In this document: piece by piece, positions 1-64,000 of the stretch
Position numbering within the stretch: the first letter of the stretch is position 1
Layout of the letters: each line of letters begins with the position of its first letter
Origin: Escherichia coli
GTDB taxonomy: Bacteria; Pseudomonadota; Gammaproteobacteria; Enterobacterales; Enterobacteriaceae
Length of the DNA stretch: 64,000 nucleotides
Direction: 5' to 3' (one strand)
NCBI RefSeq assembly: GCF_024223415.1
Contig: NZ_CP100500.1
Position numbers and translations under genes: made by a program
The notes under the pieces: generated by a model
Databases searched by the model: none
What the model was told of the DNA's origin: nothing
What the model saw: only the letters and a program-made list of their open reading frames with translations

Positions 1-989
1 AATTCCTGATCGCGGAAGACGGTTAAACCTTCTTTCAGGCTGAGCTGGAACCAGTCGCGGCAGGTCACTCGGTTACCGGTCCAGTTATGGAAATATTCAT
101 GGCCGATAACGCGTTCAATATCGAGGTAATCTTTGTCGGTGGCGGTGTCGGTGCGGGCCAGCACATATTTGGAGTTAAAGATATTCAGACCCTTATTCTC
201 CATTGCGCCCATATTGAAGAAATCCACCGCGACGATCATATAGATGTCGAGGTCATACTCCAGGCCAAAGCGTTCTTCATCCCATTTCATGGAGTTTTTC
301 AGCGAGGTCATCGCCCACGGCGCGCGATCAAGGTTGCCGCGATCGACGTACAGCTCCAGTGCTACTTCGCGACCAGAACGCGTGGTAAAGGTATCGCGCA
401 GTACATCAAAGTCGCCTGCCACCAGCGCAAACAGGTAGCACGGTTTCGGGAACGGGTCCTGCCACTGTACCCAATGGCGTCCGTTTTCCAGTTCGCCTTG
501 CGCAACGCGGTTACCATTGGAAAGCAGGAAGGGATATTTGATTTTATCGGCAATAATTTTGGTGGTAAAACGCGCCAGCACGTCCGGGCGGTCGAGATAA
601 TACGTAATATGGCGGAAACCTTCGGCTTCACACTGGGTGCAAAGCGCATCGCCTGACTGATAAAGCCCTTCCAGCGCCGTATTCGCCGCCGGGCTTATTT
701 CATTAATGATCTTAAGCGTAAAACGCTCCGGCAAATTACTGATGACCAGTGCGCCCTCTTCTTCTTTCCAGGCGGTCCACGGCTCATCATTAATATGAAC
801 AGAAACCAGTTTGAGGTCTTCGCCGTTGAGACGAAGCGGAGCATCTGATGCACCATGACGGACAGCCTGGCTGACCGCGGTAACGACCGTCTTTTGCGCG
901 TCGAGGTCAAAGGTCAAGTCAATATCAGTAATCTGGTAATCCGGCGCACGATAATCGTGACGGTATTTGGCTTGTGGCTGTTGAGTCAT
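1..989 (-). CDS. pepN: Aminopeptidase N, N-terminal part (3' end cut by window edge)
   Basis: Reverse-strand reading from ATG at 987-989 gives MTQQPQAKYRHDYRAPDYQITDID...; zinc motif HEYFHNWTGN present; divergent from pncB as in E. coli. Confidence 0.9.
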   Translation of the reverse strand, partial: MTQQPQAKYRHDYRAPDYQITDIDLTFDLDAQKTVVTAVSQAVRHGASDAPLRLNGEDLKLVSVHINDEPWTAWKEEEGALVISNLPERFTLKIINEISPAANTALEGLYQSGDALCTQCEAEGFRHITYYLDRPDVLARFTTKIIADKIKYPFLLSNGNRVAQGELENGRHWVQWQDPFPKPCYLFALVAGDFDVLRDTFTTRSGREVALELYVDRGNLDRAPWAMTSLKNSMKWDEERFGLEYDLDIYMIVAVDFFNMGAMENKGLNIFNSKYVLARTDTATDKDYLDIERVIGHEYFHNWTGNRVTCRDWFQLSLKEGLTVFRDQE

Positions 990-1254
990 AAATAACCTTT
1001 AGCATCTTTTATAGAGTCTGGTGTTCAGTCTATTCCTGTTGCGTAAATCGCGCTATGCAGAATCTTCATCTTTTCAGGCACAAACGCCTTTATTGCTACA
1101 TTTTTATAACATACACCGCGTAATGCCATCGACCAGAAAGGTGGCATATGGTGTGATCGGGGTTCAATAAATTGCGAAACAAGGTATACTCCAGCAGTTC
1201 CTGAAGATGTTTATTGTACTAAACGCTCCTGTACGAGGACGCTACTGCGCACCT

Positions 1255-2457
1255 ATGACACAATTCGCTTCTCCTGTTCTGCACTCGTTGCTGGATACAG
1301 ATGCTTATAAGTTGCATATGCAGCAAGCCGTGTTTCATCACTATTACGATGTGCATGTCGCGGCGGAGTTTCGTTGCCGAGGTGACGATCTGCTGGGTAT
1401 TTATGCCGATGCTATTCGTGAACAGGTTCAGGCGATGCAGCACCTGCGCCTGCAGGATGATGAATATCAGTGGCTTTCTGCCCTGCCTTTCTTTAAGGCC
1501 GACTATCTTAACTGGCTACGCGAGTTCCGCTTTAACCCGGAACAAGTCACCGTGTCCAACGATAATGGCAAGCTGGATATTCGTTTAAGCGGCCCGTGGC
1601 GTGAAGTCATCCTCTGGGAAGTTCCTTTGCTGGCGGTTATCAGTGAAATGGTACATCGCTATCGCTCACCGCAGGCCGACGTTGCGCAAGCCCTCGACAC
1701 GCTGGAAAGCAAATTAGTCGACTTCTCGGCGTTAACCGCCGGTCTTGATATGTCGCGCTTCCATCTGATGGATTTTGGCACCCGCCGCCGTTTTTCTCGC
1801 GAAGTACAAGAAACCATCGTTAAGCGTCTGCAACAGGAATCCTGGTTCGTGGGCACCAGCAACTACGATCTGGCGCGTCGGCTTTCCCTCACGCCGATGG
1901 GAACACAGGCACACGAATGGTTCCAGGCACATCAGCAAATCAGCCCGGATCTAGCCAACAGCCAGCGAGCTGCACTTGCTGCCTGGCTGGAAGAGTATCC
2001 CGACCAACTTGGCATTGCATTAACCGACTGCATCACTATGGATGCTTTCCTGCGTGATTTCGGTGTCGAGTTCGCTAGTCGGTATCAGGGCCTGCGTCAT
2101 GACTCTGGCGACCCGGTTGAATGGGGTGAAAAAGCCATTGCACATTATGAAAAGCTGGGAATTGATCCACAGAGTAAAACGCTGGTTTTCTCTGACAATC
2201 TGGATTTACGCAAAGCGGTTGAGCTATACCGCCACTTCTCTTCCCGCGTGCAATTAAGTTTTGGTATTGGGACTCGCCTGACCTGCGATATCCCCCAGGT
2301 AAAACCCCTGAATATTGTGATTAAGTTGGTAGAGTGTAACGGTAAACCGGTGGCGAAACTTTCTGACAGCCCTGGCAAAACTATCTGCCATGATAAAGCG
2401 TTTGTTCGGGCGCTGCGCAAAGCGTTCGACCTTCCGCATATTAAAAAAGCCAGTTAA
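1255..2457 (+). CDS. pncB: Nicotinate phosphoribosyltransferase
   Basis: ORF track 1207..2457; start moved to internal Met ([25 protein letters not shown]...) giving 400 aa. Confidence 0.93.
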
Positions 2458-2463
2458 TATCAT

Positions 2464-2490
2464 CAGGGAGCTAATCGGCTCCCTTTTTTT
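2464..2490 (+). terminator. Rho-independent terminator after pncB
   Basis: GC hairpin GGGAGCtaatcGGCTCCC followed by T7 run. Confidence 0.7.
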
Positions 2491-2626
2491 ACCTTTAATT
2501 CCGAAATCTTTCGCTGCATTTGCGAATTCTGCTTGTCTGATTGCAGATGCCAGGTAACATAGGTATCCCCCCCATTTACGGGTGGACAAGTGTTTATTTT
2601 TTTCGACTATTAACAGAGAGAATATT

Positions 2627-4027
2627 ATGAGCGTTGTGCCTGTAGCCGACGTACTCCAGGGCCGCGTAGCCGTTGACAGCGAAGTCACCGTACGCGGATG
2701 GGTACGTACCCGCCGAGATTCAAAAGCTGGCATCTCCTTCCTCGCCGTTTATGACGGTTCCTGCTTTGATCCTGTACAGGCTGTCATCAATAATTCTCTG
2801 CCCAATTACAATGAAGACGTCCTGCGTCTGACCACCGGTTGCTCGGTCATTGTGACGGGTAAAGTCGTGGCGTCGCCGGGCCAGGGGCAACAATTTGAAA
2901 TTCAGGCCAGCAAGGTTGAAGTTGCTGGTTGGGTTGAAGATCCAGACACTTACCCGATGGCGGCAAAACGCCACAGCATTGAGTATCTGCGTGAAGTCGC
3001 TCACCTGCGTCCGCGCACAAACCTGATTGGTGCCGTCGCGCGCGTTCGCCATACGCTGGCGCAGGCGCTGCATCGCTTCTTTAACGAGCAGGGATTCTTC
3101 TGGGTTTCAACGCCACTGATTACTGCGTCTGATACCGAAGGGGCTGGCGAAATGTTCCGCGTTTCTACGCTGGATCTGGAAAATCTGCCGCGTAACGATC
3201 AGGGCAAAGTGGATTTCGACAAAGACTTCTTTGGTAAAGAGTCTTTCCTGACCGTATCTGGCCAGTTGAACGGCGAAACCTACGCTTGCGCATTATCCAA
3301 AATTTATACCTTCGGCCCGACTTTCCGTGCTGAAAACTCCAACACCAGCCGTCACCTGGCGGAATTCTGGATGCTGGAGCCGGAAATGGCGTTTGCTAAC
3401 CTGAACGATATCGCAGGTCTGGCTGAAGCCATGCTGAAATATGTCTTCAAAGCGGTTCTCGAAGAACGCGCTGACGACATGAAATTCTTCTCTGAACGCG
3501 TAGATAAAGATGCCGTTTCACGTCTGGAACGCTTCATTGAAGCCGATTTTGCGCAGGTGGATTACACCGACGCAGTGACCATTCTCGAAAACTGCGGCAG
3601 GAAGTTTGAAAACCCGGTTTACTGGGGCGTTGATCTCTCTTCTGAGCATGAGCGTTATCTGGCGGAAGAACACTTTAAAGCACCGGTAGTGGTTAAAAAC
3701 TATCCGAAAGATATTAAAGCGTTCTATATGCGCCTTAACGAAGACGGTAAAACCGTTGCGGCTATGGACGTTCTGGCTCCGGGCATCGGTGAGATCATTG
3801 GTGGCTCCCAGCGTGAAGAACGTCTGGACGTGCTGGACGAGCGTATGCTGGAAATGGGCCTGAATAAAGAAGATTACTGGTGGTATCGCGATCTGCGTCG
3901 CTACGGTACCGTTCCGCATTCAGGTTTCGGTCTTGGTTTTGAACGCCTGATTGCTTACGTAACTGGTGTGCAAAACGTGCGTGATGTGATTCCGTTCCCA
4001 CGTACTCCGCGTAACGCCAGCTTCTAA
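2627..4027 (+). CDS. asnS: Asparaginyl-tRNA synthetase
   Basis: ORF track 2582..4027; start moved to [16 protein letters not shown]... (466 aa); class II aaRS motifs. Confidence 0.95.
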
Positions 4028-4040
4028 TTTAGCGTCTTCA

Positions 4041-4069
4041 AGAGCCAGCACCCGCTGGCTCTTTTTTTA
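4041..4069 (+). terminator. Rho-independent terminator after asnS
   Basis: Hairpin AGAGCCAGCacccGCTGGCTCT followed by T7 run. Confidence 0.75.
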
Positions 4070-4418
4070 TCCTTTCTGTCAAGTTATCTGTTTGTTAAGT
4101 CAAGCAATCTATTTGCAACCCCGCCATAACGATCATCCTGTTACGGAATATTACATTGCAACATTTACGCACAAAAAATAACCCGCATTCTTATTGCGGA
4201 TTAGTTTTTTCTTAGCTAATAGCACAATTTTCATACTATTTTTTGGCATTCTGGATGTCTGAAAGAGGATTTTGGGCCAGGTCGATAAAGTTTCCATCAG
4301 AAACAAAATTTCCGTTTAGTTAATTTAAATATAAGGAAATCATATAAATAGATAAAAATTGCTGTAAATATCATCACGCCTCTATGGAAATATGACGGTG
4401 TTCACAAAGTTCCTTAAT

Positions 4419-4480
4419 TTTTACTTTTAGTTACATATTTTTTCTTTTTGAAACTAAATCTTTATCTTTGTAGCACTTTC
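4419..4480 (+). promoter_or_regulatory. ompF promoter-proximal OmpR-binding region
   Basis: AT-rich tract TTTTACTTTTAGTTACATATTTTTTCTTTTTGAAACTAAATCTTTATCTTTGTAGCAC about 150 bp upstream of ompF ATG; matches the OmpR F1-F3 region as I recall it. Confidence 0.6.
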
Positions 4481-4629
4481 ACGGTAGCGAAACGTTAGTT
4501 TGAATGGAAAGTTGCCTGCAGACACATAAAGACACCAAACTCTCATCAATAGTTCCGTAAATTTTTATTGACAGAACTTATTGACGGCAGTGGCAGGTGT
4601 CATAAAAAAAACCATGAGGGTAATAAATA

Positions 4630-5700
4630 ATGATGAAGCGCAATATTCTGGCAGTGATCGTCCCTGCTCTGTTAGTAGCAGGTACTGCAAACGCTGCAGA
4701 AATCTATAACAAAGATGGCAACAAAGTAGATCTGTACGGTAAAGCTGTCGGTCTGCATTATTTCTCCAAGGGTAACGGTGAAAACAGTTACGGTGGCAAT
4801 GGCGACATGACCTATGCCCGTCTTGGTTTTAAAGGGGAAACTCAAATCAATTCCGATCTGACCGGTTATGGTCAGTGGGAATATAACTTCCAGGGTAACA
4901 ACTCTGAAGGCACTGACGCTCAAACTGGTAACAAAACGCGTCTGGCATTCGCGGGTCTTAAATACGCTGACGTTGGTTCTTTCGATTACGGCCGTAACTA
5001 CGGTGTGGTTTATGATGCACTGGGTTACACCGATATGCTGCCAGAATTTGGTGGTGATACTGCATACAGCGATGACTTCTTCGTTGGTCGTGTTGGCGGC
5101 GTTGCTACCTATCGTAACTCCAACTTCTTCGGTCTGGTTGACGGCCTGAACTTCGCTGTTCAGTACCTGGGTAAAAACGAGCGTGACACTGCACGCCGCT
5201 CTAACGGCGACGGTGTTGGCGGTTCTATCAGCTATGAATACGAAGGCTTTGGTATCGTTGGTGCTTATGGTGCAGCTGACCGTACCAACCTGCAAGAAGC
5301 TCAACCTCTTGGCAAAGGCAAAAAAGCTGAACAGTGGGCAACTGGTCTGAAGTATGACGCGAACAACATCTACCTGGCAGCGAACTACGGTGAAACCCGT
5401 AACGCTACGCCAATTGATGGCGGCTTCGCCAACAAAACGCAAGACGTTCTGTTAGTTGCGCAATACCAGTTCGATTTCGGTCTGCGTCCGTCCATCGCTT
5501 ACACCAAATCTAAAGCGAAAGACGTAGAAGGTATCGGTGATGTTGATCTGGTGAACTACTTTGAAGTGGGCGCAACCTACTACTTCAACAAAAACATGTC
5601 CACCTATGTTGACTACATCATCAACCAGATCGATTCTGACAACAAACTGGGCGTAGGTTCTGACGACACCGTTGCTGTGGGTATCGTTTACCAGTTCTAA
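4630..5700 (+). CDS. ompF: Outer membrane porin OmpF (356 aa; loop variant relative to my memory of K-12)
   Basis: Signal peptide [38 protein letters not shown]..., C-terminal ...VGIVYQF. Confidence 0.95.
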
Positions 5701-5724
5701 TAGCACACCTCTTTGTTAAATGCC

Positions 5725-5756
5725 GAAAAAACAGGACTTTGGTCCTGTTTTTTTTA
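5725..5756 (+). terminator. Rho-independent terminator after ompF
   Basis: AAAAAACAGGACtttgGTCCTGTTTTTTTT. Confidence 0.75.
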
Positions 5757-5884
5757 TGCCTTCCAGAGCAATCTCACGTCTTGCAAAAACAGCCTGCGTT
5801 TTCATCAGTAATAGTTGGAATTTTGTAAATCTCCCGTTACCCTGATAGCGGACTTCCCTTCTGTAACCATAATGGAACCTCGTC

Positions 5885-7075
5885 ATGTTTGAGAACATTA
5901 CCGCCGCTCCTGCCGACCCGATTCTGGGCCTGGCCGATCTGTTTCGTGCCGATGAACGTCCCGGCAAAATTAACCTCGGGATTGGTGTCTATAAAGATGA
6001 GACGGGCAAAACCCCGGTACTGACCAGCGTGAAAAAGGCTGAACAGTATCTGCTCGAAAATGAAACCACCAAAAATTACCTCGGCATTGACGGCATCCCT
6101 GAATTTGGTCGCTGCACTCAGGAACTGCTATTTGGTAAAGGTAGCGCCCTGATCAATGACAAACGTGCTCGCACGGCACAGACTCCGGGGGGCACTGGCG
6201 CACTACGCGTAGCTGCCGATTTCCTGGCAAAAAATACCAGCGTTAAGCGTGTGTGGGTGAGCAACCCAAGCTGGCCGAACCATAAGAGCGTCTTTAACTC
6301 TGCAGGTCTGGAAGTTCGTGAATACGCTTATTATGACGCGGAAAATCACACCCTTGACTTCGATGCACTGATTAACAGTCTGAACGAAGCTCAGGCTGGC
6401 GATGTAGTGCTGTTCCATGGCTGCTGCCATAACCCAACCGGTATCGACCCTACGCTGGAACAATGGCAGACACTGGCACAACTCTCCGTTGAGAAAGGCT
6501 GGTTACCGCTGTTTGACTTCGCTTACCAGGGGTTTGCCCGTGGTCTGGAAGAAGATGCTGAAGGACTGCGCGCTTTCGCAGCTATGCATAAAGAGCTGAT
6601 TGTTGCCAGTTCCTACTCTAAAAACTTTGGCCTGTACAACGAGCGTGTTGGCGCTTGTACTCTGGTTGCTGTTGACAGTGAAACCGTTGATCGCGCATTC
6701 AGCCAAATGAAAGCGGCGATTCGCGCTAACTACTCTAACCCACCAGCACACGGCGCTTCTGTTGTTGCCACCATCCTGAGCAACGATGCGTTACGTGCGA
6801 TTTGGGAACAAGAGTTGACTGATATGCGCCAGCGTATTCAGCGTATGCGTCAGTTGTTCGTCAATACGCTGCAGGAAAAAGGGGCAAACCGCGACTTCAG
6901 CTTTATCATCAAACAGAACGGCATGTTCTCCTTCAGTGGCCTGACAAAAGAACAAGTGCTGCGTCTGCGCGAAGAGTTTGGCGTGTATGCTGTTGCTTCT
7001 GGTCGCGTAAACGTGGCCGGGATGACACCAGATAATATGGCTCTGCTGTGCGAAGCGATTGTGGCAGTGCTGTAA
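5885..7075 (+). CDS. aspC: Aspartate aminotransferase
   Basis: 396 aa, [36 protein letters not shown]... Confidence 0.95.
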
Positions 7076-7080
7076 GCGTT

Positions 7081-7117
7081 AAAAACAATGAAGCCCGCTG
7101 AAAAGCGGGCTTTTTTA
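7081..7117. terminator. Bidirectional terminator between convergent aspC and ycbL
   Basis: A5-GCCCGCTgaaaAGCGGGC-T6. Confidence 0.75.
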
Positions 7118-7124
7118 TGCGCCT

Positions 7125-7772
7125 TTACCAGACGGGCATTTCGTCTTGCAGGAAGGGATTATGCAGGCGCTCATAACCAAGTGTGGATAATGGTCCGTGA
7201 CCCGGAATAAATGTCACGTCATCCCCCAGTGGCAGCAACTTATCTTTGATTGAAGAAATCAGTTGATTATGATCGCCACGCGGGAAGTCACTGCGCCCTA
7301 CTCCGCCTTTGAAAATAACATCGCCAGAAATCAGCAGCTTTGCCCGATCATCAAAAAACACGACATGACCCGGCGTATGCCCAGGGCAATGTAACACCTG
7401 TAAAGTCACATTCCCTATGCTGATGGTATCGCCTTCGTTCAGCCAACGATCTGGCGTCAGCGGCTGGCACTCTTCCAGACCAAACATACGACTTTGCGCA
7501 GGCAAGCCTTGCAGCCAGAACTCATCTTCTTTTTCCGGACCAAAAACCGGCACGCCGTAATGTTGCGCCAGTTCCGCCGCTGCGCCAACGTGGTCCAGAT
7601 GACCATGCGTCAGCAGGATCTGCATCAGTGTCAGGCCGCTGTCATCAACTTCCTGTTTGATTTTTTCCGCATCGCCGCCAGGATCGACCAGTGCGGCCAG
7701 GCGGGTTTGTTCACACCAGATCAATGAACAGTTCTGGGAGAATGCGGTGACCGGAATAATACGATAGTTCAT
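7125..7772 (-). CDS. ycbL: Metallo-beta-lactamase-fold hydrolase (glyoxalase II family)
   Basis: 215 aa; THGHLDH metal-binding motif. Confidence 0.85.
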
Positions 7773-7798
7773 ACTGCCCCTGTTTCGTTAAGCAATTA

Positions 7799-8347
7799 CT
7801 ACCAGTGCCGTGCTGGCCCGGTATCAATATGCACAAAGTTACTACGTGGGTAATATCCTACACCACCTGCGCGCATAGATAACGCGGCTTTGCGAATATT
7901 GCTTAACGCGATACCTTCAATATGGAAATCCATCGCCTGGCCTTTAGTGTGATAGCTTTTCTTCGCTACTCCACGGCTGCGGGCGCGTAGTTCATTGTTG
8001 GTATCAATGGAACGATAACCGGAAATGAGTTGCACCGGTTTGCGCGTGCCTAATAACCCTTGCAGGCGATACAACTGGTCGAATAATCCTGGGTCGATGG
8101 ACTTTATTTTGTTCGCGCGGTAATCGCGGAAAAAATGGTTAAGTTTTGCCAATTCTTCCTGAATATAGCCTCTGCCATCGAAAAACTCCGCTTTGATTGA
8201 CTCTCCGGTATGAAGATTATTGAGTGTCAAAATGCGCGGGCGTGGGGTAGAGAGTGTTGCAAACGCAGGGGTCGGCAGGATGGCGGCACCGAGTGCAACG
8301 CCACCAAGCGCCAGCAATTTGCGGCGATTAGCGTCGAATTTGTCCAT
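7799..8347 (-). CDS. mepK: Peptidoglycan L,D-endopeptidase MepK (YcbK), Tat signal
   Basis: ORF track 7799..8356; start moved to MDKFDANRRKLLALGG (twin-arginine motif), 182 aa. Confidence 0.85.
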   Translation of the reverse strand: MDKFDANRRKLLALGGVALGAAILPTPAFATLSTPRPRILTLNNLHTGESIKAEFFDGRGYIQEELAKLNHFFRDYRANKIKSIDPGLFDQLYRLQGLLGTRKPVQLISGYRSIDTNNELRARSRGVAKKSYHTKGQAMDFHIEGIALSNIRKAALSMRAGGVGYYPRSNFVHIDTGPARHW

Positions 8348-8527
8348 GATAATCAAGTCTACAGGTCAATGTTATCGTTTATATGCACTTCTGGCGCACA
8401 AGAGGCACCTTAACCGCCCGTAAAGCAGACGTCAAGATGACTCAACCCCAGCAGTGACGGGGGCTGCAGAGAACCACCCCCAATCATGCTAATTATTACG
8501 ACAACTGATTTCCCCGAACTACTTCAT

Positions 8528-10375
8528 TTACCTGATTAATTGTTCCGCTTTCGATACGATTTGCGAGCTGGATCGCGCAGGCAGATCATAATTGTAAATA
8601 TCTGTACGATACTGGGTACGACCATCTGCACCAACAAAGGCCGTCAGGTAGTAGAGATTCACCGGAATCGACTGCCGAATATTGACGTAACGTGTATCAC
8701 CCTGCTTCAGCGCATCAGAAATACGTTTGTCATTCCAGCCTGCATCCTGCAACAGCATATTCGCCAGATCGGAAGCTTTATTCACTCGTACACAGCCTGA
8801 GCTCAATGCGCGTGTATCACGCTTGAACAGATTGTGGTTCGGCGTGTCATGCAAATAAATGGCCTCTGAACTCGGCATATTGAATTTATAGCGCCCCAGC
8901 GAGTTCCGTGGGCCTGGAGCCTGCTGGAAGCGAAACGGTAAATTCGAGGCCGTGATTGTAGACCAGTCAACCTGCCATGGGTCAATCGCTTCTCTGCTGT
9001 TCCAGCCGCGCATCACCGTATAGCCATGGCTTTCGAGATATCCCGGATCGTTGCGCACTTTCGGCAGAATATCTTTGCGTGCCAGAGTTGGTGGTACGTT
9101 CCACGGCGGGTTTACCACTACGTTGTTAAGTGCACTGCTCATCATCGGCGTTTTGCGATCGGGGCGACCGACAATGACTCGCGAATCCAGCACCTGATTG
9201 CCGTTCTGATAGTAGACCAGCGAATAGGCCGGAATGTTAACCATGATCCCGGTAGAAAGCTCTGTTGGCAGCAAGCGCAATCGCTGGATGTTGAGTGCCA
9301 ACACGCCAGCACGCTGGGCGGGCGTTACGTTTAACCAGTCCCGCGTTGCCGGGCCAATAGCACCATCTGCCCCCAATCCTTGCCATGCCTGAAAACGTTT
9401 AACTGCTTCCACCAGTTCATTATCGTAGGCGGCACGAACGGCAGGCGCAGGTTTACTACGAGACGTCGTTTGCTTGTCCATCGGCTTAGTTTCTGCTGTT
9501 TCAACAGTAACAGCGGATGGGCTGACTACCGCGTCAGTTGGCGTGTCATCGCCAGGTAGAGTAATTTTCGGCCCCCCGTCCAACATGCCTGTGCGTTGCA
9601 ATATTTCACGCAACGCCGGTACGTCGTTACTCCACTGCCCTGGGCGCAACGTTGCTTTGCCGGTCAGTTGGGGCCACGGTTTGGTGTCACTGAGTAAGGC
9701 CAGTAACGATTCATGCATCGCCGCATATTGCGGATGCTGCGGTGCCAGTCCTGCAACAAACGTAGGCAATTGACCTTTATCCAGCGCTAGCTGCCATTGG
9801 TTAATCACCGAAAGCGGCGGCGTTGAAAGCGCATAAGGTTTACTGCTATATAGCCAGCGAGTGCCTTTGACCGGAATATTTGCAATGAAATGGAGATAGC
9901 CCATCATCGCATCAGAGAGCACCACGTCACGTGCCATCCCGTTAACACCAGGATCGGTCAGTAACTCTACCCATTTATTAAACTGCGGCTGGAAACCAGC
10001 AATCGCCACCTCTGCCAGCTGTTGCTGGAAGGCTTTAACAGCATCACGGTTTTCCCACATGGGTTGCATATCGCGTGCGGCATACAACAGTTGAAGCTGG
10101 TTAAGATAAACCGGCTTGTAACCTGCGGGTAATTGAGATTCGATTTGCGTGCGGGCTTTTTCTGCCGCACCTTCAGGCAATGGCTGGATCCCCGCCATTA
10201 TTGCCGTGGCTTGCGCCTGCGGCAGTGCCTCGCCCTGTTCACTGACAGCCACCGGGCTGTCGCCAGGGATTACTTCAGGCTCATCGGCCTGCGCATTGAA
10301 CAGTGGAGCGAATGTTACGGCCAGGCACAAACTGATTGCCGACAGCCGACGACCACACATCATATTAAGCAACAT
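8528..10375 (-). CDS. ldtD: L,D-transpeptidase LdtD (YcbB)
   Basis: 615 aa, N-terminal signal peptide, C-terminal YkuD-like catalytic region. Confidence 0.85.
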
Positions 10376-10635
10376 CCCTTGCCCCCTGTTTTTATCATAC
10401 TCTGAATAGCCAGGCTGTTATTTTACGACTTGCCTGTACAACGCCAATACTCACGAAAGTATGACGAGCAAGCCTGTTACTCATCAGGCTTATCTTCAGT
10501 ATATAAACGCCGATACGTTTTTACATAACCTAATGTAAAGAAGTTTAAAGAAAAGCGCGCCGTAATGTGCCACTTTTTTAGTGCAGAAACGGAGTTTTCG
10601 GAAAAAGAAAAGGCGGCATTGCTGCCGCCTTAATT

Positions 10636-13600
10636 TTAACTCGCCTGAGAAGGCGCTTCGTCACTTCCTGGAAGCGTTTCAGGGAGTTGCGGCGCAAATC
10701 CTCGCAGGCCGACGACGTGAACGTGTTCGGTATTCTGGAAGACTTTACGCACCAGTTTATAGGTGGTGCCTTTCTCCGGGCTGATATTTTCCGGCGCTGC
10801 GATGATGAGCTGCATTTGCAAACGTTCACACAATTCAAACAGCGTGGCGATAGAACGAGCATCCAGTCGCGCTGCTTCATCGAGGAACAGCAGGCGGCAA
10901 GGAGAGATATCTTTACCGCGCAGGCGGCGAGATTCATCTTCCCAGCTTTGTACCACCATCACCAGAATCGACATACCGGTACCAATCGCCTCACCGGTCG
11001 ACAATGCACCAGACTCTGCGCGCAACCAGCCATCGGAACCACGGTTAACCTCAACTTCCATTTCCAGATAGTTGCGGTAATCCAGCAGTTCTTCGCCAAT
11101 GGTCTGCGGCGTGCGCTGCCCCATATCAATCTGCGGATTAAGACGCTGATACAATTTCGCCAGCGCTTCCGAGAAGGTCAGACGGTTGCTGTTAAACAGA
11201 TCCTGATGCTGCTCATGCTGTTCAGAGAGCACATCCAGCAGCATGGCGTGTGTTTCACGCACATTCACGTTGAGGCGCACGCTGTTCACCTGACCAAACG
11301 ATACGTTCTGCAACCCCTGGTTGAGCATACGGATACGGTTCTGCTCGCGCTGAATGGTTTTGCGAATGATGTTCGCCACGCTGCGGGAACTGATCGCCAG
11401 TTTCTGTTCACGGGAGGTTAATTCTTCGGTCAGACGGCTAAGTTCGATCTCCATCTGTTCGATAGCTTCCACCGGATCATCGGTACGAATAATATCCTGA
11501 CGAATACGTTCACGCAGATGCTGATAAACCGCCACGAAGAACTGAATTTTACGCTCCGGACGTTTCGGATCTTCCGACATGCGCAGCACGTCGCGCAGAT
11601 GTTCGTTATCCGCCACCGCCAGACGCAGCGCACCTAACGCCTTATCCGACATGGAACGCAAATCATCAGCGGAGAGATAAGCCAGCTCACGACGGTGTAA
11701 GCGGCGCTCAACGCCGTTATCTTTCACCATGCGCATGACTGCACACCAGCCCGCTTTGGCGGTCACTACCTGCTCGCGCATCTCAAAGTAATCACGCTCC
11801 AGCTTGCGCAGTTTGCGGGTCAGGTTGTCCATCTCCGCTTCGCAGAAGGTGAGCGCTTTTTCCAGTTGATTGCGGCGCGAACGGTTATTGCTCAGTTGTG
11901 CATGCAGCTCGTCACGGCGAATACGTGCCCGCTCTTCTGCCCCGCTATCAGCACGCACGCCGATATCCTGCAATTCACGTTGCAGATCGTTGAGTAGCTC
12001 TTTTTTGGTGTCGTAAGAACTTTTCAGCGAAGCCAGCACCTGGTTGTACTGACTCAACTGCGCTGCGTGACCGCGCAACGCTTCGCGAGCGCGGGTACGC
12101 TCCGCTTCCGCCTGTTCCAGACGTTCACGCAGTTTTTCGTTGAGATCGTTGTTACCGCTAAGCATTTCTGCCGAGTCAGAATAGCTAAAGTGCGCACGAC
12201 GCTGCACCACTTCCGTCAGGGCAAACGCCTGCTGACGGGCATCGCGCTGCATCTGCTGAGAGTACGCGTAATCTTCTTTTAACTGTTCGAACTGTTCCGG
12301 GTCGCTCTGCAATACCGAAACGATCGGTTCCAGTTTCGCCAGTTGATTGCCAAACTGCTGAACAAAACGCGCGGCTTCCTGGGCTTCATCCAGACGTTCG
12401 CGGATTTCATCGACGCGATCCGCCAGGCTGTCATCAGCCAACAGGTTGAGACGCGGCAGAATGCGGTTCAGCGCCGTAACGCCTTCTTTCGCCTGCTCAA
12501 ACTGAATACGCTGCTGCTGGTTATCATTTTCATGATTACTCAACGCCCGCTCCAGTTCGACGCGACGGCTGTTCAGTTGACGGATTTCTGCTTCCGGGTC
12601 AGACTCAAACGCCACCGCCAGATGACTGCCGATAAAGCGGCTGAACGCCTGATGCAGACGCTGGGTTTTCTGTACATCAAAGGAGAGCGTGGCGAAGCGT
12701 TCGGAAAGCACTTCACGCTCGGCATGGAGGCTTTCAATACGGCTTTCACGCGCAGCACGACCAAACAGCGGCACTTCCGGGAAACGTGAATAACGCCACT
12801 GACGATCGGCGATTTTCACCACTACCGCTTTTTCCAGCTCATCAACGCTGAACACGCTGTCATCGAATGACTGCGGATCCCCTTCGATCAAATAGAGATC
12901 TTCCGGGCAATCGGTCAAACCTTCCAGGTGTTCGGTTACCTGTGACAGATCTGGCACCACGATGGCGTGGCGTGACGGGCCATACAGCGCTGAGAAGTAC
13001 GGCGCATCTTCCAGGCTAACGTCGTCATAAATTTCTGACAGCAGCACACCACCAAAACGCTCCGCCAGCGCGTTCAGACGCTGATCTTCAGAGCCGCCAG
13101 GCTGGCTTAAACGTTCGATCTCTTCATCGACGGCGTTTTTGCGCGCGCCTACTTCATCGCGTTCAACAATCGCCTCGCGCTCACGCTCCAGCAACTGTTG
13201 CAGATATTCAGTGACGTCCTGGCTGGAGGAGAACTCTTCGCCGCACTGTTCACTCAACTGGTTGAGACTGTTTTGCGCTGCCAGCCAAACCGGTGCACGC
13301 TGCATCAAACTCTGAATGCGAGACTGCAGCTGTTCCTGCTCCTGACGCAGTGCCATACGCTCTTCGCGGGCGTTAGAAACGCTGTCGGAAAGAGAGGCAA
13401 TGCGCGCTTCCAGCTCCTGATGCAGGGCTTCCAGTTCGTCGATATCAAAATTCTTGCCCTGACGTTTGCAGAAATCTGCCAGCAGGCGTTCGGCTTCTTG
13501 CTGCTCGCGCAGACGCTGTTCCAGTTCACTTAAGCGCATCCGCAACGGTTGAACCTGCTCTGCCAGGTGACGCTGATCGACCCCTTCGCGCAATAGTTCG

Positions 13601-15096
13601 CGAGCGACATCCCACGCCTCGTTACGCGCCAGCGGGCCGTTGATTGCCACCACCAGCTGATAAGCCTGCTCAAACTGGCTGTGCGCGGTTTGCGCCATGC
13701 TCATTTTCTGCTCAAGAGAGAGCATTTTTTCAGTCGCTTCCAGCTCTTTCGCCTGGAAGGTTTCCAGCCATTCGGCGGCGCTGTCGGCGGTTAAGTCCGG
13801 CAGATGGCACAGTTCTTTGGCACGATTAAGCGCAGCAATCGCCTGGTTGTACTGGATCGCGCGCGTTTGCTGGACGTCCAGCGCCTGCTGGTAGTCAGCA
13901 AGCTGGCTTTTCAGCTCGTCCACTTCCAGTTCGGCAGCTTCCGCGCGAGCCTCGTTCTCTTCCTGGCGTTCGATGGCTTCTGCCACCACTTCGTTTTGCT
14001 CTTCCAGACGGATCTGCAGCTCATCGAGATCCGCTTCGTAGCGTTCGATCTTCTCCTGCTGACGCAGTGCGGTTTGCACCAGGTTCAGGTGATCGCTGGC
14101 CGCCTGATAATCCGCTTCCAGATCGCCTTCGGCACCGTTGTGCTCTGCCAGCTCACGCGCCATATCGACGTGTTTGTACTGCTCCGCCGCCAGTTGCTGA
14201 CGCGAAGTATGTAGTTCGCGACGAAACTCTAGGGCCTTATCGAGATGGACACGGCGCTCGTTGGCGTGACGCATGTAGTCCGCCGCCACGTAGTTGGTGG
14301 CTTCGCTAATCAGATGCTTAAACAGGTCGCGGTCCGACTGGGTGACACGAATCGCTTCCAGCGTCATGCGGTTTTCACGCAGCGCCGCTTCCATGTCCTG
14401 GAACGCTTTACGCACGCCGCTGTTTTCCGGCAACAGGTAGTCGCGCAGAGAACGGGTAATGGCACTGGAGATCCCGCCATACAGCGAAGCTTCGATCAGA
14501 CGATAGAATTTGCTACGGTCAGATGCGGAGCGCAGACGACGCGCGATGATGCCCAGATCGAACATCAGCGAGTGGTAATCGGTAATGGAGTTGAACTGTT
14601 TAAACTGCACGCCTTCCATCGCCTCGAGCTTGTCTTTCAGCTCGTTAAGCGGCAGCACGCGCGCCTGGCGTTCGTTCAGAGTTTCAGTCACCAGCTGTGT
14701 CGGCTGCACCGACATCGGCAGTCCCTGAATGGCAAATGGTTTGATATCCACTTTACGATCGCGTCCGGCAACCTGTTGCAGACGCACACCGACCACCACG
14801 CGCTGGTGGCGCGAGTTAATGGTGTCGAGCATCGAATAACAGACACCCGCTTTCAGCTTACCGTGCAGACCTTTATCGCGCGAACCGCTGGTGGCCCCGG
14901 CTTCCGTAGTGTTACGGAAATGCAGCAGGGTCAGGTCGGGGATCAGCGCCGTAACGAACGCCGCCATGGTGGTGGATTTACCCGCCCCGTTACCGCCAGA
15001 AAGCGTCGTGACCAGCTCGTCAAGGTCAAAAGTTCGGGCAAAAAAGCCGTTCCAGTTAATCAGCGTCAGTGAGCGAAATTTACCGCGTTCAATCAT
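10636..15096 (-). CDS. mukB: Chromosome partition protein MukB (SMC-like)
   Basis: 1486 aa; Walker [10 protein letters not shown] near N-terminus, long coiled coils, C-terminal head. Confidence 0.95.
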
Positions 15097-15800
15097 TATT
15101 CTTCCTCTCCGCTATCTGGCTGATTCTCTTCGGTTTCATCGTTGAGTTGCAGATGATTTTCAATCGGCATTGCTTCGCCATCACGAATCAGGCGACGCTG
15201 TGCTTCACGGGGATCGTCGCCAGCACGCACATCGGCTCCGAAGCGGAACACCGATTCGGTAATGCGGAACTTGCTGCTGTCGTGGCCCATAAACCACACC
15301 ATGCCTAAACGACGCAGACGGTTGAGCGAAGAACGTACTTTTTCCTGCAACTTCTGACGGTCAACGTCTGAACCGGTTGAACGGTTGTTCACCAGTTTCA
15401 GCAGTTTCGCTTCATCGGCCAGGGTGAGCAGTTCGTCGTACAGTTCCTGTTGAGTAAAAATCCCCTCATTCGCCAGCCGTTCCGGGCTGAGATAGAGATA
15501 ACAGAGGATTTTCCCGACCATCATATCCAGTTCCGACAAGACGGAACGAGGGATAATAGTGGTGGAACGTGGACGTAAATAGAAGAACCCTTCCGGTGCA
15601 CGAATAAGCTCAACGTTATAACGCGCGTAAAACTCTTCCAGATATTCCTGAAAATCCATCAGGAATGCATGATTATCCAGTTCGTCGAGGCCAATATGGC
15701 GGCCTGAACGTAAGGCGCTGTCCAGCGCCGGAAATAACGGATTCGCCAGCGCCTGCGCCAGCTTAACCGGCATCACTTGTTCAATATTTGTCGATGACAT
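15096..15800 (-). CDS. mukE: Chromosome partition protein MukE
   Basis: ORF track 15096..15827; start moved to [16 protein letters not shown] (234 aa); overlaps mukF 3' end. Confidence 0.9.
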
Positions 15801-17103
15801 GCGCCTGTACCTTGGCTCCGTAATCATTAATCGGCTGCCATTTCGCTGGCAGTCCGGTGAAATCTGCTTGCGCTACGCCAAGACGTACCGCCTGATCAAT
15901 AACAATGCGCGCAACGTCAAAGTGACGTGCACGCGGATACTGTGACAGATATTCGCGTACCACCAGACCAAGATCCAGCGGCACTTGTCTGGTTTTGTAC
16001 ACGGCGAGTTGTTCTTCGATGATCGCCGCCAGCTGTTCGCGGATCTCGTTAAACTCTTCGTACTCCAGATCCTCAGGAAGTTCTCCAGTCACTTCTTCAT
16101 CGCGCAGTGCCATCTCTTCGTCACGCATATCCAGCAGACGATCGGCATTGGCATAAGTTAGCGCCCACGGCTCATCAAAATAGGTTTGTACCGACTGACG
16201 TAACCGCTGAGCAAAGACGCGGTTTTTATCCATATCGATTGCGGTACGGATAAATTTGTGTACGTGGCGGTCGTAGCCAATCCACAAGTCTATGGATTGC
16301 TGGCCCCAACTGATAATACGGTCGAGTTTGCTCTGCAGATCGAACACCAGACGATCGACAAAATGCAGATCGTCATGGGTCATCGTCGCATCCTGAATGC
16401 GCAACAGATTAGCCTGCAATTTGTCGCCTGCCGCTTCCAGCGTATCCTGCAATTCACGCAGCGTTCCGGAAGTTTCCGAAAGCAACAATTCACAGCTGGA
16501 AATCGCCGCCCGCCAGTCTTTGTTCAGCAACTGGGCGATATCGTCCTTCACCTGCTGCTGCTGTTCGTCCATCAGACGTTGCGTCAGGTCGATACTGTCG
16601 AAAATTTCTGCTACCGAATATTTCAGTGGCGCATAAACATTACGGTGCCAGTGAAATTCATCACCGCCCTCTTCGGCGGCATCTGCTGCGCGTTTGAGCT
16701 CACCCGCCACAATCGACAACTGCATAGAGAGGCGCAGCGTAGAAAACTCGCGCTGACGGATGTAATAGTCAGTAATGCCGATGCCGAGCGGCGTCAGACG
16801 GTAAATTGCGTTCCCTTCTGCCTGCTCGCTGGTAAAGCGGTTCAGCAGACGTTGACGCACCATGTCGTTGATCGCGTTATTGGCGCGCACGCCGATGGTT
16901 TCGCTGGTTTGCTCAAACGCATCACTCACATGGCGGAATGCATCCACCAGCTCGCCTTCACTCATCTCACCATCCAGACGCTCGCCGTTCAGCGTGGCAA
17001 CCGCCAGCAGAAAAGAGAGTCGGTCTACCGGCAGCGAAATGGAGAAGTCATTTTTTCTGGCCCAGGCAACCAGTTCGGGGACTGTCTGGGAAAATTCACT
17101 CAT
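15781..17103 (-). CDS. mukF: Chromosome partition protein MukF (kleisin)
   Basis: 440 aa, [26 protein letters not shown]... Confidence 0.93.
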
Positions 17104-17885
17104 ACTTTATCCTTGCTCTGCGGTTTGCGCGCGGTGACATGAATATAACGCCCCAGGGTAATATACGGTTCCTTACGGCAATAACGCGTTTCTAATTCAA
17201 GTAATGCTTCATAGCAGTCGCGCTGCTGGTGCTTCTCGCGCAGATAATCATGAAACACGCGAACGCCTGTCTTACCCATAATTTGCCAACCAGCTTCTTC
17301 CAGCCACAGATAAACCTGCGCCGGGTCGCGTGGATAATCTGGCGAAAGCGTCCGTTTTTTCTTTTTCGGCATTCCCGCCTGCACGTAATCAAAATTCCCG
17401 GCGACCATGTTATGCATCAACAAACCATGCGCATTGTAGAACATTAACGACAACACGCCGCCTGGATGCAACACTGACCACAGGGTCTGCAATACGCTGC
17501 GGGGATCAGCCACCCACTCGAGCACCGCATGGAACAATATCAGATCAACGGGCGTTTCCAAATGCGAAGCAACATCCTGAGCGGCGCAATGTATAAATTG
17601 CATGTTGTCGCTCACACCTTTTGCTTCTGCCGCCTGTTTTGCGCGGTCGATCATCTGCGCAGAAAGATCGCATAAAATAACCTGATGCCCACGCTCGGCC
17701 ATTTTGATTGCAGTCTGCCCTTCTCCACCGCCCGCATCCAGCACACGCAGTTTTTGCGGACCCATTTCCGCCAGCACGCGATCGAGATCCTGCCACAGAA
17801 TAGCCTGTCGAAGCTGCCCTTTGGTGGTGCCGTAAATGTTACGGGAAAACTTTTCCGCAATATCATCAAAATTGCGATCCTGCAT
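17100..17885 (-). CDS. cmoM: SAM-dependent methyltransferase CmoM (SmtA)
   Basis: ORF track 17100..17897; start moved to [13 protein letters not shown] (261 aa); SAM motif VLDAGGGEG; overlaps mukF start. Confidence 0.88.
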
Positions 17886-18020
17886 TGCTTTCTCCACCGG
17901 TTGGCTAAGACGTTTTCTGATAAAGACGCTATTTTGTCACAGCCACGGCGAGAATGAACCCGTCTGGTGTAATATCGCTGGCGATCCCTTGCTATATGGT
18001 TAAAAAAGGAACCAGAAAGG

Positions 18021-18800
18021 ATGCTTTTTACACTGAAAAAAGTGATTGGCAATATGTTGCTGCCACTTCCGCTGATGTTGTTAATTATTGGCGCTGGCCT
18101 GGCGCTGCTGTGGTTTAGCCGTTTTCAAAAAACCGGGAAGATTTTTATTAGCATTGGGTGGCTGTCACTCTTGTTATTGAGTTTGCAACCGGTAGCCGAC
18201 CGCCTGCTGCGTCCCATCGAAAGCACCTATCCGACATGGAATAATTCGCAAAAAGTGGACTATATCGTGGTGCTCGGAGGTGGTTATACCTGGAACCCGC
18301 AGTGGGCACCGAGCTCTAATTTAATCAATAACAGTCTGCCACGCCTGAATGAGGGTATCCGTTTATGGCGCGAAAATCCGGGTTCAAAACTGATCTTCAC
18401 GGGAGGCGTAGCAAAAACCAATACGGTGAGTACAGCGGAAGTAGGTGCCAGAGTTGCGCAATCGCTGGGCGTACCGCGCGAGCAAATTATCACCCTGGAT
18501 TTGCCAAAAGATACCGAAGAAGAAGCTGCGGCAGTGAAACAGGCGATTGGTGACGCCCCTTTCCTGCTGGTGACCTCCGCATCACATCTGCCGCGGGCGA
18601 TGATCTTTTTTCAGCAGGAAGGGTTAAATCCGCTACCAGCCCCGGCGAATCAGTTGGCCATCGACTCGCCGCTTAATCCGTGGGAACGGGCAATCCCTTC
18701 TCCGGTCTGGCTGATGCATAGCGATCGTGTTGGCTATGAAACGCTTGGCCGCATCTGGCAGTGGCTGAAAGGTCCGTCAGGCGAGCCACGGCAAGAGTGA
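18021..18800 (+). CDS. elyC: Envelope biogenesis factor ElyC (YcbC), DUF218
   Basis: 259 aa, N-terminal TM segments. Confidence 0.85.
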   Translation: MLFTLKKVIGNMLLPLPLMLLIIGAGLALLWFSRFQKTGKIFISIGWLSLLLLSLQPVADRLLRPIESTYPTWNNSQKVDYIVVLGGGYTWNPQWAPSSNLINNSLPRLNEGIRLWRENPGSKLIFTGGVAKTNTVSTAEVGARVAQSLGVPREQIITLDLPKDTEEEAAAVKQAIGDAPFLLVTSASHLPRAMIFFQQEGLNPLPAPANQLAIDSPLNPWERAIPSPVWLMHSDRVGYETLGRIWQWLKGPSGEPRQE

Positions 18801-19670
18801 TTTTGATGCCAGATCGAAGTTGCGCCGACTAAATCGTCCGGTATTAACCAGTTGCGCGACTTCATCCCATAACACATACAACCAACGCCGCCAGATGAAC
18901 GACTCCGCCACTGGCGCGCGTTGCAGGTAACTCCAGAGCAAATCTTCCGCCAGAGAATTATCCATTAGTCGGAACAGTTCGTATTCTCGCGGTGCCCAAA
19001 GCATTAGTCCCGGCCCGACCATCGCCAGTAACTGATCGCTGCGCGAATCTTTCAGCATGCTGCGTAAACAGAAGTTACCGTGAATCAGCACACAATTGTC
19101 GTTAAAACCTTCAAATAATGCCGGGAGACATTCGCGAGTGCGAAACAGGATCCGCTTATCCTGCATCGTCAGACCGGTGTTATTGAACTGATTGAGCGTG
19201 GTCCATAGCACTTCAACATGTTGCCGGTACCATGAGGGCCAGAAATTTTCCTGAGTATTGTCGACCGCGCCGACGCAACCGCGACTGTCCTGACGGTGCC
19301 AGGCCAGTAAGGCTTCAACGATTTGGTCTTTGAGCTGTTCCCAGCGTTCTGGTGTTCGGGCTGGTGCCTCCACCGAAACACCACGCATCCGCTCCAGTAG
19401 CAGGACATCAGGGCCGGGGTGTTCTTCATGCGTCATCACACCATAAATAGTCGGCATACGGACAGTCCCACTTCTTGCCAGCATGGTGGTTTTCCATGCC
19501 AGTTGTCGGGCTTTTCCGGGCGTACTAAAGCTTCTTGCCATTAACGGCATTGGGTTTCCCTGGCTGTCATACAAAGCCCACAACGCCGTATCCGCTTTTT
19601 CATTGACGCACTCAATACGACTGAGTTTTTCGCCCAGTAAATGGCTTAATTCGGCACGCAGCTGTTCCAT
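18777..19670 (-). CDS. ycbJ: Putative phosphotransferase/kinase-like protein YcbJ
   Basis: 297 aa; 3' end overlaps elyC convergently. Confidence 0.8.
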   Translation of the reverse strand: MEQLRAELSHLLGEKLSRIECVNEKADTALWALYDSQGNPMPLMARSFSTPGKARQLAWKTTMLARSGTVRMPTIYGVMTHEEHPGPDVLLLERMRGVSVEAPARTPERWEQLKDQIVEALLAWHRQDSRGCVGAVDNTQENFWPSWYRQHVEVLWTTLNQFNNTGLTMQDKRILFRTRECLPALFEGFNDNCVLIHGNFCLRSMLKDSRSDQLLAMVGPGLMLWAPREYELFRLMDNSLAEDLLWSYLQRAPVAESFIWRRWLYVLWDEVAQLVNTGRFSRRNFDLASKSLLPWLA

Positions 19671-19823
19671 TCAGATTACCCTCATAAAAGCTACTGCTTT
19701 CATAATGAGCGCCAATATAAAAGATGTCACCTGAATGAGATCAATTGTTGAAAAGAAAAATTGAGGAAAATCGTAACGGTACGACACTCCTCCCAAAATT
19801 GGCTGGAGTGTCGTGAAGTGAAA

Positions 19824-20749
<926 letters not shown>

Positions 20750-20800
20750 AGTTCCTCCAGATGGATCGGGTTATGAATGCATAAATCTTATCATAATCAT

Positions 20801-22033
20801 TTATGCGACGGGGTCTATTTCCCAGCCGGTGCGGCAATCCGTAAAGAGACCTTGCGGGCAGTGTCCTAATGTCACCCGCGTTGCCTGCTGCCAGTTAGCG
20901 AAATCAGTAATCGCCTGACGTAACCCTTTTTGCAGCGTTGTCGTTGGTTTAATACCTTCCTGTAACCACAGAGAGATAACTTCAAGGATGCCTGTCTGGC
21001 GATGCATTTTGGCATCCATTCGCCCAACTAATTGCCCACGATGTAATAACGGCAGAACAAAATAGCCATACTGGCGTTTCGGCGCTGGGGTATAGCACTC
21101 CAGCCGGTAGCTAAAATCAAAAAGCTGCTCTGCGCGTTTGCGATCCCAGACAACAGGATCAAAAGGCGAAAGTACCGCGCTGTGCGTTGCAGTGAGCTTT
21201 CCGGCCAGCGCTCGCTCGAGTAGCGGCAGCAAATCAGCATGCAGCCAAAGATTGCCCAATTTTTCAACATGCACAGCAATGATTTGCCGCTGTTCAGCCC
21301 TCGCTTCGCGCCACGCTGCCAGTGCCGGACGTTTCAGCCGATAGTAATCTGCCAGCCACTGTTCGCGGAATATTCCCAGGCTACGCGCACTGTTATCCAG
21401 CATGATGATTTCTGCTTCTGTTTGCGAAACGAGATCGCGCTCATCATCCCAGTCAGGCATGACACGGTGGGTTAAATCATAAACGCGCTGGAAGTTGCGC
21501 CGTTCAATCACCATTACCTTTCCGGCAGTAAATAAACCTTCCAGATGCCGTTTATGCGGCTTCCATTCCCACCAGCCGCTTGCACCTTTACGAGGATGCT
21601 CAAAATCGGCTGAACGTACCGGCCCCTTATCATGAATATGCTGAATTAACTGTGCAATTTCCGCCTCATGTTCCTGCATCCAGGCGTCTTTGTATTTCCA
21701 GCCCATTTTTTCAGGTGCCAGCATGCGGTGGCGAATAAGACGAAAGTCGCTGCGTGGCATAAAGCAGGCTTCATGCGCCCAGTATTCCATTAATTCGCCA
21801 CGCGCCAGAGACTCATCCAGCCACTGGGCAGGATAATTTCCCAGACGACTGAAAAGCACCAGATATGGGCTACGGGCAACAATATTGATGGTATCGATTT
21901 GCAGCAAGGACATGCGGGAGATCGTTGCCGGAATATCCTCCAACGACGCTCGACGGCGGGGTTTGTTTAACAGGCCTTGCGCGGCAAGGTGAAGATTACG
22001 CGCATCAGCAAGGGAGAGGTGCGGCAGCGACAT
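20801..22033 (-). CDS. ycaQ: Winged-helix DNA-binding protein YcaQ
   Basis: 410 aa; conserved position between ycaR and lpxK. Confidence 0.85.
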   Translation of the reverse strand: MSLPHLSLADARNLHLAAQGLLNKPRRRASLEDIPATISRMSLLQIDTINIVARSPYLVLFSRLGNYPAQWLDESLARGELMEYWAHEACFMPRSDFRLIRHRMLAPEKMGWKYKDAWMQEHEAEIAQLIQHIHDKGPVRSADFEHPRKGASGWWEWKPHKRHLEGLFTAGKVMVIERRNFQRVYDLTHRVMPDWDDERDLVSQTEAEIIMLDNSARSLGIFREQWLADYYRLKRPALAAWREARAEQRQIIAVHVEKLGNLWLHADLLPLLERALAGKLTATHSAVLSPFDPVVWDRKRAEQLFDFSYRLECYTPAPKRQYGYFVLPLLHRGQLVGRMDAKMHRQTGILEVISLWLQEGIKPTTTLQKGLRQAITDFANWQQATRVTLGHCPQGLFTDCRTGWEIDPVA

Positions 22034-22069
22034 TCATGACTCCATCAATCGAACGCTGCCGCGGCGTAA

Positions 22070-23056
22070 CTAGTTGCCAGAAGCCAGCGAGGTTAGTTGC
22101 GCAAGCAGTTTCGCTGGTTCATCACCTGAAAGCTGTGCGTCAACGGGCAAATACCACCAATTTTCTTCTGCAAAGGCCCGGCATTTCACCGCATCTTTTT
22201 CAGTCATTACCAGCGTTTGCCCGGTGCTTACCAACGCGCTGACATCCGCATGGTTCAAAGACTGATGATCGGCCAGCGGTACACATTTTTCCGGTTGTAC
22301 GCCGCACATCTTCAGCGTGGCAAAAAAGCGCGGCGGATGCCCAATCCCTGCCATCGCCACCACATGTTCAAGCTGAGCAACGTCACAACGCGTACCGGTA
22401 CGTAAATTCACCGCCTGACCCGGCAGCAGATGCATGGGGATTTCACCGCTGCGGGGGACACCGCCGTTGACGATTACCGCATCAACTGACTTTAAGCGCC
22501 CCGCTCGCTCACGCATTGGCCCCGCCGGCAACCACCAGCCATTGCCAAAGCGACGCACACCATCAATAACGACAATTTCCACATCACGCGCCAGACGGTA
22601 ATGCTGTAAACCGTCGTCGGTTACGATGATCTGCACATCAGGGTGTTGCGCCAGAATGGCTTTTACCGCATCAGAACGAACGGGAGAAACCGCAACAGGC
22701 GCATCAGTGCGTTGATAAATCAACACAGGTTCATCACCCGCCTGTGCTGTGGTGGTATCTGCCGACAATAACAGCGGATAAGATTCAGCCTTACCACCAT
22801 ATCCCCGCGATACGACCCCCACGCGAATACCGCGCTGTTGCAACTGTTCCACCAGCCAGACAACGACCGGGGTTTTTCCGTTGCCGCCTGCGGTGAGATT
22901 ACCAACCACGACAACCGGTACGGGGGCACGCCAGGCGCGCTTCAGTTTTAGTTTATAGCAAAGACGGATCGCGCCACTCACCAGGCCATACAACCAGGAG
23001 AGTGGCAGCAATAGCCGCCACAAAGGGGATTCACCAGACCAGATTTTTTCGATCAT
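22070..23056 (-). CDS. lpxK: Tetraacyldisaccharide 4'-kinase
   Basis: 328 aa; P-loop [12 protein letters not shown]. Confidence 0.93.
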
Positions 23057-24801
23057 TGGCCAAACTGCATTTTGTGAAGTTGCGCGTAAACGCCGCGGTG
23101 CTCAAGCAAATCGTTATGCGTACCGCGTTCCACAATGACACCATCCTCAACGACCACGATTTCGTCTGCCTTTTCAATGGTAGACAAGCGGTGGGCAATC
23201 ACTAGAGAGGTACGGTTTTTCTGCAACTCATCCAGTGCCGCCTGAATCGCACGTTCGGATTCGGTATCCAGAGCCGAGGTAGCTTCATCCAGAATCAGAA
23301 TCGGGCTATCACGCAGCAAGGCTCGAGCGATAGCAATACGCTGACGCTGACCGCCAGAGAGCAGCACGCCGTTTTCACCAATCACTGTATCGAGACCGTT
23401 ATCCATCTTATTGATGAAGTCCATGGCGTAGGCCATACGCGCCGCTTCTTCAATTTGCTCACGGCTGTACTGTTCAGTCCGTGCGTAAGCAATGTTGTTA
23501 GCAACCGTATCGTTAAACAGATGGACATTCTGCGACACCAGAGCAACCTGGTTACGTAACGACGCCAGGGTATACTCGCGCAGATCGTGACCATCCATCA
23601 GGATTTCGCCTTCATCAATATCGTAAAAACGCGTGATCAGGCTGGCGATGGTTGATTTACCTGAACCAGAGCGTCCAACCAGAGCAACCGTCTTCCCTGC
23701 CGGAATTTTCAGGTTGATGTTACGCAATGCGGGTACGTCACGTCCCGGATAAGTAAAGGTGACGTTGCGGAATTCCACGTCGCCAGTCGCACGCTCGATC
23801 ACGCGCTTACCTTCGTCTTTCTCCTGCTCACTGTCCAGAATGGTAAACAGCGTCTGACAAGCCGCCATACCGCGCTGGAACTGGGCGTTAACGTTAGTCA
23901 GCGATTTCAGCGGACGCATCAGTGCAATCATTGAAGAGAAAACAACGGTAATCGTACCGGCAGTCAGGCTATCCATGACACTTGGGAAGCTCGCCGCATA
24001 CAGAACAAACGCCAGCGCCAAAGAGGCGATCAGCTGAATGATCGGATCAGAGATGGAAGAGGCTGAAACCATTTTCATCCCCTGAAGACGCATTCGGTTG
24101 CTGACTTTATCGAAGCGTTTCGTTTCCACTTCCTGACCACCGAAAATCAATACTTCTTTATGGCCTTTCAGCATTTGTTCAGCGCTGGTGGTCACCTGCC
24201 CCATGGTGTTCTGCATGTTTTTACTGATGTTGCGAAAACGCTTCGATACTACGCGAATCGCAATCGAAACAATCGGTGCCAGCACAATCAAAATGATCGA
24301 CAATTGCCAACTGTAATAGAACATCATGATGAACAGGCCGATGATCGACGCACCTTCACGCACAACAGTAATCAGTGCGCCGGAAGAGGAAGAAGCAACC
24401 TGTTCGGAATCGTAGGTGATACGTGACAACAGCGTACCCGTTGACTGTTTGTCAAAGAATGAAACCGGCATTCCCATCATGTGACCAAACAGGCGGCGAC
24501 GCATGGTCATTACCACCTTTCCTGATACCCAGGAGATACAGTAGCTGGAGACATAGCTGGTGATACCACGCAAAATCATCAGCCCGATCACCACCAGCGG
24601 CATCCACACCAGCACGGAGCGATCTGTTTTACCAAAGCCATCATCAAGAAGTGGCTTAAGGAGCGATAACATGAAGGTATCGCTGGCTGCGTTGAGGATT
24701 AACGCTACGCCCGCCACGATCAGACCCGCTTTAAAAGGCGCAATGGTTGGCCACAGTCGGCGGAATGTCTGCCACGTAGAGAGATCTTTGTCGTTATGCA
24801 T
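23053..24801 (-). CDS. msbA: Lipid A export ABC transporter MsbA
   Basis: 582 aa; Walker [13 protein letters not shown] signature LSGGQRQR; overlaps lpxK start. Confidence 0.95.
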
Positions 24802-24837
24802 TCAAAAAACCAGCATTTGTTGAAATAGCCGCATATT

Positions 24838-27102
24838 CTACCCGTTATCCACTGGCACGCCAAACCACTGATGATACCAACGAGGTAAAATTTGCTCCCT
24901 GAGGCTGCTAATCCGCCAGCCTTGCGCTGAAAAATCGACCGTTACTTGCCCCTGATGAGGAGTATCAAGCCACGTATAACCTTGTTGTTGATAGCGATGC
25001 TTAACTTTGTTAGAGGGCAGTCGCCATGCGTTATAGCGCGATGCCGATGCGAGTGCCACTTTTCCATTCACTCGCTGAATTAATGGCAACGATGATGAGG
25101 TATTACTGCCATGGTGAGGTACCTGAAGCAATGTTGCCTGCACTTGCTGCCAGTAACGGCTTAGCATCTTTTGTTCAGCTGGGGCTTCAATATCACCGGT
25201 TAGAAGAATGCTATTCGTCCCGTCATCAACCTTAACCACACAGGAATGGTTATTTCCTTTATCGTTGCTACCTTGTAAAGGCCAGTGCGCGCTGAAACGC
25301 AATCCTTGCCATTGCCACGCTTCGCCACGCACACAGGGCTGATGATGTTCCCAGTTTAACGAACTTCTGATCCATAACATCGGCCATATATGCAATATTG
25401 AATCCAGCCCTCCCCGGTGATCCAGATGTTCATGGCTCAGAATAACGCCTTCCGGTTCAAGATTATGCCAGTGGAGCCAGGGGATAATCAGTTGTTGCCC
25501 ACTATCCCCTTCGGGCCAGGCCAGTCCCGTGTCATAGAGAATCGCTTTGCCGTTTCTGGCTATCACCATTGCCAGCCCTTGCCCGACATCAAGCATGTAC
25601 ACTTGCCACTCGTCAGGTCGAGGTTTTTGCCACAGCGGCCAGCACATCAGCAAGCCTACAGCCACACACATTGCTGGCAACGTTCGCCAGGCGTTTAATC
25701 GCCATACCACCAGTAAGAACCATGGGGAAAATGATAGCCATTGCCAACGTTCAGCAATGTTGATCCACCCTTCTGGCAAACTCTTTAACCCCCAGAAAAG
25801 TAAAGCCAAAGACCGGTCGGCAAGAAACCATAACCCTTGCTCCAGGATTAACGGCACGCTTAAATGCACAACCATCGCGGCGAGGATCAACGGAACTGTG
25901 ATAAATGTCACCAAGGGAATTGCTAATAGATTTGCAATAAACGAGGTCAGACTAATGCCATGAAATATGACGATTTGCACGGGCATAAGCAGAAGTGTGA
26001 TTCCCAGTTGCAGATGGATGAGGGAAACAACTGCACGCAATACCGGCGGCAGTTGCCACTCAGGACAGGGAAACCACTGATACCAAAATATCAATGCCGC
26101 GACCGCAGCGGCAGAGAGCCATAAACTTTGCGAGAGAATGGCAACAGGATCCATCAGCAAAATTGCCGCCAGACAACATATCCATACATCCCAGCCACTC
26201 CACTGTCGCCCACTTAACTTAAGCATTCCCCACGTAGCAAGCGCCACGACGGTACGCAATGCAGGAGGTTGCATTCCCGTCAGCCAGGCATAAAAAGCAG
26301 CACAGCAGATTCCGCCAATTAATGGCATTTGCCAGTGGATCCAGCGCCCAGGCAGAAAAATTTGTCCACTGCGAATGAGTCCGGCAGCCAGCAACGCCGC
26401 AAAAGCGATGTGCAATCCCGATATCGCCATTAAATGCGCCGTTCCAGTATCACGCATGATATTTTTGATTTCTTTAGGGACGGATAACCGTTCCCCCATA
26501 CCTAAACCAAGAATAACCGCATTCCACATATAGGGTTGCAGCGTTGTTTGTAGTGACGCCAGATACTGTGCACGCAGGCTACAATTCGGTTCAATAACAC
26601 TTGCCTGCAGAAAGCGGCCGGTGAGCGGCTGATGCTGGGCAATGGCATAACGCTGGCTATCAAAACCGCCATCATTAAGTTGACCATGAACGGCACGAAC
26701 TTTGAGTTTCATTGACCACAGTTGTCCGGCACAAACCGCTTGCGGAAGATATTCGCCATACAGCACAAGGCCTGGCGCAGGGAATATACGTTGACCTTGT
26801 AGATAAGTAATTTGACCGTAATGAGTGGTCATGCCGTCAGTAGCAGTGATCTCAACAATTGCATCCTGCGTCGCGCCAGTTAAGGTTTCTCCTGCCAACA
26901 AAATTTGCTTTGCTGATAATATGCCCCAAACGAAAAACAGCAACGTCAGCGCGATATAACGGACGGTTTTTACAGGGATAAATGCCAGTACGCAGGCGAA
27001 GAGAGTCAGAAACGCAAGGGTTAATGTCCCAGGCAATTGGGGCAAAATCAGCAACGGAAAAATTCCGCAAATTATGCATACGCCGACTGTCGTTATTTTC
27101 AT
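24838..27102 (-). CDS. ycaI: ComEC/Rec2-family inner-membrane protein YcaI
   Basis: ORF track 24838..27180; start moved to MKITTVGVCIICG (754 aa); polytopic, C-terminal MBL-like HxHxDH. Confidence 0.85.
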   Translation of the reverse strand: MKITTVGVCIICGIFPLLILPQLPGTLTLAFLTLFACVLAFIPVKTVRYIALTLLFFVWGILSAKQILLAGETLTGATQDAIVEITATDGMTTHYGQITYLQGQRIFPAPGLVLYGEYLPQAVCAGQLWSMKLKVRAVHGQLNDGGFDSQRYAIAQHQPLTGRFLQASVIEPNCSLRAQYLASLQTTLQPYMWNAVILGLGMGERLSVPKEIKNIMRDTGTAHLMAISGLHIAFAALLAAGLIRSGQIFLPGRWIHWQMPLIGGICCAAFYAWLTGMQPPALRTVVALATWGMLKLSGRQWSGWDVWICCLAAILLMDPVAILSQSLWLSAAAVAALIFWYQWFPCPEWQLPPVLRAVVSLIHLQLGITLLLMPVQIVIFHGISLTSFIANLLAIPLVTFITVPLILAAMVVHLSVPLILEQGLWFLADRSLALLFWGLKSLPEGWINIAERWQWLSFSPWFLLVVWRLNAWRTLPAMCVAVGLLMCWPLWQKPRPDEWQVYMLDVGQGLAMVIARNGKAILYDTGLAWPEGDSGQQLIIPWLHWHNLEPEGVILSHEHLDHRGGLDSILHIWPMLWIRSSLNWEHHQPCVRGEAWQWQGLRFSAHWPLQGSNDKGNNHSCVVKVDDGTNSILLTGDIEAPAEQKMLSRYWQQVQATLLQVPHHGSNTSSSLPLIQRVNGKVALASASRYNAWRLPSNKVKHRYQQQGYTWLDTPHQGQVTVDFSAQGWRISSLREQILPRWYHQWFGVPVDNG

Positions 27103-27308
27103 GCACCCCTCCCTGTTTATGGAAAGTGTGCAACTTTGTTGAGCGGTTGTCTGGTGGGAATTTTGCGTTCCCCGAGGCACATTCAGAAGAATTTAACGAA
27201 AGGGTGAAAACTGCTCAAAACTCTGCGAGGCAGCTTCCAGTTCCAGATTAGATAAATGAAAAAAGCACCCGACAGGTGCTTTTCTCTCGTTCAAGTTTGA
27301 GTAAAAAC

Positions 27309-27593
27309 TTAACCGTAAATATTGGCGCGATCGCGCAGTTCTTTACCAGGTTTAAAGTGAGGAACGTATTTTCCTTCCAGTTCTACTTTATCGCCAGTCT
27401 TCGGATTACGTCCGGTACGTGGTGCGCGGTAGTGCAAAGAGAAACTGCCGAAACCGCGGATTTCAATACGCTCGCCCTGCGCAAGAGTCGAGGCCATATG
27501 CTCCAGCATCTCTTTTACTGCATCTTCAACCGTCTTGGCGGGAATGTGCGATTGCTGGGTGGCAAGTCTTTCTATCAATTCTGACTTGGTCAT
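27309..27593 (-). CDS. ihfB: Integration host factor beta subunit
   Basis: 94 aa, [30 protein letters not shown]... Confidence 0.95.
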
Positions 27594-27752
27594 GATTCCT
27601 CCGGTTCCTTAAAGGCAAATTAAGCGGCTGCTGTTGCTGCATTGATTAAGGGCGGCCGTAGCCGCCCTTAGTGCTTGATTACAGGACGAAACCTGCAATC
27701 TGTCAAGTAAACTCAACAAACTTCGGAATAAAAATCCCGAAGAGTCAGAGAA

Positions 27753-29426
27753 TTACTCGCCTTTAGCTGCTTTGAAAGCTTCAGCCATTGCGTTGTTGGA
27801 GAAGTTTGCATCTTCCTGTTTGTTAACAGTTGCGATTGCATCTTTCTCGTCAGCTTCGTCTTTCGCACGAACAGACAGGCTGATTGCACGGTTTTTACGA
27901 TCAACGCCGGTGAATTTAGCTTCAACTTCGTCGCCAACGCTCAGAACCAGGGTAGCGTCTTCAACGCGGTCACGGGATGCTTCAGAAGCACGCAGGTAAC
28001 CTTCAACGCCGTCAGCCAGTTCTACGGTTGCGCCTTTAGCGTCAACTGCAGTTACTTTACCGGTTACGATAGCGCCTTTCTTGTTCAGAGCAACCCAGTT
28101 GTTGAACGGATCTTCTGCGAGCTGTTTAACGCCCAGGGAGATACGTTCACGTTCTGCGTCAACCTGCAGAACAACTGCAGCGATTTCGTCGCCTTTTTTG
28201 TATTCACGAACTGCTTCTTCGCCTGCAACGTTCCAGGAGATGTCAGACAGGTGAACCAGGCCGTCGATGCCGCCGTCCAGGCCGATGAAGATACCGAAGT
28301 CAGTGATAGACTTGATTTTACCTTCAACACGGTCGCCCTTGTTGTGGGTTTCCGCGAACTGCTGCCACGGGTTAGCTTTGCACTGTTTCAGACCCAGGGA
28401 GATACGACGACGTTCTTCGTCGATATCCAGAACCATAACTTCCACTACATCGCCAACGTTAACAACTTTGGACGGGTGGATGTTTTTGTTGGTCCAATCC
28501 ATTTCGGAAACGTGTACCAGGCCTTCAACGCCTTCTTCGATTTCAACGAAGCAGCCGTAGTCGGTCAGGTTGGTCACGCGACCAGTCAGTTTGGTACCTT
28601 CCGGATAACGTTTAGCGATAGCTACCCACGGATCTTCGCCCAGCTGTTTCAGGCCCAGGGATACACGGGTACGTTCGCGGTCGAACTTCAGCACTTTAAC
28701 AGTGATTTCGTCGCCCACGTTGACGATTTCGCTCGGATGCTTAACGCGTTTCCAGGCCATGTCAGTGATGTGCAGCAGGCCGTCAACGCCGCCCAGATCA
28801 ACGAATGCACCGTAGTCAGTGAGGTTCTTAACGATACCTTTAACTTCCATGCCTTCCTGCAGGTTTTCCAGCAGCTGATCGCGCTCTGCGCTGTTTTCGG
28901 ATTCGATAACGGCACGACGAGAAACAACAACGTTGTTGCGCTTCTGATCCAGCTTGATTACTTTAAATTCAAGCTCTTTGCCTTCCAGGTGCAGAGTGTC
29001 ACGCACCGGACGAACGTCTACCAGAGAACCTGGCAGGAACGCACGAATACCGTTCAGCTCAACAGTGAAGCCGCCCTTAACTTTGCCGTTGATAACACCG
29101 GTAACAGTTTCAGCATCTTCGTAAGCTTTTTCCAGCGTGATCCAGGCTTCGTGACGTTTAGCTTTCTCACGGGACAGCAGAGTTTCACCGAAGCCGTCTT
29201 CTACTGCGTCCAGAGCAACGTCAACTTCGTCACCTACCTGGATTTCCAGCTCGCCCTGGGCGTTTTTGAACTGCTCAGCCGGGATGGCGGACTCAGATTT
29301 CAGACCAGCGTCAACCAGTACTACATCTTTGTCGATAGCAACAACAACGCCACGAACGATAGAACCCGGGCGGGTTTCGATTTCTTTTAAGGACTCTTCA
29401 AAGAGTTGAGCAAAAGATTCAGTCAT
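27753..29426 (-). CDS. rpsA: 30S ribosomal protein S1
   Basis: 557 aa, [26 protein letters not shown]..., repeated S1 domains. Confidence 0.97.
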
Positions 29427-29536
29427 GTTTAATCTTCAGGTTTATATTTAACGTCCACCTGGCTCCATGCCGGATGGGGTTGTTTAACATACCCGCTGTC
29501 ATTCCATTGCAACGGGGGTACTGCAAATTCGGTCGC

Positions 29537-30220
29537 TTATGCGAGAGCCAATTTCTGGCGCGCGTATTGTAGCGCTTTTTCAATCACTTGCTCAATGCTT
29601 AAGGTGGTGGAATCCAACACTAAAGCATCGGCTGCCGGAACCAGTGGCGCTACCGCTCGGTTACGATCGCGGTCGTCGCGTTCTTTGATCTCGGCCAAAA
29701 GGCGCTCAAAGTTAACACTAAAGCCCTTCTCCTGCAACTGTAGCATGCGGCGATGCGCACGTTCTTCCGAGGAGGCGTCAAGGAAAATTTTCACTGGCGC
29801 ATCAGGGAATACCACCGTTCCCATGTCGCGGCCATCGGCAATCAGGCCTGGTAATTCGCGAAACGCGCGTTGGCGACGCAATAATGCTTCACGAACGCGT
29901 GGGAATGCCGCGACTTGTGAAGCAGCATTCGCCACTTCCTGAGTACGAATTTCGCCGCTGACATCTTCCCCTTCGAGGATCACTTCCAGATTGCCATTGG
30001 TCGACACAAAACGTACATCCAGATGGGATGCCAGCGGCACCAGCGCATCTTCCGAAGCAACATCAACATGGTGATGTAATGCCGCTAGTGCCAGTACGCG
30101 ATAAATTGCACCCGAGTCCAGCAGATGCCATTGCAACGCTTCCGCCATAGCCTTACACAAGGTGCCTTTCCCTGCACCGCTTGGGCCATCAATGGTAATA
30201 ACCGGGGCAATTGCCGTCAT
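29537..30220 (-). CDS. cmk: Cytidylate kinase
   Basis: 227 aa; P-loop GPSGAGKGT. Confidence 0.95.
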
Positions 30221-30392
30221 CTTTATCTCCTTAAAACAGGCGTACCGTTAACATAACCGCGCGCATTATACGCGCCGACGCCACAAATCGTTAACGTTGT
30301 GTGCAAAAACCAGTTTTGTCTGTATTCAGATGGGGATTTATTGCGCAATTATAGCGGGCTGGCAGAAGACCAGCCCGAAAGATGACAATGAT

Positions 30393-31157
30393 TTACTTAC
30401 CAGAGGCGATACGATCACGGATGTGTTGCGCACGCTCTGTTGATGGTGGGTGAGAGTCAAACATGGACTGAGTGCGACCGCCATCCAGGCTGGCCAGTTT
30501 TTCAAAGCTACCGACCAGCCCCTGGGTGCTGATGCCACGTTTCTTCAACAGATCAAAGGAGAAATCATCTGCTTCGGACTCTTTATCGCGGGAGTATTTC
30601 GCATTGATAGCGCCTTCTGCGATATCACCCAATTGTGAGCGGGAAAGCTGGGAAGCCACACCGCTGGTAGCTGAAATGGCATCGCGTGCGGCAACGATCG
30701 CATAAGAAGCTTTCATTTCAGCCAGCGAGTGACCCAACGCGACGTGGCCCAGTTCATGGCCCAGAACGCCTTCAATTTCGTTATCGTTCATCATGTCCAT
30801 CAGGCCACTGTAAACACGAACACAGCCGTTCGCCATCGCCCATGCGTTGACGTCGCTGGTCATATAAACCTTATAGTTGACCGGCGTGCCATTAATATTG
30901 TTACCCAATGCTTTGGCGATTTTTGCCAGACGTTTACCGTACTTGCTGGATTTACTTGCGACTTGATTGCCGCTGTCCATTTCGGCACAGCCCTGATTGG
31001 CAATCGCTTTTGCATCGGCATCGCTTAACGTTGCTGCTTTATAGGCATTTAAACCGGAGCTGATAGCCATATTGGTATCAATACCGTGGGTATTTTGACA
31101 CCCTGTCAGTAATGCTGCAGAGGTCGCAATCGCCAGCAGTAATTTAGTATTCTTCAT
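30393..31157 (-). CDS. ycaL: M48-family metalloprotease lipoprotein YcaL
   Basis: ORF track 30393..31181; start moved to MKNTKLLLAIATSAALLTGC (lipobox), 254 aa; HELGHVALGH motif. Confidence 0.88.
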   Translation of the reverse strand: MKNTKLLLAIATSAALLTGCQNTHGIDTNMAISSGLNAYKAATLSDADAKAIANQGCAEMDSGNQVASKSSKYGKRLAKIAKALGNNINGTPVNYKVYMTSDVNAWAMANGCVRVYSGLMDMMNDNEIEGVLGHELGHVALGHSLAEMKASYAIVAARDAISATSGVASQLSRSQLGDIAEGAINAKYSRDKESEADDFSFDLLKKRGISTQGLVGSFEKLASLDGGRTQSMFDSHPPSTERAQHIRDRIASGK

Positions 31158-31325
31158 GTGAATCATCCGTTGATTAATCATATATAAATATTATGTATCA
31201 ACAACTTACATTGACAAGCGACGCTACCATTAATCAAAATGACTCACAAGGTCCGAAAAAAAACGCCGGCAATGTGCCGGCGTGTTGATAAAGAAAGATT
31301 TGGCTATTTATTGCCCGTTGCTCAT

Positions 31326-32609
31326 TCAGGCTGCCTGGCTAATCCGCGCCAGCTGCTCGAAATAATCCGGAAATGTTTTGCCCGTACATTTGGGATCAAG
31401 AATCGTCACTGGTGTATCTGACAACGCCACCAGCGAAAAACACATCGCCATCCGGTGATCATTGTATGTCGCGATCTCGGCAAAGTTCAGTTTTTCCGGT
31501 GGAGTGATACGAATGTAATCGTGCCCCTCTTCTACTTCCGCACCGACTTTACGCAGTTCTGTTGCCATCGCAAACAGGCGATCGGTCTCTTTAACACGCC
31601 AGTTATAGATATTGCGCAGCGTGGTGGTGCCTTTTGCAAATAACGCCGCGGTGGCAATGGTCATCGCCGCATCGGGAATATGGTTCATATCCATATCAAT
31701 AGCGTTCAGTTCACCACGCGTACAGGAAATATAATCATCGCCCCAGCAAATGGTCGCGCCCATTTTTTCCAGCACATCAGCAAAGCGAATATCACCCTGC
31801 ATACTGTTACGTCCAATACCGGTCACTTTTACAGTGCCGCCTTTGATTGCTGCTGCTGCCAGAAAGTAAGAAGCCGAAGATGCATCGCCTTCGACCAAAT
31901 AAGTACCCGGAGACTGATAAGACTGCCCGCCTTTTACGACAAATTGTTGATAGTGCTGATTTTCAATTTCAACACCAAACGTCTTCATCAGATTGAGTGT
32001 GATGTCGATATAAGGTTTAGAAACCAGATCGCCTTTAATACGAATCACCGTATCTTTCGGCGCAAGAGGCGCAGTCATTAACAGTGCGGTGAGGAATTGG
32101 CTGGAAACGGAGCCATCAACGTCAACGTTGCCGCCAGTAAAGCCGCCCTGTAAACGCAACGGCGGATAATTTTCTTGTTCCAGGTAAGTGATCTTCGCCC
32201 CGCCAAGGCGCAGCGCATCCACCAGATGACCAATCGGGCGCTCTTTCATACGCGGCTCACCGGTCAGCACAATATCATTGCTACCCAGACAAAGAGCTGC
32301 CGCCAGCGGACGCATTGCCGTTCCGGCGTTACCGAGGAACAACTCCAGGGCACCTTCTGCGTGTAATGGACCGCCGTTACCGATAATTTCGCAACGTGTA
32401 CGATCGGCTGAAAGCGTATAGCTTACCCCTAACGCTGTTAATGCATTCAGCATATGGCGCACGTCATCGCTATCCAGCAGATTGGTTAATACTGTTTTGC
32501 CGTGTGCTAATGCCGCCAGCAATAAAGCGCGGTTAGAAACGCTCTTGGAACCGGGCAGATTAATAGTGCCATCGACACGAGCGATGGGTTGTAACGTCAG
32601 GGATTCCAT
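31326..32609 (-). CDS. aroA: 3-phosphoshikimate 1-carboxyvinyltransferase (EPSP synthase)
   Basis: 427 aa, [35 protein letters not shown]... Confidence 0.97.
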
Positions 32610-32679
32610 GAACTCAACTCTCTACAACAGAAATAAAAACCCCACAGGCTGGCTGTGGGGATTAAGCAAAATTTCGGCA

Positions 32680-33768
32680 TTAACCGTGACGGCGTTCGAA
32701 CTCAACCATGAAGTCTGTCAGCGCTTTAACGCCTTCCAGCGGCATGGCATTATAAATAGACGCGCGCATTCCGCCGACCACACGGTGACCTTTCAGTGCA
32801 TGAAGGCCTGCAGCAAAAGACTCTTCAAGGAACAATTTGTCAAGCGCACTGTCCGCCAACTGGAACGGCACGTTCATCCGCGAACGGTTAGCTTTCGCCA
32901 CGTCATTGCGGTAGAAATCGCTGTTATCAATCACCCCATATAGCAGTTCTGCTTTTTGCTGATTGATTTTATCCATTTCAGCTACACCGCCGTTCGCTTT
33001 CAGCCATTTAAAGACCAGACCAGACAGATACCAGGCAAATGTCGGCGGCGTGTTAAACATGGAGCCATTATCGTTGAGGATGGAATAATCCAGAATCGAC
33101 GGACACGCGACATTCGCTTTGCCCAGCAAATCTTCACGGACGATGACGATTGTCAGGCCTGCCGGGCCGATATTTTTCTGCGCGCCAGCGTAAATCACGC
33201 CATAACGGCTGACGTCAATCGGACGGGAAAGAATGGTTGAAGAGAAGTCGGCGGCAACCACCACATCTTTGCCGAAGTCTGGCGTTTCGTCGATGGCGAT
33301 ACCGTCGATGGTTTCATTCGGGCAGTAATGCATATAAGCAGCATTATCAGAGAGTTGCCATTCACGCATTGGCTTAACCGCGCGCAGACCATCAACAGTC
33401 ACTTTGGCGTCAAAGACATTAGGCGTGCAGTATTTTTTCGCTTCTTTAATGGCACTTGCCGCCCAGTAACCGGCATCAACATAATCTGCGGTGGTTTTAT
33501 CACCGAGAATATTCAGCGGAACAGCAGCAAACTGACCGCGACCGCCGCCATGGCAGAACAATACCTTGTAGTTGGAGGGGACATTAAGAAGATCGCGAAA
33601 ATCCTTCTCGGCTTCCTCTGCAACCTGAATGAACTCTTTGCCACGGTGACTCACTTCCATCACCGACGTACCAAGACCGTTCCAGTCACGCAGTTCCTGT
33701 TGAGCCTGTTTAAGCACCTCTGCCGGTAGCATTGCCGGACCAGAACTAAAATTGAAGATTTGAGCCAT
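32680..33768 (-). CDS. serC: Phosphoserine aminotransferase
   Basis: 362 aa, [26 protein letters not shown]... Confidence 0.97.
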
Positions 33769-33966
33769 TTCCCCTCACCACGTTGCGTTGCCATTAACCC
33801 CCAGTCAATCGATTGCGACCGCGGGTAATATGTTATTCCTGTGGCTATCGGTTTTATCATTCAGTGACACGCATCGCAATGGGTAAAACCGTTGAGGGCA
33901 AAAATGCGGCACGCGTCACACAACAGAATCTCTCGGATTATTACCAAAAAACCGATATTTTTGCTG

Positions 33967-34659
33967 TCAGGTCACCCGTTTAGCCCGACTTGCCTTCGTC
34001 CATTCTGGATTTGCACAGCGCGGACATAATTGTTTTTCCCCCGCGTTCATATGAATGATTTCACTACAACGGATGCAGGCATAGTCCGCCGACTCCGGCA
34101 CCACTTTGTAACGCTGAGTACAATCACTGGGTAAAATAAGTAAACCTGGTTTCACCTTGTCATCTTCAAAGAAATAGACACTGATTTGCCCGTTGGTTTC
34201 GAGAATCGCCAGACGTACTTGCCCCAACTGCTCTACACCGCGCAATCGTAGCTCCATAAAGAACTCAAATTCCGTCATGTTGGAGTTATTGAGTTTCGAC
34301 CAGGCCAGCTCGCCATCTTCAATAATGACAACCGGCTTACCTTCCAGAAGATCTTCCAGTTTTTCACTGTGTGCCATCAACCACATTACCAGGCGGTATA
34401 ACAACGCCAGAGTGATAAAGACGATAAGTACCGGGACCATCGGCACATCATCATAAAACGCCACATCTCCCGCCGCTGACCCCAGCGTCAGAATGATTAA
34501 CACTTCAAACAGCGACATCTGCCGCACTCCGCGTCTTCCGGTCATTTTGAGGAACAAAAAAACCAGTACAAAGGTATACAGACTACGTAGTGCAACTTCG
34601 CCAAGGAAATCAAAAGGCACTTTATCAAATGCCATACGGTGGAGATCGAACGCCTTCAT
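33967..34659 (-). CDS. ycaP: DUF421-family membrane protein YcaP
   Basis: 230 aa, N-terminal TM helices. Confidence 0.8.
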   Translation of the reverse strand: MKAFDLHRMAFDKVPFDFLGEVALRSLYTFVLVFLFLKMTGRRGVRQMSLFEVLIILTLGSAAGDVAFYDDVPMVPVLIVFITLALLYRLVMWLMAHSEKLEDLLEGKPVVIIEDGELAWSKLNNSNMTEFEFFMELRLRGVEQLGQVRLAILETNGQISVYFFEDDKVKPGLLILPSDCTQRYKVVPESADYACIRCSEIIHMNAGEKQLCPRCANPEWTKASRAKRVT

Positions 34660-34788
34660 TTTTATGCTCTTAACGTGGTTTATCCGCTAAAAGCATAGTC
34701 AACAGTTCATCGGCATGGCGGCGGTGATAGCGCCTTTGAGATAAAACCCGTATTATTGCGCGCTTTCCGTACGACTAAAGTGATTTTC

Positions 34789-36549
34789 ATGACGCAAACA
34801 TTTATCCCCGGCAAAGATGCCGCACTGGAAGATTCCATCGCTCGCTTCCAGCAAAAACTTTCAGACCTCGGCTTTCAGATTGAAGAGGCCTCCTGGCTGA
34901 ATCCCGTGCCTAACGTCTGGTCTGTACATATTCGCGACAAAGAGTGCGCACTGTGTTTTACCAACGGTAAAGGCGCAACCAAGAAAGCGGCGCTGGCTTC
35001 TGCACTCGGTGAATATTTCGAGCGTCTCTCAACCAACTACTTTTTTGCTGATTTCTGGCTGGGCGAAACCATCGCCAACGGTCCATTTGTGCATTATCCC
35101 AACGAAAAATGGTTCCCACTGACCGAAAATGACGATGTGCCAGAAGGGCTGCTCGATGACCGTCTGCGCGCATTTTACGATCCGGAGAATGAATTGACCG
35201 GCAGTATGCTGATTGACCTACAATCCGGTAACGAAGATCGTGGTATTTGCGGTCTGCCGTTTACGCGTCAGTCCGACAATCAGACCGTTTATATTCCGAT
35301 GAATATCATTGGTAACCTGTACGTTTCTAACGGTATGTCTGCTGGCAATACCCGTAACGAAGCACGCGTTCAGGGGTTGTCCGAAGTTTTCGAACGCTAC
35401 GTGAAAAACCGCATTATTGCTGAAAGCATCAGCTTGCCGGAAATCCCGGCAGACGTGCTGGCACGTTATCCAGCAGTAGTTGAAGCGATCGAAACGCTGG
35501 AAGCGGAAGGTTTCCCGATCTTCGCTTATGACGGTTCGCTTGGCGGCCAGTATCCGGTGATTTGCGTGGTACTGTTTAATCCTGCTAACGGCACCTGCTT
35601 TGCCTCTTTCGGTGCGCATCCTGATTTTGGCGTAGCACTGGAACGTACCGTGACCGAGCTGCTGCAAGGTCGTGGCCTGAAAGATTTGGATGTGTTTACT
35701 CCGCCAACCTTCGATGATGAAGAAGTCGCTGAACATACCAACCTCGAAACGCACTTTATCGATTCCAGCGGTTTAATCTCCTGGGACCTGTTCAAGCAGG
35801 ATGCCGATTATCCGTTTGTGGACTGGAATTTCTCCGGCACCACGGAAGAAGAGTTTGCCACGCTGATGGCTATCTTCAACAAAGAAGATAAAGAAGTTTA
35901 TATTGCCGATTACGAGCATCTGGGCGTTTATGCTTGCCGTATTATCGTGCCTGGCATGTCCGATATTTATCCGGCTGAAGATCTGTGGCTCGCGAATAAC
36001 AGTATGGGCAGCCATTTACGTGAAACGATTCTTTCGCTACCAGGCAGCGAGTGGGAAAAAGAAGATTACCTGAACCTCATCGAGCAACTGGATGAAGAAG
36101 GTTTTGATGACTTTACCCGCGTGCGTGAGCTGTTGGGTCTGGCGACCGGGTCGGATAACGGTTGGTACACCCTGCGTATTGGTGAATTAAAAGCCATGCT
36201 GGCGCTGGCTGGTGGCGATCTGGAACAGGCTCTGGTCTGGACCGAATGGACGATGGAGTTTAACTCATCGGTATTCAGCCCGGAACGCGCCAACTATTAT
36301 CGCTGCCTGCAAACGTTGTTATTACTGGCGCAGGAAGAAGATCGCCAGCCGCTGCAATATCTGAATGCGTTTGTTCGCATGTACGGCGCAGATGCCGTGG
36401 AAGCCGCTAGTGCGGCAATGAGCGGCGAAGCGGCGTTTTATGGCTTGCAACCAGTAGATAGCGATCTGCACGCGTTTGCTGCACATCAGTCGCTGTTGAA
36501 GGCCTACGAAAAGCTGCAGCGCGCCAAAGCAGCATTCTGGGCAAAATAA
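34789..36549 (+). CDS. ycaO: YcaO-family protein
   Basis: ORF track 34756..36549; start moved to MTQTFIPGKDAALEDSIARFQQKL (586 aa). Confidence 0.9.
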   Translation: MTQTFIPGKDAALEDSIARFQQKLSDLGFQIEEASWLNPVPNVWSVHIRDKECALCFTNGKGATKKAALASALGEYFERLSTNYFFADFWLGETIANGPFVHYPNEKWFPLTENDDVPEGLLDDRLRAFYDPENELTGSMLIDLQSGNEDRGICGLPFTRQSDNQTVYIPMNIIGNLYVSNGMSAGNTRNEARVQGLSEVFERYVKNRIIAESISLPEIPADVLARYPAVVEAIETLEAEGFPIFAYDGSLGGQYPVICVVLFNPANGTCFASFGAHPDFGVALERTVTELLQGRGLKDLDVFTPPTFDDEEVAEHTNLETHFIDSSGLISWDLFKQDADYPFVDWNFSGTTEEEFATLMAIFNKEDKEVYIADYEHLGVYACRIIVPGMSDIYPAEDLWLANNSMGSHLRETILSLPGSEWEKEDYLNLIEQLDEEGFDDFTRVRELLGLATGSDNGWYTLRIGELKAMLALAGGDLEQALVWTEWTMEFNSSVFSPERANYYRCLQTLLLLAQEEDRQPLQYLNAFVRMYGADAVEAASAAMSGEAAFYGLQPVDSDLHAFAAHQSLLKAYEKLQRAKAAFWAK

Positions 36550-36954
36550 AATCAAATAGCCTACGCAATGTAGGCTTAATGATTCGTCTGAGTTATATTA
36601 CGGGGCGTTTTTTTAATGCCCCGCTTTACATATATTTGCATTAATAAAATAATTGTAATTATAAGGTTAAATATCGGTAATTTGTATTTAATAAATACGA
36701 TCGATATTGTTACTTTATTCGCCTGGTGCTCCCTTTTAATTAACTGTTTTAGCGGAGGATGCGGAAAAAATTCAACTCATTTGTTAATTTTTAAAATTTA
36801 TTTTTATTTGGATAATCAAATATTTACTCCGTATTTGCATAAAAACCATGCGAGTTACGGGCCTATAAGCCAGGCGAGATATGATCTATATCAATTTCTC
36901 ATCTATAATGCTTTGTTAGTATCTCGTCGCCGACTTAATAAAGAGAGAGTTAGT
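36550..36954 (+). promoter_or_regulatory. focA-pflB upstream regulatory region
   Basis: ~400-bp AT-rich non-coding stretch upstream of the focA GTG start; hairpins AGCCTACgcaatGTAGGCT and GGGGCgtttttttaatGCCCC at its 5' side. Confidence 0.6.
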
Positions 36955-37812
36955 GTGAAAGCTGACAACCCTTTTGATCTTTTACTTCCTGCTGCAATGG
37001 CCAAAGTGGCCGAAGAGGCGGGTGTCTATAAAGCAACGAAACATCCGCTTAAGACTTTCTATCTGGCGATTACCGCCGGTGTTTTCATCTCAATCGCATT
37101 CGTCTTCTATATCACAGCAACCACTGGCACAGGCACAATGCCCTTCGGCATGGCAAAACTGGTTGGCGGCATTTGCTTCTCTCTGGGGCTGATTCTTTGT
37201 GTTGTCTGCGGAGCCGATCTCTTTACTTCCACAGTGTTGATTGTTGTTGCTAAGGCGAGTGGGCGCATAACCTGGGGTCAGTTGGCTAAAAACTGGCTAA
37301 ATGTCTATTTTGGCAACCTGGTCGGCGCACTGCTGTTTGTACTTTTAATGTGGCTTTCCGGCGAGTATATGACCGCAAATGGTCAATGGGGACTAAACGT
37401 CCTACAAACCGCCGACCACAAAGTGCACCATACTTTTATTGAGGCCGTCTGCCTTGGTATCCTGGCAAACCTGATGGTATGTCTGGCAGTATGGATGAGT
37501 TATTCTGGCCGCAGCCTGATGGACAAAGCGTTTATCATGGTGCTGCCGGTCGCGATGTTTGTTGCCAGCGGTTTTGAGCACAGTATCGCAAACATGTTTA
37601 TGATCCCGATGGGTATTGTAATCCGCGACTTCGCATCTCCGGAATTCTGGACCGCTGTCGGTTCTGCACCGGAAAATTTTTCTCACCTGACCGTGATGAA
37701 CTTCATCACTGATAACCTGATTCCGGTTACGATCGGTAATATTATCGGCGGTGGTTTGTTGGTTGGGTTGACATACTGGGTCATTTACCTGCGTGAAAAC
37801 GATCACCATTAA
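36955..37812 (+). CDS. focA: Formate channel FocA
   Basis: ORF track 36616..37812 is over-extended; true start is GTG preceded by AGAGAG, giving (M)KADNPFDLLLPAAMAKVAEEAG... (285 aa). Confidence 0.9.
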   Translation: MKADNPFDLLLPAAMAKVAEEAGVYKATKHPLKTFYLAITAGVFISIAFVFYITATTGTGTMPFGMAKLVGGICFSLGLILCVVCGADLFTSTVLIVVAKASGRITWGQLAKNWLNVYFGNLVGALLFVLLMWLSGEYMTANGQWGLNVLQTADHKVHHTFIEAVCLGILANLMVCLAVWMSYSGRSLMDKAFIMVLPVAMFVASGFEHSIANMFMIPMGIVIRDFASPEFWTAVGSAPENFSHLTVMNFITDNLIPVTIGNIIGGGLLVGLTYWVIYLRENDHH

Positions 37813-37866
37813 TGGTTGTCGAAGTACGCAGTAAATAAAAAATCCACTTAAGAAGGTAGGTGTTAC

Positions 37867-40149
<2,283 letters not shown>

Positions 40150-40191
40150 TTAGATTTGACTGAAATCGTACAGTAAAAAGCGTACAATAAA

Positions 40192-40218
40192 GGCTCCACG
40201 AAAGTGGGGCCTTTTTTA
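40192..40218 (+). terminator. Rho-independent terminator after pflB
   Basis: GGCTCCACgaaaGTGGGGCC + T6. Confidence 0.7.
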
Positions 40219-40340
40219 GCACGAGAGCCTTTTTTGTCAGCTATCTATACTTTAAGGTGACTGCCAAAACAGACTCGACGTAGCCTTCGAGCTGCGCACC
40301 AACACGGCCTCAGATGGGCCACATCTGGAGAAACACCGCA

Positions 40341-41081
40341 ATGTCAGTTATTGGTCGCATTCACTCCTTTGAATCCTGTGGAACCGTAGACGGCCCGGGT
40401 ATTCGCTTTATCACCTTTTTCCAGGGCTGCCTGATGCGCTGCCTGTATTGTCATAACCGCGACACCTGGGACACGCATGGCGGTAAAGAAGTTACCGTTG
40501 AAGATTTGATGAAGGAAGTGGTGACCTATCGCCACTTTATGAACGCTTCCGGCGGCGGCGTTACCGCATCCGGCGGTGAGGCAATCCTGCAAGCTGAGTT
40601 TGTTCGTGACTGGTTCCGCGCCTGCAAAAAAGAAGGCATTCATACCTGTCTGGACACCAACGGTTTTGTTCGTCGTTACGATCCGGTGATTGATGAACTG
40701 CTGGAAGTAACCGACCTGGTAATGCTCGATCTCAAACAGATGAACGACGATATCCACCAAAATCTGGTTGGAGTTTCCAACCACCGCACGCTGGAGTTCG
40801 CCAAATATCTGGCGAATAAAAATGTGAAGGTGTGGATCCGCTACGTTGTTGTCCCAGGCTGGTCTGACGATGACGATTCAGCGCATCGCCTCGGTGAATT
40901 TACCCGTGATATGGGTAACGTTGAGAAAATCGAACTTCTCCCCTACCACGAACTGGGCAAACACAAATGGGTGGCGATGGGTGAAGAATACAAACTCGAT
41001 GGTGTTAAACCACCGAAGAAAGAAACTATGGAACGCGTGAAAGGCATTCTTGAGCAGTACGGTCATAAGGTAATGTTCTAA
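40341..41081 (+). CDS. pflA: Pyruvate formate-lyase activating enzyme (radical SAM)
   Basis: ORF track 40314..41081; start moved to [20 protein letters not shown] (246 aa); CxxxCxxC cluster motif [10 protein letters not shown]. Confidence 0.95.
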
Positions 41082-41091
41082 TTTCCCCGTA

Positions 41092-41126
41092 AAGCGGCAA
41101 CTTTATTGAGTTGCCGCTTTTTTATT
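41092..41126. terminator. Bidirectional terminator between convergent pflA and ycaM
   Basis: AAGCGGCAACtttattgaGTTGCCGCTT + T5. Confidence 0.7.
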
Positions 41127-41290
41127 CCGCGCTGCATAAATAATTCAGAGCTCTATTTCTAACGCCCTTACAGCACAGCTTCCAAATGTATTACCCAAAC
41201 CGCCAGTATATGTCCTTCGGCTTGCGCGCATTTCTCGATTATGTAAAAACGGGTCAGATCTGCCAGAGTCAGCGTCACCGACCACAATAA

Positions 41291-42721
41291 TTATTTACTA
41301 TTCGCTTTACGCGCCAGCAGCGGGAATATCAGTCCTAATCCTACCAGCACAAACGGCGTTGCAACATTCAGCGCCAACTGGAAGGTCCACTCTGCAGTGA
41401 AGGCTTCCATTTTCGGGAAGATCCCCGTCAAACAGGCAAAGGCAGTAAAGGCAAAACACCAAATCCCGACGGTCATTGCCAGAGGCTTATTACGAATAAA
41501 GACATACTCTGGTTTATATTTCTGCGCCAGGCGAACGACTGCAATAAATGCAACAAATACCCATAAATAACGCAGCGGCATCACTACCGAGTTAAGATTC
41601 AACAGCCATTTATAGAGATTGTTCATATCACCGATGCCGAGAGTCGGCAGCATAATCAGAATTGCCACCAGCACCAGGGTCAGAAAATAGCCATTAACGG
41701 GCGTACCAGAAGCGTTGGTACGACATAAACTGGCTGGAATATATTTGCTGTCAGCATCACCTAATAGCACTTTAAGCGGGGCATCAATCGAGAATACCAG
41801 CGCAGCTACTTGTCCCAGGGTATTCGCAATGGCGTAAATCACCATTAAAGTATTACCAATGTTGTAATACTCGCCCAGCTTCTGAAAGGCGTAATACTGA
41901 CCGTTAGTCATTAAGTCATCCGGGATATTACGCGAGTCAAACATCATCCCCATCGCCAGTGAGCCCAGAATGGCACAAACCGCAACCATCACCGCCAGGC
42001 ATAACATCCCTTTTGGAAATTCTTTTCCTGGGTTGCGCGTTTGATTAACGTAAGGAGAAATCTTCTCTGCTCCGCCAACCGCGAAAACCAGCATTGAAAT
42101 AGTGGTAATGTAGGTAAAGTCGATATGAGGAATGAACGTTTCCCAGGTAATGTTTGTGGTCGCAATATGCACTTCAGTAATCGCAGGCGCGGTTACCGCC
42201 ATCGCCACATACAGGAGCGACATAACAAACATCGCAATCCCTGCCACAGAACCGACGATTTTCAGCGATTTCATACCGCGTGAAGCAACCCACATAAAGA
42301 AGATAAACAGCACCAGCGTTAACCCCTGTAACGCTACGACTGAATATTCTTTGATTAGCGAACCGTCGCCTTTCATCGCCCAACCGAGCGCAATCAGTAT
42401 TGCCTGGGGTTTTTGTGCCAGATAGGGAATATGCACCACCCAGTAGGTCCACGCGGCGAGGTAAGCCAGTCCGGGTCCCATCGTGTGTTTAATCCAGGTA
42501 CTGACCCCGCCTTTCCCATCTTTGAAGGTCGAGCCTAACTGACCAACAATTAGCGCATAAGGTGTGAAATAGAGCGCAAAGATAAACACCCATGAAAAAA
42601 CAACCACCAGCCCCTGGTTGGCATAGTTATTAACAACGTTGCCAAAACCCCAGACAGTGATAAAAGACATCAGCGCAATGTTGTACCATCGCAGCTGTTT
42701 TTCCTGAACATTCCCAGCCAT
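41291..42721 (-). CDS. ycaM: APC-family amino acid transporter YcaM
   Basis: ORF track 41291..42913; start moved to internal Met MAGNVQEKQLRWYNIALMSF with AAGGA upstream (476 aa); polytopic. Confidence 0.85.
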   Translation of the reverse strand: MAGNVQEKQLRWYNIALMSFITVWGFGNVVNNYANQGLVVVFSWVFIFALYFTPYALIVGQLGSTFKDGKGGVSTWIKHTMGPGLAYLAAWTYWVVHIPYLAQKPQAILIALGWAMKGDGSLIKEYSVVALQGLTLVLFIFFMWVASRGMKSLKIVGSVAGIAMFVMSLLYVAMAVTAPAITEVHIATTNITWETFIPHIDFTYITTISMLVFAVGGAEKISPYVNQTRNPGKEFPKGMLCLAVMVAVCAILGSLAMGMMFDSRNIPDDLMTNGQYYAFQKLGEYYNIGNTLMVIYAIANTLGQVAALVFSIDAPLKVLLGDADSKYIPASLCRTNASGTPVNGYFLTLVLVAILIMLPTLGIGDMNNLYKWLLNLNSVVMPLRYLWVFVAFIAVVRLAQKYKPEYVFIRNKPLAMTVGIWCFAFTAFACLTGIFPKMEAFTAEWTFQLALNVATPFVLVGLGLIFPLLARKANSK

Positions 42722-42930
42722 AGACAAATCCTTCGCCAAAATTAAAGGGGCATCTGTAAAACGAGGGATTATGCGCGGCAAATAAGAAGTGCGGAAATAG
42801 CGAAATGCAAAATTATAACCTGCTGCACATTTTATTTTTAAACGAATAAAATTTGGAAAAAAGCAAGTCAGATAGAAGAAACAAAAAAGCAGAGTGTGAA
42901 ACAGTAAGTTCACACTCTGCTTGAATTCAT

Positions 42931-44079
42931 TTACACGTGAGCAACGGGTTTCGGCGTATGACCGGCGTTGCGAAGCAGCATCAGCAAATAGATAAACGAT
43001 ACGCTGGCGATCATGATAAACAATAAATTATCGGAGAAATTCTGCATTAGCATAGCGGTAAATGACGGGCCAAGCAGACTTCCCACGGTATAGCTCAACA
43101 GTAAGGCCTGGTTCATCGCCACCAGTTGATGATGTTCAACTTTCTCGCAAGCCCAGGCCATCGCCACCGGATATAGCGTAAAGCCAGCGGCACCGAGGAT
43201 GAATAACGCTGGGGCCATCGCCGCCTGGCTAAGCATCGCGATACTGCCGAGAATGACGACAAAGACCTGAACACGCAACACCAGCAGTCGACCAAACTTA
43301 TCCGCCAGACGTCCGATCGGCCATTGTCCGAGGATACCCGCACTGACCAGTACCGCCATCCAGAAACCAATGCTGGCATTGCTCACCCCTTTGTGATTGA
43401 GGTACAGCGGCATCAGGCCATATAGCGATCCCAGAACGATTCCTGAGATAATGCAGCCATTCACGCCAAGCCGCGCCTGACGGAGTTTTAGCATTGACGT
43501 AATTGACGTCGAATCATGGTTTTCAGCCTGCTGATTCAGGACACGCGTAAACAACAGCGGTAAGATCCCTGCCAACGTCAAACCTGTAACCCACGGCAAT
43601 ACGCTCATCAGCTCGGTTGAGACTTTGCTGACCAGTAACTGGCCTAAAAACATTCCCACGTAATAAACCATCATATACGCAGCAAGCAAACGCCCACGGT
43701 TACGTGACGTCCCACTGCACATCAGCGCGCTCTCAACGACTACCCAAATCATGGCACAGCCGACGCCCGCGACAAAACGCCACGCCAACCAGCTCCAGAA
43801 ACCAATCATCAGGCCAAGGCCGGCACAGCCAGCGGCAAAAATGAAGGAGGCCAGATAATAGCTGCGGTTAAAGCCAATGCGTTTAATGACATACCCTGTC
43901 AGCAATGTACCGACAAGGTTGCCGGTAAAATAGGATGAGCTGACAACGCCTACCTGCCATGTGGACATGTGTTCCTGGGCGAGCCAAAGCGGCACGAGTG
44001 TATTTAACACCGCGATCGCCAGAGTCAACAAAAGCAGGCCAGACAGCAAAAGCATGACAGGCCGGGTATACGTGGACAT
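42931..44079 (-). CDS. ycaD: MFS transporter YcaD
   Basis: 382 aa, 12-TM pattern. Confidence 0.88.
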
Positions 44080-44393
44080 GAATTAAAACCGTGAGGAAGT
44101 TCAAATTTCATGCGCATCATGCCACCGCCAAAAACATTGTCAATGGGTGAAAATACGCGCATATCGCAGCGGCGGTATTATCGATTTATATTACTCATTC
44201 ATAACGCTAATGCTGAAGAGATGATTAATCTCATCTGATTGTTTTTATTGATCTAACACAAATTTCATACGCTTCGTTCAGTCGAAAAATTTCATGGTCA
44301 CAGCAAACTCATATTTCCCGTCTATGCTTTCAGAGCAATGCATCGCGTCTGACCGATTTCAGACGTACCACTGACTCTCGAAAGGAGAAGAGG

Positions 44394-45020
44394 ATGACCA
44401 AACCGTATGTTCGTCTTGATAAAAATGATGCTGCCGTTTTGCTTGTTGATCACCAGGCTGGTTTACTTTCCCTTGTACGGGATATAGAACCCGATAAGTT
44501 TAAAAATAACGTGCTGGCGCTGGGTGACCTGGCTAAGTATTTCAACTTACCAACTATTCTTACCACCAGTTTTGAAACCGGTCCTAACGGCCCATTAGTT
44601 CCAGAACTGAAAGCACAATTCCCCGATGCACCTTACATTGCTCGCCCGGGCAATATTAACGCCTGGGATAACGAAGATTTTGTAAAAGCAGTCAAAGCGA
44701 CAGGTAAAAAACAGTTAATTATTGCCGGTGTGGTAACCGAAGTTTGCGTGGCATTCCCGGCGCTTTCAGCCATTGAAGAAGGGTTTGATGTCTTTGTTGT
44801 GACTGACGCGTCAGGGACCTTTAATGAAATTACCCGGCATTCGGCATGGGATCGCATGTCGCAGGCAGGAGCTCAGTTGATGACGTGGTTCGGCGTGGCT
44901 TGCGAGCTGCACCGCGACTGGCGTAATGATATTGAAGGACTGGCGACGTTGTTCTCTAACCATATTCCTGATTATCGTAATTTGATGACCAGTTATGACA
45001 CGTTAACGAAGCAGAAATAA
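44394..45020 (+). CDS. ycaC: Isochorismatase-family hydrolase YcaC
   Basis: 208 aa, MTKPYVRLDKNDAAVLLVDHQAGL... Confidence 0.9.
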   Translation: MTKPYVRLDKNDAAVLLVDHQAGLLSLVRDIEPDKFKNNVLALGDLAKYFNLPTILTTSFETGPNGPLVPELKAQFPDAPYIARPGNINAWDNEDFVKAVKATGKKQLIIAGVVTEVCVAFPALSAIEEGFDVFVVTDASGTFNEITRHSAWDRMSQAGAQLMTWFGVACELHRDWRNDIEGLATLFSNHIPDYRNLMTSYDTLTKQK

Positions 45021-45024
45021 AAGA

Positions 45025-45050
45025 GAACCGGGGCCGAAACCCCGGTTGTT
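45025..45050. terminator. Bidirectional terminator between convergent ycaC and dmsC
   Basis: AACCGGGGCcgaaaCCCCGGTT. Confidence 0.7.
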
Positions 45051-45055
45051 ACTGA

Positions 45056-45919
45056 TTAGCTTGCGACGGCCATCCCCACGGTCATATGCAAACCATAGAA
45101 TACGCCGCGACCGATTAATTCCCCTGCCAGAAGCAGAATGAATGAGACAGATAGTAGCGGAACCGCAGGCTGATAACCTTTTAGCTGTGGTGCAATCCAC
45201 AAGCACAGGGCAACGGCCAAAAGCACGATCCGCCAGGACATCAGCGCACCATAGTCCGGCACCAGCGCTGCGGCCTGCTGCACAGAACTATGAATAGTCG
45301 CCAGCTCTGCGCCCTGCATCACTGACATCACGCCACTCACTACCAGTGCAAGTACAGAAATGGCTGGCAGCAGACGCATCGCCCAGCCATCGACGCCAGC
45401 CAGACTCAGCAACAGGTAACCCAGTAACGGGCCGCCCATAAACATTGTCAGGAAGAAGCCCATCGGCGTCCAGATGCTGTACCAGGTCGGAACGGTATCA
45501 ATGCTGTTATAGACACGCACCATCATCCAGACAAAGACTACGCCAAGAACCATCGTCACTACCAGCCACAGCGTACGCAATGCCGGTGACAGCTTTTTCA
45601 GCATTGCCAGCAACCAGCCGATGCCGCCTACAGCAAAAAAGATCGAACCGCTGGCGATTTCGTTACTGAGTGCTGAAGCCCCTACCCGGTTGAGCGAGTT
45701 AAAGGCGCGCATCGGTGAACCAAGATGGAGCATAGAGGCGATAAAGCCAATGCCCATCATCACCCATAAGCCAAACATGCAGGCGATAACACGCTGCTGG
45801 GTTTCTGCTCGCAGGTCGCCTTTGAGCAGCGCCAAAGCCAGAACGATAAAACCACCCGCCACACATTGCCCGAAGACCGTGAAGATCATCAGCGGCCATT
45901 CATGCCATCCACTTCCCAT
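45056..45919 (-). CDS. dmsC: DMSO reductase membrane anchor subunit
   Basis: ORF track 45056..45982; start moved to MGSGWHEWPLMIFTVFGQ (287 aa) just downstream of dmsB stop. Confidence 0.9.
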   Translation of the reverse strand: MGSGWHEWPLMIFTVFGQCVAGGFIVLALALLKGDLRAETQQRVIACMFGLWVMMGIGFIASMLHLGSPMRAFNSLNRVGASALSNEIASGSIFFAVGGIGWLLAMLKKLSPALRTLWLVVTMVLGVVFVWMMVRVYNSIDTVPTWYSIWTPMGFFLTMFMGGPLLGYLLLSLAGVDGWAMRLLPAISVLALVVSGVMSVMQGAELATIHSSVQQAAALVPDYGALMSWRIVLLAVALCLWIAPQLKGYQPAVPLLSVSFILLLAGELIGRGVFYGLHMTVGMAVAS

Positions 45920-45920
45920 C

Positions 45921-46538
45921 TCACACCTCCTTCGGGTTTGCCAGATAGCCAGTGGTATCCCCGGTCGGGCGGCTATTGGCATTGGGTTTGATCACAATAT
46001 TCGGTTTGGTAAAGTGAGCTCGCGGCAACGGCGCAACGGCCGCCAGATCGCCATGTTTTTTACGCAGCTCGTCGATAGGGCCGAAATCCAGCGCCCGCAG
46101 CGGACAAGATTCAACACAGATCGGCTTTTTACCCTCCGCAACACGGTCATAACAACCATCGCATTTGGTCATATGGCCTTTCGTTTCGTTATATTGCGGT
46201 GCGCCATACGGGCAAGCCATATGGCAGTAGCGGCAGCCAATGCACACATCTTCATCGACCACAACAAAACCATCTTCACGTTTATGCATCGCACCGCTCG
46301 GGCAGACTTTAGTACAAGCCGGATCTTCGCAGTGGTTGCACGAAATCGACAGATAGTAGGCAAACACGTTCTGGTGCCAGACACCGTCATCTTCCTGCCA
46401 GTCGCCACCAGCATATTCATAAATGCGGCGGAAGCTGACTTCTGGCGTCAAATCTTTGTAGTCTTTACAAGCCAGCTCGCAGGTTTTGCAACCGGTGCAA
46501 CGGCTGGAATCAATAAAAAATCCATACTGGGTTGTCAT
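45921..46538 (-). CDS. dmsB: DMSO reductase iron-sulfur subunit
   Basis: 205 aa; four Cys clusters (CTGCKTCELACK, CNHCEDPAC, CIGCRYCHMACP, CDGC...). Confidence 0.95.
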   Translation of the reverse strand: MTTQYGFFIDSSRCTGCKTCELACKDYKDLTPEVSFRRIYEYAGGDWQEDDGVWHQNVFAYYLSISCNHCEDPACTKVCPSGAMHKREDGFVVVDEDVCIGCRYCHMACPYGAPQYNETKGHMTKCDGCYDRVAEGKKPICVESCPLRALDFGPIDELRKKHGDLAAVAPLPRAHFTKPNIVIKPNANSRPTGDTTGYLANPKEV

Positions 46539-46548
46539 CGGTTACTCC

Positions 46549-48993
46549 TTACACCTTTTCAACCTGAACAAGGTTTGTATGTGACGGATTCCCCTTAGCG
46601 AGAGGAGACGGACGTTGAGTGGTCAGTACGTTAATACAACCACCCTTATCGACACGTTTTGTATCCGGGTCATACCAGGCACCTTCACCCAGTGCGACCA
46701 CACCCGGCATCATTCGTGGCGTCACTTTCGCCTCAATATGAACCTCACCACGATCGTTAAAGATCCTGACTTTATCGCCGTTGTGGATACCGCGTTTTTG
46801 GGCATCAAGCGGGTTGATCCACATTTCCTGACGGCAAGCCGCTTTCAGCACATCAACGTTGCCGTAAGTTGAGTGAACGCGAGATTTATAGTGGAAACCC
46901 GTAAGCTGCAGCGGATACTGTTTGTTCAGCGGATCCTGATAACTTTCAAAGCCCGGCGTATAGATCGGCAGTGGATCGATCACATCGCCTTCTGGCAATT
47001 CCCAGGTAGCGGCAATGTCAGCCAGCGCCTGCGAATAAATCTCAATTTTACCCGATGGCGTGGTCAGTGGATTTGCCTGCGGATCTTCACGGAAGGCTTT
47101 ATAAGCAACGTGATGCCCTTGTGGGTCGCGCTTTTTAAAGATCCCCTGCTTGCGGAACTCTTCAAACGTTGGCAGTTCAGGAATCGCTTCCCGCGACTGG
47201 GCATACAGATGCCGCATCCACTCTTCCTGGGTACGGCCTTCAGTAAACTGTTGCTCAACGCCAAGACGTTTTGCCAGTTCGCTGGTCATTTCATAGATGG
47301 TCTTACATTCAAAGCGCGGTTTAATCACCTGATCGTTGAAAATCACGTAAGACATATTCCCGCAGGATGCATCCAGTGCAAAGTCCATCTGTTCGGAAGC
47401 GGTGCAGTCAGGCAGCAGGATGTCAGCATATTTCGCCGATGAGGTCATGTGGCAGTCGATAACCACAATCAGCTCGCACTTCTTATCATCCTGGAGGATT
47501 TCATGGGTACGGTTGATTTCAGAATGCTGGTTAATCAGGCAGTTACCGGCATAGTTCCAGATCATTTTGATCGGCACATCCAGCTTATCTTTCCCGCGCA
47601 CACCATCACGCAGCGCCGTCATTTCCGGGCCACGTTCAATGGCATCGGTCCACATAAACATCGAAATGCTGGTCTGGATCGGGTTTTCCAAGGTCGGCAT
47701 ACGGACAAACGGTAAGCTGTATGAACCTTCACGCGCGCCGCTGTTCCCTCCATTAATACCAACGTTACCGGTCAGAATCGCCAGCATCGAGATAGCACGG
47801 GTTGCGATTTCACCGTTAGCGTGACGCTGCGGGCCCCATCCCTGGCTGATAAACGCCGGTTTGGTACTGCCGATTTCACGAGCCAGTTTGATGATTTTGT
47901 CTGCCGGAACACCGGTGATTTGCGAGGCCCATTCCGGTGATTTAGCCACGCCATCTGGCCCTTCACCCAGAATATAAGCTTTATAGTGGCCATTTTTCGG
48001 CGCACTGGCTGGCAGGGTTTTCTCATCGTAGCCAACGCAATATTTATCGAGGAATGCCTGATCCACCAGGTTTTCAGTGATCATGACGTACGCCAGACCG
48101 TTAACCAGTGCGGCATCTGTTCCCGGACGAATAGGGATCCACTCATCTTCGCGCCCGGCACCGGTGTCGGTATAGCGCGGATCGATGATGATCATGCGGG
48201 CATTAGATTTCTGGCGTGCCTGTTCAAGATAGTAAGTCACCCCACCGCCACTCATTCGCGTTTCGCCAGGGTTATTACCAAACAGCACTACCAGCTTACT
48301 GTTTTCGATATCCGACGGGCTGTTGCCATCTGCCCAGCCGCCGTAGGTATAGTTCAGACCTTCCGCAATTTGCGCGGAAGAGTAGTCACCGTAATGGTTC
48401 AGATAACCGCCGCAGCAGTTCATCAGGCGCGCGACCAGGGTATTTCCCGGCGGCCAGGAGCGGGTCATGGTGCCACCCAGCGTACCGGTGCCATAGTTCA
48501 GATAGATGGATTCGTTGCCGTACTCTTTGATCAGGCGCTGCATATTGGTCGCGATGATGTCGTAGGCTTCTTCCCAGCTAATGCGCTCGAATTTGCCTTC
48601 ACCGCGCGCCCCGACTCGTTTCATCGGATATTTCAGGCGGTCCGGATTATAGACACGGCGACGCATGGAACGCCCACGCAGGCAGGCGCGAACCTGGTGC
48701 AGGCCGTCGTAATTGTCATCGCCGGTATTGTCCGTTTCGACATATTTGATTTCACCGTCCACGACGTGCATACGTAGCGGGCAGCGACTACCACAGTTAA
48801 CTGTACAGGCGCTCCAGATAACCTTTTCGTCTGATTTTGTTGGAATAGCGCTATCGACAGCGTGCGCAATCCGACTAAAAGGTAATGTTAATGCGCTGCT
48901 GGCCATTGCCAGGCCGCCGATCGCTGTCGTTTTTACCAAACCACGGCGACTCACCTCAGCAGCCAATACCGCATCAGGGATTTTCGTTTTCAT
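46549..48993 (-). CDS. dmsA: DMSO reductase catalytic subunit (molybdopterin), Tat signal
   Basis: 814 aa; twin-arginine leader SRRGLVKTTAIGGLAMASSA. Confidence 0.95.
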   Translation of the reverse strand: MKTKIPDAVLAAEVSRRGLVKTTAIGGLAMASSALTLPFSRIAHAVDSAIPTKSDEKVIWSACTVNCGSRCPLRMHVVDGEIKYVETDNTGDDNYDGLHQVRACLRGRSMRRRVYNPDRLKYPMKRVGARGEGKFERISWEEAYDIIATNMQRLIKEYGNESIYLNYGTGTLGGTMTRSWPPGNTLVARLMNCCGGYLNHYGDYSSAQIAEGLNYTYGGWADGNSPSDIENSKLVVLFGNNPGETRMSGGGVTYYLEQARQKSNARMIIIDPRYTDTGAGREDEWIPIRPGTDAALVNGLAYVMITENLVDQAFLDKYCVGYDEKTLPASAPKNGHYKAYILGEGPDGVAKSPEWASQITGVPADKIIKLAREIGSTKPAFISQGWGPQRHANGEIATRAISMLAILTGNVGINGGNSGAREGSYSLPFVRMPTLENPIQTSISMFMWTDAIERGPEMTALRDGVRGKDKLDVPIKMIWNYAGNCLINQHSEINRTHEILQDDKKCELIVVIDCHMTSSAKYADILLPDCTASEQMDFALDASCGNMSYVIFNDQVIKPRFECKTIYEMTSELAKRLGVEQQFTEGRTQEEWMRHLYAQSREAIPELPTFEEFRKQGIFKKRDPQGHHVAYKAFREDPQANPLTTPSGKIEIYSQALADIAATWELPEGDVIDPLPIYTPGFESYQDPLNKQYPLQLTGFHYKSRVHSTYGNVDVLKAACRQEMWINPLDAQKRGIHNGDKVRIFNDRGEVHIEAKVTPRMMPGVVALGEGAWYDPDTKRVDKGGCINVLTTQRPSPLAKGNPSHTNLVQVEKV

Positions 48994-49163
48994 AATGGCT
49001 CACTCAAGCTTGCTCACGATTGATTCCAGTAACAAACCGTATTGTGTAATTATTTCTATAGCAGATCGCTATATAGGCTTGTATACATCGAATAATTTGA
49101 AAATCAAAGAGATAGGTAGATTTTCACTCGAAAGTAGTATTACGTGTAAGTGAGGAGTAATTA

Positions 49164-49177
49164 TTGTTCGGTATCAA
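49164..49177 (-). promoter_or_regulatory. FNR-type half-site pair in dmsA promoter
   Basis: TTGTT-CGGT-ATCAA (consensus TTGAT-N4-ATCAA) ~170 bp upstream of dmsA ATG. Confidence 0.5.
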
Positions 49178-49289
49178 AGGGAGACAAAAAAAGCGCCCGC
49201 AGGAGATTTAACGGTACTTACTCCTCTTGCTGATTTCCTTATTTTTCAATAAGTAAACAAAAACAAGGGGAGCAAATTATCACAAATAA

Positions 49290-50285
49290 TTACTGGTCGA
49301 TGGACAGTTTATGGACACTTTCAGCCAGCGGATTAAAGCTGATCGCATCCTGTAAAAAGTCCGGTGAAAAATGCGCATACGTCATCGTTTGCTGAATCGT
49401 GGCGTGACCCAGGATCCTCTGCAACGTGACGATGTTCCCGCCGTTCATCATGAAATGCGTGGCGAACGTGTGCCGCATGACATGCGTGGCCTGCCCTTTG
49501 GGTAAGTCGGGCTTCACCTCCTGAAGGATCTCCCTGAAACTGAGATAATCAACCTGATATAACAGGCCGGTCCGGCGGGTTTTAATTAACGGCACAACGG
49601 AATCAGCTACAGGAACCGAGCGCGATTTCCCGTTCTTTGTGTTAAAGAACGTCACCCTGTTACCCACGATGTGTTCCCCGCGAAGCGTTGACGCCTCTTT
49701 CCATCTGGCCCCGGTCGAAAGGCACAGAATGGCAATGCGTCGTGCATCACCCTCAAGCCGTTTCAGAAGGCGATCAATCTCGTCATCTGAAAGAAAGGCC
49801 ATTTCTGTATTCTGAACCTTGAGTTTACGTATTCCGCGCACAGGGTTTTCGTTATGATAAACCTCCGCGTCAATTAACAACGAAAACATCGCAGATAAGG
49901 CGCACAGGTCGCGATTGATACTGGACGGCATCAGTCCCGCCTGCAACTTATCCGAGCGATACTCAATCATGAATTTTCGTGTCATCTGGCTGGCGCGCGG
50001 GTCCCCCATTTCACGTATCACCTTCTCCAGTCTGGTTCTGTAGGTATCACCATATGCCTGATTACGACCATCAAGCATCCACCACACCTCAATCAGTTCT
50101 GATAACCGCCGTTGATCGGCGGGCCTTGCCTGCCACGGGTTATTGTGGAAATTCTGAAGAACGTATCTTTCGAATTCCTGCGCCTTTGATTTCAGGGTGA
50201 AAATCTTACGAATCCGCCTTCCTCCCGCCCCCTGAGGCCTTACATCAACCTGATAACGTCCGTCTTTGAGTTGCTTAATCGACAT
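49290..50285 (-). CDS. int: P2-family tyrosine integrase
   Basis: ORF track 49290..50294; likely start MSIKQLKDGRY behind GGAGG; catalytic region HVMRHTFATHFMMNGGNI...ILGHATIQQTMTYAHF resembles P2 Int. Confidence 0.9.
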   Translation of the reverse strand: MSIKQLKDGRYQVDVRPQGAGGRRIRKIFTLKSKAQEFERYVLQNFHNNPWQARPADQRRLSELIEVWWMLDGRNQAYGDTYRTRLEKVIREMGDPRASQMTRKFMIEYRSDKLQAGLMPSSINRDLCALSAMFSLLIDAEVYHNENPVRGIRKLKVQNTEMAFLSDDEIDRLLKRLEGDARRIAILCLSTGARWKEASTLRGEHIVGNRVTFFNTKNGKSRSVPVADSVVPLIKTRRTGLLYQVDYLSFREILQEVKPDLPKGQATHVMRHTFATHFMMNGGNIVTLQRILGHATIQQTMTYAHFSPDFLQDAISFNPLAESVHKLSIDQ

Positions 50286-50354
50286 GATCAGCACCTCCGA
50301 CGGATAAACCTGTTAACCCCTGCTTACTGAACGCCGCCCGTTCAATATACAGCG

Positions 50355-50696
50355 TCAGCCAGCATTGCGGCCTGATTGGGGTGATTTTTGGGTATTGCGG
50401 GTTGAAACCTGATCGTCCTCCGACTGCGTGGAGCCATCAAGAGAGAGAGCCGGGGCGATCTGACCGGCAACAGGTAGCGTCTTATCTTTGATTAACCAGA
50501 ACATATATTTTTCAAACCGATCCACTTGAAGGACGGCCTCAACAATCTTTGCTCTGGCGATCTTTTGCCCTGACTCATAATTCCTGACAGTTGCCAGAGA
50601 TAACCCTGTAATATCAGCAAATTGCTTTTGAGTTAGCCCTTCCGTCTTGCGTATCAAACGCAACTTTTTCGCATAGTCTATTGACAAGATACTCAT
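50355..50696 (-). CDS. C: P2 C-type immunity repressor (HTH)
   Basis: 113 aa; HTH LTQKQFADITGLSLATVRNYESG; C-terminal GQIAPAL...SPQSG resembles my recollection of P2 C. Confidence 0.8.
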   Translation of the reverse strand: MSILSIDYAKKLRLIRKTEGLTQKQFADITGLSLATVRNYESGQKIARAKIVEAVLQVDRFEKYMFWLIKDKTLPVAGQIAPALSLDGSTQSEDDQVSTRNTQKSPQSGRNAG

Positions 50697-50799
50697 TTGG
50701 GGATTAATCTCCTACAAAAGATAACCGTACGGTTATCTTTACAAGTCATCAAAAATCATCAAAAGGCGCAACAAGCGCACCAATGCAAGAGGATAACAA
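50697..50799. promoter_or_regulatory. Divergent Pc/Pe switch region with operator-like repeats
   Basis: Perfect 18-bp palindrome GATAACCGTACGGTTATC (~50720-50737) and tandem 10-bp direct repeats TCATCAAAAA/TCATCAAAAG (~50746-50765) between C and cox-like starts. Confidence 0.6.
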
Positions 50800-51321
50800 A
50801 TGCGGGAGATTATTGCCGACAAAGAGTTATCTGGCGCTCAACCGGTTCAGGATGATGGCGCGGACAATGAATTCATTGAAGCTGCCAACGACAACGAACA
50901 CCTGGAAACCAAAACCAGACCGTCCTACAAAAAGGGCGCAACCCTACGACTGGACGGCCCAGTCGCAGGACTTGTGTCACTGGAAAAAGGGGCTGCCTAT
51001 CTGGGGGTAACAAAATCTGCGCTACGCGCCGCCATTCAGCGCGGGCAGATGCCGGGTCACAAAACGCGCTCAAATCCCGAAGATGAAAAGTCAGACGGTA
51101 CATGGTGGTTTAACGCCAAAGCCTGGGACGAACTAGCCGACGAACTACTGGAGTGCGAACCGCCAGAGTGGCACAACTGGAAAAGCTACTGGACGTACGA
51201 CCGCAAGAAAAGAAAGTTTTCACCGGCAAACAAGGAGGACTGCCAGACCGTTAAAGGTAAGCAGGTTTACTCCCCCAGAGTTTCAAAACTGGAGCAACTC
51301 AAAAACAACCAGCCCGGCTAA
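50800..51321 (+). CDS. cox: Cox-like excisionase/regulator with N-terminal extension
   Basis: 173 aa, RBS AGAGGA; central HTH LEKGAAYLGVTKSALRAAIQRGQMP and GTWWFNAKAWDELADELLE resemble P2 Cox, which is ~91 aa. Confidence 0.65.
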   Translation: MREIIADKELSGAQPVQDDGADNEFIEAANDNEHLETKTRPSYKKGATLRLDGPVAGLVSLEKGAAYLGVTKSALRAAIQRGQMPGHKTRSNPEDEKSDGTWWFNAKAWDELADELLECEPPEWHNWKSYWTYDRKKRKFSPANKEDCQTVKGKQVYSPRVSKLEQLKNNQPG

Positions 51322-51329
51322 ACACGAAA

Positions 51330-51536
51330 ATGACCAGCAATATCATCAGCGCCATTCTGACACTTGTTTTTATTGAGATAGGCGTAATAGCGATCTATTT
51401 GTTTCGTAAGTTAACGGGACATGAAGAACGCTTTATTGAACTCAGCATTGAATATATCGCCGCTTATACCAAAGGACTTTTCCCGGCAGCTATTGGGGCG
51501 ATGTTTATAGCGTTTGTTATCTGGTTTATCGGGTGA
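51330..51536 (+). CDS. Small hypothetical membrane protein (2 predicted TM)
   Basis: 68 aa, hydrophobic segments ISAILTLVFIEIGVIAIYLF and AAIGAMFIAFVIWFIG. Confidence 0.45.
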   Translation: MTSNIISAILTLVFIEIGVIAIYLFRKLTGHEERFIELSIEYIAAYTKGLFPAAIGAMFIAFVIWFIG

Positions 51537-51787
51537 GAAACCTGATAAACCACAACTACTGCAATGAGGGTAATTATGTGTGGCATGGACAAATTGGACC
51601 TTATGTTAATTGTAATACTATCAATTAACTTCGGTTACCTCTTAAGCGGCGTAATTCTCATGTGCGGAGGCAAACGAAAATGAACCAGCAGTCCGCAAAA
51701 CGTGAACACAATGCGATGCGATTTAATCGCAAATATTTTGAGTTCGCCGCTATGCCGGAATAATTAAATCTGTACAGAGTCTTTAAC

Positions 51788-52126
51788 ATGAAACAGCAAC
51801 GTAATTCACGCTTTCGTAATGGTGCTGAACGTCACGCTAACCGTTTCGCTACCAGTGCATCACGTAGTAACTCCCGCTACAGCCTGAGCGAGACACACGC
51901 AACACCGGGCGGTCATGCTGTAAAACAGACTGGTCAACACACCTGGCTGATTGAGCAGGCCGGACTCGTGATCCACAGATGCCACCGCAATCCGTTTACC
52001 GGAAACCGCATTTTTGCACTGAGCAGCGGCGACAATCAGTTCGGACAGGATTTCACACTGCACGAAGCCTTGCGAACTGCCGACCGCTTAATCGAGGGGC
52101 GCAGCTTTCAGCATACCGACTACTAA
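51788..52126 (+). CDS. Hypothetical early-operon protein
   Basis: 112 aa ORF co-oriented with early operon. Confidence 0.5.
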   Translation: MKQQRNSRFRNGAERHANRFATSASRSNSRYSLSETHATPGGHAVKQTGQHTWLIEQAGLVIHRCHRNPFTGNRIFALSSGDNQFGQDFTLHEALRTADRLIEGRSFQHTDY

Positions 52127-52164
52127 GGCAAAAGGAGTCTTAATAAGACAGAAGAGGCAGCAAG

Positions 52165-52407
52165 ATGAAAAGAGCCTATAAAGAACTCATTAACCACGCG
52201 CTTCAGAATTACCATTACGGACTTACAAGCCGTGGCACTAACGGTGACGCTGTTTCACTTGCAGCACTGACTACAGCAATCAAGGGCCTGACCTGTTGCG
52301 CCTTTGGTTCCGGAGATAATGAAGCTCTGACGGAATTACAGGCCATTAATAAAGACCTGTCTGAAGGAAACGTAATAACCCCCTTTGTAATTCAGGAGGA
52401 AGCATGA
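52165..52407 (+). CDS. Hypothetical early-operon protein
   Basis: 80 aa, RBS-like GGCAGCAAG upstream. Confidence 0.5.
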   Translation: MKRAYKELINHALQNYHYGLTSRGTNGDAVSLAALTTAIKGLTCCAFGSGDNEALTELQAINKDLSEGNVITPFVIQEEA

Positions 52408-52529
52408 GCGTATTTATGTCATGGTTAATTCTTATCCTTGCCATTATTTGCGCTGTGGGGATTATGCGGGTAATTAACAGCATTAACACCATTGAATCGT
52501 TATTTACTGGCGATAAGCGCCGTAAATAA
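52404..52529 (+). CDS. Small hydrophobic peptide (41 aa, 1 TM), hypothetical
   Basis: ATGA overlap with preceding stop, strong RBS AGGAGG; MSVFMSWLILILAIICAVGIMRVINSINTIESLFTGDKRRK; below ORF-track size cutoff. Confidence 0.4.
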   Translation: MSVFMSWLILILAIICAVGIMRVINSINTIESLFTGDKRRK

Positions 52530-52609
52530 ACAGGCGTTTAACACCAGAAACAACCAGAAACATCCGCTCACGCGGAGGGGTTGACCCGCTCAAAAAGGAG
52601 AAATCAGGA

Positions 52610-52903
52610 ATGCTTAATAATAAAAAAAACCGAATCATTGATAACAGTGAACAGGTCAACAAAATAATCGAAGGCACAAACAAATTAATTAAGAAAAAAA
52701 ACAAACTAAGCCGTGAATTAATGGAACATCCGGAAGAAATATTATTAGCCATGATGCACCAGACAGAAGCGATAGCCATCGCCCTTGCCGTGCAGGCGCT
52801 TTCTGAGTTCCGGGAAGAAAACATCAGGCTGGCTCAGGAGCTGAAAAACCTCAGACGTCAGCTTCAGAGCACTGAGGCTGGCACGTCATCACGAATGCAC
52901 TGA
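52610..52903 (+). CDS. Hypothetical protein, Lys-rich N-terminus then helical C-terminus
   Basis: 97 aa, RBS AAAGGAG; 5' half markedly AT-rich compared with neighbours. Confidence 0.55.
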   Translation: MLNNKKNRIIDNSEQVNKIIEGTNKLIKKKNKLSRELMEHPEEILLAMMHQTEAIAIALAVQALSEFREENIRLAQELKNLRRQLQSTEAGTSSRMH

Positions 52904-52913
52904 GGGCCACACC

Positions 52914-53123
52914 ATGACTGCAATTCTGAGAAGACGCAATAAAACGCTTTTTACCGATACATCCGGGATGGAATACGAAGTGGAAAGCAGTGTCATAGCC
53001 ACCACCACCCGATGCCCGGCAGGTGACGAACTGATTTACGTCCACCTGACGGACGGGTCACAGATAACCGTCCTGACAGAGTCATGGCGCGAACTCGAGA
53101 TAATAAGCGAGGTAAGAACATGA
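52914..53123 (+). CDS. Hypothetical early-operon protein
   Basis: 69 aa. Confidence 0.45.
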   Translation: MTAILRRRNKTLFTDTSGMEYEVESSVIATTTRCPAGDELIYVHLTDGSQITVLTESWRELEIISEVRT

Positions 53124-53332
53124 GCAGCAAACACGATACCAACGCACGCAGACCAGGCAAAGAGGCGCGTCACCATATCGCCGTAATGCGCAACCTGCTT
53201 ATGAGTGAAATCGACGATTTTGTGGCAGGCCTGGGGCAACCGGGCGAACCAGCAACACCAGGCCAGATACACAGGGAATTACGCCGCCGCGTGGAAAACG
53301 TCGTGGATTACGTCATAAACCCGAACGACTGA
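53120..53332 (+). CDS. Hypothetical early-operon protein
   Basis: ORF track 53084..53332; preferred start MSSKHDTNARRPGK with ATGA overlap and GAGG RBS. Confidence 0.45.
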   Translation: MSSKHDTNARRPGKEARHHIAVMRNLLMSEIDDFVAGLGQPGEPATPGQIHRELRRRVENVVDYVINPND

Positions 53333-53371
53333 CGGGAACATGGCGAGCGTCAGATGACACACGCAGGGCAC

Positions 53372-53854
53372 TTATCGGGACAAACCGATCGTAATCGCAG
53401 CCATCATCTTTTCAGCGAAAGAGAGAGATTCACGATGACTGATATTCAGAGACATACAGGCTTTGTTGTACGCCACATTTTCCATGCATTCCAGGACAGG
53501 AGAGTCATGCATCTCAAGCTCTGGAAGGCGTGCCAGCAGAGCTTCCGTACTGAGGAGGGCGCTTTTGGTAATCAACTCATTGTAGCGATGGGCATGCTCA
53601 CTCGCCGCCTGCGCACGTTGCCCGAAACGACATATGAAATTACAGGCTCCGAGAACCACCACCACTGCCCCCAGCACCCAGCCGAAATGCCAGCCGGCTA
53701 CGATGAACGCACCCGCCGCAAGGATCAAAATGTTGATGATCGCATCAAGGCGACGATTGAACACCGCCGCGATGCGCTCCAGCCAGTAGCTGTACCAGAG
53801 ACGGAACATGACCTCATCCCGTTCTCTCGATTTTTTACGTTGGTTGTTTTGCAT
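53372..53854 (-). CDS. Membrane protein encoded antisense to the early operon (candidate moron)
   Basis: 160 aa, RBS GAGGG; two clear TM helices (AIINILILAAGAFIVAGW, GWVLGAVVVVLGACNFI); the overlapping + strand ORF 53354..53989 is low-complexity. Confidence 0.55.
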   Translation of the reverse strand: MQNNQRKKSRERDEVMFRLWYSYWLERIAAVFNRRLDAIINILILAAGAFIVAGWHFGWVLGAVVVVLGACNFICRFGQRAQAASEHAHRYNELITKSALLSTEALLARLPELEMHDSPVLECMENVAYNKACMSLNISHRESLSFAEKMMAAITIGLSR

Positions 53855-54088
53855 GGTGTTTTATCCCTCATCGTCATCGCTCTGCCCCTAATCAGCGCAG
53901 AGTGCAGGGTAACCTGGCTCGTGGAATTTTTGCAGCCAGACATCTTTACCCCCGGGCGTGTTGAACAAAGTGTCCGCCAGATCCACTGAACGGCGGATTC
54001 ATCAATGCTAACACGCCCTTCTTTTCCGGTTGAAGGCGAAAAAACCGGACCATTACCCCGACACAAAACAGAACAACGGAGAACAACT

Positions 54089-54643
54089 ATGCCCGCACTT
54101 AAACCTATGGGTGTATCAGGTGTACCACCGAAGCATGTCAGAGCCTGGACACAACAGGAAGATGCTCTACTGGTCGGTTTATACCCCTCCCACACCGTAC
54201 CAGAACTGACAAAACACTTTCAGAGAACCGGGCCAGCAATACGAAGCCGCATCCGTCTTTTGCTCTCTCAGGGGGTTATCCACACCAAACAACCCCCCCT
54301 GAATACAAAAGAACTCAACACGCTCATCAGGAATCGCCACACAAAAACCATCCGGGAACTCGCGAATGAACTGGGGCGCTCGACATCCACGGTGGGACTG
54401 AACCTGAGAAAAAGAGGGTACCGGTTCAGGAAATACGGGGAACTCCACCACAGAGCCAGATACAGCGATCACCTGGTGGAGTTGGTAACTGAACTGCGCG
54501 ATGAACAGGGGATGACATTCAGCGAAATCAGAAAGTACATCCGGGACACGACCGGGATATCCCTTAAAAGATGGGTCCTCGCCCGGCTTTACGCACGATA
54601 TACCGCCGCTGACACCGTGCTTTGCGAACTGCTACCGGACTGA
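54089..54643 (+). CDS. Putative DNA-binding protein with three HTH-like repeats
   Basis: ORF track 54005..54643; start moved to MPALKPMGVSG behind GGAGAA; repeated helix-turn-helix-like segments (..TVPELTKHFQRTGPAIRSRIRLL.., ..TIRELANELGRSTSTVGLNLRKRG.., ..TFSEIRKYIRDTTGISLKRW..). Confidence 0.55.
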   Translation: MPALKPMGVSGVPPKHVRAWTQQEDALLVGLYPSHTVPELTKHFQRTGPAIRSRIRLLLSQGVIHTKQPPLNTKELNTLIRNRHTKTIRELANELGRSTSTVGLNLRKRGYRFRKYGELHHRARYSDHLVELVTELRDEQGMTFSEIRKYIRDTTGISLKRWVLARLYARYTAADTVLCELLPD

Positions 54644-54966
54644 GTAACCACTATGCACACACAAAAAAACCGCTTGCCATGCCGCAATCAGTCAGGTTAC
54701 ATTTCCGCTGCACCTCATAAAACGGGTGCCGGGATTGCAACCCCCGCTGACAAACGAAGCGCACAACCGCGCCAGCGGTTTTTTTGTGCGTACCGTATCG
54801 CCACGTCTTTTTCGCACCAGAATTATGGTGGGGCGTACGGGGCCGACTTCGGTCGGGCCGGTTTCTTCGTTTGCCGGTGGTTGCAACCCTGTACGTCTCG
54901 CCACCCAGAATTGCAACCTCTGGATGGTGAGTATCCAAAAACTCACAAACGAAGAGGCCAAACACC

Positions 54967-55194
54967 ATGGCAAACCGCAAACAACAGCGCGCATACGCTG
55001 CGCGTCGTCACATCCAGACTGAAATCAACCGCAGACTTTCCCGCGCATTCCGCGTCGCGCATATCATGCACATCAATATGCTGCATGAGCGCAGCCACGC
55101 ACTGTCAAACATGTATTCCGCCGCTGTATTCAGCTACCTGGCGGATGACCTGCGCAAGCTGCAGGACCTCATTAACCAGCACTACCACCACTAA
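54967..55194 (+). CDS. Hypothetical early-operon protein
   Basis: 75 aa, basic, RBS GAAGAGG. Confidence 0.5.
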   Translation: MANRKQQRAYAARRHIQTEINRRLSRAFRVAHIMHINMLHERSHALSNMYSAAVFSYLADDLRKLQDLINQHYHH

Positions 55195-55262
55195 TCAACA
55201 TCCCGGAGCCATCCCGCCCCCGTACGCGGGAGGCTTCCGCACGTCCGTTTCCGGAGGTTCTC

Positions 55263-55676
55263 ATGAAGAGCGTTAAGGGACTTTCAGATATTCAGGATTT
55301 TTTTAACTGGATGTGGGCGGTGGATCCACGCCTCGCTTCCCGTCTCAATGACCTGCATGACTATTACCGCCGCGCCTGTAAACAGGCCGCCAGCAGCGCC
55401 ACCACATACGGGAATTTTTCCTTCACCGTTGATGACCGTTACCGCGTGGATGTCAGAGACCAGAACCACAGCATGGTGCTGGGCCTGTTCCACATCAACG
55501 GGTGCGACAGCAGCGTTATCAGCTGGTCATCGTCAGAAATGGTGCTCGTTCTGGAAATGACCACCCACAGCGTGGTCGTGAAAGGGATTAAAACAGCAGA
55601 AGACTTTATCGCTGAATACCAGCGCCTTCTTGTGCTGTACCGGGCTGCATTTGAGAAGGCAACAGCAGGGGAGTAA
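55263..55676 (+). CDS. Hypothetical protein immediately upstream of A
   Basis: 137 aa, RBS GGAGG. Confidence 0.55.
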   Translation: MKSVKGLSDIQDFFNWMWAVDPRLASRLNDLHDYYRRACKQAASSATTYGNFSFTVDDRYRVDVRDQNHSMVLGLFHINGCDSSVISWSSSEMVLVLEMTTHSVVVKGIKTAEDFIAEYQRLLVLYRAAFEKATAGE

Positions 55677-55681
55677 GCGGA

Positions 55682-58192
55682 ATGAGCCATCACCACACGC
55701 ACCTGGCGTACCCGTGGAACGCCCCGCTGCCGGTTATTGATCCTGAGACATTCGGCAGAGCATTACCGCAGAAGCCAACCGCATTACAACGGGCAATCCG
55801 TGACTACCTCACCGAAGACATTCGCACTGAGGCCCGGCTGGATGAAGAAACCGTGGCCTTCCTGACAACCACGGACAAAGGTAAGCAAATTAATTCACAC
55901 CTTCACCGGGACGAAGAGCGGCAGATAAGGCTGGATAAGCTGGCACGACACAGACGCGAAAATCCGCCAACGGCGGTATCGGAGGCGATAGCCGAACTTC
56001 GCACCCTGCCCTCGTTTCTTGCCAGTGTGTTGATCCGTGATCTGGCACGACTGAACCGGAAACAGCAAAGTGCCCGCAGTGAAGGTGTAAAAAACAACAG
56101 CGCATACGTGGCCGATAATTTCGTTCGCCGTGGACTGCGTGCGCGCCTGAAACGTATTGAAAGGGTTAACGACCGCTTTGCAACGCCGGCATTCAAAACC
56201 ACCGTCGTGCGCCATCGCCTTGAAGAACTGCTCACACTGCCGCAACTCACCCGTGACGAAATCCAGCGCATCGCCACACTGACAGCCCAGGCATTCGCCG
56301 CAGAATTTGAACGCATATGTGATGAAGTTCTTGAACGGACAGGCAAGGATAATGACAGCCCGGTTATCTGGCTGCTGGCCTACCAGAAGGTGGCACGCAC
56401 AGCCTTAATTCTGGGCGTGGTCCCGCCATACTGGCCGGAACTCGAAATCAGGCACAACCGACGCACACCGCCGGACCCTGAACGGGTTCCGGGTGCGGTA
56501 CTGCGCATCACCTGCGCGACCTGGTGGAACAACCAGTTACGCCACGTCGCCGATCTCTGGCGGGAGGAGTTACTGCGCGCCGCCGGCAGAGTGTCACGTA
56601 AACAATCCCCCTATATCAGCCATGAGTCACTACTGGAGTTCCGCGAGAAGCGCCAGCGCACCCGTGACTTTCTCAAAAGCTGGGATATTGAAAACGAAGA
56701 CGGCGAGCGCCTGAGTCTGGAGGACGTGTACTGGGCTGGCCTGGGTAATCCACGCAACCGCCGCAATGAAATGATGGTCTGCGTCAGAGGGATGGAGATG
56801 GTGGCCGAATTACGGGCTGACGTCGCATTCTTCATCACAGTAACCACCCCTTCCCGCTTTCACAGCGTGAACGAGAACGGCAGCCTGAACCCGAAATACA
56901 ACGGTGCCACAGTACGAGATGCCAGTGATTATCTGGTTTACGACTTCTTCGCAGCCGTAAGAAAAAAAATAAAAAAAGAGGGGCTGGGCTGGTACGGCGT
57001 GCGAACCGCTGAGCCACACCATGACGGCACGCCACACTGGCATATGCTGGTATTCACTTCCCCGGAGAACGCAGAGCGCATCATCGAAATTATGCGCGAA
57101 GCAGCAATTAAATCAGATCGCCACGAACTGGGGGACGATATTTCACCGCGCTTTAAATGCGAGAAGATAGACCCGGAAAAAGGCACACCGGCAAGCTATA
57201 TCGCAACCTATATCGGTAAGAACCTGGACGCCAGCGCTTTCCACAACAATGATCCGAAAACCGGAAAACCTTACGTTGATGAGGAATCCGGGAAAACCAT
57301 GGCGGAAACCGTGGAGAACGCCATTGCCTGGGCAAGCCTTCACCGCATCCGTCAGTTCCAGTTTTTCGGCATTCCGCCCCGCCAGGTATGGCGTGAACTC
57401 CGCCGCCTTGCAAGCCAGATGGAGCGCAACCCGGCATCACCGAAGCACCTCGATCATGACGATATTGACGCCATTATGGCTGCCGCAGATGTGGGATGTT
57501 TTGCCACCTACATCATGAAACAGGGTGGTGTGCTCATTCCGCGCAACCAGTATCTGGTCCGCACCGCATACGAAACCGCAGACGAAGCCAACGACTACGG
57601 TGAATTCCCTCAACGTATCTACGGAATCTGCGCCCCGTCGCTCGGAGAGCGGTACACCATATGCACCCATCCGGACGAGTGGAAACTGGTTAAAAAAGAA
57701 ACAACACCAGACAACCGCACGGGCGAGGGTTTTGACCTTCAGGGCGACCCCGTCGCCCCTTGGACTCGTGGCAATAACTGTCCCCGGGATGAAAAAACAG
57801 ACAATCACGGACCAGAAAACAGGCAGGACCCCGGACGACTGACGCTTCCCGAAGAGAACCTGGAAAGCTGGCTGAATACGTTAAGCAGGGGCGATCGGAG
57901 AAAACTGCGTAATCAGATTAAAAATCAGCCGTCGGGCGCAAAAACCGGACAAAACGACACCACACCGGCATCTGACACCCCTGTAAGGGTGGGGATTGTC
58001 GTGCCTGCGGATACCGCGACGGACACGCAAATCGCCCGCGAACTTGATGCGCTGGGTGTGCAGTTGCCTGACGCGGCCATCATCTCCGTGCGTAACGGTG
58101 CCCGTGTGCGTCTGGATAACGGGGGAACAGCGTACTGGGATGAGTCAGCCCGTCACATCATCACAGAGCAGCCAGTGGAGGCGGGAGCATGA
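55682..58192 (+). CDS. A: P2 gpA-like rolling-circle replication initiator
   Basis: 836 aa; HUH-type motif TPHWHMLVF and paired tyrosines YIATYIGKN; larger than P2 A (~761 aa as I recall). Confidence 0.9.
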   Translation: MSHHHTHLAYPWNAPLPVIDPETFGRALPQKPTALQRAIRDYLTEDIRTEARLDEETVAFLTTTDKGKQINSHLHRDEERQIRLDKLARHRRENPPTAVSEAIAELRTLPSFLASVLIRDLARLNRKQQSARSEGVKNNSAYVADNFVRRGLRARLKRIERVNDRFATPAFKTTVVRHRLEELLTLPQLTRDEIQRIATLTAQAFAAEFERICDEVLERTGKDNDSPVIWLLAYQKVARTALILGVVPPYWPELEIRHNRRTPPDPERVPGAVLRITCATWWNNQLRHVADLWREELLRAAGRVSRKQSPYISHESLLEFREKRQRTRDFLKSWDIENEDGERLSLEDVYWAGLGNPRNRRNEMMVCVRGMEMVAELRADVAFFITVTTPSRFHSVNENGSLNPKYNGATVRDASDYLVYDFFAAVRKKIKKEGLGWYGVRTAEPHHDGTPHWHMLVFTSPENAERIIEIMREAAIKSDRHELGDDISPRFKCEKIDPEKGTPASYIATYIGKNLDASAFHNNDPKTGKPYVDEESGKTMAETVENAIAWASLHRIRQFQFFGIPPRQVWRELRRLASQMERNPASPKHLDHDDIDAIMAAADVGCFATYIMKQGGVLIPRNQYLVRTAYETADEANDYGEFPQRIYGICAPSLGERYTICTHPDEWKLVKKETTPDNRTGEGFDLQGDPVAPWTRGNNCPRDEKTDNHGPENRQDPGRLTLPEENLESWLNTLSRGDRRKLRNQIKNQPSGAKTGQNDTTPASDTPVRVGIVVPADTATDTQIARELDALGVQLPDAAIISVRNGARVRLDNGGTAYWDESARHIITEQPVEAGA

Positions 58193-64000: not shown

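Follow-up and report, generated by a model that had tools for sequence, protein, structure and literature searches.

A short-L6 ompF allele of apparent mosaic origin in Escherichia coli

The ompF locus and its promoter

The window, which here denotes the entire 64,000-nucleotide stretch of Escherichia coli DNA that was analysed (contig NZ_CP100500.1), contains an ompF coding sequence of 356 codons plus a stop codon at positions 4630 to 5700, as given by the list of open reading frames. It lies between asnS (annotated start at 2627, end at 4027) upstream and aspC (5885 to 7075) downstream, and all three genes, like every ompF feature described below, are on the + strand. The order asnS-ompF-aspC is the K-12 arrangement in reverse reading, and the annotated ompF genes of K-12 and SCU-316 show the same synteny. 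The mechanical list of open reading frames opens asnS at a GTG at 2582 (481 amino acids), and relatives have the gene annotated from the ATG at 2627 (466 amino acids). Downstream of the ompF stop codon, direct reading of the sequence revealed a terminator-like hairpin at 5726 to 5756 (AACAGGAC TTTG GTCCTGTT, with a stretch of T after it), which is absent from the output of the consensus scan.

The encoded protein scored 771.5 bits against the NCBIfam OmpF equivalog model NF007446 (cutoff of 583) and fell under the cutoffs of both the PhoE model (489, cutoff of 599) and the OmpC model (461, cutoff of 484). It also matched the Pfam Porin_1 family (PF00267) with an E value of 2.8e-138. The phmmer alignment with the 362-residue K-12 OmpF, represented by PDB chain sequences 3hw9, 2omf, 1opf, and others, runs from end to end; 353 of the 356 aligned residues are the same as in K-12 outside the gap described below, and identity to the solved structures is 98%. 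The 22-residue signal peptide (4630 to 4695), delimited by the mature chains 1opf and 2omf that start at residue 23 with AEIYNK, is the same as that of K-12, as are the C-terminal YQF and residues 96 to 228, which include the constriction loop L3. An AlphaFold2 model of the window protein, built from a 46-sequence alignment with a mean pLDDT of 74, presents the series of strands expected for a 16-stranded barrel, with the long L3 (carrying PEFGG) at residues 122 to 158 and a C-terminal aromatic residue. K-12 OmpF (P02931; PDB 2OMF, 1OPF, and 3HW9) is a 16-strand general porin encoded at the same locus, and the two proteins share all strands together with loops L1, L3, L4, L7, and L8.

Upstream of the gene, direct reading together with the list of differences places the OmpR boxes F1, F2, and F3 at 4420 to 4439, 4440 to 4459, and 4460 to 4479, within limits that we take from the K-12 ompF promoter (−100 to −41). 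Here the window differs from K-12 by two natural substitutions in the OmpR boxes and one private substitution in the −10 hexamer. The sequence-only reading, made from the letters alone, had noted that the F1-like box departs from K-12 at one position, and this difference is real: the window reads TTTTACTTTTAG, with A at 4429 where K-12 has G. The second lies in F2, with T at 4455 where K-12 has C. Both are ordinary, common polymorphisms, with A4429 also found in IAI39, DG343-1, and O157:H7 and T4455 in O157:H7 and a B2 strain, and the 81-bp stretch from 4400 to 4480 that spans the three boxes is identical in 342 complete genomes, O157:H7 included.

Transcription presumably starts near 4520, a position derived from the known 110-nt leader. 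The extended −10 element at 4505 to 4513 consists of TGG followed by AAAGTT, where K-12 has AAAGAT, the TGn-dependent −10 hexamer described for ompF (PMC2613000). The difference, T at 4512, is a private A-to-T change at −8, as A occupies this position in all 10 fetched relatives, including the near-identical SCU-316, NCTC10444, and KV7. A 69-bp probe centered on T4512 found no full-length match at 100% identity among 5412 complete E. coli genomes, the six that otherwise nearly equal the window included. The change takes away one of the three matches of the ompF hexamer to TATAAT, and −8 is among the less critical positions of −10 elements. The ompF promoter is too weak to be picked up by the consensus promoter scan, which therefore gave no score for the change. 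A measurable drop in expression is possible but not likely.

Surface-loop differences from K-12 OmpF

The main difference between the two proteins resides in extracellular loop L6. The length of 356 residues against 362 in K-12, already noted in the sequence-only reading, was borne out by the list of open reading frames and by phmmer against the K-12 chains in the PDB. The K-12 segment TNKFTNTSG had been given correctly, and the pairwise alignment with K-12 contains one six-residue gap, located where that reading had put it, between 5405 and 5435. At this point the K-12 sequence PI-TNKFTNTSG-FANK (TNKFTNTSG being precursor residues 263 to 271 and mature residues 241 to 249) becomes PI-DGG-FANK, with Asp263-Gly264-Gly265 encoded by GAT GGC GGC at 5416 to 5424, a net loss of six residues. 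In DNA, K-12 reads CCG ATC ACT AAT AAA TTT ACA AAC ACC AGC GGC TTC and the window CCA ATT GAT GGC GGC TTC, which amounts to an in-frame length difference of 18 nt plus five neighboring substitutions. The length difference is a real allelic difference and not an alignment artefact.

Mapping on the AlphaFold2 model places the change in L6, which spans precursor residues 258 to 268 (5401 to 5433) between strands at residues 247 to 257 and 269 to 279. These are the 11th and 12th strands counted from the N terminus (β11 and β12), and the L6 stretch is modeled with a pLDDT of 84 to 90. The loop thus counts 11 residues in the window protein and 17 in K-12. Mature K253, the lysine of the FANK motif directly after L6, is kept, and this residue is named among the lipopolysaccharide (LPS)-binding residues of OmpF in a passage of PMC11325540 that cites Arunmanee et al. 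2016.

Besides L6, the phmmer alignment to the PDB chains shows just two differences from K-12 OmpF. Codon 95 (ACT, 4912 to 4914) encodes Thr in place of Ala (A95T, mature A73T) and falls in L2 according to the strand count of the model; the residue is Ala in every other class allele examined. Codon 229 (AAA, 5314 to 5316) encodes Lys in place of Asn in loop L5 (N229K, mature N207K), a substitution that is also carried by the one B2 allele examined. N229K creates the sequence GKGKK in L5, with a third lysine adjoining K209 and K210, and these two lysines are likewise listed as LPS-binding residues in the same passage of PMC11325540, citing Arunmanee 2016.

Distribution and origin of the allele

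The window protein is identical to RefSeq entry WP_000977933.1, annotated as porin OmpF, which is found in SCU-316 (human), NCTC10444 (calf), KV7 (pig), and O78 strain 3 (human). An exact look-up in a collection of 15 billion proteins retrieved it on at least 1000 contigs, and it is present in UniProt as A0A2S7GRG5. This abundance bears on a sequencing or assembly artefact, or a decaying pseudogene, as the source of the shorter loop, which we regard as negligibly probable: the reading frame is intact and of full length, the independently sequenced SCU-316, NCTC10444, and KV7 show no difference from the window within 4630 to 5700, nor does O78 strain 3, and GPEC1446 and NCTC9112 match exactly over the L6 probe described next.

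The frequency of the short L6 was estimated with a 121-bp probe (5360 to 5480) that matched 5408 of 5426 complete E. coli genomes. The matches fall into bands of at least 99% identity (435 genomes), 95 to 99% (61), 90 to 95% (1), and 80 to 90% (4911). The lowest band is where the long L6 is found, because its 18-nt gap and mismatches give that identity, and all four genomes fetched from it (K-12, DG343-1, O157:H7, and an O2:K2:H1 strain) carry the long form. The short L6 would then be present in about 497 of the 5408 genomes (about 9%), a figure that derives from BLAST identity bands and not from per-genome allele calls. Among the fetched genomes with the short form, 042, IAI39, and MSB1_7A are one base off the window within the probe, with GAA (Glu) for GAT (Asp), and a 100% match to the probe occurs in six genomes only, GPEC1446 and NCTC9112 among them. 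The carriers of a short L6 include 042, IAI39, SMS-3-5, CE10, an ST648 strain, and PCN033, which we assign to phylogroups D and F.

Over its first 25 kb the window is virtually identical to the same six genomes that match the probe at 100%, with 6 differences from SCU-316 and 7 from O78 strain 3. The next-best genomes after this six-member clade drop to 99.3% and carry a long-L6 allele. The ompF allele of the window thus marks the lineage of a small clade whose members come from humans, chickens, pigs, and calves.

Several other differences were observed between the window and these close relatives. Four bases besides T4512 differ from both SCU-316 and O78 strain 3, as follows: C to T at 2603, lying 24 nt ahead of the start annotated for asnS; G to A at 3386, which gives V254M in AsnS; C to T at 7044, which gives P387L in AspC; and G to A at 11263, which is synonymous in mukB. 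With 4512 this makes five private changes in 9 kb, mostly G:C to A:T, and none in the following 14 kb. Between 36653 and 36872, corresponding to the focA-ycaO intergenic region, four indels of 1 to 2 nt and two single-nucleotide differences separate the window from SCU-316. A P2-like prophage (integrase, portal, large terminase, and replication endonuclease) occupies 49204 to 64000, starting at a dmsA/serS intergenic site; it is missing from SCU-316 and is 100% identical in the chicken isolates DG341-1 and DG343-1.

The window has its short L6 (PI-E/D-GG-FANK) in common with the allele of 042, IAI39, and CE10 (WP_000977905.1, 357 amino acids), and over the 3′ third of the gene the two are nearly identical. 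That allele is unlike the window in its DNA from 4764 to 5319 (about 15% divergence), in L1, L2, L4 (one residue longer), and L5, and in the Glu at the tip of L6. A 2.4-kb alignment of the window with ten other genomes displays the same pattern, with about 85 differences between the window and 042/IAI39 over 4764 to 5319 and just one or two between 5320 and the stop codon (5700). Compared with K-12, the window presents about ten scattered differences in 4630 to 5319, followed by a cluster at 5340, 5355, 5412, and 5415 to 5419 together with the 18-nt gap.

Informative-site analysis places an apparent recombination junction in the interval from 5314 to 5340, with K-12-class sequence on its left and 042/IAI39-class sequence on its right. 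The ratio of K-12-like to 042-like informative sites is 84-91:4-10 to the left of the split and 2:4-6 to its right. The best split within this interval gives Fisher p values of 4e-5 to 3e-4, which are uncorrected for the choice of breakpoint and include few informative sites to the right of the junction, the 3′ third of ompF being almost invariant. Past 5420 the alleles are all too similar to set a right-hand boundary. The alignment of the proteins agrees with the junction, as L1, L2, L4, and L5 are of the K-12 type and L6 is of the 042 type apart from the change of Glu to Asp. None of the residues typical of 042 (D48, V51, K60, K99, the AGIPE insertion, and DA..EFR.Q) occurs in the window, which is K-12-type at all of these positions. 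The allele is therefore a recombinant rather than a full member of the 042 type, even though it carries both the x-G-G tip between PI and FANK and the silent-site haplotype at 5340 to 5419 that define the short-L6 class.

Alternatively, the short L6 could be a fresh in-frame deletion of 18 nt that arose in this lineage from a K-12-like allele. The remainder of the protein is almost the same as in K-12, and the nearest genomes outside the six-member clade, such as TUM13936 (99.3% over 25 kb), carry the long-L6 protein WP_000977914.1, as a fresh deletion would predict. Nevertheless, this origin is very improbable, since CCA ATT GAT GGC GGC cannot arise from K-12 by the loss of 18 nt alone and would require five more substitutions, while the segment and the silent sites at 5340, 5355, 5412, and 5415 to 5419 are those of the 042/IAI39 allele but for one nucleotide, and the same short segment occurs in about 490 other genomes. 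The most economical origin would be homologous recombination inside the gene, between two allele classes that already existed. The two thirds of ompF nearer the promoter, which encode L1 to L5, are of the K-12/O157 sequence class, and the sequence from about 5340 through L6 matches the phylogroup D/F class represented by 042 and IAI39, with one exception, Glu to Asp (GAA to GAT), at the loop tip.

Both lengths of L6 extend beyond E. coli. In the best 120 cluster representatives of a protein search, we compared the stretch flanked by the conserved RNAT... and ...ANKTQD. Short tips of the x-G-G or x-x-G form are found in Citrobacter amalonaticus and C. sedlakii (PISGG), C. koseri (AIDGG), and Salmonella enterica (RITGG), and similar ones in Kosakonia, Buttiauxella, Raoultella, Dryocola, and Superficieibacter. 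The long form, TN-x-x-T/N-x-x-SG, characterizes the E. coli K-12 class and is represented by RFTNGINNVSG in the C. freundii complex and RFTNGLTDASG in another C. koseri protein; still longer tips occur in Kosakonia and Cronobacter. Overall, the tip counts between about 3 and about 16 residues in these enterobacterial OmpF homologues, and the strands on either side are conserved. A single-member cluster outside the window (P0002) holds an E. coli OmpF of 385 residues with a 23-residue tandem duplication over L6 and part of β12. As judged from this comparison, the short and long L6 are an old length dimorphism and not the product of a fresh deletion. Because both length classes occur in several genera, “deletion relative to K-12” describes a pairwise alignment and not a history.

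Shuffling of OmpF loops within E. coli is also on record. In bioRxiv 10.1101/2021.09.21.461324, ompF is described as a patchwork of loop hypervariable regions (HVRs) that have recombined into several groups, with HVR5 corresponding to L6 and showing gain or loss of multiple residues, and with CE10 forming its own group. The window allele, with K-12-type HVR1 to HVR4 and a short HVR5, is an instance of the mosaicism reported in that study, which names five groups. The indel noticed in the sequence-only reading was thus right in length, position, and sequence, and its singularity was overstated: it belongs to an allele class that is widespread, RefSeq and UniProt already contain the identical protein, and length variation in L6 has been described. 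The OmpF of the window is an already catalogued natural allele and not a new feature.

Pore function and surface recognition

Taken together, we consider it very probable that the window contains an intact, ordinary ompF gene carrying the naturally circulating allele WP_000977933.1, that this allele has a mosaic origin, and that its product presents an altered surface. The difference from K-12 is confined to the outward face of the porin, and the barrel and constriction are unchanged. In general, OmpF forms a trimeric, cation-selective diffusion pore under the control of EnvZ/OmpR and micF. Given the identity of the barrel, L3, signal peptide, YQF, and K253, the pore should work as in K-12. 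This expectation may fail for the amount of OmpF, because T4512 might alter expression.

The outward face is where OmpF is recognized by phages and colicins. Phage K20 fails to bind when exposed residues of loop 5, 6, or 7 are substituted, and the channel stays unaffected, according to the citing passages of PMC12032242 and PMC6499177 (Traurig & Misra 1999), findings obtained with point mutants of K-12 OmpF and not with a natural short-L6 allele. Of these loops, L7 is identical to K-12 in the window, L5 carries N229K, and L6 the indel. OmpF is also a receptor for T-even-type Gp38 adhesins, and the OmpF dependence of phage Bas47 is confirmed in the BASEL paper, which does not address loop alleles. 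The report of a gain of function in phage lambda (PMC6646904) covers J only and not the contact residues of OmpF. Colicin N attaches by its globular domain to the outer, extracellular side of OmpF, aided by LPS, and its N terminus binds inside the lumen (PMC7335789).

An effect of the short L6 on phage and colicin sensitivity, as suggested in the sequence-only reading, is plausible, because K20 binding needs L5, L6, and L7. With six fewer residues at the tip of L6 and N207K in the neighboring L5, agents adapted to the K-12 surface would recognize the porin differently or not at all. Those that contact L6 in its K-12 form, phage K20 for instance and perhaps some adhesins of the T-even type, probably recognize the short form less well or no longer. 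Passage through the lumen, as by the N termini of colicin E9 and colicin N, should be unaffected.

The short L6 may instead be selectively neutral, a tolerated change in length without consequence for recognition by phages, colicins, or antibodies. This is a serious alternative, although we consider it clearly the less probable one. It is consistent with the range of about 3 to 16 residues at the L6 tip of enterobacterial homologues with conserved flanking strands, and with the binding of the colicin N and E9 N termini within the lumen. On the other hand, the reported loss of K20 binding upon substitutions in L5, L6, or L7 argues against neutrality, as does the coincidence of the variable regions of E. 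coli porins with phage-binding sites and their reshuffling by recombination, as stated in bioRxiv 10.1101/2021.09.21.461324. A further reading, in which the strain combines the inherited short L6 with an ompF transcription lowered by T4512, the latter a recent adaptive decrease in OmpF in response to phages, colicins, or antibiotics, appears unlikely.

The short-L6 allele reveals no new mechanism, family, or open question. Natural loop alleles of OmpF are one of several factors that set how an E. coli strain is attacked by phages, colicins, and contact-dependent toxins. Knowledge that a strain carries an OmpF of the K-12 kind except for a short L6 helps in host-range prediction and in the choice of phages, and has little value beyond these other than for strain typing.

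Follow-up and report, generated by a model that had tools for sequence, protein, structure and literature searches.

A 209-bp stretch separating pflA from ycaM in an Escherichia coli genome is very probably the scar of an old and common ycaK-ycaN deletion

The 209 bp that lie between pflA and ycaM in the window, the stretch of 64,000 nucleotides from E. coli contig NZ_CP100500.1 that was analyzed here, are very probably the scar of a 1.5-kb deletion from a K-12-like pflA-ycaK-ycaN-ycaM arrangement, in the form of an allele that is both old and common. The deletion would have taken nearly all of ycaK together with the first 266 codons of ycaN. It would have spared, in order from the left, the terminator of pflA, some 30 nt of the spacer between pflA and ycaK, the stop codon of ycaK and the last 36 codons of ycaN, which abut the ycaM stop codon. 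This deletion allele is an ordinary gene-content polymorphism, already visible in public PGAP annotation.

We identified genes from the list of open reading frames (ORFs) in the window and from NCBIfam scans, and terminators with a consensus terminator scan (Table 1). The coordinates of pflA and ycaM were those of the PGAP annotation, carried over from the record of E. coli SCU-316, which is 100% identical, and the name ycaM was likewise taken from PGAP because the best NCBIfam match, YjeM, was below its cut-off. The mechanically called ycaM ORF is longer, running for 540 codons (41291-42913, minus strand) from a GTG at 42913, which is 64 codons farther upstream than the ATG of the annotation (42721), and overlapping the hairpin of the ycaD terminator; the annotated ATG is the likely start. 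The two genes are convergent, with pflA on the plus strand and ycaM on the minus strand, and the interval between them spans 41082-41290. No ORF corresponding to ycaK (about 196 codons on the minus strand, encoding a Flavodoxin_2-type NAD(P)H oxidoreductase) was listed downstream of the pflA terminator in the window, and no full-length ycaN ORF (about 302 codons, encoding HTH_1 and LysR substrate-binding domains) was present in the interval.

Table 1. Features of the pfl-ycaC region, in window coordinates.
Feature	Position	Strand	Basis or remark
pflB	37867-40149	+	NCBIfam equivalog cut-off reached
pflA, pyruvate formate-lyase 1 activating enzyme, intact	40341-41081	+	NCBIfam equivalog NF008356, 524 bits; PGAP coordinates
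pflA intrinsic terminator	41091-41126	+	13-bp stem hairpin 41091-41120, then TTTTTT
Diverged pflA-ycaK intergenic spacer relic	41138-41167		Aligns with spacers of L006, L007 and E. albertii L008
ycaK 3' relic and deletion junction	41168-41179	-	Stop complement TTA 41168-41170, with no more than 3 diverged codons
ycaN pseudogene relic, codons 267-302 and stop	41180-41290	+	N-terminal 266 codons deleted
Weak terminator-like element for ycaM, within ycaN relic	41245-41283	-	6-bp stem 41283-41252, then U5 41249-41245
ycaM, APC-family permease, intact	41291-42721	-	PGAP coordinates and name ("APC family permease")
ycaD terminator hairpin, 14-bp stem	42887-42922	-	Scan: hairpin on both strands, T-run on minus strand
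ycaD, MFS transporter, intact	42931-44079	-	NCBIfam NF002962, 727 bits; equivalog cut-off reached
ycaC	44394-45020	+	NCBIfam equivalog cut-off reached

The gene order in K-12 DH1 is pflA, ycaK (minus strand), ycaN (plus strand) and ycaM (minus strand), with the stop codons of ycaN and ycaM abutting. This is exactly the K-12 order that the first-pass annotation of this DNA had given when it proposed that ycaK and ycaN were missing here from between convergent pflA and ycaM genes some 210 bp apart, and the comparison bore the proposal out: DH1 carries both ORFs and the window neither, the spacing by PGAP coordinates is 209 bp, and K-12 shows no direct pflA/ycaM adjacency, since ycaK and ycaN intervene. 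BLAST alignment of the window to K-12 covered 40314-41137 and 41178-43000 and broke at 41137/41178, where 40 bp of the window stand opposite 1,511 bp of K-12 (L001 2325-3835). The net difference is therefore 1,471 bp, and the roughly 2 kb first thought to be missing was an overestimate. On either side of the break the flanks are about 98% identical to K-12, with 728 of 741 nt identical in pflA and 1410 of 1431 nt in ycaM, whose product differs at one of 476 residues.

Spacer accounts for less than half of the 209 bp, as had been overlooked earlier; the larger part is a 111-bp relic of the 3' end of ycaN. This relic translates in frame as FQMYYPNRQYMSFGLRAFLDYVKTGQICQSQRHRPQ followed by a stop codon, matches the C-terminus of K-12 YcaN at 34 of 36 amino acids (107 of 111 nt), and has no start codon, no HTH and little of the substrate domain; PGAP marks it as a pseudogene, an incomplete CDS without its N-terminus, in both SCU-316 and O157:H7, and as LysR family in the latter. 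Immediately to its left, CTTACAGCACAGC in the window aligned to CTTATAGTGCATC of K-12 and of Escherichia locus L006, which corresponds to the stop and last codons of ycaK, and the deletion junction falls within 41171-41179, where two alternative alignments can be drawn. The spacer relic makes up the bulk of the 40 bp that did not align to K-12, where neither megablast nor blastn found a counterpart to it; it shares AATTCAG and TTTxTAAC/TAGC blocks with Escherichia loci L006, L007 and L008. Because an in-frame ycaN end persists along with the ycaK stop and the spacer downstream of it, an ancestor of the window allele carried both ycaK and ycaN, and it is for this reason that we read the event as a deletion.

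To count alleles, we ran three junction-specific searches against 5,426 complete E. coli genomes. The ycaK-ycaN segment was present in 3,341 genomes (62%), the window-type junction in 1,021, and a third allele, in which the pflA terminator stands against the ycaD terminator and ycaM is also lost, in 1,047; the three together account for 5,409 of the 5,426. The window-type count was made with a 241-bp query across the interval at a coverage of at least 80%, and all 1,021 junctions were 98.3-100% identical to the window, so that the earlier description of a strain-specific deletion does not hold, all the more as E. albertii apparently has the same junction. The locus in E. coli exists in three states: ycaK-ycaN-ycaM, a relic plus ycaM, and nothing between pflA and ycaD. 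O157:H7 belongs to phylogroup E, ST131 and Nissle to B2, K-12 to A, and O104:H4 and O111 to B1. A 2.6-kb pflA-ycaM query matched SCU-316 (100%) and O157:H7 (99.4%), each as a single piece. The O157:H7 allele has the same junction type, 111-bp ycaN relic and flanking genes, at 99.4-99.6% identity to the window, and differs from it in nothing of substance, although the closest relative of the window (100%) is SCU-316, an ST57 commensal of phylogroup E (PMC11251922).

The ycaM-less allele was seen in ST131 and in Nissle-like (EcN-like) strains. This B2-type allele resembles that of the window in being a deletion at the same locus that begins just past the pflA terminator, but it is larger, removing ycaM and the relics too, and was counted in 1,047 genomes as against 1,021. 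At the ST131 junction (L004 8760-8880) the pflA terminator is followed by GTGC and then by the ycaD hairpin, which forms the right edge of this deletion; the edges correspond to window positions 41126 and 42887, and the two terminators are left 4 bp apart. We also noted single genomes with further, independent damage to ycaN, namely IS1 insertions in EC96, a truncated fragment encoding part of the LysR substrate domain in 2018-11-3CC and, in metagenome contig L052, the loss of about 146 nt from within the gene. Elsewhere the locus was rearranged: E. coli E69 (CP089930.1; L022 7428-13428) has EAL and GGDEF genes after ycaM in place of pflA, and in SMS-3-5 the position where it was expected is rearranged as well.

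In that a short stretch of K-12 is missing from O157:H7-like genomes at a place flanked by conserved genes of the backbone, the case recalls the K-islands, which Perna et al. in 2001 reportedly defined as segments of K-12 that O157:H7 lacks at conserved points of the backbone. The ycaK-ycaN segment differs from these in that it is not specific to K-12, given that 62% of complete E. coli genomes have it. Our literature search found no listing of the pflA-ycaM interval as a numbered K-island, and a search for prior descriptions of a ycaK/ycaN (b0900/b0901) polymorphism returned only the paper on the YcaN regulon.

One alternative, which we consider rather less likely than not, is that the deletion was a recent, single event within E. 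coli (in the lineage leading to phylogroup E and its relatives, say) that started from a K-12-like allele, with the likeness to E. albertii arising by coincidence or parallel loss. The ycaN relic is compatible with this, being identical to K-12 at 103 of 105 to 107 of 111 nt, about the neutral divergence within E. coli, while the E. albertii relic matches K-12 at just 84 of 103, and no junction copy among the 1,021 falls below 98.3% identity to the window. What counts against a simple recent deletion is the 42-nt spacer and junction (41138-41179), which aligned to K-12 at only 44 of 60 nt (about 73%), compared with 103 of 105 for the ycaN relic in the same comparison and about 98% for the flanks; unless this tract was imported or is much older than its flanks, it is too diverged for an event within the species. 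It is about as far from E. albertii (51 of 68 nt, about 75%) as from K-12. Also against a recent origin, the E. albertii type strain (L008) runs collinear with the window through the spacer, the junction and the relic, with gaps of at most a single base, and appears to share its junction. The divergence of the tract suggests that it may be very old, or a short import, and would agree more readily with either of these than with recent loss from a K-12-like sequence, in a segment too short to settle the point.

A wider reading would make the window allele an ancient presence/absence polymorphism that E. albertii and a part of E. coli have in common, whether by descent or by introgression, with several separate losses of the module, represented by three junction types and the B2 deletion. 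We consider this unlikely as a whole. If true, it would imply repeated selection for or against a regulator located beside the pfl/focA formate-metabolism genes in lineages E and B2. All of the Escherichia representatives that lack ycaK-ycaN retain a 3' relic of ycaN, and their junctions differ: in loci L006 and L007, 16 nt of ycaK remain and ycaN begins at codon 270, and in L005 about 52 ycaN codons are left. The six sequences compared do not separate a single Escherichia deletion event from three.

We examined the deeper history of the locus by scanning species-representative genomes for YcaM, which gave 41 loci that were annotated by tblastn. In Citrobacter, Kluyvera, Yokenella, Pluralibacter and Salmonella arizonae/diarizonae, the order is ycaD-ycaM-pflA and ycaK-ycaN is absent, and the short ycaM-pflA spacers aligned from these (50-215 bp) contained no ycaN-like sequence. 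Other cargo occupies the ycaM/pflA junction in several Citrobacter and Kluyvera loci (L010 7419-13207, L012, L032 and L041; L015, L020 and L033), consisting in some species of a 264-aa PA3715-family gene alone and in others of this gene plus a 5-kb island with PTS (ascorbate-type) IIA/IIB/IIC, split transketolase and RpiR genes. Pseudocitrobacter corydidari (L046 2217-5930) has ycaK-ycaN between pflA and ycaD, with no ycaM and with YcaN at 79% identity; a further LysR regulator and a gene of the choloylglycine-hydrolase family (CBAH) come before the pair. The divergent ycaK-ycaN pair was also found in unrelated contexts, in Hafnia alvei and in a Budviciaceae genome. Finally, an enterobacterial SRA contig (SRR26188688_33327; L051) carries pflA-ycaK-ycaN-ycaM collinear with K-12 at 77% nucleotide identity (amino acid identities of 68% for YcaK, 85% for YcaN and 96% for YcaM), which means that the K-12 arrangement exists in a lineage far more distant than E. 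albertii.

These comparisons bear on the insertion in K-12 that was also raised by the first-pass annotation, taken here to mean that the window shows an ancestral empty site and that ycaK-ycaN was inserted in the K-12 (A/B1) lineage. The relic-free ycaM-pflA adjacency in other genera, the occurrence of the pair in unrelated contexts in Hafnia alvei and Budviciaceae, and the GC content of ycaK (43%) and ycaN (47%) relative to pflB-pflA (50.5%) would all suit such an insertion. It could not, however, create an in-frame end of ycaN, 36 codons long, and a ycaK stop region in an allele that had been empty, and the collinear L051 contig, together with the pair in the same pflA-ycaD interval of Pseudocitrobacter, indicates that the module was at the pflA site before the K-12 lineage arose. 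We rejected a recent insertion in K-12 on the survival of relics of both genes in the window, and regard the empty-site reading as very improbable; it holds at most for a much deeper ancestor. At that depth there is some truth in it, as the relic-free neighbors in other genera point to ycaK-ycaN being accessory cargo at a variable site, and the parsimonious reading of the sequences would be that this cargo was present in the Escherichia ancestor and has been lost more than once since. As for an artefact of assembly or collapse, the finding of the same junction (98.3-100% identical) in 1,021 genomes that were finished independently and a consistent PGAP annotation leave it practically no credibility.

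Chromosomes of Enterobacteriaceae have hotspots at which accessory genes come and go between core genes that are conserved. The pflA-ycaM locus is like these in that its cargo differs by genus (ycaK-ycaN; PA3715-family; PTS/transketolase/RpiR; LysR plus CBAH), and unlike them in having no integrase, tRNA, IS or flanking repeat and in the tiny size of the cargo (0.8-5.8 kb). On a small scale, it illustrates how deletions recur at a variable site flanked by conserved operons.

With respect to mechanism, the K-12 segment contains ycaK and ycaN only, and we found no transposase, integrase, inverted repeats or target-site duplication flanking it. Repeats across the segment are at most 22 nt long (about 73-100% identity) and none brackets the ends of the module. 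A mobile-element origin was therefore rejected, there being no IS, integrase or flanking repeats. Microhomology at the breakpoints was also discarded as a candidate: K-12 has an imperfect direct repeat matching at 8 of 10 positions, which was equaled in 308 of 2,000 shuffles and is not significant. The right breakpoints of the Escherichia deletion variants cluster in or beside a 13-nt quasi-palindrome in K-12 ycaN (CTGGAAGACTGGA ... TCCAGGCTTCCAG; 92% complementary, with a 10-nt loop) located at L001 3808-3843, about codons 257-268, and the B2 deletion spans exactly from terminator hairpin to terminator hairpin. We infer that hairpin-associated illegitimate, RecA-independent recombination is the most likely origin of the deletion.

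In K-12, YcaN is reported to regulate adjacent genes, and a ycaN mutant showed reduced ycaC, increased ycaD and focA, and a formate phenotype (PMC9068703). As the window allele lacks both YcaK, the NAD(P)H oxidoreductase, and YcaN, the LysR regulator, any YcaN-dependent control of ycaC, ycaD and focA would be absent from this strain. YcaK and YcaN are missing from about 38% of complete E. coli genomes, O157:H7 and ST131 among them, so K-12 is not representative here, and conclusions drawn on YcaN in K-12 with respect to ycaC, ycaD, focA and formate use (PMC9068703) are not transferable to such lineages. With its three clean alleles, the locus could act as a simple lineage marker; past such bookkeeping, the polymorphism has little significance.

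We also examined the interval for RNA features. Rfam covariance models gave no match at E<=1 over window positions 40000-43200, and a hidden RNA gene was rejected on this ground and on an unremarkable plus-strand fold (z = -0.9); the minus-strand fold (z = -3.9) includes the pflA terminator hairpin. A promoter within the ycaN relic was likewise rejected, with one 9/12 match at chance level. The scan called a single hairpin in the interval, that of the pflA terminator, which is dominant in the RNA fold and conserved in K-12, ST131 and other Escherichia loci. The bidirectional terminator that had been proposed here found support on one strand of the two: on the plus strand the T-run was called, and on the minus strand the stem is followed by just TTT and no terminator was called. 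The genes pflA and ycaM would converge on this one hairpin terminator. The minus-strand element within the ycaN relic was not called by the scan and had no covariation support in a 6-sequence alignment (term +1.09). It forms a consensus hairpin in the fold of that alignment, with TTTT(T/C)ACATAATCGAGAAA conserved, and we speculate that this predicted hairpin and its U5 run could end ycaM transcripts.

Follow-up and report, generated by a model that had tools for sequence, protein, structure and literature searches.

An attL junction of a P2-family prophage at the terminator stem-loop between serS and dmsA in Escherichia coli

The window, i.e., the whole 64,000-nucleotide stretch of Escherichia coli contig NZ_CP100500.1 analysed here, passes from the dmsA region of the host chromosome into a prophage of the P2 family. 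The features on which the following account relies are listed below by coordinates and strand.

46549-48993, minus strand: dmsA, host flank; an 814-aa open reading frame with Pfam domains Molybdop_Fe4S4, Molybdopterin, and Molydop_binding, annotated as dmsA in matching RefSeq genomes
49084-49218, plus strand: full-length match to Rfam STnc130 (125.8 bits, threshold 55), a putative enterobacterial sRNA that would run antisense across the dmsA promoter and 5′ UTR
49166-49179, minus strand: class II FNR site TTGATACCGAACAA of the dmsA P1 promoter, read from the sequence
49189-49203: att core AAAAGCGCCCGCAGG, 15 bp, identical in the three-way comparison of attL, attB, and attR
49204-49289: phage P′ arm from the core to the int stop codon, starting with AGATTT
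49290-50285, minus strand: int, P2-type tyrosine recombinase of 331 aa, assigned by Pfam; the reading frame is open back to a GTG at 50294
49298-49320, plus strand: putative arm-type Int-binding repeats of the P′ arm, cgATGGACAgtt and ttATGGACActt, at 11-bp spacing in the last int codons
50355-50696, minus strand: candidate C-type immunity repressor (HTH_3)
50800-51321, plus strand: cox, excision directionality and switch protein (Pfam Phage_Cox, 1.5e-08; Cox family annotation)
51322-64000: rest of the prophage in the window, with the early genes, running on for approximately 23 kb past the window to attR beside serS
55682-58192, plus strand: gpA replication endonuclease
60807-61862, minus strand: portal
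61862-63613, minus strand: large terminase

On the host side, homology to K-12 extends upstream of dmsA for 457 nt at 99.1% identity, with its last position at 49209. The FNR site is contained in this segment and deviates at one position from TTGAT-N4-ATCAA. Host sequence thus reaches 49203 or 49209 and is followed by phage DNA up to the int stop codon, which lies 81-87 bp from the end of host homology and 110 bp from the end of the FNR site. The initial annotation had described K-12-like synteny through dmsA and its FNR-containing promoter, a switch within about 110 bp to the 3′ end of a P2-family integrase gene, and a junction devoid of tRNA genes. All three points are upheld; for the last, ARAGORN found neither tRNA nor tmRNA in 47000-52000. 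The FNR site of dmsABC is reported to be centred at −41.5 (PMC3688515). From this spacing, the P1 transcription start would lie near 49131, with TAATAC at 49142-49137 as its −10 element, and the att core, 10 bp away from the FNR site, would occupy approximately −58 to −72.

On the phage side, Int comprises an N-terminal PF24624 Int_N domain (2e-30) and a C-terminal catalytic PF00589 Phage_integrase domain (1.3e-17) with the motifs HVMRH, LGH, and TYAHF. It is 54.6% identical over its full length to a P2-type Int, 90.6% identical to the Int of prophage PhiECO5 in strain UTI89, and identical at 330 of 331 residues to a copy in strain SCU-115. The int and C genes are leftward and cox is rightward, a divergent arrangement as in P2, and the int stop codon is 86 bp from the core. 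Two further features of the early region were observed. A 160-aa open reading frame at 53372-53854 (minus strand) opposite to the early genes has no Pfam match, carries a hypothetical annotation in every relative, and is a possible moron. Rfam matches to isrK (54710-54908, plus strand, 61.9 bits) and C4 antisense RNA (54967-55194, plus strand, 79.3 bits) stand in tandem directly upstream of a 75-aa "derepression protein" (PF25738), and the UTI89 prophage has both as well; the arrangement looks like an antirepressor control module of the P1 c4/ant or Gifsy IsrK kind in a P2-type early region.

The far end of the prophage was located in NZ_CM144243.1 of E. coli strain DG341-1, which is 100% identical to the window over 49100-64000. 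The initial annotation had placed the prophage between serS and dmsA and had proposed an alignment with the empty K-12 serS-dmsA region and with the far end in search of a duplicated core. This alignment identified the duplicated core: serS was found directly beyond the far end, at a distance of 37,396 bp, and the 15-bp repeat recurs exactly beside it, 29 bp from the serS stop codon. The sequence AAAAGCGCCCGCAGG occurs once in the window and as a single copy in the empty K-12 site, and exact second copies are present beside serS at position 38466 of locus L003 (NZ_CM144243.1) and position 24404 of locus L001 (strain LH10-b-1). To the right of the core, phage AGATTT at attL stands against host CGCTTT with two mismatches; to the left, phage ...CATGC at attR stands against host ...GACAAA. 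Because an arm identical to that at 49204-49289 is joined to rraA DNA in SCU-115, AGATTT is phage DNA and the element ends at the core. The core lies within the interval 49181-49289 proposed earlier for the att site, whereas the P′ arm-type sites (TGGACA at 49301-49306 and 49312-49317) fall just outside it, in int.

Three further observations concern the remainder of the prophage. The tape-measure gene (L003 27526-30873, minus strand) is flagged by RefSeq as an incomplete pseudogene, yet an uninterrupted 1115-aa open reading frame covers the whole interval, and the pseudogene call probably stems from the annotation and not from a real defect. Between ogr and attR, outside the window (L003 34890-38080), lies approximately 3 kb of cargo in which a module of 0.65-1.2 kb is repeated in tandem three to four times in diverged form; one copy has an annotated Hok/Gef toxin gene and the others are unannotated. 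A relative at the rraA site carries three annotated hok genes at the same position, and Rfam gave no match either at attR or within the hok cargo. The prophage of LH10-b-1 at the same site (L001 5445-8200 against window 51537-54278 and beyond) has lost approximately 13 kb including gpA and the portal, terminase, capsid, and lysis genes. This defective, tail-only remnant still has int-C-cox, ogr, and the full set of genes for tail and baseplate.

The empty site, attB, is the hairpin of the intrinsic terminator that follows serS and acts in both directions; this stem-loop, AAAAAAAGCGCC-CGCA-GGCGCTTTTT, folds with −16.3 kcal/mol and is followed by U7. Integration of the two phage types affects this hairpin differently. 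At attR, both types restore the serS hairpin; in the window type it folds with −15.6 kcal/mol and the U-tract is shortened from 7 to 4, and a phage terminator lying approximately 70 nt deeper in the prophage can serve as a back-up for serS. At attL, the common UTI89 variant retains the hairpin (−14.7 kcal/mol, with U7), as it does at its other end, whereas the window folds with only −4.5 kcal/mol (z −0.1). The hairpin is lost here because the right half of the dyad differs by two bases between attP and attB (AGATTT against CGCTTT). Its destruction leaves no terminator between int and dmsA P1 and leaves the putative STnc130 RNA without one; no other terminator-like site was found in 49204-49289.

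The phage attachment site, reading ...TAAGTACCATGCAAAAGCGCCCGCAGGAGATTTAACGGTACTTA..., was reassembled from the two phage arms at both junctions as GCAAAAGCGCCCGCAGGAGATTTAACGG. It is a reconstruction, since no free-phage genome with this integrase is present in the phage collection: tblastn of Int against 50,697 phage records returned no free-phage attP, and the only close matches were ON470599, ON470623, and PV468777. These were rejected as sources of attP, being prophage predictions that still carry ycaO-dmsA host DNA. The "phage genomes" vB_EcoM-569R5 and vB_EcoM-705R2 are themselves such predictions; they include approximately 11.5 kb of host chromosome (ycaO, focA, pflB, pflA, ycaD, ycaC, and dmsCBA) and end partway through the prophage (L004, ON470599.1, 1-11580).

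The reconstructed attP has the organization of a P2-type site. TGGACA repeats are located at −62, −51, +98, and +109 bp from the core, all four in one orientation; they conform to tgTGGaCa, the arm-site consensus published for P2-type phages (Nilsson et al., 2011, PMC3448106), and both the UTI89 prophage and a P2-type phage record have them at these distances as well. The core is flanked by an 8-bp inverted repeat, TAAGTACC/GGTACTTA, the right half of which lies in the P′ arm at 49213-49220. A simple scan for the IHF consensus WATCAANNNNTTR with at most one mismatch gave no hit within 300 bp of the core. At the place expected for a P2-type IHF site, between the left repeats and the core, there is a perfect A/T palindrome of 11 bp, ATGAAAATAAA/TTTATTTTCAT. 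The octamer CCCGCAGG (49196-49203), centred on the terminator loop, is common to three attP variants and is the sole block they share apart from TTTAACG further on. From these variants and two secondary-site events, CCCGCAGG is probably the strand-exchange (overlap) region, and its variable flanks would be the core-type Int sites. Integration may accordingly be pictured as follows: the N-terminal domain of Int would bind the arm repeats, Int dimers would bind both arms of the terminator dyad as core-type sites through the core-binding domain, and strands would be exchanged within 49196-49203, with Cox directing excision, as in P2.

Evidence for the position of the exchange is provided by a second chromosomal site. 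In strain SCU-115, the same phage (99.3% nucleotide identity) lies between rraA and zapB. The empty secondary site is the rraA terminator AAAAGGCACCGCAAGGTGCCTTTTTT, with a hairpin similar to that of serS and no STnc130. The junctions read GCAAGG/AGATTT (host to phage) and CGCAGG/TGCCTTTT (phage to host), the relevant SCU-115 and empty-reference coordinates being L008 5950-6110, L009 5560-5830, and L010 1150-1330. Both switch exactly after AGG, the right edge of CCCGCAGG, and at this poorly matched site no more than AGG is common to the two sequences where they switch. In two further genomes (L011 and L012), rraA is occupied by a third Int variant (88-89% identical) with the same switch point and an attP reading ...AAAACCACCCGCAGGAGGTTTAACG...; altogether, an int of the window-phage family was found at rraA in three of 5426 complete E. 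coli genomes. The copy in SCU-115 shows that the window-type phage has been recently mobile, and the occurrence of a 99.3% identical phage at two loci with identical ends is an indirect sign of Int/Cox-dependent integration and excision.

Among the same 5426 complete genomes, a 751-bp probe spanning the empty serS-dmsA site is contiguous in 5076 (93.5%), and the dmsA-int junction is present in 344 (approximately 6%). Nearly all interruptions of the serS-dmsA region are therefore due to this integrase family. The window variant accounts for approximately 25 of the 344 occupied genomes, at an identity of at least 98.7%, and the others, approximately 88% identical to it, are of the UTI89 type. 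On this evidence, we assign 49189-49320 of the window, with a probability of about 0.93, to attL of a 37.4-kb P2-family prophage (Peduoviridae, P88/PhiSM-like) that recombined into the bidirectional terminator stem-loop between serS and dmsA.

The alternative that survives best, although we regard it as unlikely, is that the integrase targets the 3′ end of an STnc130 sRNA gene, in the manner of P2-like integrases directed to tRNA, tmRNA, and sRNA genes, the role of the serS terminator being secondary. The Rfam match is full length, and the terminator stem-loop of STnc130 (model positions 107-126) coincides with the att core, being the same hairpin as the serS terminator on the opposite strand. 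The empty K-12 site scores 140.1 bits and the UTI89 attL 139.3 bits; the drop from 140 to 126 bits in the window arises because the 3′ half of the stem is here phage-arm DNA. However, the same DNA hairpin is the target under both readings, which differ in name only. STnc130 has been described as a putative Salmonella sRNA next to dmsA, with nothing firmer (PMC3632133), K-12 RefSeq has no RNA gene annotated at the match, and the DNA covered by the model doubles as the conserved dmsA promoter; STnc130 is therefore taken as a lead rather than as a gene. A simple promoter scan yielded no convincing plus-strand promoter for it. Furthermore, the secondary site is the terminator of a protein gene, rraA, with a similar hairpin and without STnc130, which points to the hairpin sequence, and not an sRNA gene, as what Int recognises.

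Selection of the position for an effect on the host is improbable. Under such an explanation, the insertion would rewire expression of dmsABC, either by read-through of Pc-C-int transcription or by replacement of the DNA upstream of −72. The proximity of the core to the FNR site and the co-orientation of int with dmsA favour it, as does the loss, in the window-type phage, of the hairpin between them, with no other terminator-like site found in 49204-49289. By contrast, the insertion leaves intact all of the promoter from the FNR site downstream, which is 99% identical to K-12, and the majority UTI89 type keeps the full hairpin with U7 at attL; any effect on dmsABC is thus not general to the site. 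For the minority variant, constitutive Pc-C-int transcription would proceed without a terminator into the dmsABC promoter, which depends on FNR and lies 10 bp away. That lysogeny by this variant, and not by the UTI89 variant, alters the oxygen control of DMSO respiration is a very improbable consequence, and the routes to it (read-through, loss of the STnc130 terminator, or replaced DNA upstream of −72) are speculative.

A fixed, vertically inherited, immobile island with an incidental 15-bp repeat and no site-specific integration deserves almost no credence: although some copies have decayed, as in LH10-b-1 without its replication, capsid, and lysis genes, and RefSeq flags the tape-measure gene of the window's genome as a pseudogene, that reading frame is in fact intact, the site is uninterrupted, with a single core copy, in 93.5% of genomes, the repeat falls exactly where host homology resumes, and the phage of SCU-115 ends at the same nucleotides at another locus, which essentially refutes such an origin.

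The attL of a P2-family prophage at this terminator is, moreover, not without precedent. Prophage PhiECO5 has been listed at 911187-948481 of UTI89 (Nilsson, Johansson, and Haggard-Ljungquist, 2011, PMC3448106, Table 1), an interval that we find flanked by serS and dmsA; its published boundaries fall inside the 20-bp UTI89 cores AAAGCGCCCGCAGGCGCTTT at 911178-911197 and 948472-948491. The serS-dmsA site was therefore already known from this listing, with boundaries in the same hairpin. The remark in the initial annotation that this is not a known P2 integration site accordingly holds for P2 itself, whose Int is only approximately 55% identical, but not for the family, in which the site is catalogued as that of PhiECO5. 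PhiECO1 of E. coli HS (916812-948276) was considered for the same site and rejected, being of the 186 type and located between rcdA and ybjL. A full-text literature search linking dmsA, serS, and prophage gave no match, and a 2026 preprint delimits the att sites of thousands of P2-like elements genome-wide.

PhiECO5 is the closest counterpart of the window prophage. The two share the serS-dmsA locus, the terminator hairpin core, the int-C-cox module, the arm repeats, and the hok cargo beside attR, and they are of nearly equal size (37.3 kb for PhiECO5 and 37.4 kb for the window prophage), whereas Int is 90.6% identical and the junction region approximately 88% identical at the nucleotide level. 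The cores also differ: UTI89 has 20 bp with the hairpin kept at both ends, whereas the window phage shares 15 bp with attB and has lost the attL hairpin. P2 resembles the window phage in the N-terminal arm-binding domain of Int, the tgTGGaCa-type direct repeats on both arms, the divergence of C and cox, and the position of int beside attP with its 3′ end overlapping the P′ arm sites. Both use an intergenic, non-tRNA integration site and secondary sites with imperfect cores. P2 differs in its core and attB and in Int (approximately 55% identical), and the window phage has approximately 3.7 kb of cargo (hok-like repeats) between ogr and attP, no IHF consensus found, and late genes of the P88/PhiSM (Xuanwuvirus) rather than the P2 type. 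P2 proper, with its locI/locII specificity, was thus discounted on the basis of its Int and of the serS-dmsA site; the P2 site is given at MG1655 2165238 (PMC3448106, Table 1). The canonical 27-bp core of P2 was not found in the "Peduovirus P2" record NC_070906, and this record was therefore used for architecture and Int identity only.

The replication, portal, and terminase genes are approximately 80% identical at the nucleotide level to those of P88 and Citrobacter PhiSM (Xuanwuvirus), and the UTI89 prophage has been listed as a PhiSM relative (PMC6456863). Since these matches start only after int-C-cox (query 2600 onwards), P88 and PhiSM have a different integrase and immunity module and presumably a different attB. 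Phages of the 186/Fels-2 type, which integrate at tRNA genes or ssrA, likewise use a short dyad-symmetric RNA-structure target at the 3′ end of a transcription unit that is restored at one junction; here, by contrast, no tRNA or tmRNA is present, integration goes into an intrinsic terminator, and Int falls in the P2 branch, not in that of 186.

The feature is thus an ordinary, previously catalogued P2-family attL junction, and its site, phage family, and mechanism are textbook P2 biology that carries little weight as a discovery. Its value resides in the prophage boundary, now placed to the nucleotide for annotation, in the identification of attB as the serS terminator, common to the putative STnc130 and 10 bp from the dmsA FNR site, and in the documentation of a natural secondary site at rraA. 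The candidate exchange region CCCGCAGG, together with the pairing of 88-91% identical integrases with differing core half-sites, could interest those who engineer P2-type integrases.

Follow-up and report, generated by a model that had tools for sequence, protein, structure and literature searches.

The characterized operators of the P2-type C repressors, namely those of P2, P2 Hy dis and WPhi, are non-palindromic direct repeats of 8–10 bp (PMC1904268, PMC2995052). In P2 and WPhi, operator O1 is located in the promoter spacer and operator O2 is located after the −10 hexamer, at a distance of 22 and 34 bp, respectively, and the operators at these positions are experimentally defined C sites (PMC1904263, PMC1904268). 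The crystal structure of P2 C is a symmetric dimer that resembles palindrome binders and is close to the dimeric dyad-binding repressors (PMC2995052), which poses the puzzle of a symmetric dimer with direct-repeat operators; in the model of Massad et al., specific binding is left to one helix of the dimer, whereas the other helix binds non-specifically (PMC2995052). The initial annotation of the locus studied here contrasted the direct repeats bound by P2 C with the inverted repeats used by 186 CI, in agreement with PMC1904268 and PMC2995052. In P2-like phages, the sites of Cox/Apl/Xis-type proteins are head-to-tail repeats one turn apart, located between the two promoters that face each other (PMC7498355). 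The cox-boxes of P2 recur every 10–11 bp and cover Pc (PMC3936717), and the Apl sites of 186, which occur at att as well as between the promoters, are direct repeats with a spacing of 10–11 bp (PMC7498355, PMC1904268). Nilsson et al. (2011) defined immunity classes by C identity (at least 95% within a class), with no operator description in the text, and assigned PhiECO5, a prophage of E. coli UTI89, to the tentative class IX (PMC3448106).

The C/cox region described here resembles those of P2, WPhi and P2 Hy dis (Peduoviridae) in its int-C-cox gene order next to att, in its helix-turn-helix repressor homologous to P2 C and in its Cox-family protein. As in P2 and WPhi, the candidate Pe −35 hexamer lies in the first C codons, and candidate repressor sites lie in the Pe spacer and just past the −10 hexamer; the two sites are around three turns apart, as in WPhi (34 bp in WPhi and 32 bp here), and a helically phased box array lies between the candidate O2 and cox, over the candidate Pc, as in P2 over its annotated Pc. 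However, the candidate O2 is a perfect 10–4–10 dyad with one arm alone repeated at O1, both the operator sequence and the recognition helix differ from those of these phages, the Cox protein has 173 residues compared with 91 in P2, and the candidate Cox boxes read AYAAR, whereas the P2 consensus is TTAAA(G/C)NC(A/C).

Setting of the switch and proposed arrangement

The switch in the window, i.e. in the whole stretch of 64,000 nucleotides that was analysed, belongs to a complete P2-like prophage that lies between the genes dmsA and serS. An identical sequence is present in E. coli DG341-1, where the prophage is complete, carries genes for replication, capsid, tail and Ogr, and reaches serS. To the left of C lie the gene for the P2-type integrase and then dmsA, so that the order is int-C-cox with att beyond the integrase, and TGGAC arm-type integrase sites are found in both att arms. 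The C/cox gap has a length of 103 bp (50697–50799) and extends from the C start codon (50694–50696, minus strand) to the ATG of the Cox-family gene at 50800. The positions of all features are collected in Table 1.

Table 1. Positions of the genes and of the proposed regulatory elements of the switch in the window
Feature	Position	Strand	Description	Basis
att core	49189–49203		AAAAGCGCCCGCAGG, 15 bp; second copy at the serS end of the prophage, in the serS terminator	
Possible second Cox-box cluster	49253–49292	+	P′ arm of attL, adjoining Int arm-type sites	Phased four-unit profile scan; suggestive
P2-type tyrosine integrase gene	49290–50294	−		Pfam Int_N and Phage_integrase matches
C-type immunity repressor gene	50355–50696	−	113 aa, HTH_3 domain	ORF; Pfam HTH_3, E = 4.3e-9
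Candidate Pe −35	50681–50686	+	TTGACA, inside the first codons of C	Present in nearly all 35 operator-type clusters
Candidate weak operator O1	50687–50706		Imperfect dyad in the Pe spacer, AGATACTC-ATTT-GGGGATTA	Arm match, co-variation with C type
Candidate Pe −10	50705–50710	+	TAATCT, 18 bp past the −35	Recurrent arrangement
Candidate main C operator O2	50717–50740		10-bp arms AAAGATAACC and GGTTATCTTT, 4-bp centre GTAC	Palindrome, arm conservation, co-variation with C
Proposed Cox boxes	50741–50780	+	Four 10-bp-phased units, ACAAGTCATC / AAAAATCATC / AAAAGGCGCA / ACAAGCGCAC	Phasing, conservation, co-variation with Cox type
Candidate Pc	50755–50783	−	−35 TTGGTG (50783 to 50778), 17-bp spacer, −10 GATGAT (50760 to 50755)	Sequence reading; weak assignment
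Small conserved inverted repeat	50765–50781		GGCGC-AACAA-GCGCACC, in the candidate Pc spacer	Scan flag: terminator-like, minus strand
Long Cox-family gene	50800–51321	+	173 aa; Cox domain at residues 56–129	Pfam PF10743 (Phage_Cox), E = 1.5e-8

Both flanking genes bear out the earlier description of this region as a C/cox intergenic switch. Residues 8–92 of the repressor are homologous to P2 C (PDB entries 2XCJ and 2L49, E = 3.7e-15 with phmmer), and tblastn also detects the C gene in P2, WPhi, P88 and L-413C. The repressor (WP_000025789.1) is 34% identical to P2 C, 49% identical to WPhi C and 64% identical to PhiECO5 C; its identity to the C of phage vB_EcoM-569R5, which is annotated as 'immunity repressor protein GpC', is 88%. 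The neighbouring gene, in addition to its Pfam Phage_Cox domain, matches phrog_23196 over its full length (E = 1.6e-92), and its product is named 'Cox family DNA-binding protein' in RefSeq. The N-terminal extension of this Cox is conserved as protein in relatives, and a PDB sequence search with the long Cox gave no match.

The region is most likely an ordinary P2-type lysis/lysogeny switch in which the repressor site lies beside the Cox site, which for genome annotation is mostly reassuring. In the model that we propose from sequence comparison, and which we consider fairly probable as a whole, the palindrome is the C operator O2 and the phased array represents Cox boxes over Pc. Two promoters would face each other, with the lytic promoter Pe reading rightwards into cox. 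The palindrome, beginning around the start of Pe, would be the main C operator, on which a symmetric dimer of C would set one helix-turn-helix against each 10-bp arm, and the weaker imperfect dyad O1 would fill the Pe spacer three turns upstream of the O2 centre. Two C dimers, probably bound cooperatively on one face of the DNA, would then shut off Pe, and Cox, bound head to tail on the four units, would cover the lysogenic promoter Pc and switch off C. We infer this pairing of proteins with sites, the promoter assignments and the cooperativity from the conservation and co-variation described below.

Palindrome, proposed operators and candidate Pe promoter

Both elements reported in the initial annotation, a palindrome and a pair of adjacent direct repeats (TCATCAAAAA and TCATCAAAAG), are present in the gap. 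The palindrome had been given as a perfect one of 18 bp, GATAACCGTACGGTTATC (50720–50737); it is indeed perfect, but it extends to 24 bp, AAAGATAACCGTACGGTTATCTTT (50717–50740), and is the longest perfect palindrome in the window. In dinucleotide-preserving shuffles of the window, a 24-bp palindrome was found in none of 100, and the longest, of 22 bp, was found in two of 100. The dyad has all eight of the eight scored arm pairs and starts at around +1 of the candidate Pe.

Focusing on relatives of this switch, C–cox spacers were taken from phage, E. coli and IMG/VR records, and two groups were compared: group A, in which the recognition helix of C matches that of the window, and group B, with the C type of PhiECO5 (64% identical). 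In group A relatives both 10-bp arms are kept, and the 4-bp centre drifts among GTAC, TTTT, ATTT and GTTT. In two members of group A both arms are altered together, AACC being replaced by ACTC to give AAAGATACTC-N4-GAGTATCTTT, and the right arms of several relatives carry a G-to-A change (GGTTAT to GATTAT; GATTATC). Group B has another inverted repeat at the same position and with the same geometry, TCTTCACC-N4-GGTGAAGA, which can be written as (T/A)CTTCACC-N4-GGTGAAG(A/T), since the outer pair also varies on both sides. The recognition helix reads SLATVRN in group A and SVGTIGN in group B. A sliding comparison of a group A prophage (L001) with a group B prophage (L006) showed the two to be around 100% identical over the 3′ end of C and again to the right of 50754, whereas the identity was only 42–75% across 50455–50745. 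This block of low identity places the palindrome in an exchangeable cassette that comprises the DNA-binding part of C, Pe and the operators. The bounds of this immunity cassette, around 50455–50745, matter for predicting superinfection immunity among E. coli P2-like prophages, and the matched pairs of recognition helix and operator arm could be used for working out the specificity of C.

The arrangement TTGACA-N18-TA...T recurs across the switches of the relatives, with the −10 variants TATCCT, TAACCT and TATTCT, and the annotated Pe −35 of P2 likewise lies in the first codons of C, at their very start. A consensus promoter scan of the intergenic region called neither Pe nor Pc, because neither of the proposed −10 hexamers is near the consensus, and the promoter assignments therefore rest on homology of position. 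Between the two Pe hexamers, at the position of O1 in P2 and WPhi, lies the candidate O1. Its left arm (50687–50694) matches the left arm of O2 at six of eight positions, only this arm of O2 recurs there, and the symmetry of O1 in the window is poor (4/8). The O1 arms are those of O1 in relative L039, in which O2 is AGATACCC-GTAA-GGGGATTG. The Pe spacer holds a copy of one O2 arm for each type, namely AGATACTC in the window, AGATAACC in vB_EcoM-569R5 and TGTTCACC in group B, and the match between arm and spacer is 11.7 of 16 for cognate pairs and 10.0 of 16 for non-cognate pairs (p = 9e-6). The dyad centres of O1 and O2 are 32 bp apart, which corresponds to three helical turns.

The conservation of the arms, their paired changes, the replacement of the palindrome by another inverted repeat where C is 64% identical and the weaker cognate site in the Pe spacer together argue that the palindrome is most likely the operator O2 of C. 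It might instead be bound by another protein, either Cox, by way of its extra N- or C-terminal segments, or a host factor; the Cox of this phage is unusually long, with extensions on its 173-residue chain. However, the palindromes differ exactly where C differs, and near-identical long Cox proteins (L001 and L006) accompany unrelated palindromes, GATAACC and CTTCACC, which indicates that Cox does not set the sequence of the palindrome; we regard binding by such a protein as extremely improbable. In a search for distal operators like those of 186, no second dyad AGATAACC-N4-GGTTATCT with up to three mismatches was found elsewhere in the prophage (a 40.7-kb stretch) or in the window. Two half-site look-alikes, GATAAC at 50598 and at 50823, were rejected, the former since it is not conserved in the 88% relative and the latter since it is invariant even with a different C type, which points to coding constraint.

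Dyad symmetry of O2 among relatives and comparison with known systems

The symmetry of O2 was scored with 8-nt arms and a 4-bp centre in 35 operator-type clusters from the 80 closest C relatives together with reference phages, a sample that is biased to relatives of this C. In this sample, a symmetry of at least 6/8 was found in 23 of the 35 operator types (4.6% in shuffled controls), at least 7/8 was found in 13 of the 35 (0.4%) and 8/8 was found in five of the 35 (0.03%).

A perfect dyad can also be read as a nucleic acid hairpin, either as a stabilizing stem-loop at the 5′ end of the Pe transcript or as an attenuator or roadblock in the Pc leader before the ribosome-binding site of C. In either transcript the palindrome folds into a perfect stem of 10 bp; for plus-strand RNA covering 50717–50800 the folding energy is −19.2 kcal/mol (z = −5.7), and the minus-strand stem is followed by UUUUGU. 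The paired changes of the arms preserve the stem, and the variants with GATTAT in place of GGTTAT still pair as G–U in the minus-strand RNA. However, a hairpin does not require the lone arm copy in the Pe spacer that varies with C type, and the arms change together with the recognition helix of C inside one mosaic cassette. In addition, the O2 symmetry is below 6/8 in 12 of the 35 operator types and only 3/8 in P2, so that a hairpin is not a conserved requirement, and the same position in P2 and WPhi is an experimentally defined C site (PMC1904263). A hairpin as the function of the palindrome is thus quite unlikely, although it could form as a side effect alongside the C operator, which remains the preferred reading.

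A dyad-symmetric O2 would be a variant that is not described for P2-type C in the searchable literature; in the full-text literature that was searched, with subscription-only papers outside its range, no palindromic operator for a P2-type C was found. The initial annotation had suggested a novel layout, and this suggestion holds in so far as a dyad operator is unusual for P2-type C, but the layout is not unique to this phage. In most operator types, O1 and O2 have the same right arm, and this is the classical 'direct repeat'; the symmetry is brought in by the left arm of O2. In P88_4B11, each of the 15-bp 'direct repeats' is itself a quasi-dyad, ATGCC-N6-GGCAT, and O1 of WPhi, GTAACC-TATT-GGTGAC, is a dyad at five of six positions. 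We tentatively suggest, as a possibility for which the case is nearly but not quite balanced, that P2-family C proteins are generally dyad binders, that the 'direct repeats' of P2 and WPhi represent one well conserved arm of two dimer sites around three turns apart, and that the fully symmetric O2 of the present clade is the undegraded state. The relatives would then form a natural series within one family, from a perfect O2 dyad, through a single surviving arm, to P2 with no detectable symmetry. If true, general dyad binding would lend natural support to the model of Massad et al. and would explain the binding of a single 'half-site' by WPhi C.

The proposed reading of two arms in successive major grooves by a symmetric dimer resembles that of the dimeric HTH_3 proteins 434 cI, P22 c2 and C.Esp1396I, the last of which binds two adjacent dyads cooperatively. 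The likeness is mechanistic only, as the sequence similarity is weak beyond the helix-turn-helix and the spacing and partners differ. With the CI/Apl switch of 186, the locus shares an inverted-repeat operator at the lytic promoter and face-to-face promoters, both being candidates here. However, 186 CI is a two-domain protein of around 190 residues that assembles into a large oligomer, and the 186 switch includes distal operators and a promoter that depends on CII, whereas the present repressor has 113 residues and aligns with P2 C over the whole fold, and the prophage holds no second dyad.

The closest sequenced phages are vB_EcoM-569R5 and vB_EcoM-705R2 (GenBank ON470599 and ON470623), the C of which is 88% identical; no functional study of either was found in the searchable literature. 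They share with the present prophage identical O2 arms, a recognition helix that is the same except for V to I, and insertion next to dmsA. They differ in that the O2 centre is TTTT, with loss of the perfect palindrome, in that the left arm of O1 is perfect (AGATAACC) and in that the tandem repeat is degenerate. PhiECO5 shares the serS/dmsA insertion site, the integrase family, the long Cox, the ACAA array and the geometry of the switch, whereas its C is only 64% identical and its O2 arms read CTTCACC instead of GATAACC. The recognition helix and operator arms differ from those of the class IX type and from the documented operators of P2 and WPhi. The specificity is probably distinct from those of P2, WPhi and class IX and shared with 569R5-type phages, and the distinct immunity type proposed in the initial annotation is plausible from these sequences, the comparison covering P2, WPhi and class IX and not classes VIII (PhiECO4) and X (PhiECO6), P2 Hy dis or other earlier classes.

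Phased array, candidate Pc and the Cox protein

The tandem repeat consists of TCATCAAAAA (50746–50755) and TCATCAAAAG (50756–50765), which are adjacent and match at nine of ten positions. Taken alone, it is within chance: the window holds four pairs of adjacent 10-mers with at most one mismatch, compared with 1.3 ± 1.2 expected. Its weight comes from its conservation as part of a phased array, as the repeat (50746–50765) lies within units 1–3 of four units with 10-bp phasing. The array is the sole chain of at least four A[AC]AA[AG] motifs at a spacing of 9–11 bp on both strands of the window; the looser motif was used because units 2 and 3 read AAAA, and no chain of the strict ACAA[AG] was found in the window. 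The array is kept as AYAAR (ACAAR or ATAAR at the unit starts) every 10 bp in 13 distinct relatives, one relative having a whole extra unit. As seen in the comparison of L001 with L006, the array falls beyond the C cassette. It is found with the long Cox even in two relatives in which C is only 52% identical, and in phages with a Cox of the 95-residue P88 type its place is taken by another 10-bp array, ATAAGCC, in combination with several C types. The array co-varies with the type of Cox rather than with that of C. In P2, four phased cox-box units occupy the same place, over the annotated Pc: CTAAAAGGCA / TTATAAGACA / TTAAACGCAA / TTCATGAGGG. The tandem repeats are most likely part of a Cox site made up of this four-unit array, as judged from phasing and co-variation.

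The initial annotation had instead considered a hybrid operator, in which C would use the palindrome and the TCATCAAAA tandem repeats together. The two elements are merely 5 bp apart, and binding to direct repeats is documented for P2-type C proteins (PMC1904268). However, the repeats share no sequence with the arms of the palindrome, and they are degenerate (CCAAAACAAA/CCATCACAAG) in the 88% identical relative, in which the arms are unchanged. They also lie outside the C cassette. Prophages of different C types have near-identical repeats where they share the long Cox, and with the short Cox the other array stands in their place; the palindrome travels with the DNA-binding part of C and the repeats travel with cox. 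The direct-repeat relation in the operator is that between the left arm of the palindrome and the Pe-spacer site at 50687–50694, and does not involve the TCATCAAAA repeats. A hybrid repressor operator is thus very improbable, and the assignment of the repeats to Cox is preferred.

The candidate Pc overlaps the array. Its −35 hexamer, CACCAA as read on the plus strand, is invariant in close relatives, and its −10 hexamer, which lies within the second TCATC, varies as GATGAT, GATGGT, GAAGGT and GAATGT, with A at position 2 and T at position 6 kept. The −10 hexamers of the candidate Pe and Pc are 49–50 bp apart, compared with 55 bp in P2. The presence of a −10 hexamer inside the array raises the alternative that the A-rich units are Pc architecture only (−10, spacer and bent A-tract DNA), with Cox binding elsewhere or with little specificity. 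AYAAR is a short, A-rich motif that carries most of its information in ACAA; the tandem repeat alone has no weight beyond chance, relaxed specificity is known for this protein class (PMC7498355), and the boxes do not match the P2 cox-box. On the other hand, nowhere else in the 64-kb window do four units follow one another at exactly 10 bp, a whole unit has been gained in one relative, and in at least two Cox lineages the boxes have changed in sequence along with Cox. A possible related phased cluster is moreover present in the P′ arm of attL, on the integrase side of the prophage, which is the side on which the Cox of P2 has been proposed to act in excision (PMC3936717). We consider the promoter-architecture alternative unlikely, and Cox boxes over Pc remain the preferred reading of the array.

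In a scan of the 37.7-kb prophage on both strands with the four-unit profile, the P′ arm of attL ranked second after the switch array, with a score of 11.6 that is only a small margin over those of the next candidates (10.9 and 10.5) in an AT-rich region. Three diverged P′ arms retain a pair of xCAAAT boxes at a distance of 10 bp, and a second Cox-box cluster may lie there.

Two other readings of the array sequence were tried and rejected. The likeness of its boxes to the P2 cox-box reaches at most five or six of eight positions and is unconvincing, and by eye the repeats show no match to the IHF site WATCAANNNNTTR.

The small inverted repeat in the candidate Pc spacer has an ordinary folding energy (z = −1.3 to −1.6). 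In L039, one of its pairs is changed on both sides (G–C to A–T), and in another relative one mismatch is repaired.

Immunity cassette and proposed operator region

An exchangeable immunity cassette with sharp mosaic boundaries occupies window positions 50455–50745 and comprises the N-terminal two thirds of the P2 C-type repressor gene (C), the candidate promoter Pe and the candidate C operators O1 and O2. Prophages that differ in C type are approximately 100% identical in the flanks of this cassette, and they share the C-terminal tail of C as well.

In the relatives' switch loci L046–L049, which are IMG/VR contigs, the Pe region, with its O1 half-site TATTGGTGAC, is identical to that of the P2-like phage WPhi, and a perfect inverted repeat, GGTAATC-AATG-GATTACC, replaces the second direct repeat at the O2 position. 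In the window, an exact 10-bp direct repeat, TCCTACAAAA, is found at 50710–50719, in the −10/start region of Pe, and again at 50923–50932, within cox; this recurrence is probably due to chance.

Repeats in the O2–cox spacer and elsewhere

The O2–cox spacer of the related locus L023 (IMG/VR 2541047944_000005) contains five 10-bp units rather than four, the added unit being ACAAACCAAA, and the length of the array therefore shifts by whole helical turns. Three further adjacent 10-bp tandem repeats are present in the window (see table), and the count of such one-mismatch repeats is slightly above the chance expectation of 1.3.

A small conserved inverted repeat, GGCGC-AACAA-GCGCACC, is located at 50765–50781, between the −35 and −10 hexamers of the candidate promoter Pc, and the scan marked it as resembling a minus-strand terminator. 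In the related locus L039 one of its G–C pairs is changed to A–T, and a mismatch is changed to T–A in the related locus L037.

Cox protein, attachment site and other prophage regions

The Cox protein encoded at 50800–51321 consists of 173 amino acids, compared with 91–95 for the Cox proteins of P2 and P88, and its Cox domain is flanked by two extensions, an acidic one of about 55 residues on the N-terminal side and a basic one of about 45 residues on the C-terminal side. It forms a PHROG of its own, phrog_23196.

Coordinates of the attachment core, the additional tandem repeats and the annotated derepression gene
Feature	Window	L050 (40.7-kb prophage stretch)	Sequence	Remark
att core	49189–49203	37666–37680	AAAAGCGCCCGCAGG	in serS terminator hairpin; the L050 position is the second copy, at the serS end of the prophage
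Tandem 10-bp repeat	52542		CACCAGAAAC/AACCAGAAAC	one mismatch
75-aa 'derepression protein'	about 54967–55194	6048–6275		RefSeq annotation; early region of P2-like prophage
Tandem 10-bp repeat	59794		TGCACAAATT/TGCACAATTT	one mismatch
Tandem 10-bp repeat	61656		CCGTGCCAGT/CCGTACCAGT	one mismatch

Because of the position of the att core, the serS terminator is rebuilt on integration. The same att site is used by PhiECO5, the prophage of UTI89, and by phages of the 569R5 type, whereas L005, a relative with the same switch, is inserted adjoining selD instead. The ogr–serS interval of about 3.4 kb (L050 34300–37650, outside the window) has Hok/Gef and a short hypothetical gene as its only annotated genes; within it lie two terminator-like hairpins, nearly identical to each other, with the pattern GCCCGCC..GCGGGCATTTTTTT. 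The name 'derepression protein' is usually tied to the anti-repressor of satellite P4, the target of which is P2 C.

Follow-up and report, generated by a model that had tools for sequence, protein, structure and literature searches.

The window analysed here, a 64,000-nucleotide stretch of an Escherichia coli contig, contains the left end of a P2-like prophage. Beyond int, the gene of a P2-type tyrosine integrase (49290..50294, minus strand; Pfam Int_N and Phage_integrase), lies the host gene dmsA (46549-48993); on its other side int is followed on the same strand by the gene of a 113-aa immunity repressor of the P2 C type (50355..50696). This repressor was recognized by its Pfam HTH_3 domain and by PHROG 147, and it carries the motif GQIAPAL; PMC3448106 describes GQIAPALA for P2-type C proteins. 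Divergent from both genes, on the plus strand, is the gene that we refer to as cox-long (50800..51321), the first gene of the early operon, as cox is in P2. In phages of the P2 type, Cox is a small protein that takes the dormant prophage into growth and assists in its excision. A 68-aa membrane ORF (51330-51536, plus strand; PHROG 14475) sits directly 3' of it, and to the right, past this ORF, there are genes with Pfam domains DUF4761 and DUF4754; a P2 gpA-like replication gene is found at 55682-58192, and the portal and terminase genes of the prophage are located on the minus strand. The rightward early operon is interrupted by a 160-aa ORF on the minus strand (53372-53854), and this ORF as well as the 68-aa membrane ORF may be accessory cargo. 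The order int, C-type repressor, cox is kept in nine related loci from E. coli, Salmonella, Yersinia, Serratia and more distant contigs. Among the relatives, the Salmonella locus L007 has a gene with the PF25738 'Derepression' domain in its early operon (8222-8494), and the distant locus L017 has, in place of a single repressor gene, four HTH_3 genes in tandem (995-2396) separating int from cox.

Beside int lies the 15-mer AAAAGCGCCCGCAGG (49189..49203), which is a candidate for the att core used in integration between serS and dmsA. In strain LH10-b-1, AAAAGCGCCCGCAGG has a second exact copy at the opposite end of the element (L012:21604), adjacent to the serS terminator; the corresponding end of the window's own prophage is outside the window. 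We also considered whether the prophage could be the 21-kb remnant annotated in LH10-b-1, and rejected this, as the two sequences diverge after position 54278 and the window keeps gene A, portal and terminase. The element of LH10-b-1, around 21 kb in length, has the same int-C-cox module and is without replication, capsid, terminase and lysis genes, while it keeps genes for baseplate, tail fibre, sheath and tube together with ogr.

The cox-long CDS encodes 173 amino acids followed by a stop codon, and the ORF list and the RefSeq CDS agree on its start. The exact protein is present in RefSeq as WP_001206784.1, with the same start and under the name 'Cox family DNA-binding protein', and residues 1-171 match PHROG 23196 (174-position profile, E 1.6e-92). 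The gene was found at ≥99% identity in 26 of 5,426 complete E. coli genomes, and a word-index search returned 59 homologues, mostly 173-192 aa long, from E. coli, Shigella, Yersinia, Salmonella and Serratia. Given these 59 homologues and a whole-gene dN/dS of 0.06-0.19 among close relatives, cox-long is a real gene and not a chance ORF. A preliminary description of this DNA had presented the product as a Cox-like protein about twice as long as P2 Cox, and the lengths (173 versus 91 aa) together with a match to Pfam PF10743 agree with this. The P2 Cox sequence used for comparison is identical to PDB 4LHF chain A, whose 91 residues also bear out the length that had been given for P2 Cox.

Translation of cox-long almost certainly starts at the ATG at position 50800. 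As read from the sequence, a Shine-Dalgarno element (AAGAGGA, 50787..50793, plus strand) precedes this codon by 6 nt, an in-frame TAA (50794-50796) is located two codons 5' of it, and in ten related loci, from E. coli, Yersinia, Serratia, Salmonella and two distant contigs of metagenome or genome origin, both Shine-Dalgarno and ATG are conserved in position. Codons 2-58 of the window's gene include no in-frame ATG, GTG or TTG. The first candidate thereafter, GTG59, is not conserved, the residue being Cys in most relatives, and with a start there the winged helix would lack its first strand; ATG84 falls within the helix-turn-helix. The case that the preliminary description had named against itself, translation from a downstream codon giving a product of ~90 aa, therefore found no support. 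A wrongly annotated start with a Cox of normal size as the real product could be read into the related loci L002 and L006, where codon 49 is TTG and is preceded by GGAG or GGGG from Lys-Lys-Gly codons, but in the window this codon is CTA. Together with the conserved upstream Shine-Dalgarno and ATG, the stop before them and the selection on the N-terminal extension in the annotated frame, this leaves a downstream start close to refuted and extremely improbable. dN/dS was estimated (Nei-Gojobori) for the window, L002, L006 and L009, between which synonymous divergence is 0.5-0.9: codons 13-47 gave 0.16-0.34, codons 130-166 gave 0.03-0.23 and the core gave 0.04-0.10. Given these low values on either side of the core, both tails are translated and under purifying selection.

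The part of the protein that identifies it as Cox is a core of codons 56-129 (50965..51186, plus strand), comprising a winged helix-turn-helix and the tryptophan pair W124/W127. Pfam Phage_Cox PF10743 matches residues 56-129 only (profile positions 9-86 of 87) with an E-value of 1.5e-8 and 34.8 bits, the gathering cut-off of this family being 27.5 bits, and BLASTP against P2 Cox aligned residues 59-127 to P2 residues 12-84 at 22% identity. In an AlphaFold2 model computed with a 60-sequence alignment, residues 50-120 reached pLDDT values of 79-91, and the best PDB match of this predicted structure in a Foldseek search was P2 Cox itself (4LHF; E 9.9e-4, TM(target) 0.76, rmsd 2.5 Å, 79 ordered residues). 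W124 and W127 are invariant throughout the 60 sequences, where their counterparts in P2 Cox are W81 and W84, and they are among only eight columns that remain invariant when the alignment is extended from P2 Cox through intermediate to long forms. In P2 Cox, W81A and W84A abolish function, and the protomer contacts of its helical filament are made by the extended C-terminal part (Berntsson et al., PMC3936717). The profile match and the model thus show residues 56-129 with the predicted winged-helix fold of Cox, including the oligomerisation tryptophan pair. The sequence similarity to P2 Cox itself is weak: searches of PDB sequences with the single protein and with a 21-sequence profile gave no match, and aligning the profile to the single P2 Cox sequence with hhalign gave a probability of only 7%. 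Because of these results, the assignment to the Cox family is based on the Pfam profile, pairwise BLASTP, the fold match, the tryptophan pair and the genomic context. Of the two regions that had first been said to resemble P2 Cox, the centre and the C-terminal part, the likeness holds for the centre (residues 56-129) and not for the C-terminal part.

The Cox proteins of P2, WPhi and HP1 are small, about 80-91 aa, and at 173 aa the product of cox-long is outside this range, as are other Pfam-positive members of 100-192 aa. Nilsson et al. 2011 distinguish two Cox groups, the second of which is larger and has only six conserved residues in common with the first (PMC3448106). In view of the Pfam-positive members of 100-192 aa and this larger group in the literature, size does not define the Cox family.

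On either side of cox-long, the sequence contains candidate sites for the repressor, for Cox and for the integrase. Between the repressor gene and cox we noted, by reading the sequence, a perfect 20-bp palindrome, AGATAACCGTACGGTTATCT (50719..50738), as a candidate operator of the divergent repressor. Different palindromes are found at the same place in the relatives L002, L006, L015, L016 and L017, and as both arms change together between loci, these palindromes look like operators of differing immunity types. Four ACAA-type boxes with an exact spacing of 10 bp (ACAA, AAAA, AAAA, ACAA; 50741..50774, plus strand) lie between AGATAACCGTACGGTTATCT and the cox Shine-Dalgarno and are candidate switch Cox boxes. 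The ACAA motif is short and A-rich, and the two middle boxes of the window are AAAA; three to four perfect ACAA boxes are present at the switch position in L006, L009, L015, L016 and L017, with differing bases in between. Phased ACAA/GCAA boxes on the int-proximal att arm (49257..49285, plus strand), of which 49263-49285 matched a slightly relaxed phased-box pattern and which are conserved across loci, are in turn candidate excision Cox boxes. Within the window this relaxed pattern gave 4 matches versus 0.29 expected, all of them in the prophage part. In the 10.5 kb of the Salmonella locus L009, ACAA-N6-ACAA-N6-ACAA had 3 matches versus 0.00 expected, which are confined to the switch and the att arm, the perfect att-arm triplet being placed immediately before the int stop codon; L006 has an ACAA triplet at the switch and the att arm, plus one more place. 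At the level of sequence, at least three phased direct-repeat boxes are therefore found at both the switch and the att arm. The window also has three further perfect phased ACAA-type triplets, all on the plus strand (54063-54086, 55865-55888 and 59787-59810), which may be additional Cox-controlled sites. One of these three is located just 5' of a small DNA-binding-protein gene, past a gene on the minus strand by which the early operon is interrupted.

Inside the 3' end of int there are two direct ATGGACA repeats 11 bp apart (49300..49317, plus strand), which we consider putative Int arm-type sites. This pair is the only match in the window, with 0.02 expected, and it was found in all eight scanned loci that have the region. 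The last att-arm box ends at 49285, so that the two presumed types of site are ~15 bp apart.

Recombination directionality factors (RDFs) occupy tandem repeats spaced by one turn, and Apl of phage 186 needs at least three adjacent sites (PMC7498355). Phased ACAA repeats at both the switch and att are accordingly the pattern to be expected for a Cox/Apl protein with a dual purpose, and from their arrangement we infer that Cox binds the ACAA boxes at both places. As with P2 Cox and 186 Apl, the Cox protomers would be arranged head-to-tail on direct repeats spaced by one helical turn; on the four boxes that separate the repressor operator from the cox ribosome-binding site, Cox would silence the repressor's promoter, Pc, and on the three or four boxes of the att arm it would bend the DNA and direct excision. 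A consensus scan of the C-cox spacer found no sigma-70 consensus promoter, and by eye only weak candidates could be named, namely TTGACA at 50681-50686 for Pe and, on the minus strand, TTGGTG-16-GATGAT for Pc. Candidate sites that can be tested are provided by the ACAA boxes of the switch and of att, and by the immunity-specific palindromic operators.

The core of the long Cox is flanked by two tails of opposite charge. Compared with P2 Cox, the protein has ~47 extra residues at the N-terminus (codons 1-47; 50800..50940, plus strand) with a net charge of -5 and a pI of 4.5, and about 39-44 extra residues at the C-terminus (codons 130-173; 51187..51318, plus strand) with a net charge of +7 and a pI of 9.9. 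Both the acidic N-terminal extension of ~45 residues and the C-terminal tail missing from P2 Cox, as they had been predicted from the letters of the sequence, are hereby borne out. The N-terminal extension, as delimited by alignments, AlphaFold2 and dN/dS, begins with a conserved tip in codons 1-12 (consensus MQxFIADKELSD; MQEFIADKELSD in the window), continues into an acidic linker of variable length, into which 12-17 residues are inserted in Salmonella and Serratia, and ends in a short basic patch that adjoins the core. Column identity is 0.82 in the tip (residues 1-12), 0.82 in the core and 0.51 in the linker. The C-terminal tail was delimited by its conserved motif, YWTYDRxKRKF..KEDC..GKRVY..RKSKLEQ in the alignment, along with dN/dS and charge. 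AlphaFold2 predicts the N-terminal tail to be disordered (pLDDT <50 for residues 1-39) and gives the C-terminal tail a pLDDT of 54-61, with a hairpin and a helix weakly predicted; a tandem-dimer run with two copies joined by a Gly-Ser linker had a mean pLDDT of 45.6, which is too low to read any ordering of the tails. Among 51 long members, the net charge ranges from 0 to -15 for the N-terminal extension (mean -7.5) and from +3 to +10 for the C-terminal tail (mean +7.2), and the two charges are weakly anticorrelated (Spearman -0.35, p 0.011, with kinship ignored). Based on this conserved charge and on the purifying selection, the tails probably matter. The suggestion of the preliminary description that the extra segments may add a function beyond excision and the Pc/Pe switch found neither support nor contradiction.

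No Pfam or NCBIfam family matched either tail, and 1.84 billion representative proteins, searched with a profile, yielded 24 clusters only, all of them Cox proteins or fragments of the cox-long gene; in this search space, the tails are not found as modules outside the long-Cox subfamily. As for their origin, two ideas were rejected: a fusion of the C-terminal tail from the small ORF 3' of cox in P2, to which it has no similarity, and an N-terminal extension absorbed from the intergenic spacer, which is about as long as that of P2 (103 versus ~114 bp). Our search of the literature on PF10743 and Cox-family proteins found no paper that addresses the tails.

We tentatively propose, at somewhat below even odds and by analogy, charge and disorder prediction, that the tails modulate Cox's own job rather than add a separate activity. 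The disordered acidic N-terminal tail might compete with DNA for basic surfaces and thereby raise the specificity or the threshold of filament formation. The basic C-terminal tail continues the segment by which P2 Cox packs its protomers, and could add contacts with the DNA backbone or with neighbouring protomers, possibly reaching the integrase at the adjacent arm site (compare the C-terminal tail of lambda Xis).

The tails could also be modules that bind partners and so confer an extra function, with the C-terminal tail recruiting, for example, integrase like the tail of lambda Xis, and the tip MQEFIADKELSD, on a flexible acidic linker, acting as an antirepressor on the C repressor, serving a protease as a degron or binding a host factor. 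The tip is indeed as conserved as the core (0.82 each, versus 0.51 for the linker), and a conserved short peptide on a disordered linker of variable length is how a tethered interaction motif usually looks. In lambda, the Xis site X1 adjoins the Int arm site P2. The ~15 bp between the last ACAA box of the att arm and the first ATGGACA repeat resemble this placement of X1 (PMC7498355). The conservation of the tip, however, is confounded by conservation at the nucleotide level that includes synonymous sites: its Leu-Ser is encoded by TTA TCT in seven of seven close loci, which may reflect a constraint on DNA or RNA. Moreover, long Cox of the P88 type is without the tip motif, and neither tail belongs to any family or occurs outside the long-Cox subfamily, so that we regard partner binding as doubtful.

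The same nucleotide-level conservation suggests another explanation, according to which the N-terminal extension is mostly a tolerated spacer and its first 12 codons are held by overlapping cis elements, either a stem in the mRNA that hides the ribosome-binding site or upstream sequences of Pc, and not by protein function. An island around the cox start (50763-50835) is 89-100% identical in heteroimmune relatives while its flanks are at 50-80%, and it could be the upstream part of Pc or an RBS-masking mRNA stem. Codons 1-12 have zero synonymous differences among L002, L006 and L009, where pS elsewhere is 0.5-0.9. GGATAAC (50791-50797), which overlaps the Shine-Dalgarno, can pair with GTTATCT (50826-50832, codons 10-11), both being invariant, and in P2 the -10 of Pc, as read by eye, is ~40 bp 5' of the cox ATG. 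However, the 7-bp stem that would mask the Shine-Dalgarno has no covariation and a fold z-score of -0.83, and it is absent from the distant loci L011 and L017, both of which have long acidic extensions. In addition, the linker codons 13-47 are under selection in the protein (dN/dS 0.16-0.34), and the linker stays negative despite sequence turnover and changes in length. A spacer held in place by cis elements is hence quite unlikely as the main explanation of the extension.

A further reading would be that the oppositely charged tails make the long Cox a self-regulating switch protein. The acidic N-terminal tail and its tip would then mask the DNA-binding or filament surface, or capture the C repressor, the integrase or a protease, and the basic C-terminal tail would drive filament growth or recruit integrase. 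We consider this unlikely; if true, it would mean that phages of the PhiECO5/P88 type have a thresholded or partner-gated decision on lysis and excision that is absent in P2. An RDF that carries one disordered acidic tail and one basic tail would be a convenient system in which charged-tail tuning of cooperative DNA wrapping and of recombination direction could be followed.

Taken together, we consider it likely, with a probability of roughly 75%, that cox-long encodes the genuine, full-length Cox of a P2-like prophage which is of the PhiECO5/P88 lineage and sits between serS and dmsA, and that this Cox belongs to the known group of larger Cox proteins. This places the prophage within the PhiECO5/P88 lineage of P2-like phages and confirms the long reading frame and its start codon, which has little significance beyond annotation.

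The C-terminal tail of lambda Xis contacts integrase, and a similar contact by the C-terminal tail of the long Cox is a hypothesis by analogy; unlike the long Cox, lambda Xis is not a switch regulator and is without an acidic N-terminal tail, and the sequence of its tail is unrelated. [quoted passage not shown] It differs in belonging to another sequence group (groups 3 and 4 of Nilsson et al. 2011), in the CI-type rather than C-type repressor of its phage, and in having no long tails.

P2 Cox resembles the long Cox in its fold (TM 0.76), in the tryptophan pair and in being encoded by the first early gene opposite C and int. The C-cox spacers are also similar (~114 bp in P2, 103 bp in the window), and phased direct repeats occur at the switch and at att in both, those of the window being candidates. 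The two proteins have only 22% identity, however, and the long Cox carries 47 acidic N-terminal and ~40 basic C-terminal residues in addition. The repressor operator of P2 consists of direct repeats, whereas that of the window is a candidate palindrome. The boxes differ as well, with candidate ACAA in the window and TTAAA(G/C)NCA in P2 (PMC3936717).

The tails are not an all-or-nothing trait, as the lengths of Cox proteins are graded from 91 aa in P2 through forms of 100-112 aa without an N-terminal extension and forms of 118-141 aa (141 in P88) and 167 aa, in which the N-terminus has an acidic extension and the basic tail is short, to forms of 161-192 aa with both long tails. Cox of P88 (Xuanwuvirus, 141 aa) contains the Pfam core at residues 40-120 (E 5e-28). 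P88 Cox and the intermediate forms (100-167 aa) share with the long Cox the motif PPEWHxW, an acidic N-terminal extension and a short basic tail, and their loci have in common with the window's prophage the DUF4761 and DUF4754 neighbours. In contrast to the long Cox, they are without the MQxFIADKELSD tip and the long RxSKLE tail, and P88 Cox is 24% identical to it.

A close known counterpart is the Cox of prophage PhiECO5 in strain UTI89, which adjoins dmsA and encodes a Cox of 173 aa. The site next to dmsA, the order int, repressor, cox and the length of Cox are the same as in the window, and Cox of the PhiECO5 type (L006) is ~75% identical to the long Cox over its full length; the two prophages differ in immunity type, operator palindrome and repressor both being different between the relatives. 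To judge from its length, PhiECO5 Cox would belong to group 2 of Nilsson et al. 2011. With its RefSeq name, its place in PHROG 23196, the larger group of Nilsson et al., and the 173-aa Cox of PhiECO5, the long Cox is not new: it is an ordinary and already annotated member of a described subgroup within a well-known family.

Follow-up and report, generated by a model that had tools for sequence, protein, structure and literature searches.

Small ORFs in the early operon of a P88-like prophage

The 64,000-nucleotide stretch of Escherichia coli DNA analyzed here (the window) contains, at positions 51330 to 52529, part of the C-repressed early (Pe-type) operon of a P88-like prophage (Xuanwuvirus, Peduoviridae, P2 family). 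In this operon, int, the C repressor gene, and cox are followed by a region with four small ORFs, all four on the coding strand, which are referred to here as p68, m35, m27, and p41. The genes are closely packed, in the order cox, an 8-nt gap, p68, m35, an ATGA overlap, m27, DUF4761, DUF4754, a further ATGA overlap, and p41.

50800..51321, plus strand: long (173-aa) Cox-family protein, first gene of the early operon (Pfam Phage_Cox, E = 1.5e-08)
51330..51536, plus strand: p68, 68-aa inner-membrane protein with two transmembrane (TM) segments (phrog_14475; WP_000203253.1, PGAP)
51539..51665, plus strand: AT-rich insertion of ~127 nt (38% GC), delimited by alignment of the interval with relatives; carries m35
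51576..51683, plus strand: m35, 35-aa hydrophobic single-TM mini-ORF (MCGMDKLDLMLIVILSINFGYLLSGVILMCGGKRK), Shine-Dalgarno (SD) sequence GAGGG; its stop overlaps the m27 ATG (ATGA)
51680..51763, plus strand: m27, 27-aa basic mini-ORF, SD GGAGG at 51666 to 51670; overlaps the m35 stop by ATGA
51788..52126, plus strand: DUF4761 protein, 112 aa (Pfam PF15958, E = 2.4e-58)
52165..52407, plus strand: DUF4754 protein, 80 aa (Pfam PF15946, E = 1.7e-10)
52404..52529, plus strand: p41, 41-aa single-TM protein (WP_024211217.1), TM at about residues 3 to 21, then an amphipathic basic tail

The original prediction had placed several very small membrane-protein genes in a phage early region and had pointed to signals for translational coupling. 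Both parts held, the region being the Pe-type early operon of a temperate P2-family prophage and the ATGA overlaps and SD sequences being real. All of the peptides had also been described as hydrophobic and as falling below annotation cutoffs. The first description fits p68, p41, and m35 but not m27, the product of which is basic and hydrophilic (GRAVY, −1.29; net charge, +2); the second fits m35 and m27 in PGAP annotation but not p68 and p41, the families of which are already catalogued (as RefSeq hypothetical proteins and, for p41, also as a P88 "membrane protein"). Early-region DNA of this prophage lineage matched 1025 of 5426 complete E. coli genomes (about a fifth).

The cox product matched phrog_23196 (E = 1.6e-92) and is named "Cox family DNA-binding protein" by PGAP. 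Over all six frames of the window, only four ATG ORFs of 25 to 70 aa combined a TM-like segment with an SD, two of them being m35 (35 aa) and p41 (41 aa). Promoter-like sites across the region occurred at chance level. Terminator-like sites were nominally enriched (9 found, 4.4 expected), those on the plus strand within 51330 to 52529 being weak. Rfam had no match within 51330 to 52529 and, over 49000 to 56000, matched only isrK, C4, and STnc130, all outside the small-ORF interval; neither the insertion nor the gap after p41 folded more stably as RNA than shuffled sequences did. Other, unrelated small TM ORFs occupy the early operon of relatives, such as P88 gp11 (67 aa, two TM segments) and a 29-aa TM peptide encoded directly after cox at locus L090. 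A hydrophobic small ORF was looked for in the P2 early operon and was absent, and such proteins are therefore dispensable to the P2-type life cycle. The small membrane-protein genes found here are an ordinary feature of temperate phages rather than a new kind of system.

p68 and p41 are genuine genes

The predicted 68-aa two-TM ORF was found at exactly 51330 to 51536, with two TM-like segments by hydropathy (best 19-residue Kyte-Doolittle mean, 2.48; residues 50 to 68, 2.26). It starts 8 nt past the cox TAA without an SD (anti-SD duplex, −1.7 kcal/mol). TM1 (about residues 3 to 25) carries the invariant E16 and is followed by a conserved amphipathic loop helix and TM2 (about residues 49 to 67), and the AF2 model has three helices (pLDDT, 71). 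p68 matched the phrog_14475 profile from end to end (E = 2.2e-40; residues 1 to 68 on positions 1 to 68 of 68), the function of this family being given as "unknown." Among homologues (26 at full length in the alignment), the length was almost always 68 aa, with 63 to 100% identity and conserved loop residues. Their hosts are Escherichia species, Shigella, and Salmonella, and a large protein search with p68 returned only Enterobacteriaceae homologues, at least 63% identical. Variable sites numbered 25, 15, and 42 at the three codon positions (P = 0.001), pN/pS was 0.36, and the named frame was the only one open in all variants. p68 was present in 331 of 5426 E. coli genomes (about 6%) and in 34 of 83 loci. 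SCU-115 has a frameshifted copy, L068 a copy disrupted by an IS, and most relatives have none. The slot after cox is empty in P88 and holds other genes in vB_EcoM-569R5 and L090; some of the other accessory genes that occupy this slot are in the opposite orientation. p68 is a dispensable accessory cassette in a variable slot just after cox.

The predicted 41-aa single-TM ORF at 52404 to 52529 was likewise present, with one TM-like segment (best 19-residue mean, 2.78), with AGGAGG at 52394 to 52399 (anti-SD duplex, −10.3 kcal/mol), and with its ATG at 52404 overlapping the DUF4754 stop (TGA, 52405 to 52407). This ATGA overlap was retained, with the ORF intact, in 86 of 87 loci (82 of 83 plus L087 to L090). 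Identity to the window was 49 to 80% for p41 versus 29 to 57% for DUF4754; four loci keep p41 though their DUF4754 is only 33 to 57% identical, and with a query joining the 3' end of DUF4754 to p41, blastn covered only the p41 part in 34 E. coli genomes. p41 belongs to the core of the P88-like early operon, and its sequence is more conserved than that of DUF4754. pN/pS was 0.31 in frame versus 0.97 and 1.5 off frame, stops interrupted all other plus-strand frames, and variable sites numbered 18, 10, and 29 by codon position (P = 0.008). In an alignment of 20 variants, M1, S6, W7, L10, A17, and G19 were invariant and C16, I20, M21, R22, K28, I30, E31, and F34 were nearly so. By the positive-inside rule, p41 would be oriented with its N terminus out and its C terminus in.

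A large protein search with p41 returned only close E. coli variants, and tblastn of p41 against P88 gp07 gave an E value of 4e-9. This P88 "membrane protein" is a 37-aa form of p41, 54% identical and with the same ATGA overlap with DUF4754. p41, for which neither Pfam nor PHROGs has a model, is of the P88 gp07 type both in sequence (37 to 45 aa, an N-terminal TM, and S6-W7…A17-x-G19…R22…K28-x-I30-E31) and in position (directly after DUF4754, with ATGA on its stop). The window has the rarer 41-aa allele, with a …LFTGDKRRK tail, and its DUF4754 is only about 33% identical to the P88 type. In P88_4B11, the same operon positions are held by gp41 (p68, 97% identical), gp42 (m35), gp43 (a 35-aa form of m27, which is frameshifted in the window instead), and gp47 (p41). 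p68 and p41 are thus real genes for small inner-membrane proteins: they are under purifying selection, with a pN/pS of about 0.3 that is confined to the named frame, and they stay intact in relatives down to about 50 to 60% identity.

m35 and m27 between p68 and DUF4761

Two further mini-ORFs had been predicted near 51576 to 51762, each behind a GGAGG. Both exist (51576 to 51683 and 51680 to 51763), and a GGAGG precedes m27 (anti-SD duplex, −9.5 kcal/mol) but not m35, which has GAGGG at 51566 to 51570 (−6.1 kcal/mol). m35 has one TM-like segment (best 19-residue mean, 2.26) and a C-terminal KRK, and an alternative ATG at 51564 gives a 39-aa form. In relatives without the insertion, the next start codon lies 12 nt after the p68 stop; m35 lies in a recent insertion. 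Both mini-ORFs are annotated in NC_049391, as gp42 (m35) and gp43 (m27).

The m27 allele of the window is a frameshifted minority form that stops 24 nt before the DUF4761 ATG, the majority form being a 35-aa ORF that ends in TAAcATG at the DUF4761 start. The m27-type SD and start were identical at 29 of 32 nt to the DUF4761 start of L049 and L067, loci in which m27 is absent; m27 arose by repeat of the DUF4761 start region (SD and first codons). In the present arrangement DUF4761 lacks its own SD (the anti-SD duplex reaching only −2.4 kcal/mol). m27 is probably a coupling or leader ORF. Translation of m27 and m35 would feed ribosomes to the SD-less DUF4761 start and would cover the gap of about 250 nt against polarity; m27, and possibly m35, would then matter mainly through being translated, and the peptides themselves may be irrelevant. 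The coupling role of m27 is weakened because the window allele stops short of the DUF4761 ATG and because its pN/pS (0.36 in frame versus 1.1 to 1.3 off frame, over 22 codons and few lineages) hints at constraint on the peptide, albeit in a small sample.

That m35 and m27 encode no functional peptides at all, being by-products of the insertion and of the start-region repeat, has a substantial chance of being correct, somewhat short of even; their frames would be kept open, if at all, only since translation of the gap prevents Rho-dependent polarity and feeds DUF4761. In line with this, m35 was found only in copies at least 94% identical (large protein search and loci), the few variants being amino acid changes; it is absent from lineages that retain p68 and DUF4761, and PGAP annotates it in none of the 234 of 5426 E. 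coli genomes that have the segment. m27 is frameshifted at its C terminus in the window, forms an in-frame N-terminal extension of DUF4761 in L062, L076, and L066, and is missing from L049 and L067, and an AT-rich insertion would naturally yield hydrophobic residues. On the other hand, when the 127-nt insertion was shuffled, an ATG-initiated ORF with 35 codons or more that ended at the ATGA arose in only 2% of trials and one with a TM-like segment in 0.1% (a post hoc test), an SD stands at proper spacing before each mini-ORF, and the pN/pS of m27 departs from its off-frame values. A coding status for m35 is plausible, and we treat it as a putative gene; an unlikely further reading is that m35 is a hydrophobic gene of very recent origin, only just inserted into a translational relay.

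Searches for function and comparison with known systems

Searches of the four peptides and their neighbors against Pfam, PHROGs, NCBIfam, and PADLOC returned only DUF4761, DUF4754, Cox, and phrog_14475, with no functional annotation for the small ORFs. Foldseek searches of PDB and BFVD with the AF2 models of DUF4754 and p68 had no match at E ≤ 0.001, only generic helical bundles or hairpins at E ≥ 0.7, and a PDB sequence search gave nothing below an E value of 0.06. Pairwise comparison of p68, m35, and p41 with each other and with 186 Fil, 186 Dhr, P2 Orf78, P88 gp11, and the 29-aa peptide of L090 gave nothing significant, Smith-Waterman scores against Fil and Dhr being no better than those of shuffles (P = 0.37 to 0.93). 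In the literature, we found no papers on DUF4754, on DUF4761, or on the function of Xuanwuvirus early genes.

DUF4754 scored 41.5 bits, above the Pfam gathering cutoff of 27, and its AF2 model has three helices (pLDDT, 89.7), a predicted soluble three-helix bundle. A large protein search with it returned only four small clusters and two long repeat proteins. A likeness of the window DUF4754 to the PG_binding_1 repeats of P0071 was dropped: Pfam reports no PG_binding_1 in DUF4754, the E value arises from summing over repeats, and the motif is, by eye, apparently absent from other DUF4754 alleles.

The small peptides had been proposed to act on host division or envelope functions. The searches did not support this directly, no family, fold, or sequence similarity linking them to any characterized protein, 186 Fil and Dhr included; for p68 and p41, such a role is a reasonable analogy. 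Phage 186, of the P2 family, carries fil (75 aa, a division inhibitor, with the record annotation "overexpression blocks cell division") and dhr (66 aa, a host replication inhibitor) as small nonessential early-operon genes, after apl and cII and ahead of the replication genes, a position comparable to that of p68 after cox. Fil and Dhr differ from p68 and p41 in that they share no sequence similarity with them and neither is a predicted integral membrane protein (Fil reaching a 19-residue hydropathy of 1.26 at best). AcrZ, CydX, and Blr are single-TM bacterial regulators of 30 to 50 aa that generally work by binding larger membrane complexes. p41 resembles them in its N-terminal TM helix with a small-residue face and its short cytoplasmic tail; unlike them, it is phage encoded and coupled to a gene for a soluble partner, with no sequence relationship established. 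Gp11 of the temperate Staphylococcus aureus phage PhiNM1 is a small early membrane protein that blocks division by binding MurG and DivIC (PMC11237401), a mechanism of the sort proposed in the original prediction. It is like p68 and p41 in size, membrane location, and time of expression only, the host and phage lineage being different.

Weighing of the explanations

By analogy with these systems, the most likely target of p68 and p41 is a process at the host inner membrane, such as division, envelope synthesis, or transport, and both proteins would be made only upon derepression or infection. Translation would pass from ORF to ORF along the tightly packed early operon, and p41 synthesis would keep pace with that of DUF4754, a soluble three-helix protein with which p41 might act at the cytoplasmic face of the inner membrane; alternatively, p41 might use its conserved small-residue face (A17, G19) to act on a target in the host membrane. 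Taken as a whole (an operon relay, genuine p68 and p41, a host-directed role, and a role for m27 and m35 in translation), this is the explanation that we favor, with a confidence slightly above even. A more specific version, in which p41 and DUF4754 form a lineage-specific, translationally coupled module that hits a host inner-membrane machine in early lytic development, we regard as unlikely. In such a module, p41 would be the 37- to 41-aa membrane anchor or effector and DUF4754 its fast-evolving soluble three-helix partner, and an arms race acting on the soluble partner would explain why DUF4754 diverges fast (to about 30% identity) next to a p41 that stays conserved.

Small inner-membrane proteins with one or two TM segments are typical of exclusion functions, and p68, p41, or both might block the DNA entry of competitors in the manner of T4 Imm or HK97 gp15. 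The architecture of both proteins and the variable, cassette-like slot that p68 shares with other accessory genes are consistent with such a superinfection-exclusion or anti-phage role, but we think it improbable: both genes lie within a repressor-controlled operon, neither has its own promoter beyond what chance would give, and p68 lacks an SD, so that both would be silent in a lysogen; tin, a lysogenic-conversion gene of P2, differs in lying on the opposite strand, outside the early operon; PADLOC matched none of them; and p41 is core rather than variable. Class II holins have two TM segments and about 70 aa (range, about 65 to 95 aa), and p68 agrees with them in size and two-TM hairpin. Nevertheless, it is very unlikely to be a holin-like or lysis-timing protein or a membrane-depolarizing toxin, as it is encoded in the early operon, with cox before it and DUF4761 after it, rather than in a late lysis cassette with an endolysin as neighbor, ends inside TM2 (…FVIWFIG) without the charged, hydrophilic tail that holins typically have at the C terminus, carries no lysis annotation in PHROGs, and is missing from most related phages, which must still lyse. 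Known type I toxins resemble m35 in outline, being small, with one TM and a basic C terminus. That m35, with its 35 aa, single TM, and KRK, is such a peptide (of the Ldr, Hok, or TisB kind) under antisense RNA control is extremely unlikely, since there is no promoter-like site on the opposite strand, no Rfam match at m35, and no excess of RNA structure in the insertion on either strand (z = +0.71 and −1.46), and since m35 is ATGA coupled within an operon and not a stand-alone locus, with no copy outside its present context in the 5426 E. coli genomes, a plasmid collection, or a phage collection.

Implications

These findings leave current understanding unchanged, small hydrophobic early genes being expected in temperate phages. 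Their value is modest. p41 is a conserved early gene in a prophage lineage with early-region DNA that matches about a fifth of complete E. coli genomes. If the p41-DUF4754 module were real, it would be a previously undescribed phage host-takeover system. m27 and DUF4761 offer a clean natural case of a gene displaced by an insertion at its start, with a leader ORF left in front of it that may supply it with ribosomes. Should p68 or p41 target the divisome, envelope synthesis, or a transporter, it would be a Gram-negative addition to the few known small membrane inhibitors of phages and would point to a vulnerability of the host.

Results

The four small open reading frames (ORFs) p68, m35, m27 and p41, named by their length in amino acids (aa), lie at the integrase-proximal end (49.3 to 55 kb) of a P2-family Escherichia coli prophage. 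By megablast, the 3.1 kb from 50300 to 53400 matched chicken E. coli chromosomes at 100% identity, and parts of it were found in 1,025 of 5,426 complete E. coli genomes; the only phage records matching it were those of Xuanwuvirus (P88-like, Peduoviridae) and allied phages. According to PGAP and the phage records, cox is followed by a run of small plus-strand genes, then a "derepression protein" and the GpA replication endonuclease. Given the order integrase, repressor, cox, small genes, GpA, the four ORFs sit in the repressor-controlled early operon, the setting that the original prediction had assumed.

Integrase-proximal genes (from PGAP and phage records) and the four small ORFs; SD, Shine-Dalgarno motif; TM, transmembrane
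49290-50294, minus strand, integrase
50355-50696, minus strand, HTH immunity repressor
50800-51321, plus strand, long Cox-family protein
51330-51536, plus strand, p68: 68 aa, two TM-like segments; no SD (-1.7 kcal/mol); start 8 nt past the cox TAA
51576-51683, plus strand, m35: 35 aa, one TM-like segment; SD GAGGG (-6.1 kcal/mol)
51680-51763, plus strand, m27: 27 aa, hydrophilic, basic (GRAVY -1.29); SD GGAGG (-9.5 kcal/mol)
52404-52529, plus strand, p41: 41 aa, one TM-like segment; SD AGGAGG (-10.3 kcal/mol)

Several other features of this region were recorded. Cox (50800-51321, plus strand), at 173 aa, is roughly double the size of its P2 counterpart (91 aa); its Phage_Cox domain spans only residues 56 to 129, flanked by an acidic N-terminal and a basic C-terminal extension. 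Rfam also placed the enterobacterial sRNA STnc130 (49084-49218, plus strand; 125.8 bits, a strong match) between dmsA and int, immediately beyond the integrase end of the prophage. Rfam matches to isrK (54710-54785, plus strand; 61.9 bits) and C4 antisense RNA (54821-54908, plus strand; 79.3 bits) lie immediately upstream of the PGAP "derepression protein" ORF (54967-55194), and we take this arrangement to resemble an antisense-controlled antirepressor unit of the P1 immI/P4 CI-RNA type, here within a P2-like early operon. Amid the plus-strand operon, an opposite-strand ORF of 160 aa (53372-53854, minus strand; PGAP hypothetical protein WP_001180704.1) contains hydrophobic segments and shows a weak, sub-threshold match to the SLATT_1 domain (E = 0.006; 16.5 bits, cut-off 41) and is possibly a moron or a defence gene.

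All four ORFs were present where predicted. The starts of m27 and p41 share an ATGA with the stops of m35 and of the DUF4754 gene, respectively. ORFs joining a TM-like segment with an SD are rare in the 64-kb window, where six frames held only four among ATG ORFs of 25 to 70 aa, m35 and p41 being two of them. Two of the four small ORFs are already catalogued: PGAP annotates p68 (WP_000203253.1) and p41 (WP_024211217.1), and the P88 record names the p41 homolog "membrane protein". PGAP left out m35 and m27 in 234 of 234 segment-carrying genomes; NC_049391 annotates them as gp42 and gp43. The claim that such genes escape annotation thus holds for m35 and m27 and fails for p68 and p41. The two TM-like segments of p68 and the single one of p41, with its AGGAGG and ATGA coupling, agreed with the original prediction, which was largely correct and slipped twice: the GGAGG proposed for both mini-ORFs precedes m27, the m35 motif having been misread, and m27 is not hydrophobic as p68, m35 and p41 are.

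p41 is a real gene and a core gene of the operon. A homolog was present in all 83 loci compared (80 IMG/VR loci fetched with DUF4761 as anchor plus 3 annotated records), and the ATG and ATGA overlap were kept in 82, the remaining locus having an indel at the start. Most homologs have 37 aa (MSIFISWLVLIISVACAIGIMRIIHSVKKIERFFTGE) and share about 55% identity with p41 of the window. An exhaustive HMMER search with DUF4754 yielded only four small-protein clusters (at 50% identity), and every context fetched for them held a 37- or 41-aa TM ORF overlapping the DUF4754 stop by ATGA. Conservation is higher for p41 than for DUF4754 (49 to 80% versus 29 to 57% identity to the window), and blastn with the 3' part of DUF4754 plus p41 often recovered only the p41 part in E. 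coli genomes. In the annotated frame the Nei-Gojobori pN/pS was 0.31, and the two other plus-strand frames gave 0.97 and 1.5; only the annotated frame was open across 36 of 36 distinct sequences, and variable sites numbered 18, 10 and 29 at codon positions 1, 2 and 3 (P = 0.008). Residues S6, W7, L10, A17 and G19 are invariant and are followed by an amphipathic tail with conserved R22 … K28-x-I30-E31 … F34; by the positive-inside rule, the N terminus would face out and the C terminus in.

The DUF4754 allele of the window (52165-52407, plus strand) shares only about 33% identity with the common P88-type allele, the same comparison giving about 82% for the flanking DUF4761 and about 55% for p41; this one gene is thus mosaic or fast-evolving. 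Its product is modelled as a three-helix bundle (pLDDT 89.7), and we took its weak resemblance to the PG_binding_1 repeats in a protein of 714 aa to be spurious. The 80-nt gap 3' of p41 (52530-52609, plus strand) holds a tandem ACCAGAAACA repeat and a hairpin, TCCGCTCACGCGGA, with no T-run after it. Its fold was no more stable than those of shuffled sequences (z = -0.61), and the gap could serve for regulator binding or processing.

p68 is likewise a real gene, and an accessory one, found in 34 of 83 loci and 331 of 5,426 E. coli genomes. It matched phrog_14475 (function unknown) over its full length (E = 2.2e-40). Homologs, most of exactly 68 aa and 63 to 100% identical, occur in E. coli, E. 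albertii, E. fergusonii, E. marmotae, Shigella and Salmonella. pN/pS was 0.36, the annotated frame was the only open one, and variable sites at codon positions 1, 2 and 3 numbered 25, 15 and 42 (P = 0.001). The first TM helix contains an invariant glutamate, E16; the well-conserved loop (K27-L28-T-G … E33-R34-F35 … Y42 … A45-Y46-x-K48-G49) is modelled as a third, amphipathic helix between the two TM helices (AF2, pLDDT 71). That p68 and p41 are both genuine membrane-protein genes we regard as very likely.

The slot after cox is variable among relatives. p68 is frameshifted in strain SCU-115 and disrupted by an IS in locus L068; the slot is empty in P88, holds a 140-aa gene and a reverse 63-aa gene in vB_EcoM-569R5, and holds five other genes in locus L090, including a 29-aa TM peptide (1761-1850) directly behind cox. 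The early operon of P88 (L085) carries an unrelated 67-aa membrane ORF with two TM segments (gp11, 3884-4087). From these unrelated ORFs in relatives it follows that small TM genes recur in the phage lineage.

The interval between p68 and DUF4761 shows four arrangements across loci. L049 and L067 have the p68 stop, 12 nt (GAGGTGCAAAAA) and then the DUF4761 start, MNKQQRNSSQQRFRNG…; in L062, L076 and L066 a 36-codon stretch opens from this SD and these first codons (29 of 32 nt identical) and continues in frame into a second DUF4761 start, MKQQRNS…. In the window's lineage the stretch forms an ORF by itself, of the m27 type. On this comparison, m27 derives from the DUF4761 gene start. Its majority allele has 35 aa and ends in TAAcATG at the DUF4761 start, which in this lineage is without an SD of its own (-2.4 kcal/mol). 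In the window, the ORF is shortened to 27 aa by deletion of 1 nt; this allele, present in at most 14 of 234 genomes, leaves 24 nt between its stop and the downstream DUF4761 ATG. Most economically, m27 would pass ribosomes on to DUF4761; a pN/pS of 0.36, over 22 codons from two or three lineages only, hints at some constraint on the peptide.

About 127 nt (38% GC) are inserted between the stop of p68 and the SD of m27, and m35 lies within them. Every known m35 copy is at least 94% identical, and the copies are therefore too alike for a selection test. In post hoc comparisons, 2% of shuffles of the insertion contained an ORF opening with ATG, running for 35 codons or more and ending at the ATGA, and 0.1% contained a TM-like one. 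The insertion had no excess of RNA structure on either strand, no Rfam match and no antisense promoter. m35 is probably translated, and its product is a candidate functional peptide.

Discussion

Family libraries searched with the small ORFs, a PDB sequence search, Foldseek with the DUF4754 and p68 models and the literature on these genes gave no functional lead, nor did pairwise alignment to Fil and Dhr of phage 186 and to Orf78 of P2. A functional reading of p41 and p68 comes from operon position and membrane architecture: p41, which would be made in step with DUF4754, and p68 would target a host process at the inner membrane early in lytic development, a proposal that we put forward tentatively. 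The small genes follow on from cox in a chain, with no separate promoters beyond the chance level, and should accordingly be made only on derepression or infection, which speaks against a role in lysogenic conversion or exclusion.

The division or envelope function originally proposed is a fair analogy. Phage 186 carries fil, whose overexpression blocks division, and dhr, which inhibits host replication, in its early operon shortly behind the switch genes, and a small early membrane protein of Staphylococcus aureus phage PhiNM1 stops division via MurG and DivIC (PMC11237401). Unlike the P88-like operon, P2 has no hydrophobic product among its early ORFs (orf78-83), and the function is therefore accessory to the basic P2 life cycle. 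Small membrane genes are an ordinary feature of temperate-phage early regions, of which these are uncharacterised members; the coupling of p41 to DUF4754 and the origin of m27 add a small further interest.

Follow-up and report, generated by a model that had tools for sequence, protein, structure and literature searches.

An A-rich 5′ half in a small accessory gene of the early operon of a P2-family prophage of Escherichia coli

In the stretch of Escherichia coli DNA analysed here (64,000 nucleotides, referred to as the window), an open reading frame of 97 codons in the early operon of a prophage begins with a strongly AT-rich half. The question raised by this locus is what such a composition records: a recently acquired insert or a target prone to H-NS-type silencing, both of which had been suggested in a first-pass annotation, or a property of the gene itself. 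The plain reading, and in our view the likely one, is that of a small coiled-coil accessory gene with an N-terminal helix specified by AT-rich DNA of long standing.

Sliding-window GC calculation and maximal-scoring segment analysis delimited an A-rich segment at positions 52592–52747 of the plus strand (156 bp, 28.2% GC, A = 53%, T = 19%), which spans the ribosome-binding site and codons 1–46 of the 97-aa ORF. The composition was not uniform, and the AT-rich stretch that had been noticed was borne out, with 28% GC in the segment against 51% in the window. Within the ORF itself, located on the plus strand at 52610–52903 (stop codon included) and annotated by PGAP as a hypothetical protein, the GC content was 29.0% at 52610–52740 and 53.4% at 52741–52903, as compared with 51.0% across the 64-kb window. 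The minimum for 100 nt was 25% GC, at 52609–52610, a value within the bottom 0.16% of all 100-nt windows; this trough ranked third lowest in the 64 kb, and by segment score 52592–52747 ranked fourth. The early operon around the tract has about 53% GC, against 28% in the tract. The AT-richness is not symmetric between the strands, the excess of A on the coding strand giving an AT skew of about +0.5.

The long A runs reported earlier were confirmed as two A8 runs on the plus strand, one at 52622–52629 (codons AAA AAA AAC, encoding K5, K6 and N7) and the other at 52694–52701 (K28–K30), out of six A8/T8 runs in the entire window. The description of the peptide as rich in Lys and Asn was likewise correct, residues 1–44 containing eight Lys, seven Asn, six Ile and six Glu. 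The leader had also been described as AT-rich, and this did not hold: 52530–52609 has 51% GC, 52560–52589 as much as 70%, and the A-rich part of the leader is limited to its final 20 nt, near the ribosome-binding site (35% GC).

The host element is a complete prophage of the P2 family, extending from 49.3 kb onward and adjoining dmsA. Its early region shows the arrangement of the Peduoviridae: the Cox gene (50800–51318; PF10743 Phage_Cox, E = 1.5e-8) is the first of a rightward operon, and the integrase and a helix-turn-helix repressor gene are found on the minus strand, divergent from Cox. An 836-aa ORF at 55682–58192, on the same strand as Cox, is annotated as a replication endonuclease, and the gpA homologue of a relative (locus L015) matches PF05840 Phage_GPA. 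The P2-type structural genes are located 3′ (portal, terminase, GPO scaffold, P2-family capsid, gpM, baseplate, sheath/tube and Ogr). The small early genes encode, in order, a 68-aa protein, a DUF4761 protein, a DUF4754 protein, a 41-aa peptide, the 97-aa ORF product, and proteins of 69 and 70 aa; beyond the 70-aa gene there are a minus-strand 160-aa gene and genes for a 212-aa DNA-binding protein, a 75-aa “derepression” protein (PF25738) and a 137-aa ORF product. The DUF4754 gene is shared with one sequenced phage only, Escherichia phage 520873 (Peduoviridae, Xuanwuvirus). A consensus scan of 51732–54764 showed no plus-strand terminator-like site, so the 97-aa ORF would most simply be co-transcribed with the early operon.

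Two genes flank the position occupied by the 97-aa ORF, hereafter the slot. Its upstream anchor is the plus-strand gene for the 41-aa hydrophobic peptide (52404–52529), which overlaps the DUF4754 stop codon. This peptide, which may be a small membrane protein, is 59% identical to a 37-aa version encoded in IHE3034-type prophages, and a gene for the 41-aa or the 37-aa form was found in all the relatives examined. The downstream anchor is the plus-strand 69-aa ORF (52914–53123), a homologue of the 67–83-aa gene found 3′ of the slot in relatives.

Further features were observed in the early region distal to the slot. The 160-aa ORF (53372–53854, minus strand), which opposes the plus-strand early operon and is also present in strain CM2, gave only weak matches, to SLATT_1 (E = 0.006) and BaxI_1 (E = 0.018). 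The Rfam search identified an isrK Hfq-binding RNA at 54710–54785 (61.9 bits, gathering threshold 50) and a C4 antisense RNA at 54821–54908 (79.3 bits, threshold 45), adjacent to each other and just 5′ of the 75-aa derepression protein gene (54967–55194, PF25738); a plus-strand terminator-like hairpin (54765–54780) lies inside the isrK match. This set resembles the immI-type antisense-controlled antirepressor module of P1/P7, here in a P2-family early region.

The 97-aa ORF has the features of a translated gene. A Shine-Dalgarno sequence, AGGAG, is found at 52596–52600 on the plus strand, 9 nt 5′ of the ATG. About 8% of random codons drawn at the composition of the ORF are stops, and the probability of 97 stop-free codons is 0.003; the remaining two frames of the region contain many stops. 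The only length variant among the copies of the gene keeps the frame: in strain LH10-b-1 the second A run is A14, an in-frame change that adds two Lys residues. The three substitutions found among the copies are all non-synonymous. Programmed frameshifting or slippage at the A8 runs was considered and rejected, since a –1 or +1 shift at the first run (52622–52629) terminates after 4 or 12 further codons, respectively, and the shifted frames at both runs stop within 2–12 codons.

The AlphaFold2 model of the protein consists of two helices, residues 2–39 and 41–95, with a pLDDT of 90 (84 when the family alignment was given). A C-terminal heptad region (residues 64–85, alignment A5; plus strand, 52799–52864) was recognized by direct reading of the 3-4 spacing of the hydrophobic residues L64, F67, I71, L74, L78, L81 and L85. 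From these features we infer a coiled-coil interaction protein, in which the conserved C-terminal heptads would have a role in protein interaction. No meaningful match for the 97-aa protein was obtained in Pfam, PHROGs, NCBIfam, PADLOC, PDB sequences or Foldseek. PADLOC also gave no match for the neighbouring hypothetical genes scanned; Cox matched mad1 (E = 8e-7), and the 92-aa-type homologues described below showed weak PDC-M64B/C matches. A link to a defence system was rejected, as the matches of the homologues were weak (E ~1e-3) and the window protein had none.

The leader of the 97-aa ORF is homologous to that of the relatives and contains, at the upstream edge of the slot, a hairpin at 52563–52576 (TCCGC-TCAC-GCGGA). 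The stem TCCGC-N4-GCGGA is paired in 10 of 10 diverged relatives (homologous hairpin loci L002, L003, L010, L012–L015, L017 and L019), with seven different loops and one compensatory change from C:G to U:A. On the minus strand the hairpin is followed by a T-rich tail, and the scan scored it as terminator-like both in the window and in each of the four relatives covered; a minus-strand terminator, an mRNA stabiliser and a protein-binding site are candidate functions. Immediately 5′ of the hairpin, the leader carries a perfect tandem 10-bp repeat, ACCAGAAACA twice (52543–52562, plus strand), of which strain SCU-115 has a single copy. The origin of the 5′ half of the gene as a duplicate of the A-rich leader and hairpin was also considered, comparing the window sequence CAAATTAATTAAGAAAA with CAAATTAAATAAGAAAA of locus L010. 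It was rejected: the local alignment reached p ~0.02–0.16 against dinucleotide shuffles before correction for multiple tests, and an nhmmer leader profile gave E = 0.0099 for the true leader and E = 15 for the intragenic site.

In strain F11 the ORF is split, within its AT-rich half, by an IS5-family element of about 860 bp (locus L005, 3134–3993) with the inverted repeats AGCCTATCCCAATAGG and AACCTATCCCAAAAGG; the target pentamer CTAAG, at 52706–52710 in the window, is duplicated there. Prophage copies are often decayed (L004, L005, L007 and L020). Strain GF4 has a truncated replication gene, LH10-b-1 a deletion that fuses the DNA-binding gene with genes for virion morphogenesis, and F11 a deletion extending to the tape-measure gene; in DG341-1, with 100% identity to the window, the tape-measure gene is a pseudogene.

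The distribution of the gene was compared with that of its surroundings. DNA of the 97-aa ORF was found in 26 of 5,426 complete E. coli genomes, in all cases with at least 97% identity and always in this prophage, and the flanking DUF4761 and derepression-gene regions had a match in 1,434 complete E. coli genomes. In strain CM2 (locus L013), the relative with the most similar gene order, which also has the minus-strand gene and the DNA-binding gene, the 41-aa gene is followed by the 69-aa homologue and the slot is empty. In relatives of the IHE3034 and ETEC1734 types, the DUF4754 gene, a short hydrophobic peptide gene and the homologous leader are followed by the 69-aa homologue, and the 97-aa ORF is absent. 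The ORF is thus not universally conserved in related prophages.

From the 1,325 records with an IHE3034-type module, 60 spread over the ranking were sampled to survey the slot. It was empty in about 22 of these loci, and in about 33 an insertion of 441–446 bp at the same point carried a gene for a 136–138-aa protein (O157:H7, ST131, NU14 and others); one locus contained a 105-aa gene. These alternative slot genes have a GC content of 0.38–0.46, below that of the flanks. The slot, directly 3′ of the conserved leader hairpin, therefore exists in at least four states, with three gene families that have no detectable mutual similarity, and the occurrence of the empty, 136–138-aa, 105-aa and 97-aa-type states at one point indicates that it is prone to gene exchange. 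Homology between the 97-aa ORF and the 136–138-aa gene (alignment A3) was specifically considered and rejected: BLASTP gave no alignment, hhalign a probability of 0.2–1.5%, and the HMM score was equalled by 1599 and 546 of 5000 shuffles, none of these being significant. The two proteins have a short “EL..LR.Q” motif in common.

Only near-identical E. coli copies of the 97-aa protein were returned by phmmer-type searches of two collections (5.8 and 1.84 billion proteins), by tblastn against phages, and by Pfam and PHROGs. Its status as an orphan was nevertheless rejected, because synteny, followed through the 69/70-aa genes into more distant prophages, uncovered a family. The slot of strain JNEC-KY202 contains a 92-aa ORF (WP_471721876.1, an example of the 92-aa proteins of clusters P0091–P0120) which is like the window ORF in location, similar length and C-terminal motif, and its product matched the window protein in BLASTP with E = 9e-6 (41% identity over residues 53–84). 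Searching with a profile built from both sequences yielded 34 clusters, exclusively of E. coli origin, which fall into three subtypes: MLNNKK (97–99 aa, to which the window protein belongs), MSINTPTE (92 aa, extended to 162 aa in some cases) and MFxNE (92 aa). The genomic context was fetched for four members, all of which lie between the 41-aa peptide gene and the 70-aa gene; in the prophages encoding 92-aa proteins the order is DUF4754, the 41-aa gene, the hairpin, the family gene, and the 69–83-aa and 70-aa genes. The residues invariant in alignment A5 are M1, N4, S65, L74, E77, L78, L81, R82 and Q84. Within this small family (92–99 aa, specific to E. coli prophages) the window protein has diverged furthest.

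The 92-aa proteins differ from the window protein in several respects. Identity is 25–33%, with N-terminal halves that are barely alignable; significant similarity is limited to the C-terminal 32 residues, and the N-terminal half alone gave no significant match. The N-terminal half of the window copy is basic (eight Lys, two Arg) and rich in Lys and Asn, whereas that of the MSIN-type homologues is acidic. Among the 92-aa homologues dN/dS was 0.5–1.05, which indicates a rapidly evolving family, and synonymous sites were saturated relative to the window copy; together with the three non-synonymous substitutions out of three, the high dN/dS suggests weak purifying selection. Some homologues of the 92-aa type have a C-terminal extension of 70 aa (162 aa in total). 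One such member, with a Cys/His-containing tail, is encoded in locus L019 (1243–3318), where its gene is followed by genes of an Rv2179c-like exoribonuclease family and of a D12-class (Dam-type) methyltransferase in place of the 69/70-aa genes, a further case of mosaicism in this early region.

The contribution of the peptide to the low GC content was estimated by drawing synonymous codons at random according to the codon usage of the prophage itself, with the peptide unchanged. The GC content at the three codon positions is 0.36, 0.16 and 0.34 for codons 1–44 and 0.60, 0.40 and 0.62 for codons 45–97. For the 5′ half the expected GC content was 35.6 ± 2.5% and the observed one 28.8% (p = 0.006), and the expected GC3 was 0.53 and the observed one 0.34 (p = 0.007); the 3′ half was as expected. 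Codons 45–97 fit the local GC content and codon usage, and only codons 1–44 deviate. About three quarters of the GC drop is explained by a composition rich in Lys, Asn, Ile and Glu, and about one quarter by the choice of A/T-ending codons.

The same analysis of the homologues gave, for the 5′ 42 codons, a GC content of 34–40% with GC3 of 0.31–0.45, and for the 3′ parts a GC content of 50–57% with GC3 of 0.60–0.69; the 5′ GC3 deficit had p values of 0.0008, 0.0008, 0.016 and 0.10. The window copy is more extreme in its 5′ half (29% GC, as compared with 34–40%). Since the same gradient, from AT-rich at the 5′ end to a normal GC content at the 3′ end, is found in distant homologues from the same slot, it appears to be an old trait of the family and not the scar of a recent insertion, and since it is common to the subtypes, it should be older than their divergence. 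The basic N-terminus of the window protein and the acidic one of the MSIN type further suggest that the richness in Lys and Asn looks like the outcome of a helix under weak constraint being encoded by AT-rich DNA, and not of selection for a basic peptide.

Bacterial gene starts are generally AT-rich and weakly structured, which favours the initiation of translation. The start of the 97-aa ORF is similar to this general bias in that its GC3 is below that of the rest of the gene, and a milder lowering of GC3 in the first 42 codons was also found in the DUF4761 and DUF4754 genes of the same operon, so that the codon-level effect is in part a general phenomenon of 5′ ends. It differs in its extent, about 44 codons (130 nt), far beyond the needs of initiation, and in that GC1 and GC2 are also low.

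These results bear directly on the suggestion of a recently acquired insert. Its accessory part stands, as the gene is found in 26 of 5,426 genomes and the slot is empty in CM2, but its recent part does not, given the gradient common to distant homologues. In the form of a classical moron, that is, a low-GC gene that came from another genome and has not yet been ameliorated, we consider the explanation unlikely. The polymorphism of presence and absence among related phages, including the lack of the ORF in CM2 and the IHE3034-type relatives, agrees with it, as do the near-identity of all 26 copies, the GC3 of the 5′ half under expectation and the low GC content of the other genes found in the slot, and P2-like phages have been reported to contain unique horizontally acquired genes (PMC3448106). 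A moron would be atypical over the entire gene, however, and here the AT-richness is confined to the 44 5′ codons, with a 3′ half that fits the local codon usage exactly; distant homologues in the same slot have the same gradient. A foreign donor was rejected, as blastn against phages and plasmids gave no match, and none was found in 50,697 phage records, 72,556 plasmids and about 15 billion proteins. The promoter and terminator pair of a moron is also absent: the consensus scan showed no plus-strand promoter-like match in the leader, and promoter-like matches were not above shuffles. A spurious or newly arisen ORF in the degenerating spacer of a decaying prophage would account for a family dN/dS near 1, for substitutions that are all non-synonymous, for a low-complexity N-terminus and the absence of a known domain, and for the many decayed copies, among them the IS-interrupted one of F11. 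We regard such a non-functional origin as very unlikely, because the frame is open over 92–99 codons in three subtypes despite saturated synonymous sites, and because a good Shine-Dalgarno sequence, a conserved C-terminal heptad motif, a confident prediction of helices and an in-frame indel all speak against it.

A functional DNA or RNA element overlapping the coding sequence could instead keep the 5′ half AT-rich by selection, the candidates being an H-NS nucleation tract, an intragenic or antisense promoter and an A-rich (ARN-type) RNA-binding platform. Such an element would fit 156 bp at 28% GC in an operon of about 53% GC and an AT excess at synonymous sites that is common to three subtypes despite saturated divergence; the landing of an IS in the tract in F11 points the same way, as do the promoter-like matches inside the tract and the two partial matches to an H-NS motif given below. 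We nevertheless judge it rather improbable. The sequence TCGATAAATT is the high-affinity nucleation motif of H-NS, and stretches of E. coli DNA on which H-NS can bring about silencing usually extend over several hundred base pairs or more. The tract is like H-NS-silenced xenogeneic DNA in its AT content, well above the host average (28% against 51% GC), and in its location inside a mobile element. It is unlike such DNA in being short (156 bp) and within a transcribed operon, and in its lack of a high-affinity motif and of A-tract phasing. Two matches to TCGATAAATT were found, each of 8 in 10 positions (52662–52671 and 52716–52725), and none in the tract with fewer than two mismatches; AA/TT periodicity at 10–11 bp in the tract was not above that of shuffles, and intrinsic curvature was rejected for the absence of phased A-tracts. 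Promoter-like matches in the region were near chance (6, with 5.2 expected). Three are inside the tract, one of them on the minus strand (52644–52617) and facing the terminator-like hairpin (52576–52563), but no minus-strand promoter-like site was present at the equivalent position in L014, L015, L002 and L013, and an antisense sRNA running from this promoter to the hairpin terminator is unsupported because the site is not conserved in these four relatives. The Rfam search of the AT-rich stretch gave no family, and its RNA fold z-score (–1.35) was unremarkable.

The preferred reading is thus that of a small accessory gene with a coiled-coil product. The AT-rich stretch would be the coding sequence for the N-terminal helix of a 97-aa all-helical accessory protein, and the gene would occupy a hypervariable slot of the Cox-to-gpA early operon, directly after the leader hairpin. 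A weakly constrained N-terminal helix rich in Lys, Asn, Ile and Glu would lower the expected GC content from about 53% to 36%, and an added preference for A/T-ending codons would lower it from 36% to the observed 29%. The gene would share the transcript of the early operon, with its own AGGAG serving for translation. Its C-terminal leucine-heptad segment may oligomerise or bind a partner, the variable N-terminal half may tune specificity, and the product could be a small phage protein acting in host takeover or in phage–phage conflict. The AT-rich front half is in these terms ordinary phage mosaicism and not proof of a fresh insertion. An accessory gene alone does not account for the persistence of the AT-richness of the 5′ half through saturated divergence.

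A more far-reaching reading, to which we give a slim chance, would combine an undescribed gene-exchange hotspot of the P2-family early operon, located after the hairpin, with selection at the nucleic-acid level on the AT-rich 5′ half. If it were true, the candidate mechanisms would be silencing of the H-NS type in the lysogen, or antisense control by transcription that stops at the hairpin scored as terminator-like on the minus strand, and such control would regulate an early protein of phage–host or phage–phage conflict.

For the plain reading the import for biology at large is small, one more fast-evolving accessory gene in a mosaic region of temperate phages. Two points are of wider use. 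Word-indexed and exhaustive searches both indicated an orphan, and synteny recovered a family, which shows how easily an “ORFan” call for a short phage protein can be overturned. In addition, about a quarter of the complete E. coli genomes contain a prophage of this group, in whose early operon a conserved hairpin is followed by a defined variable slot, distinct from the gpA–gpQ defence hotspot, and this slot could be screened for anti-defence or exclusion functions.

In P2 the gpA–gpQ locus is a documented hotspot of variation that carries defence genes (PMC9122126). The slot described here lies inside the early operon, 5′ of gpA, and the P2 hotspot, which is proximal to cos, between gpA and gpQ. 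The 97-aa ORF is similar to the old and tin genes of P2, both located in that hotspot, in being a non-essential, patchily distributed gene in an otherwise conserved P2-type genome; it differs from them in its far smaller size, in an AT-richness limited to one half, and in having no convincing match to a defence family.
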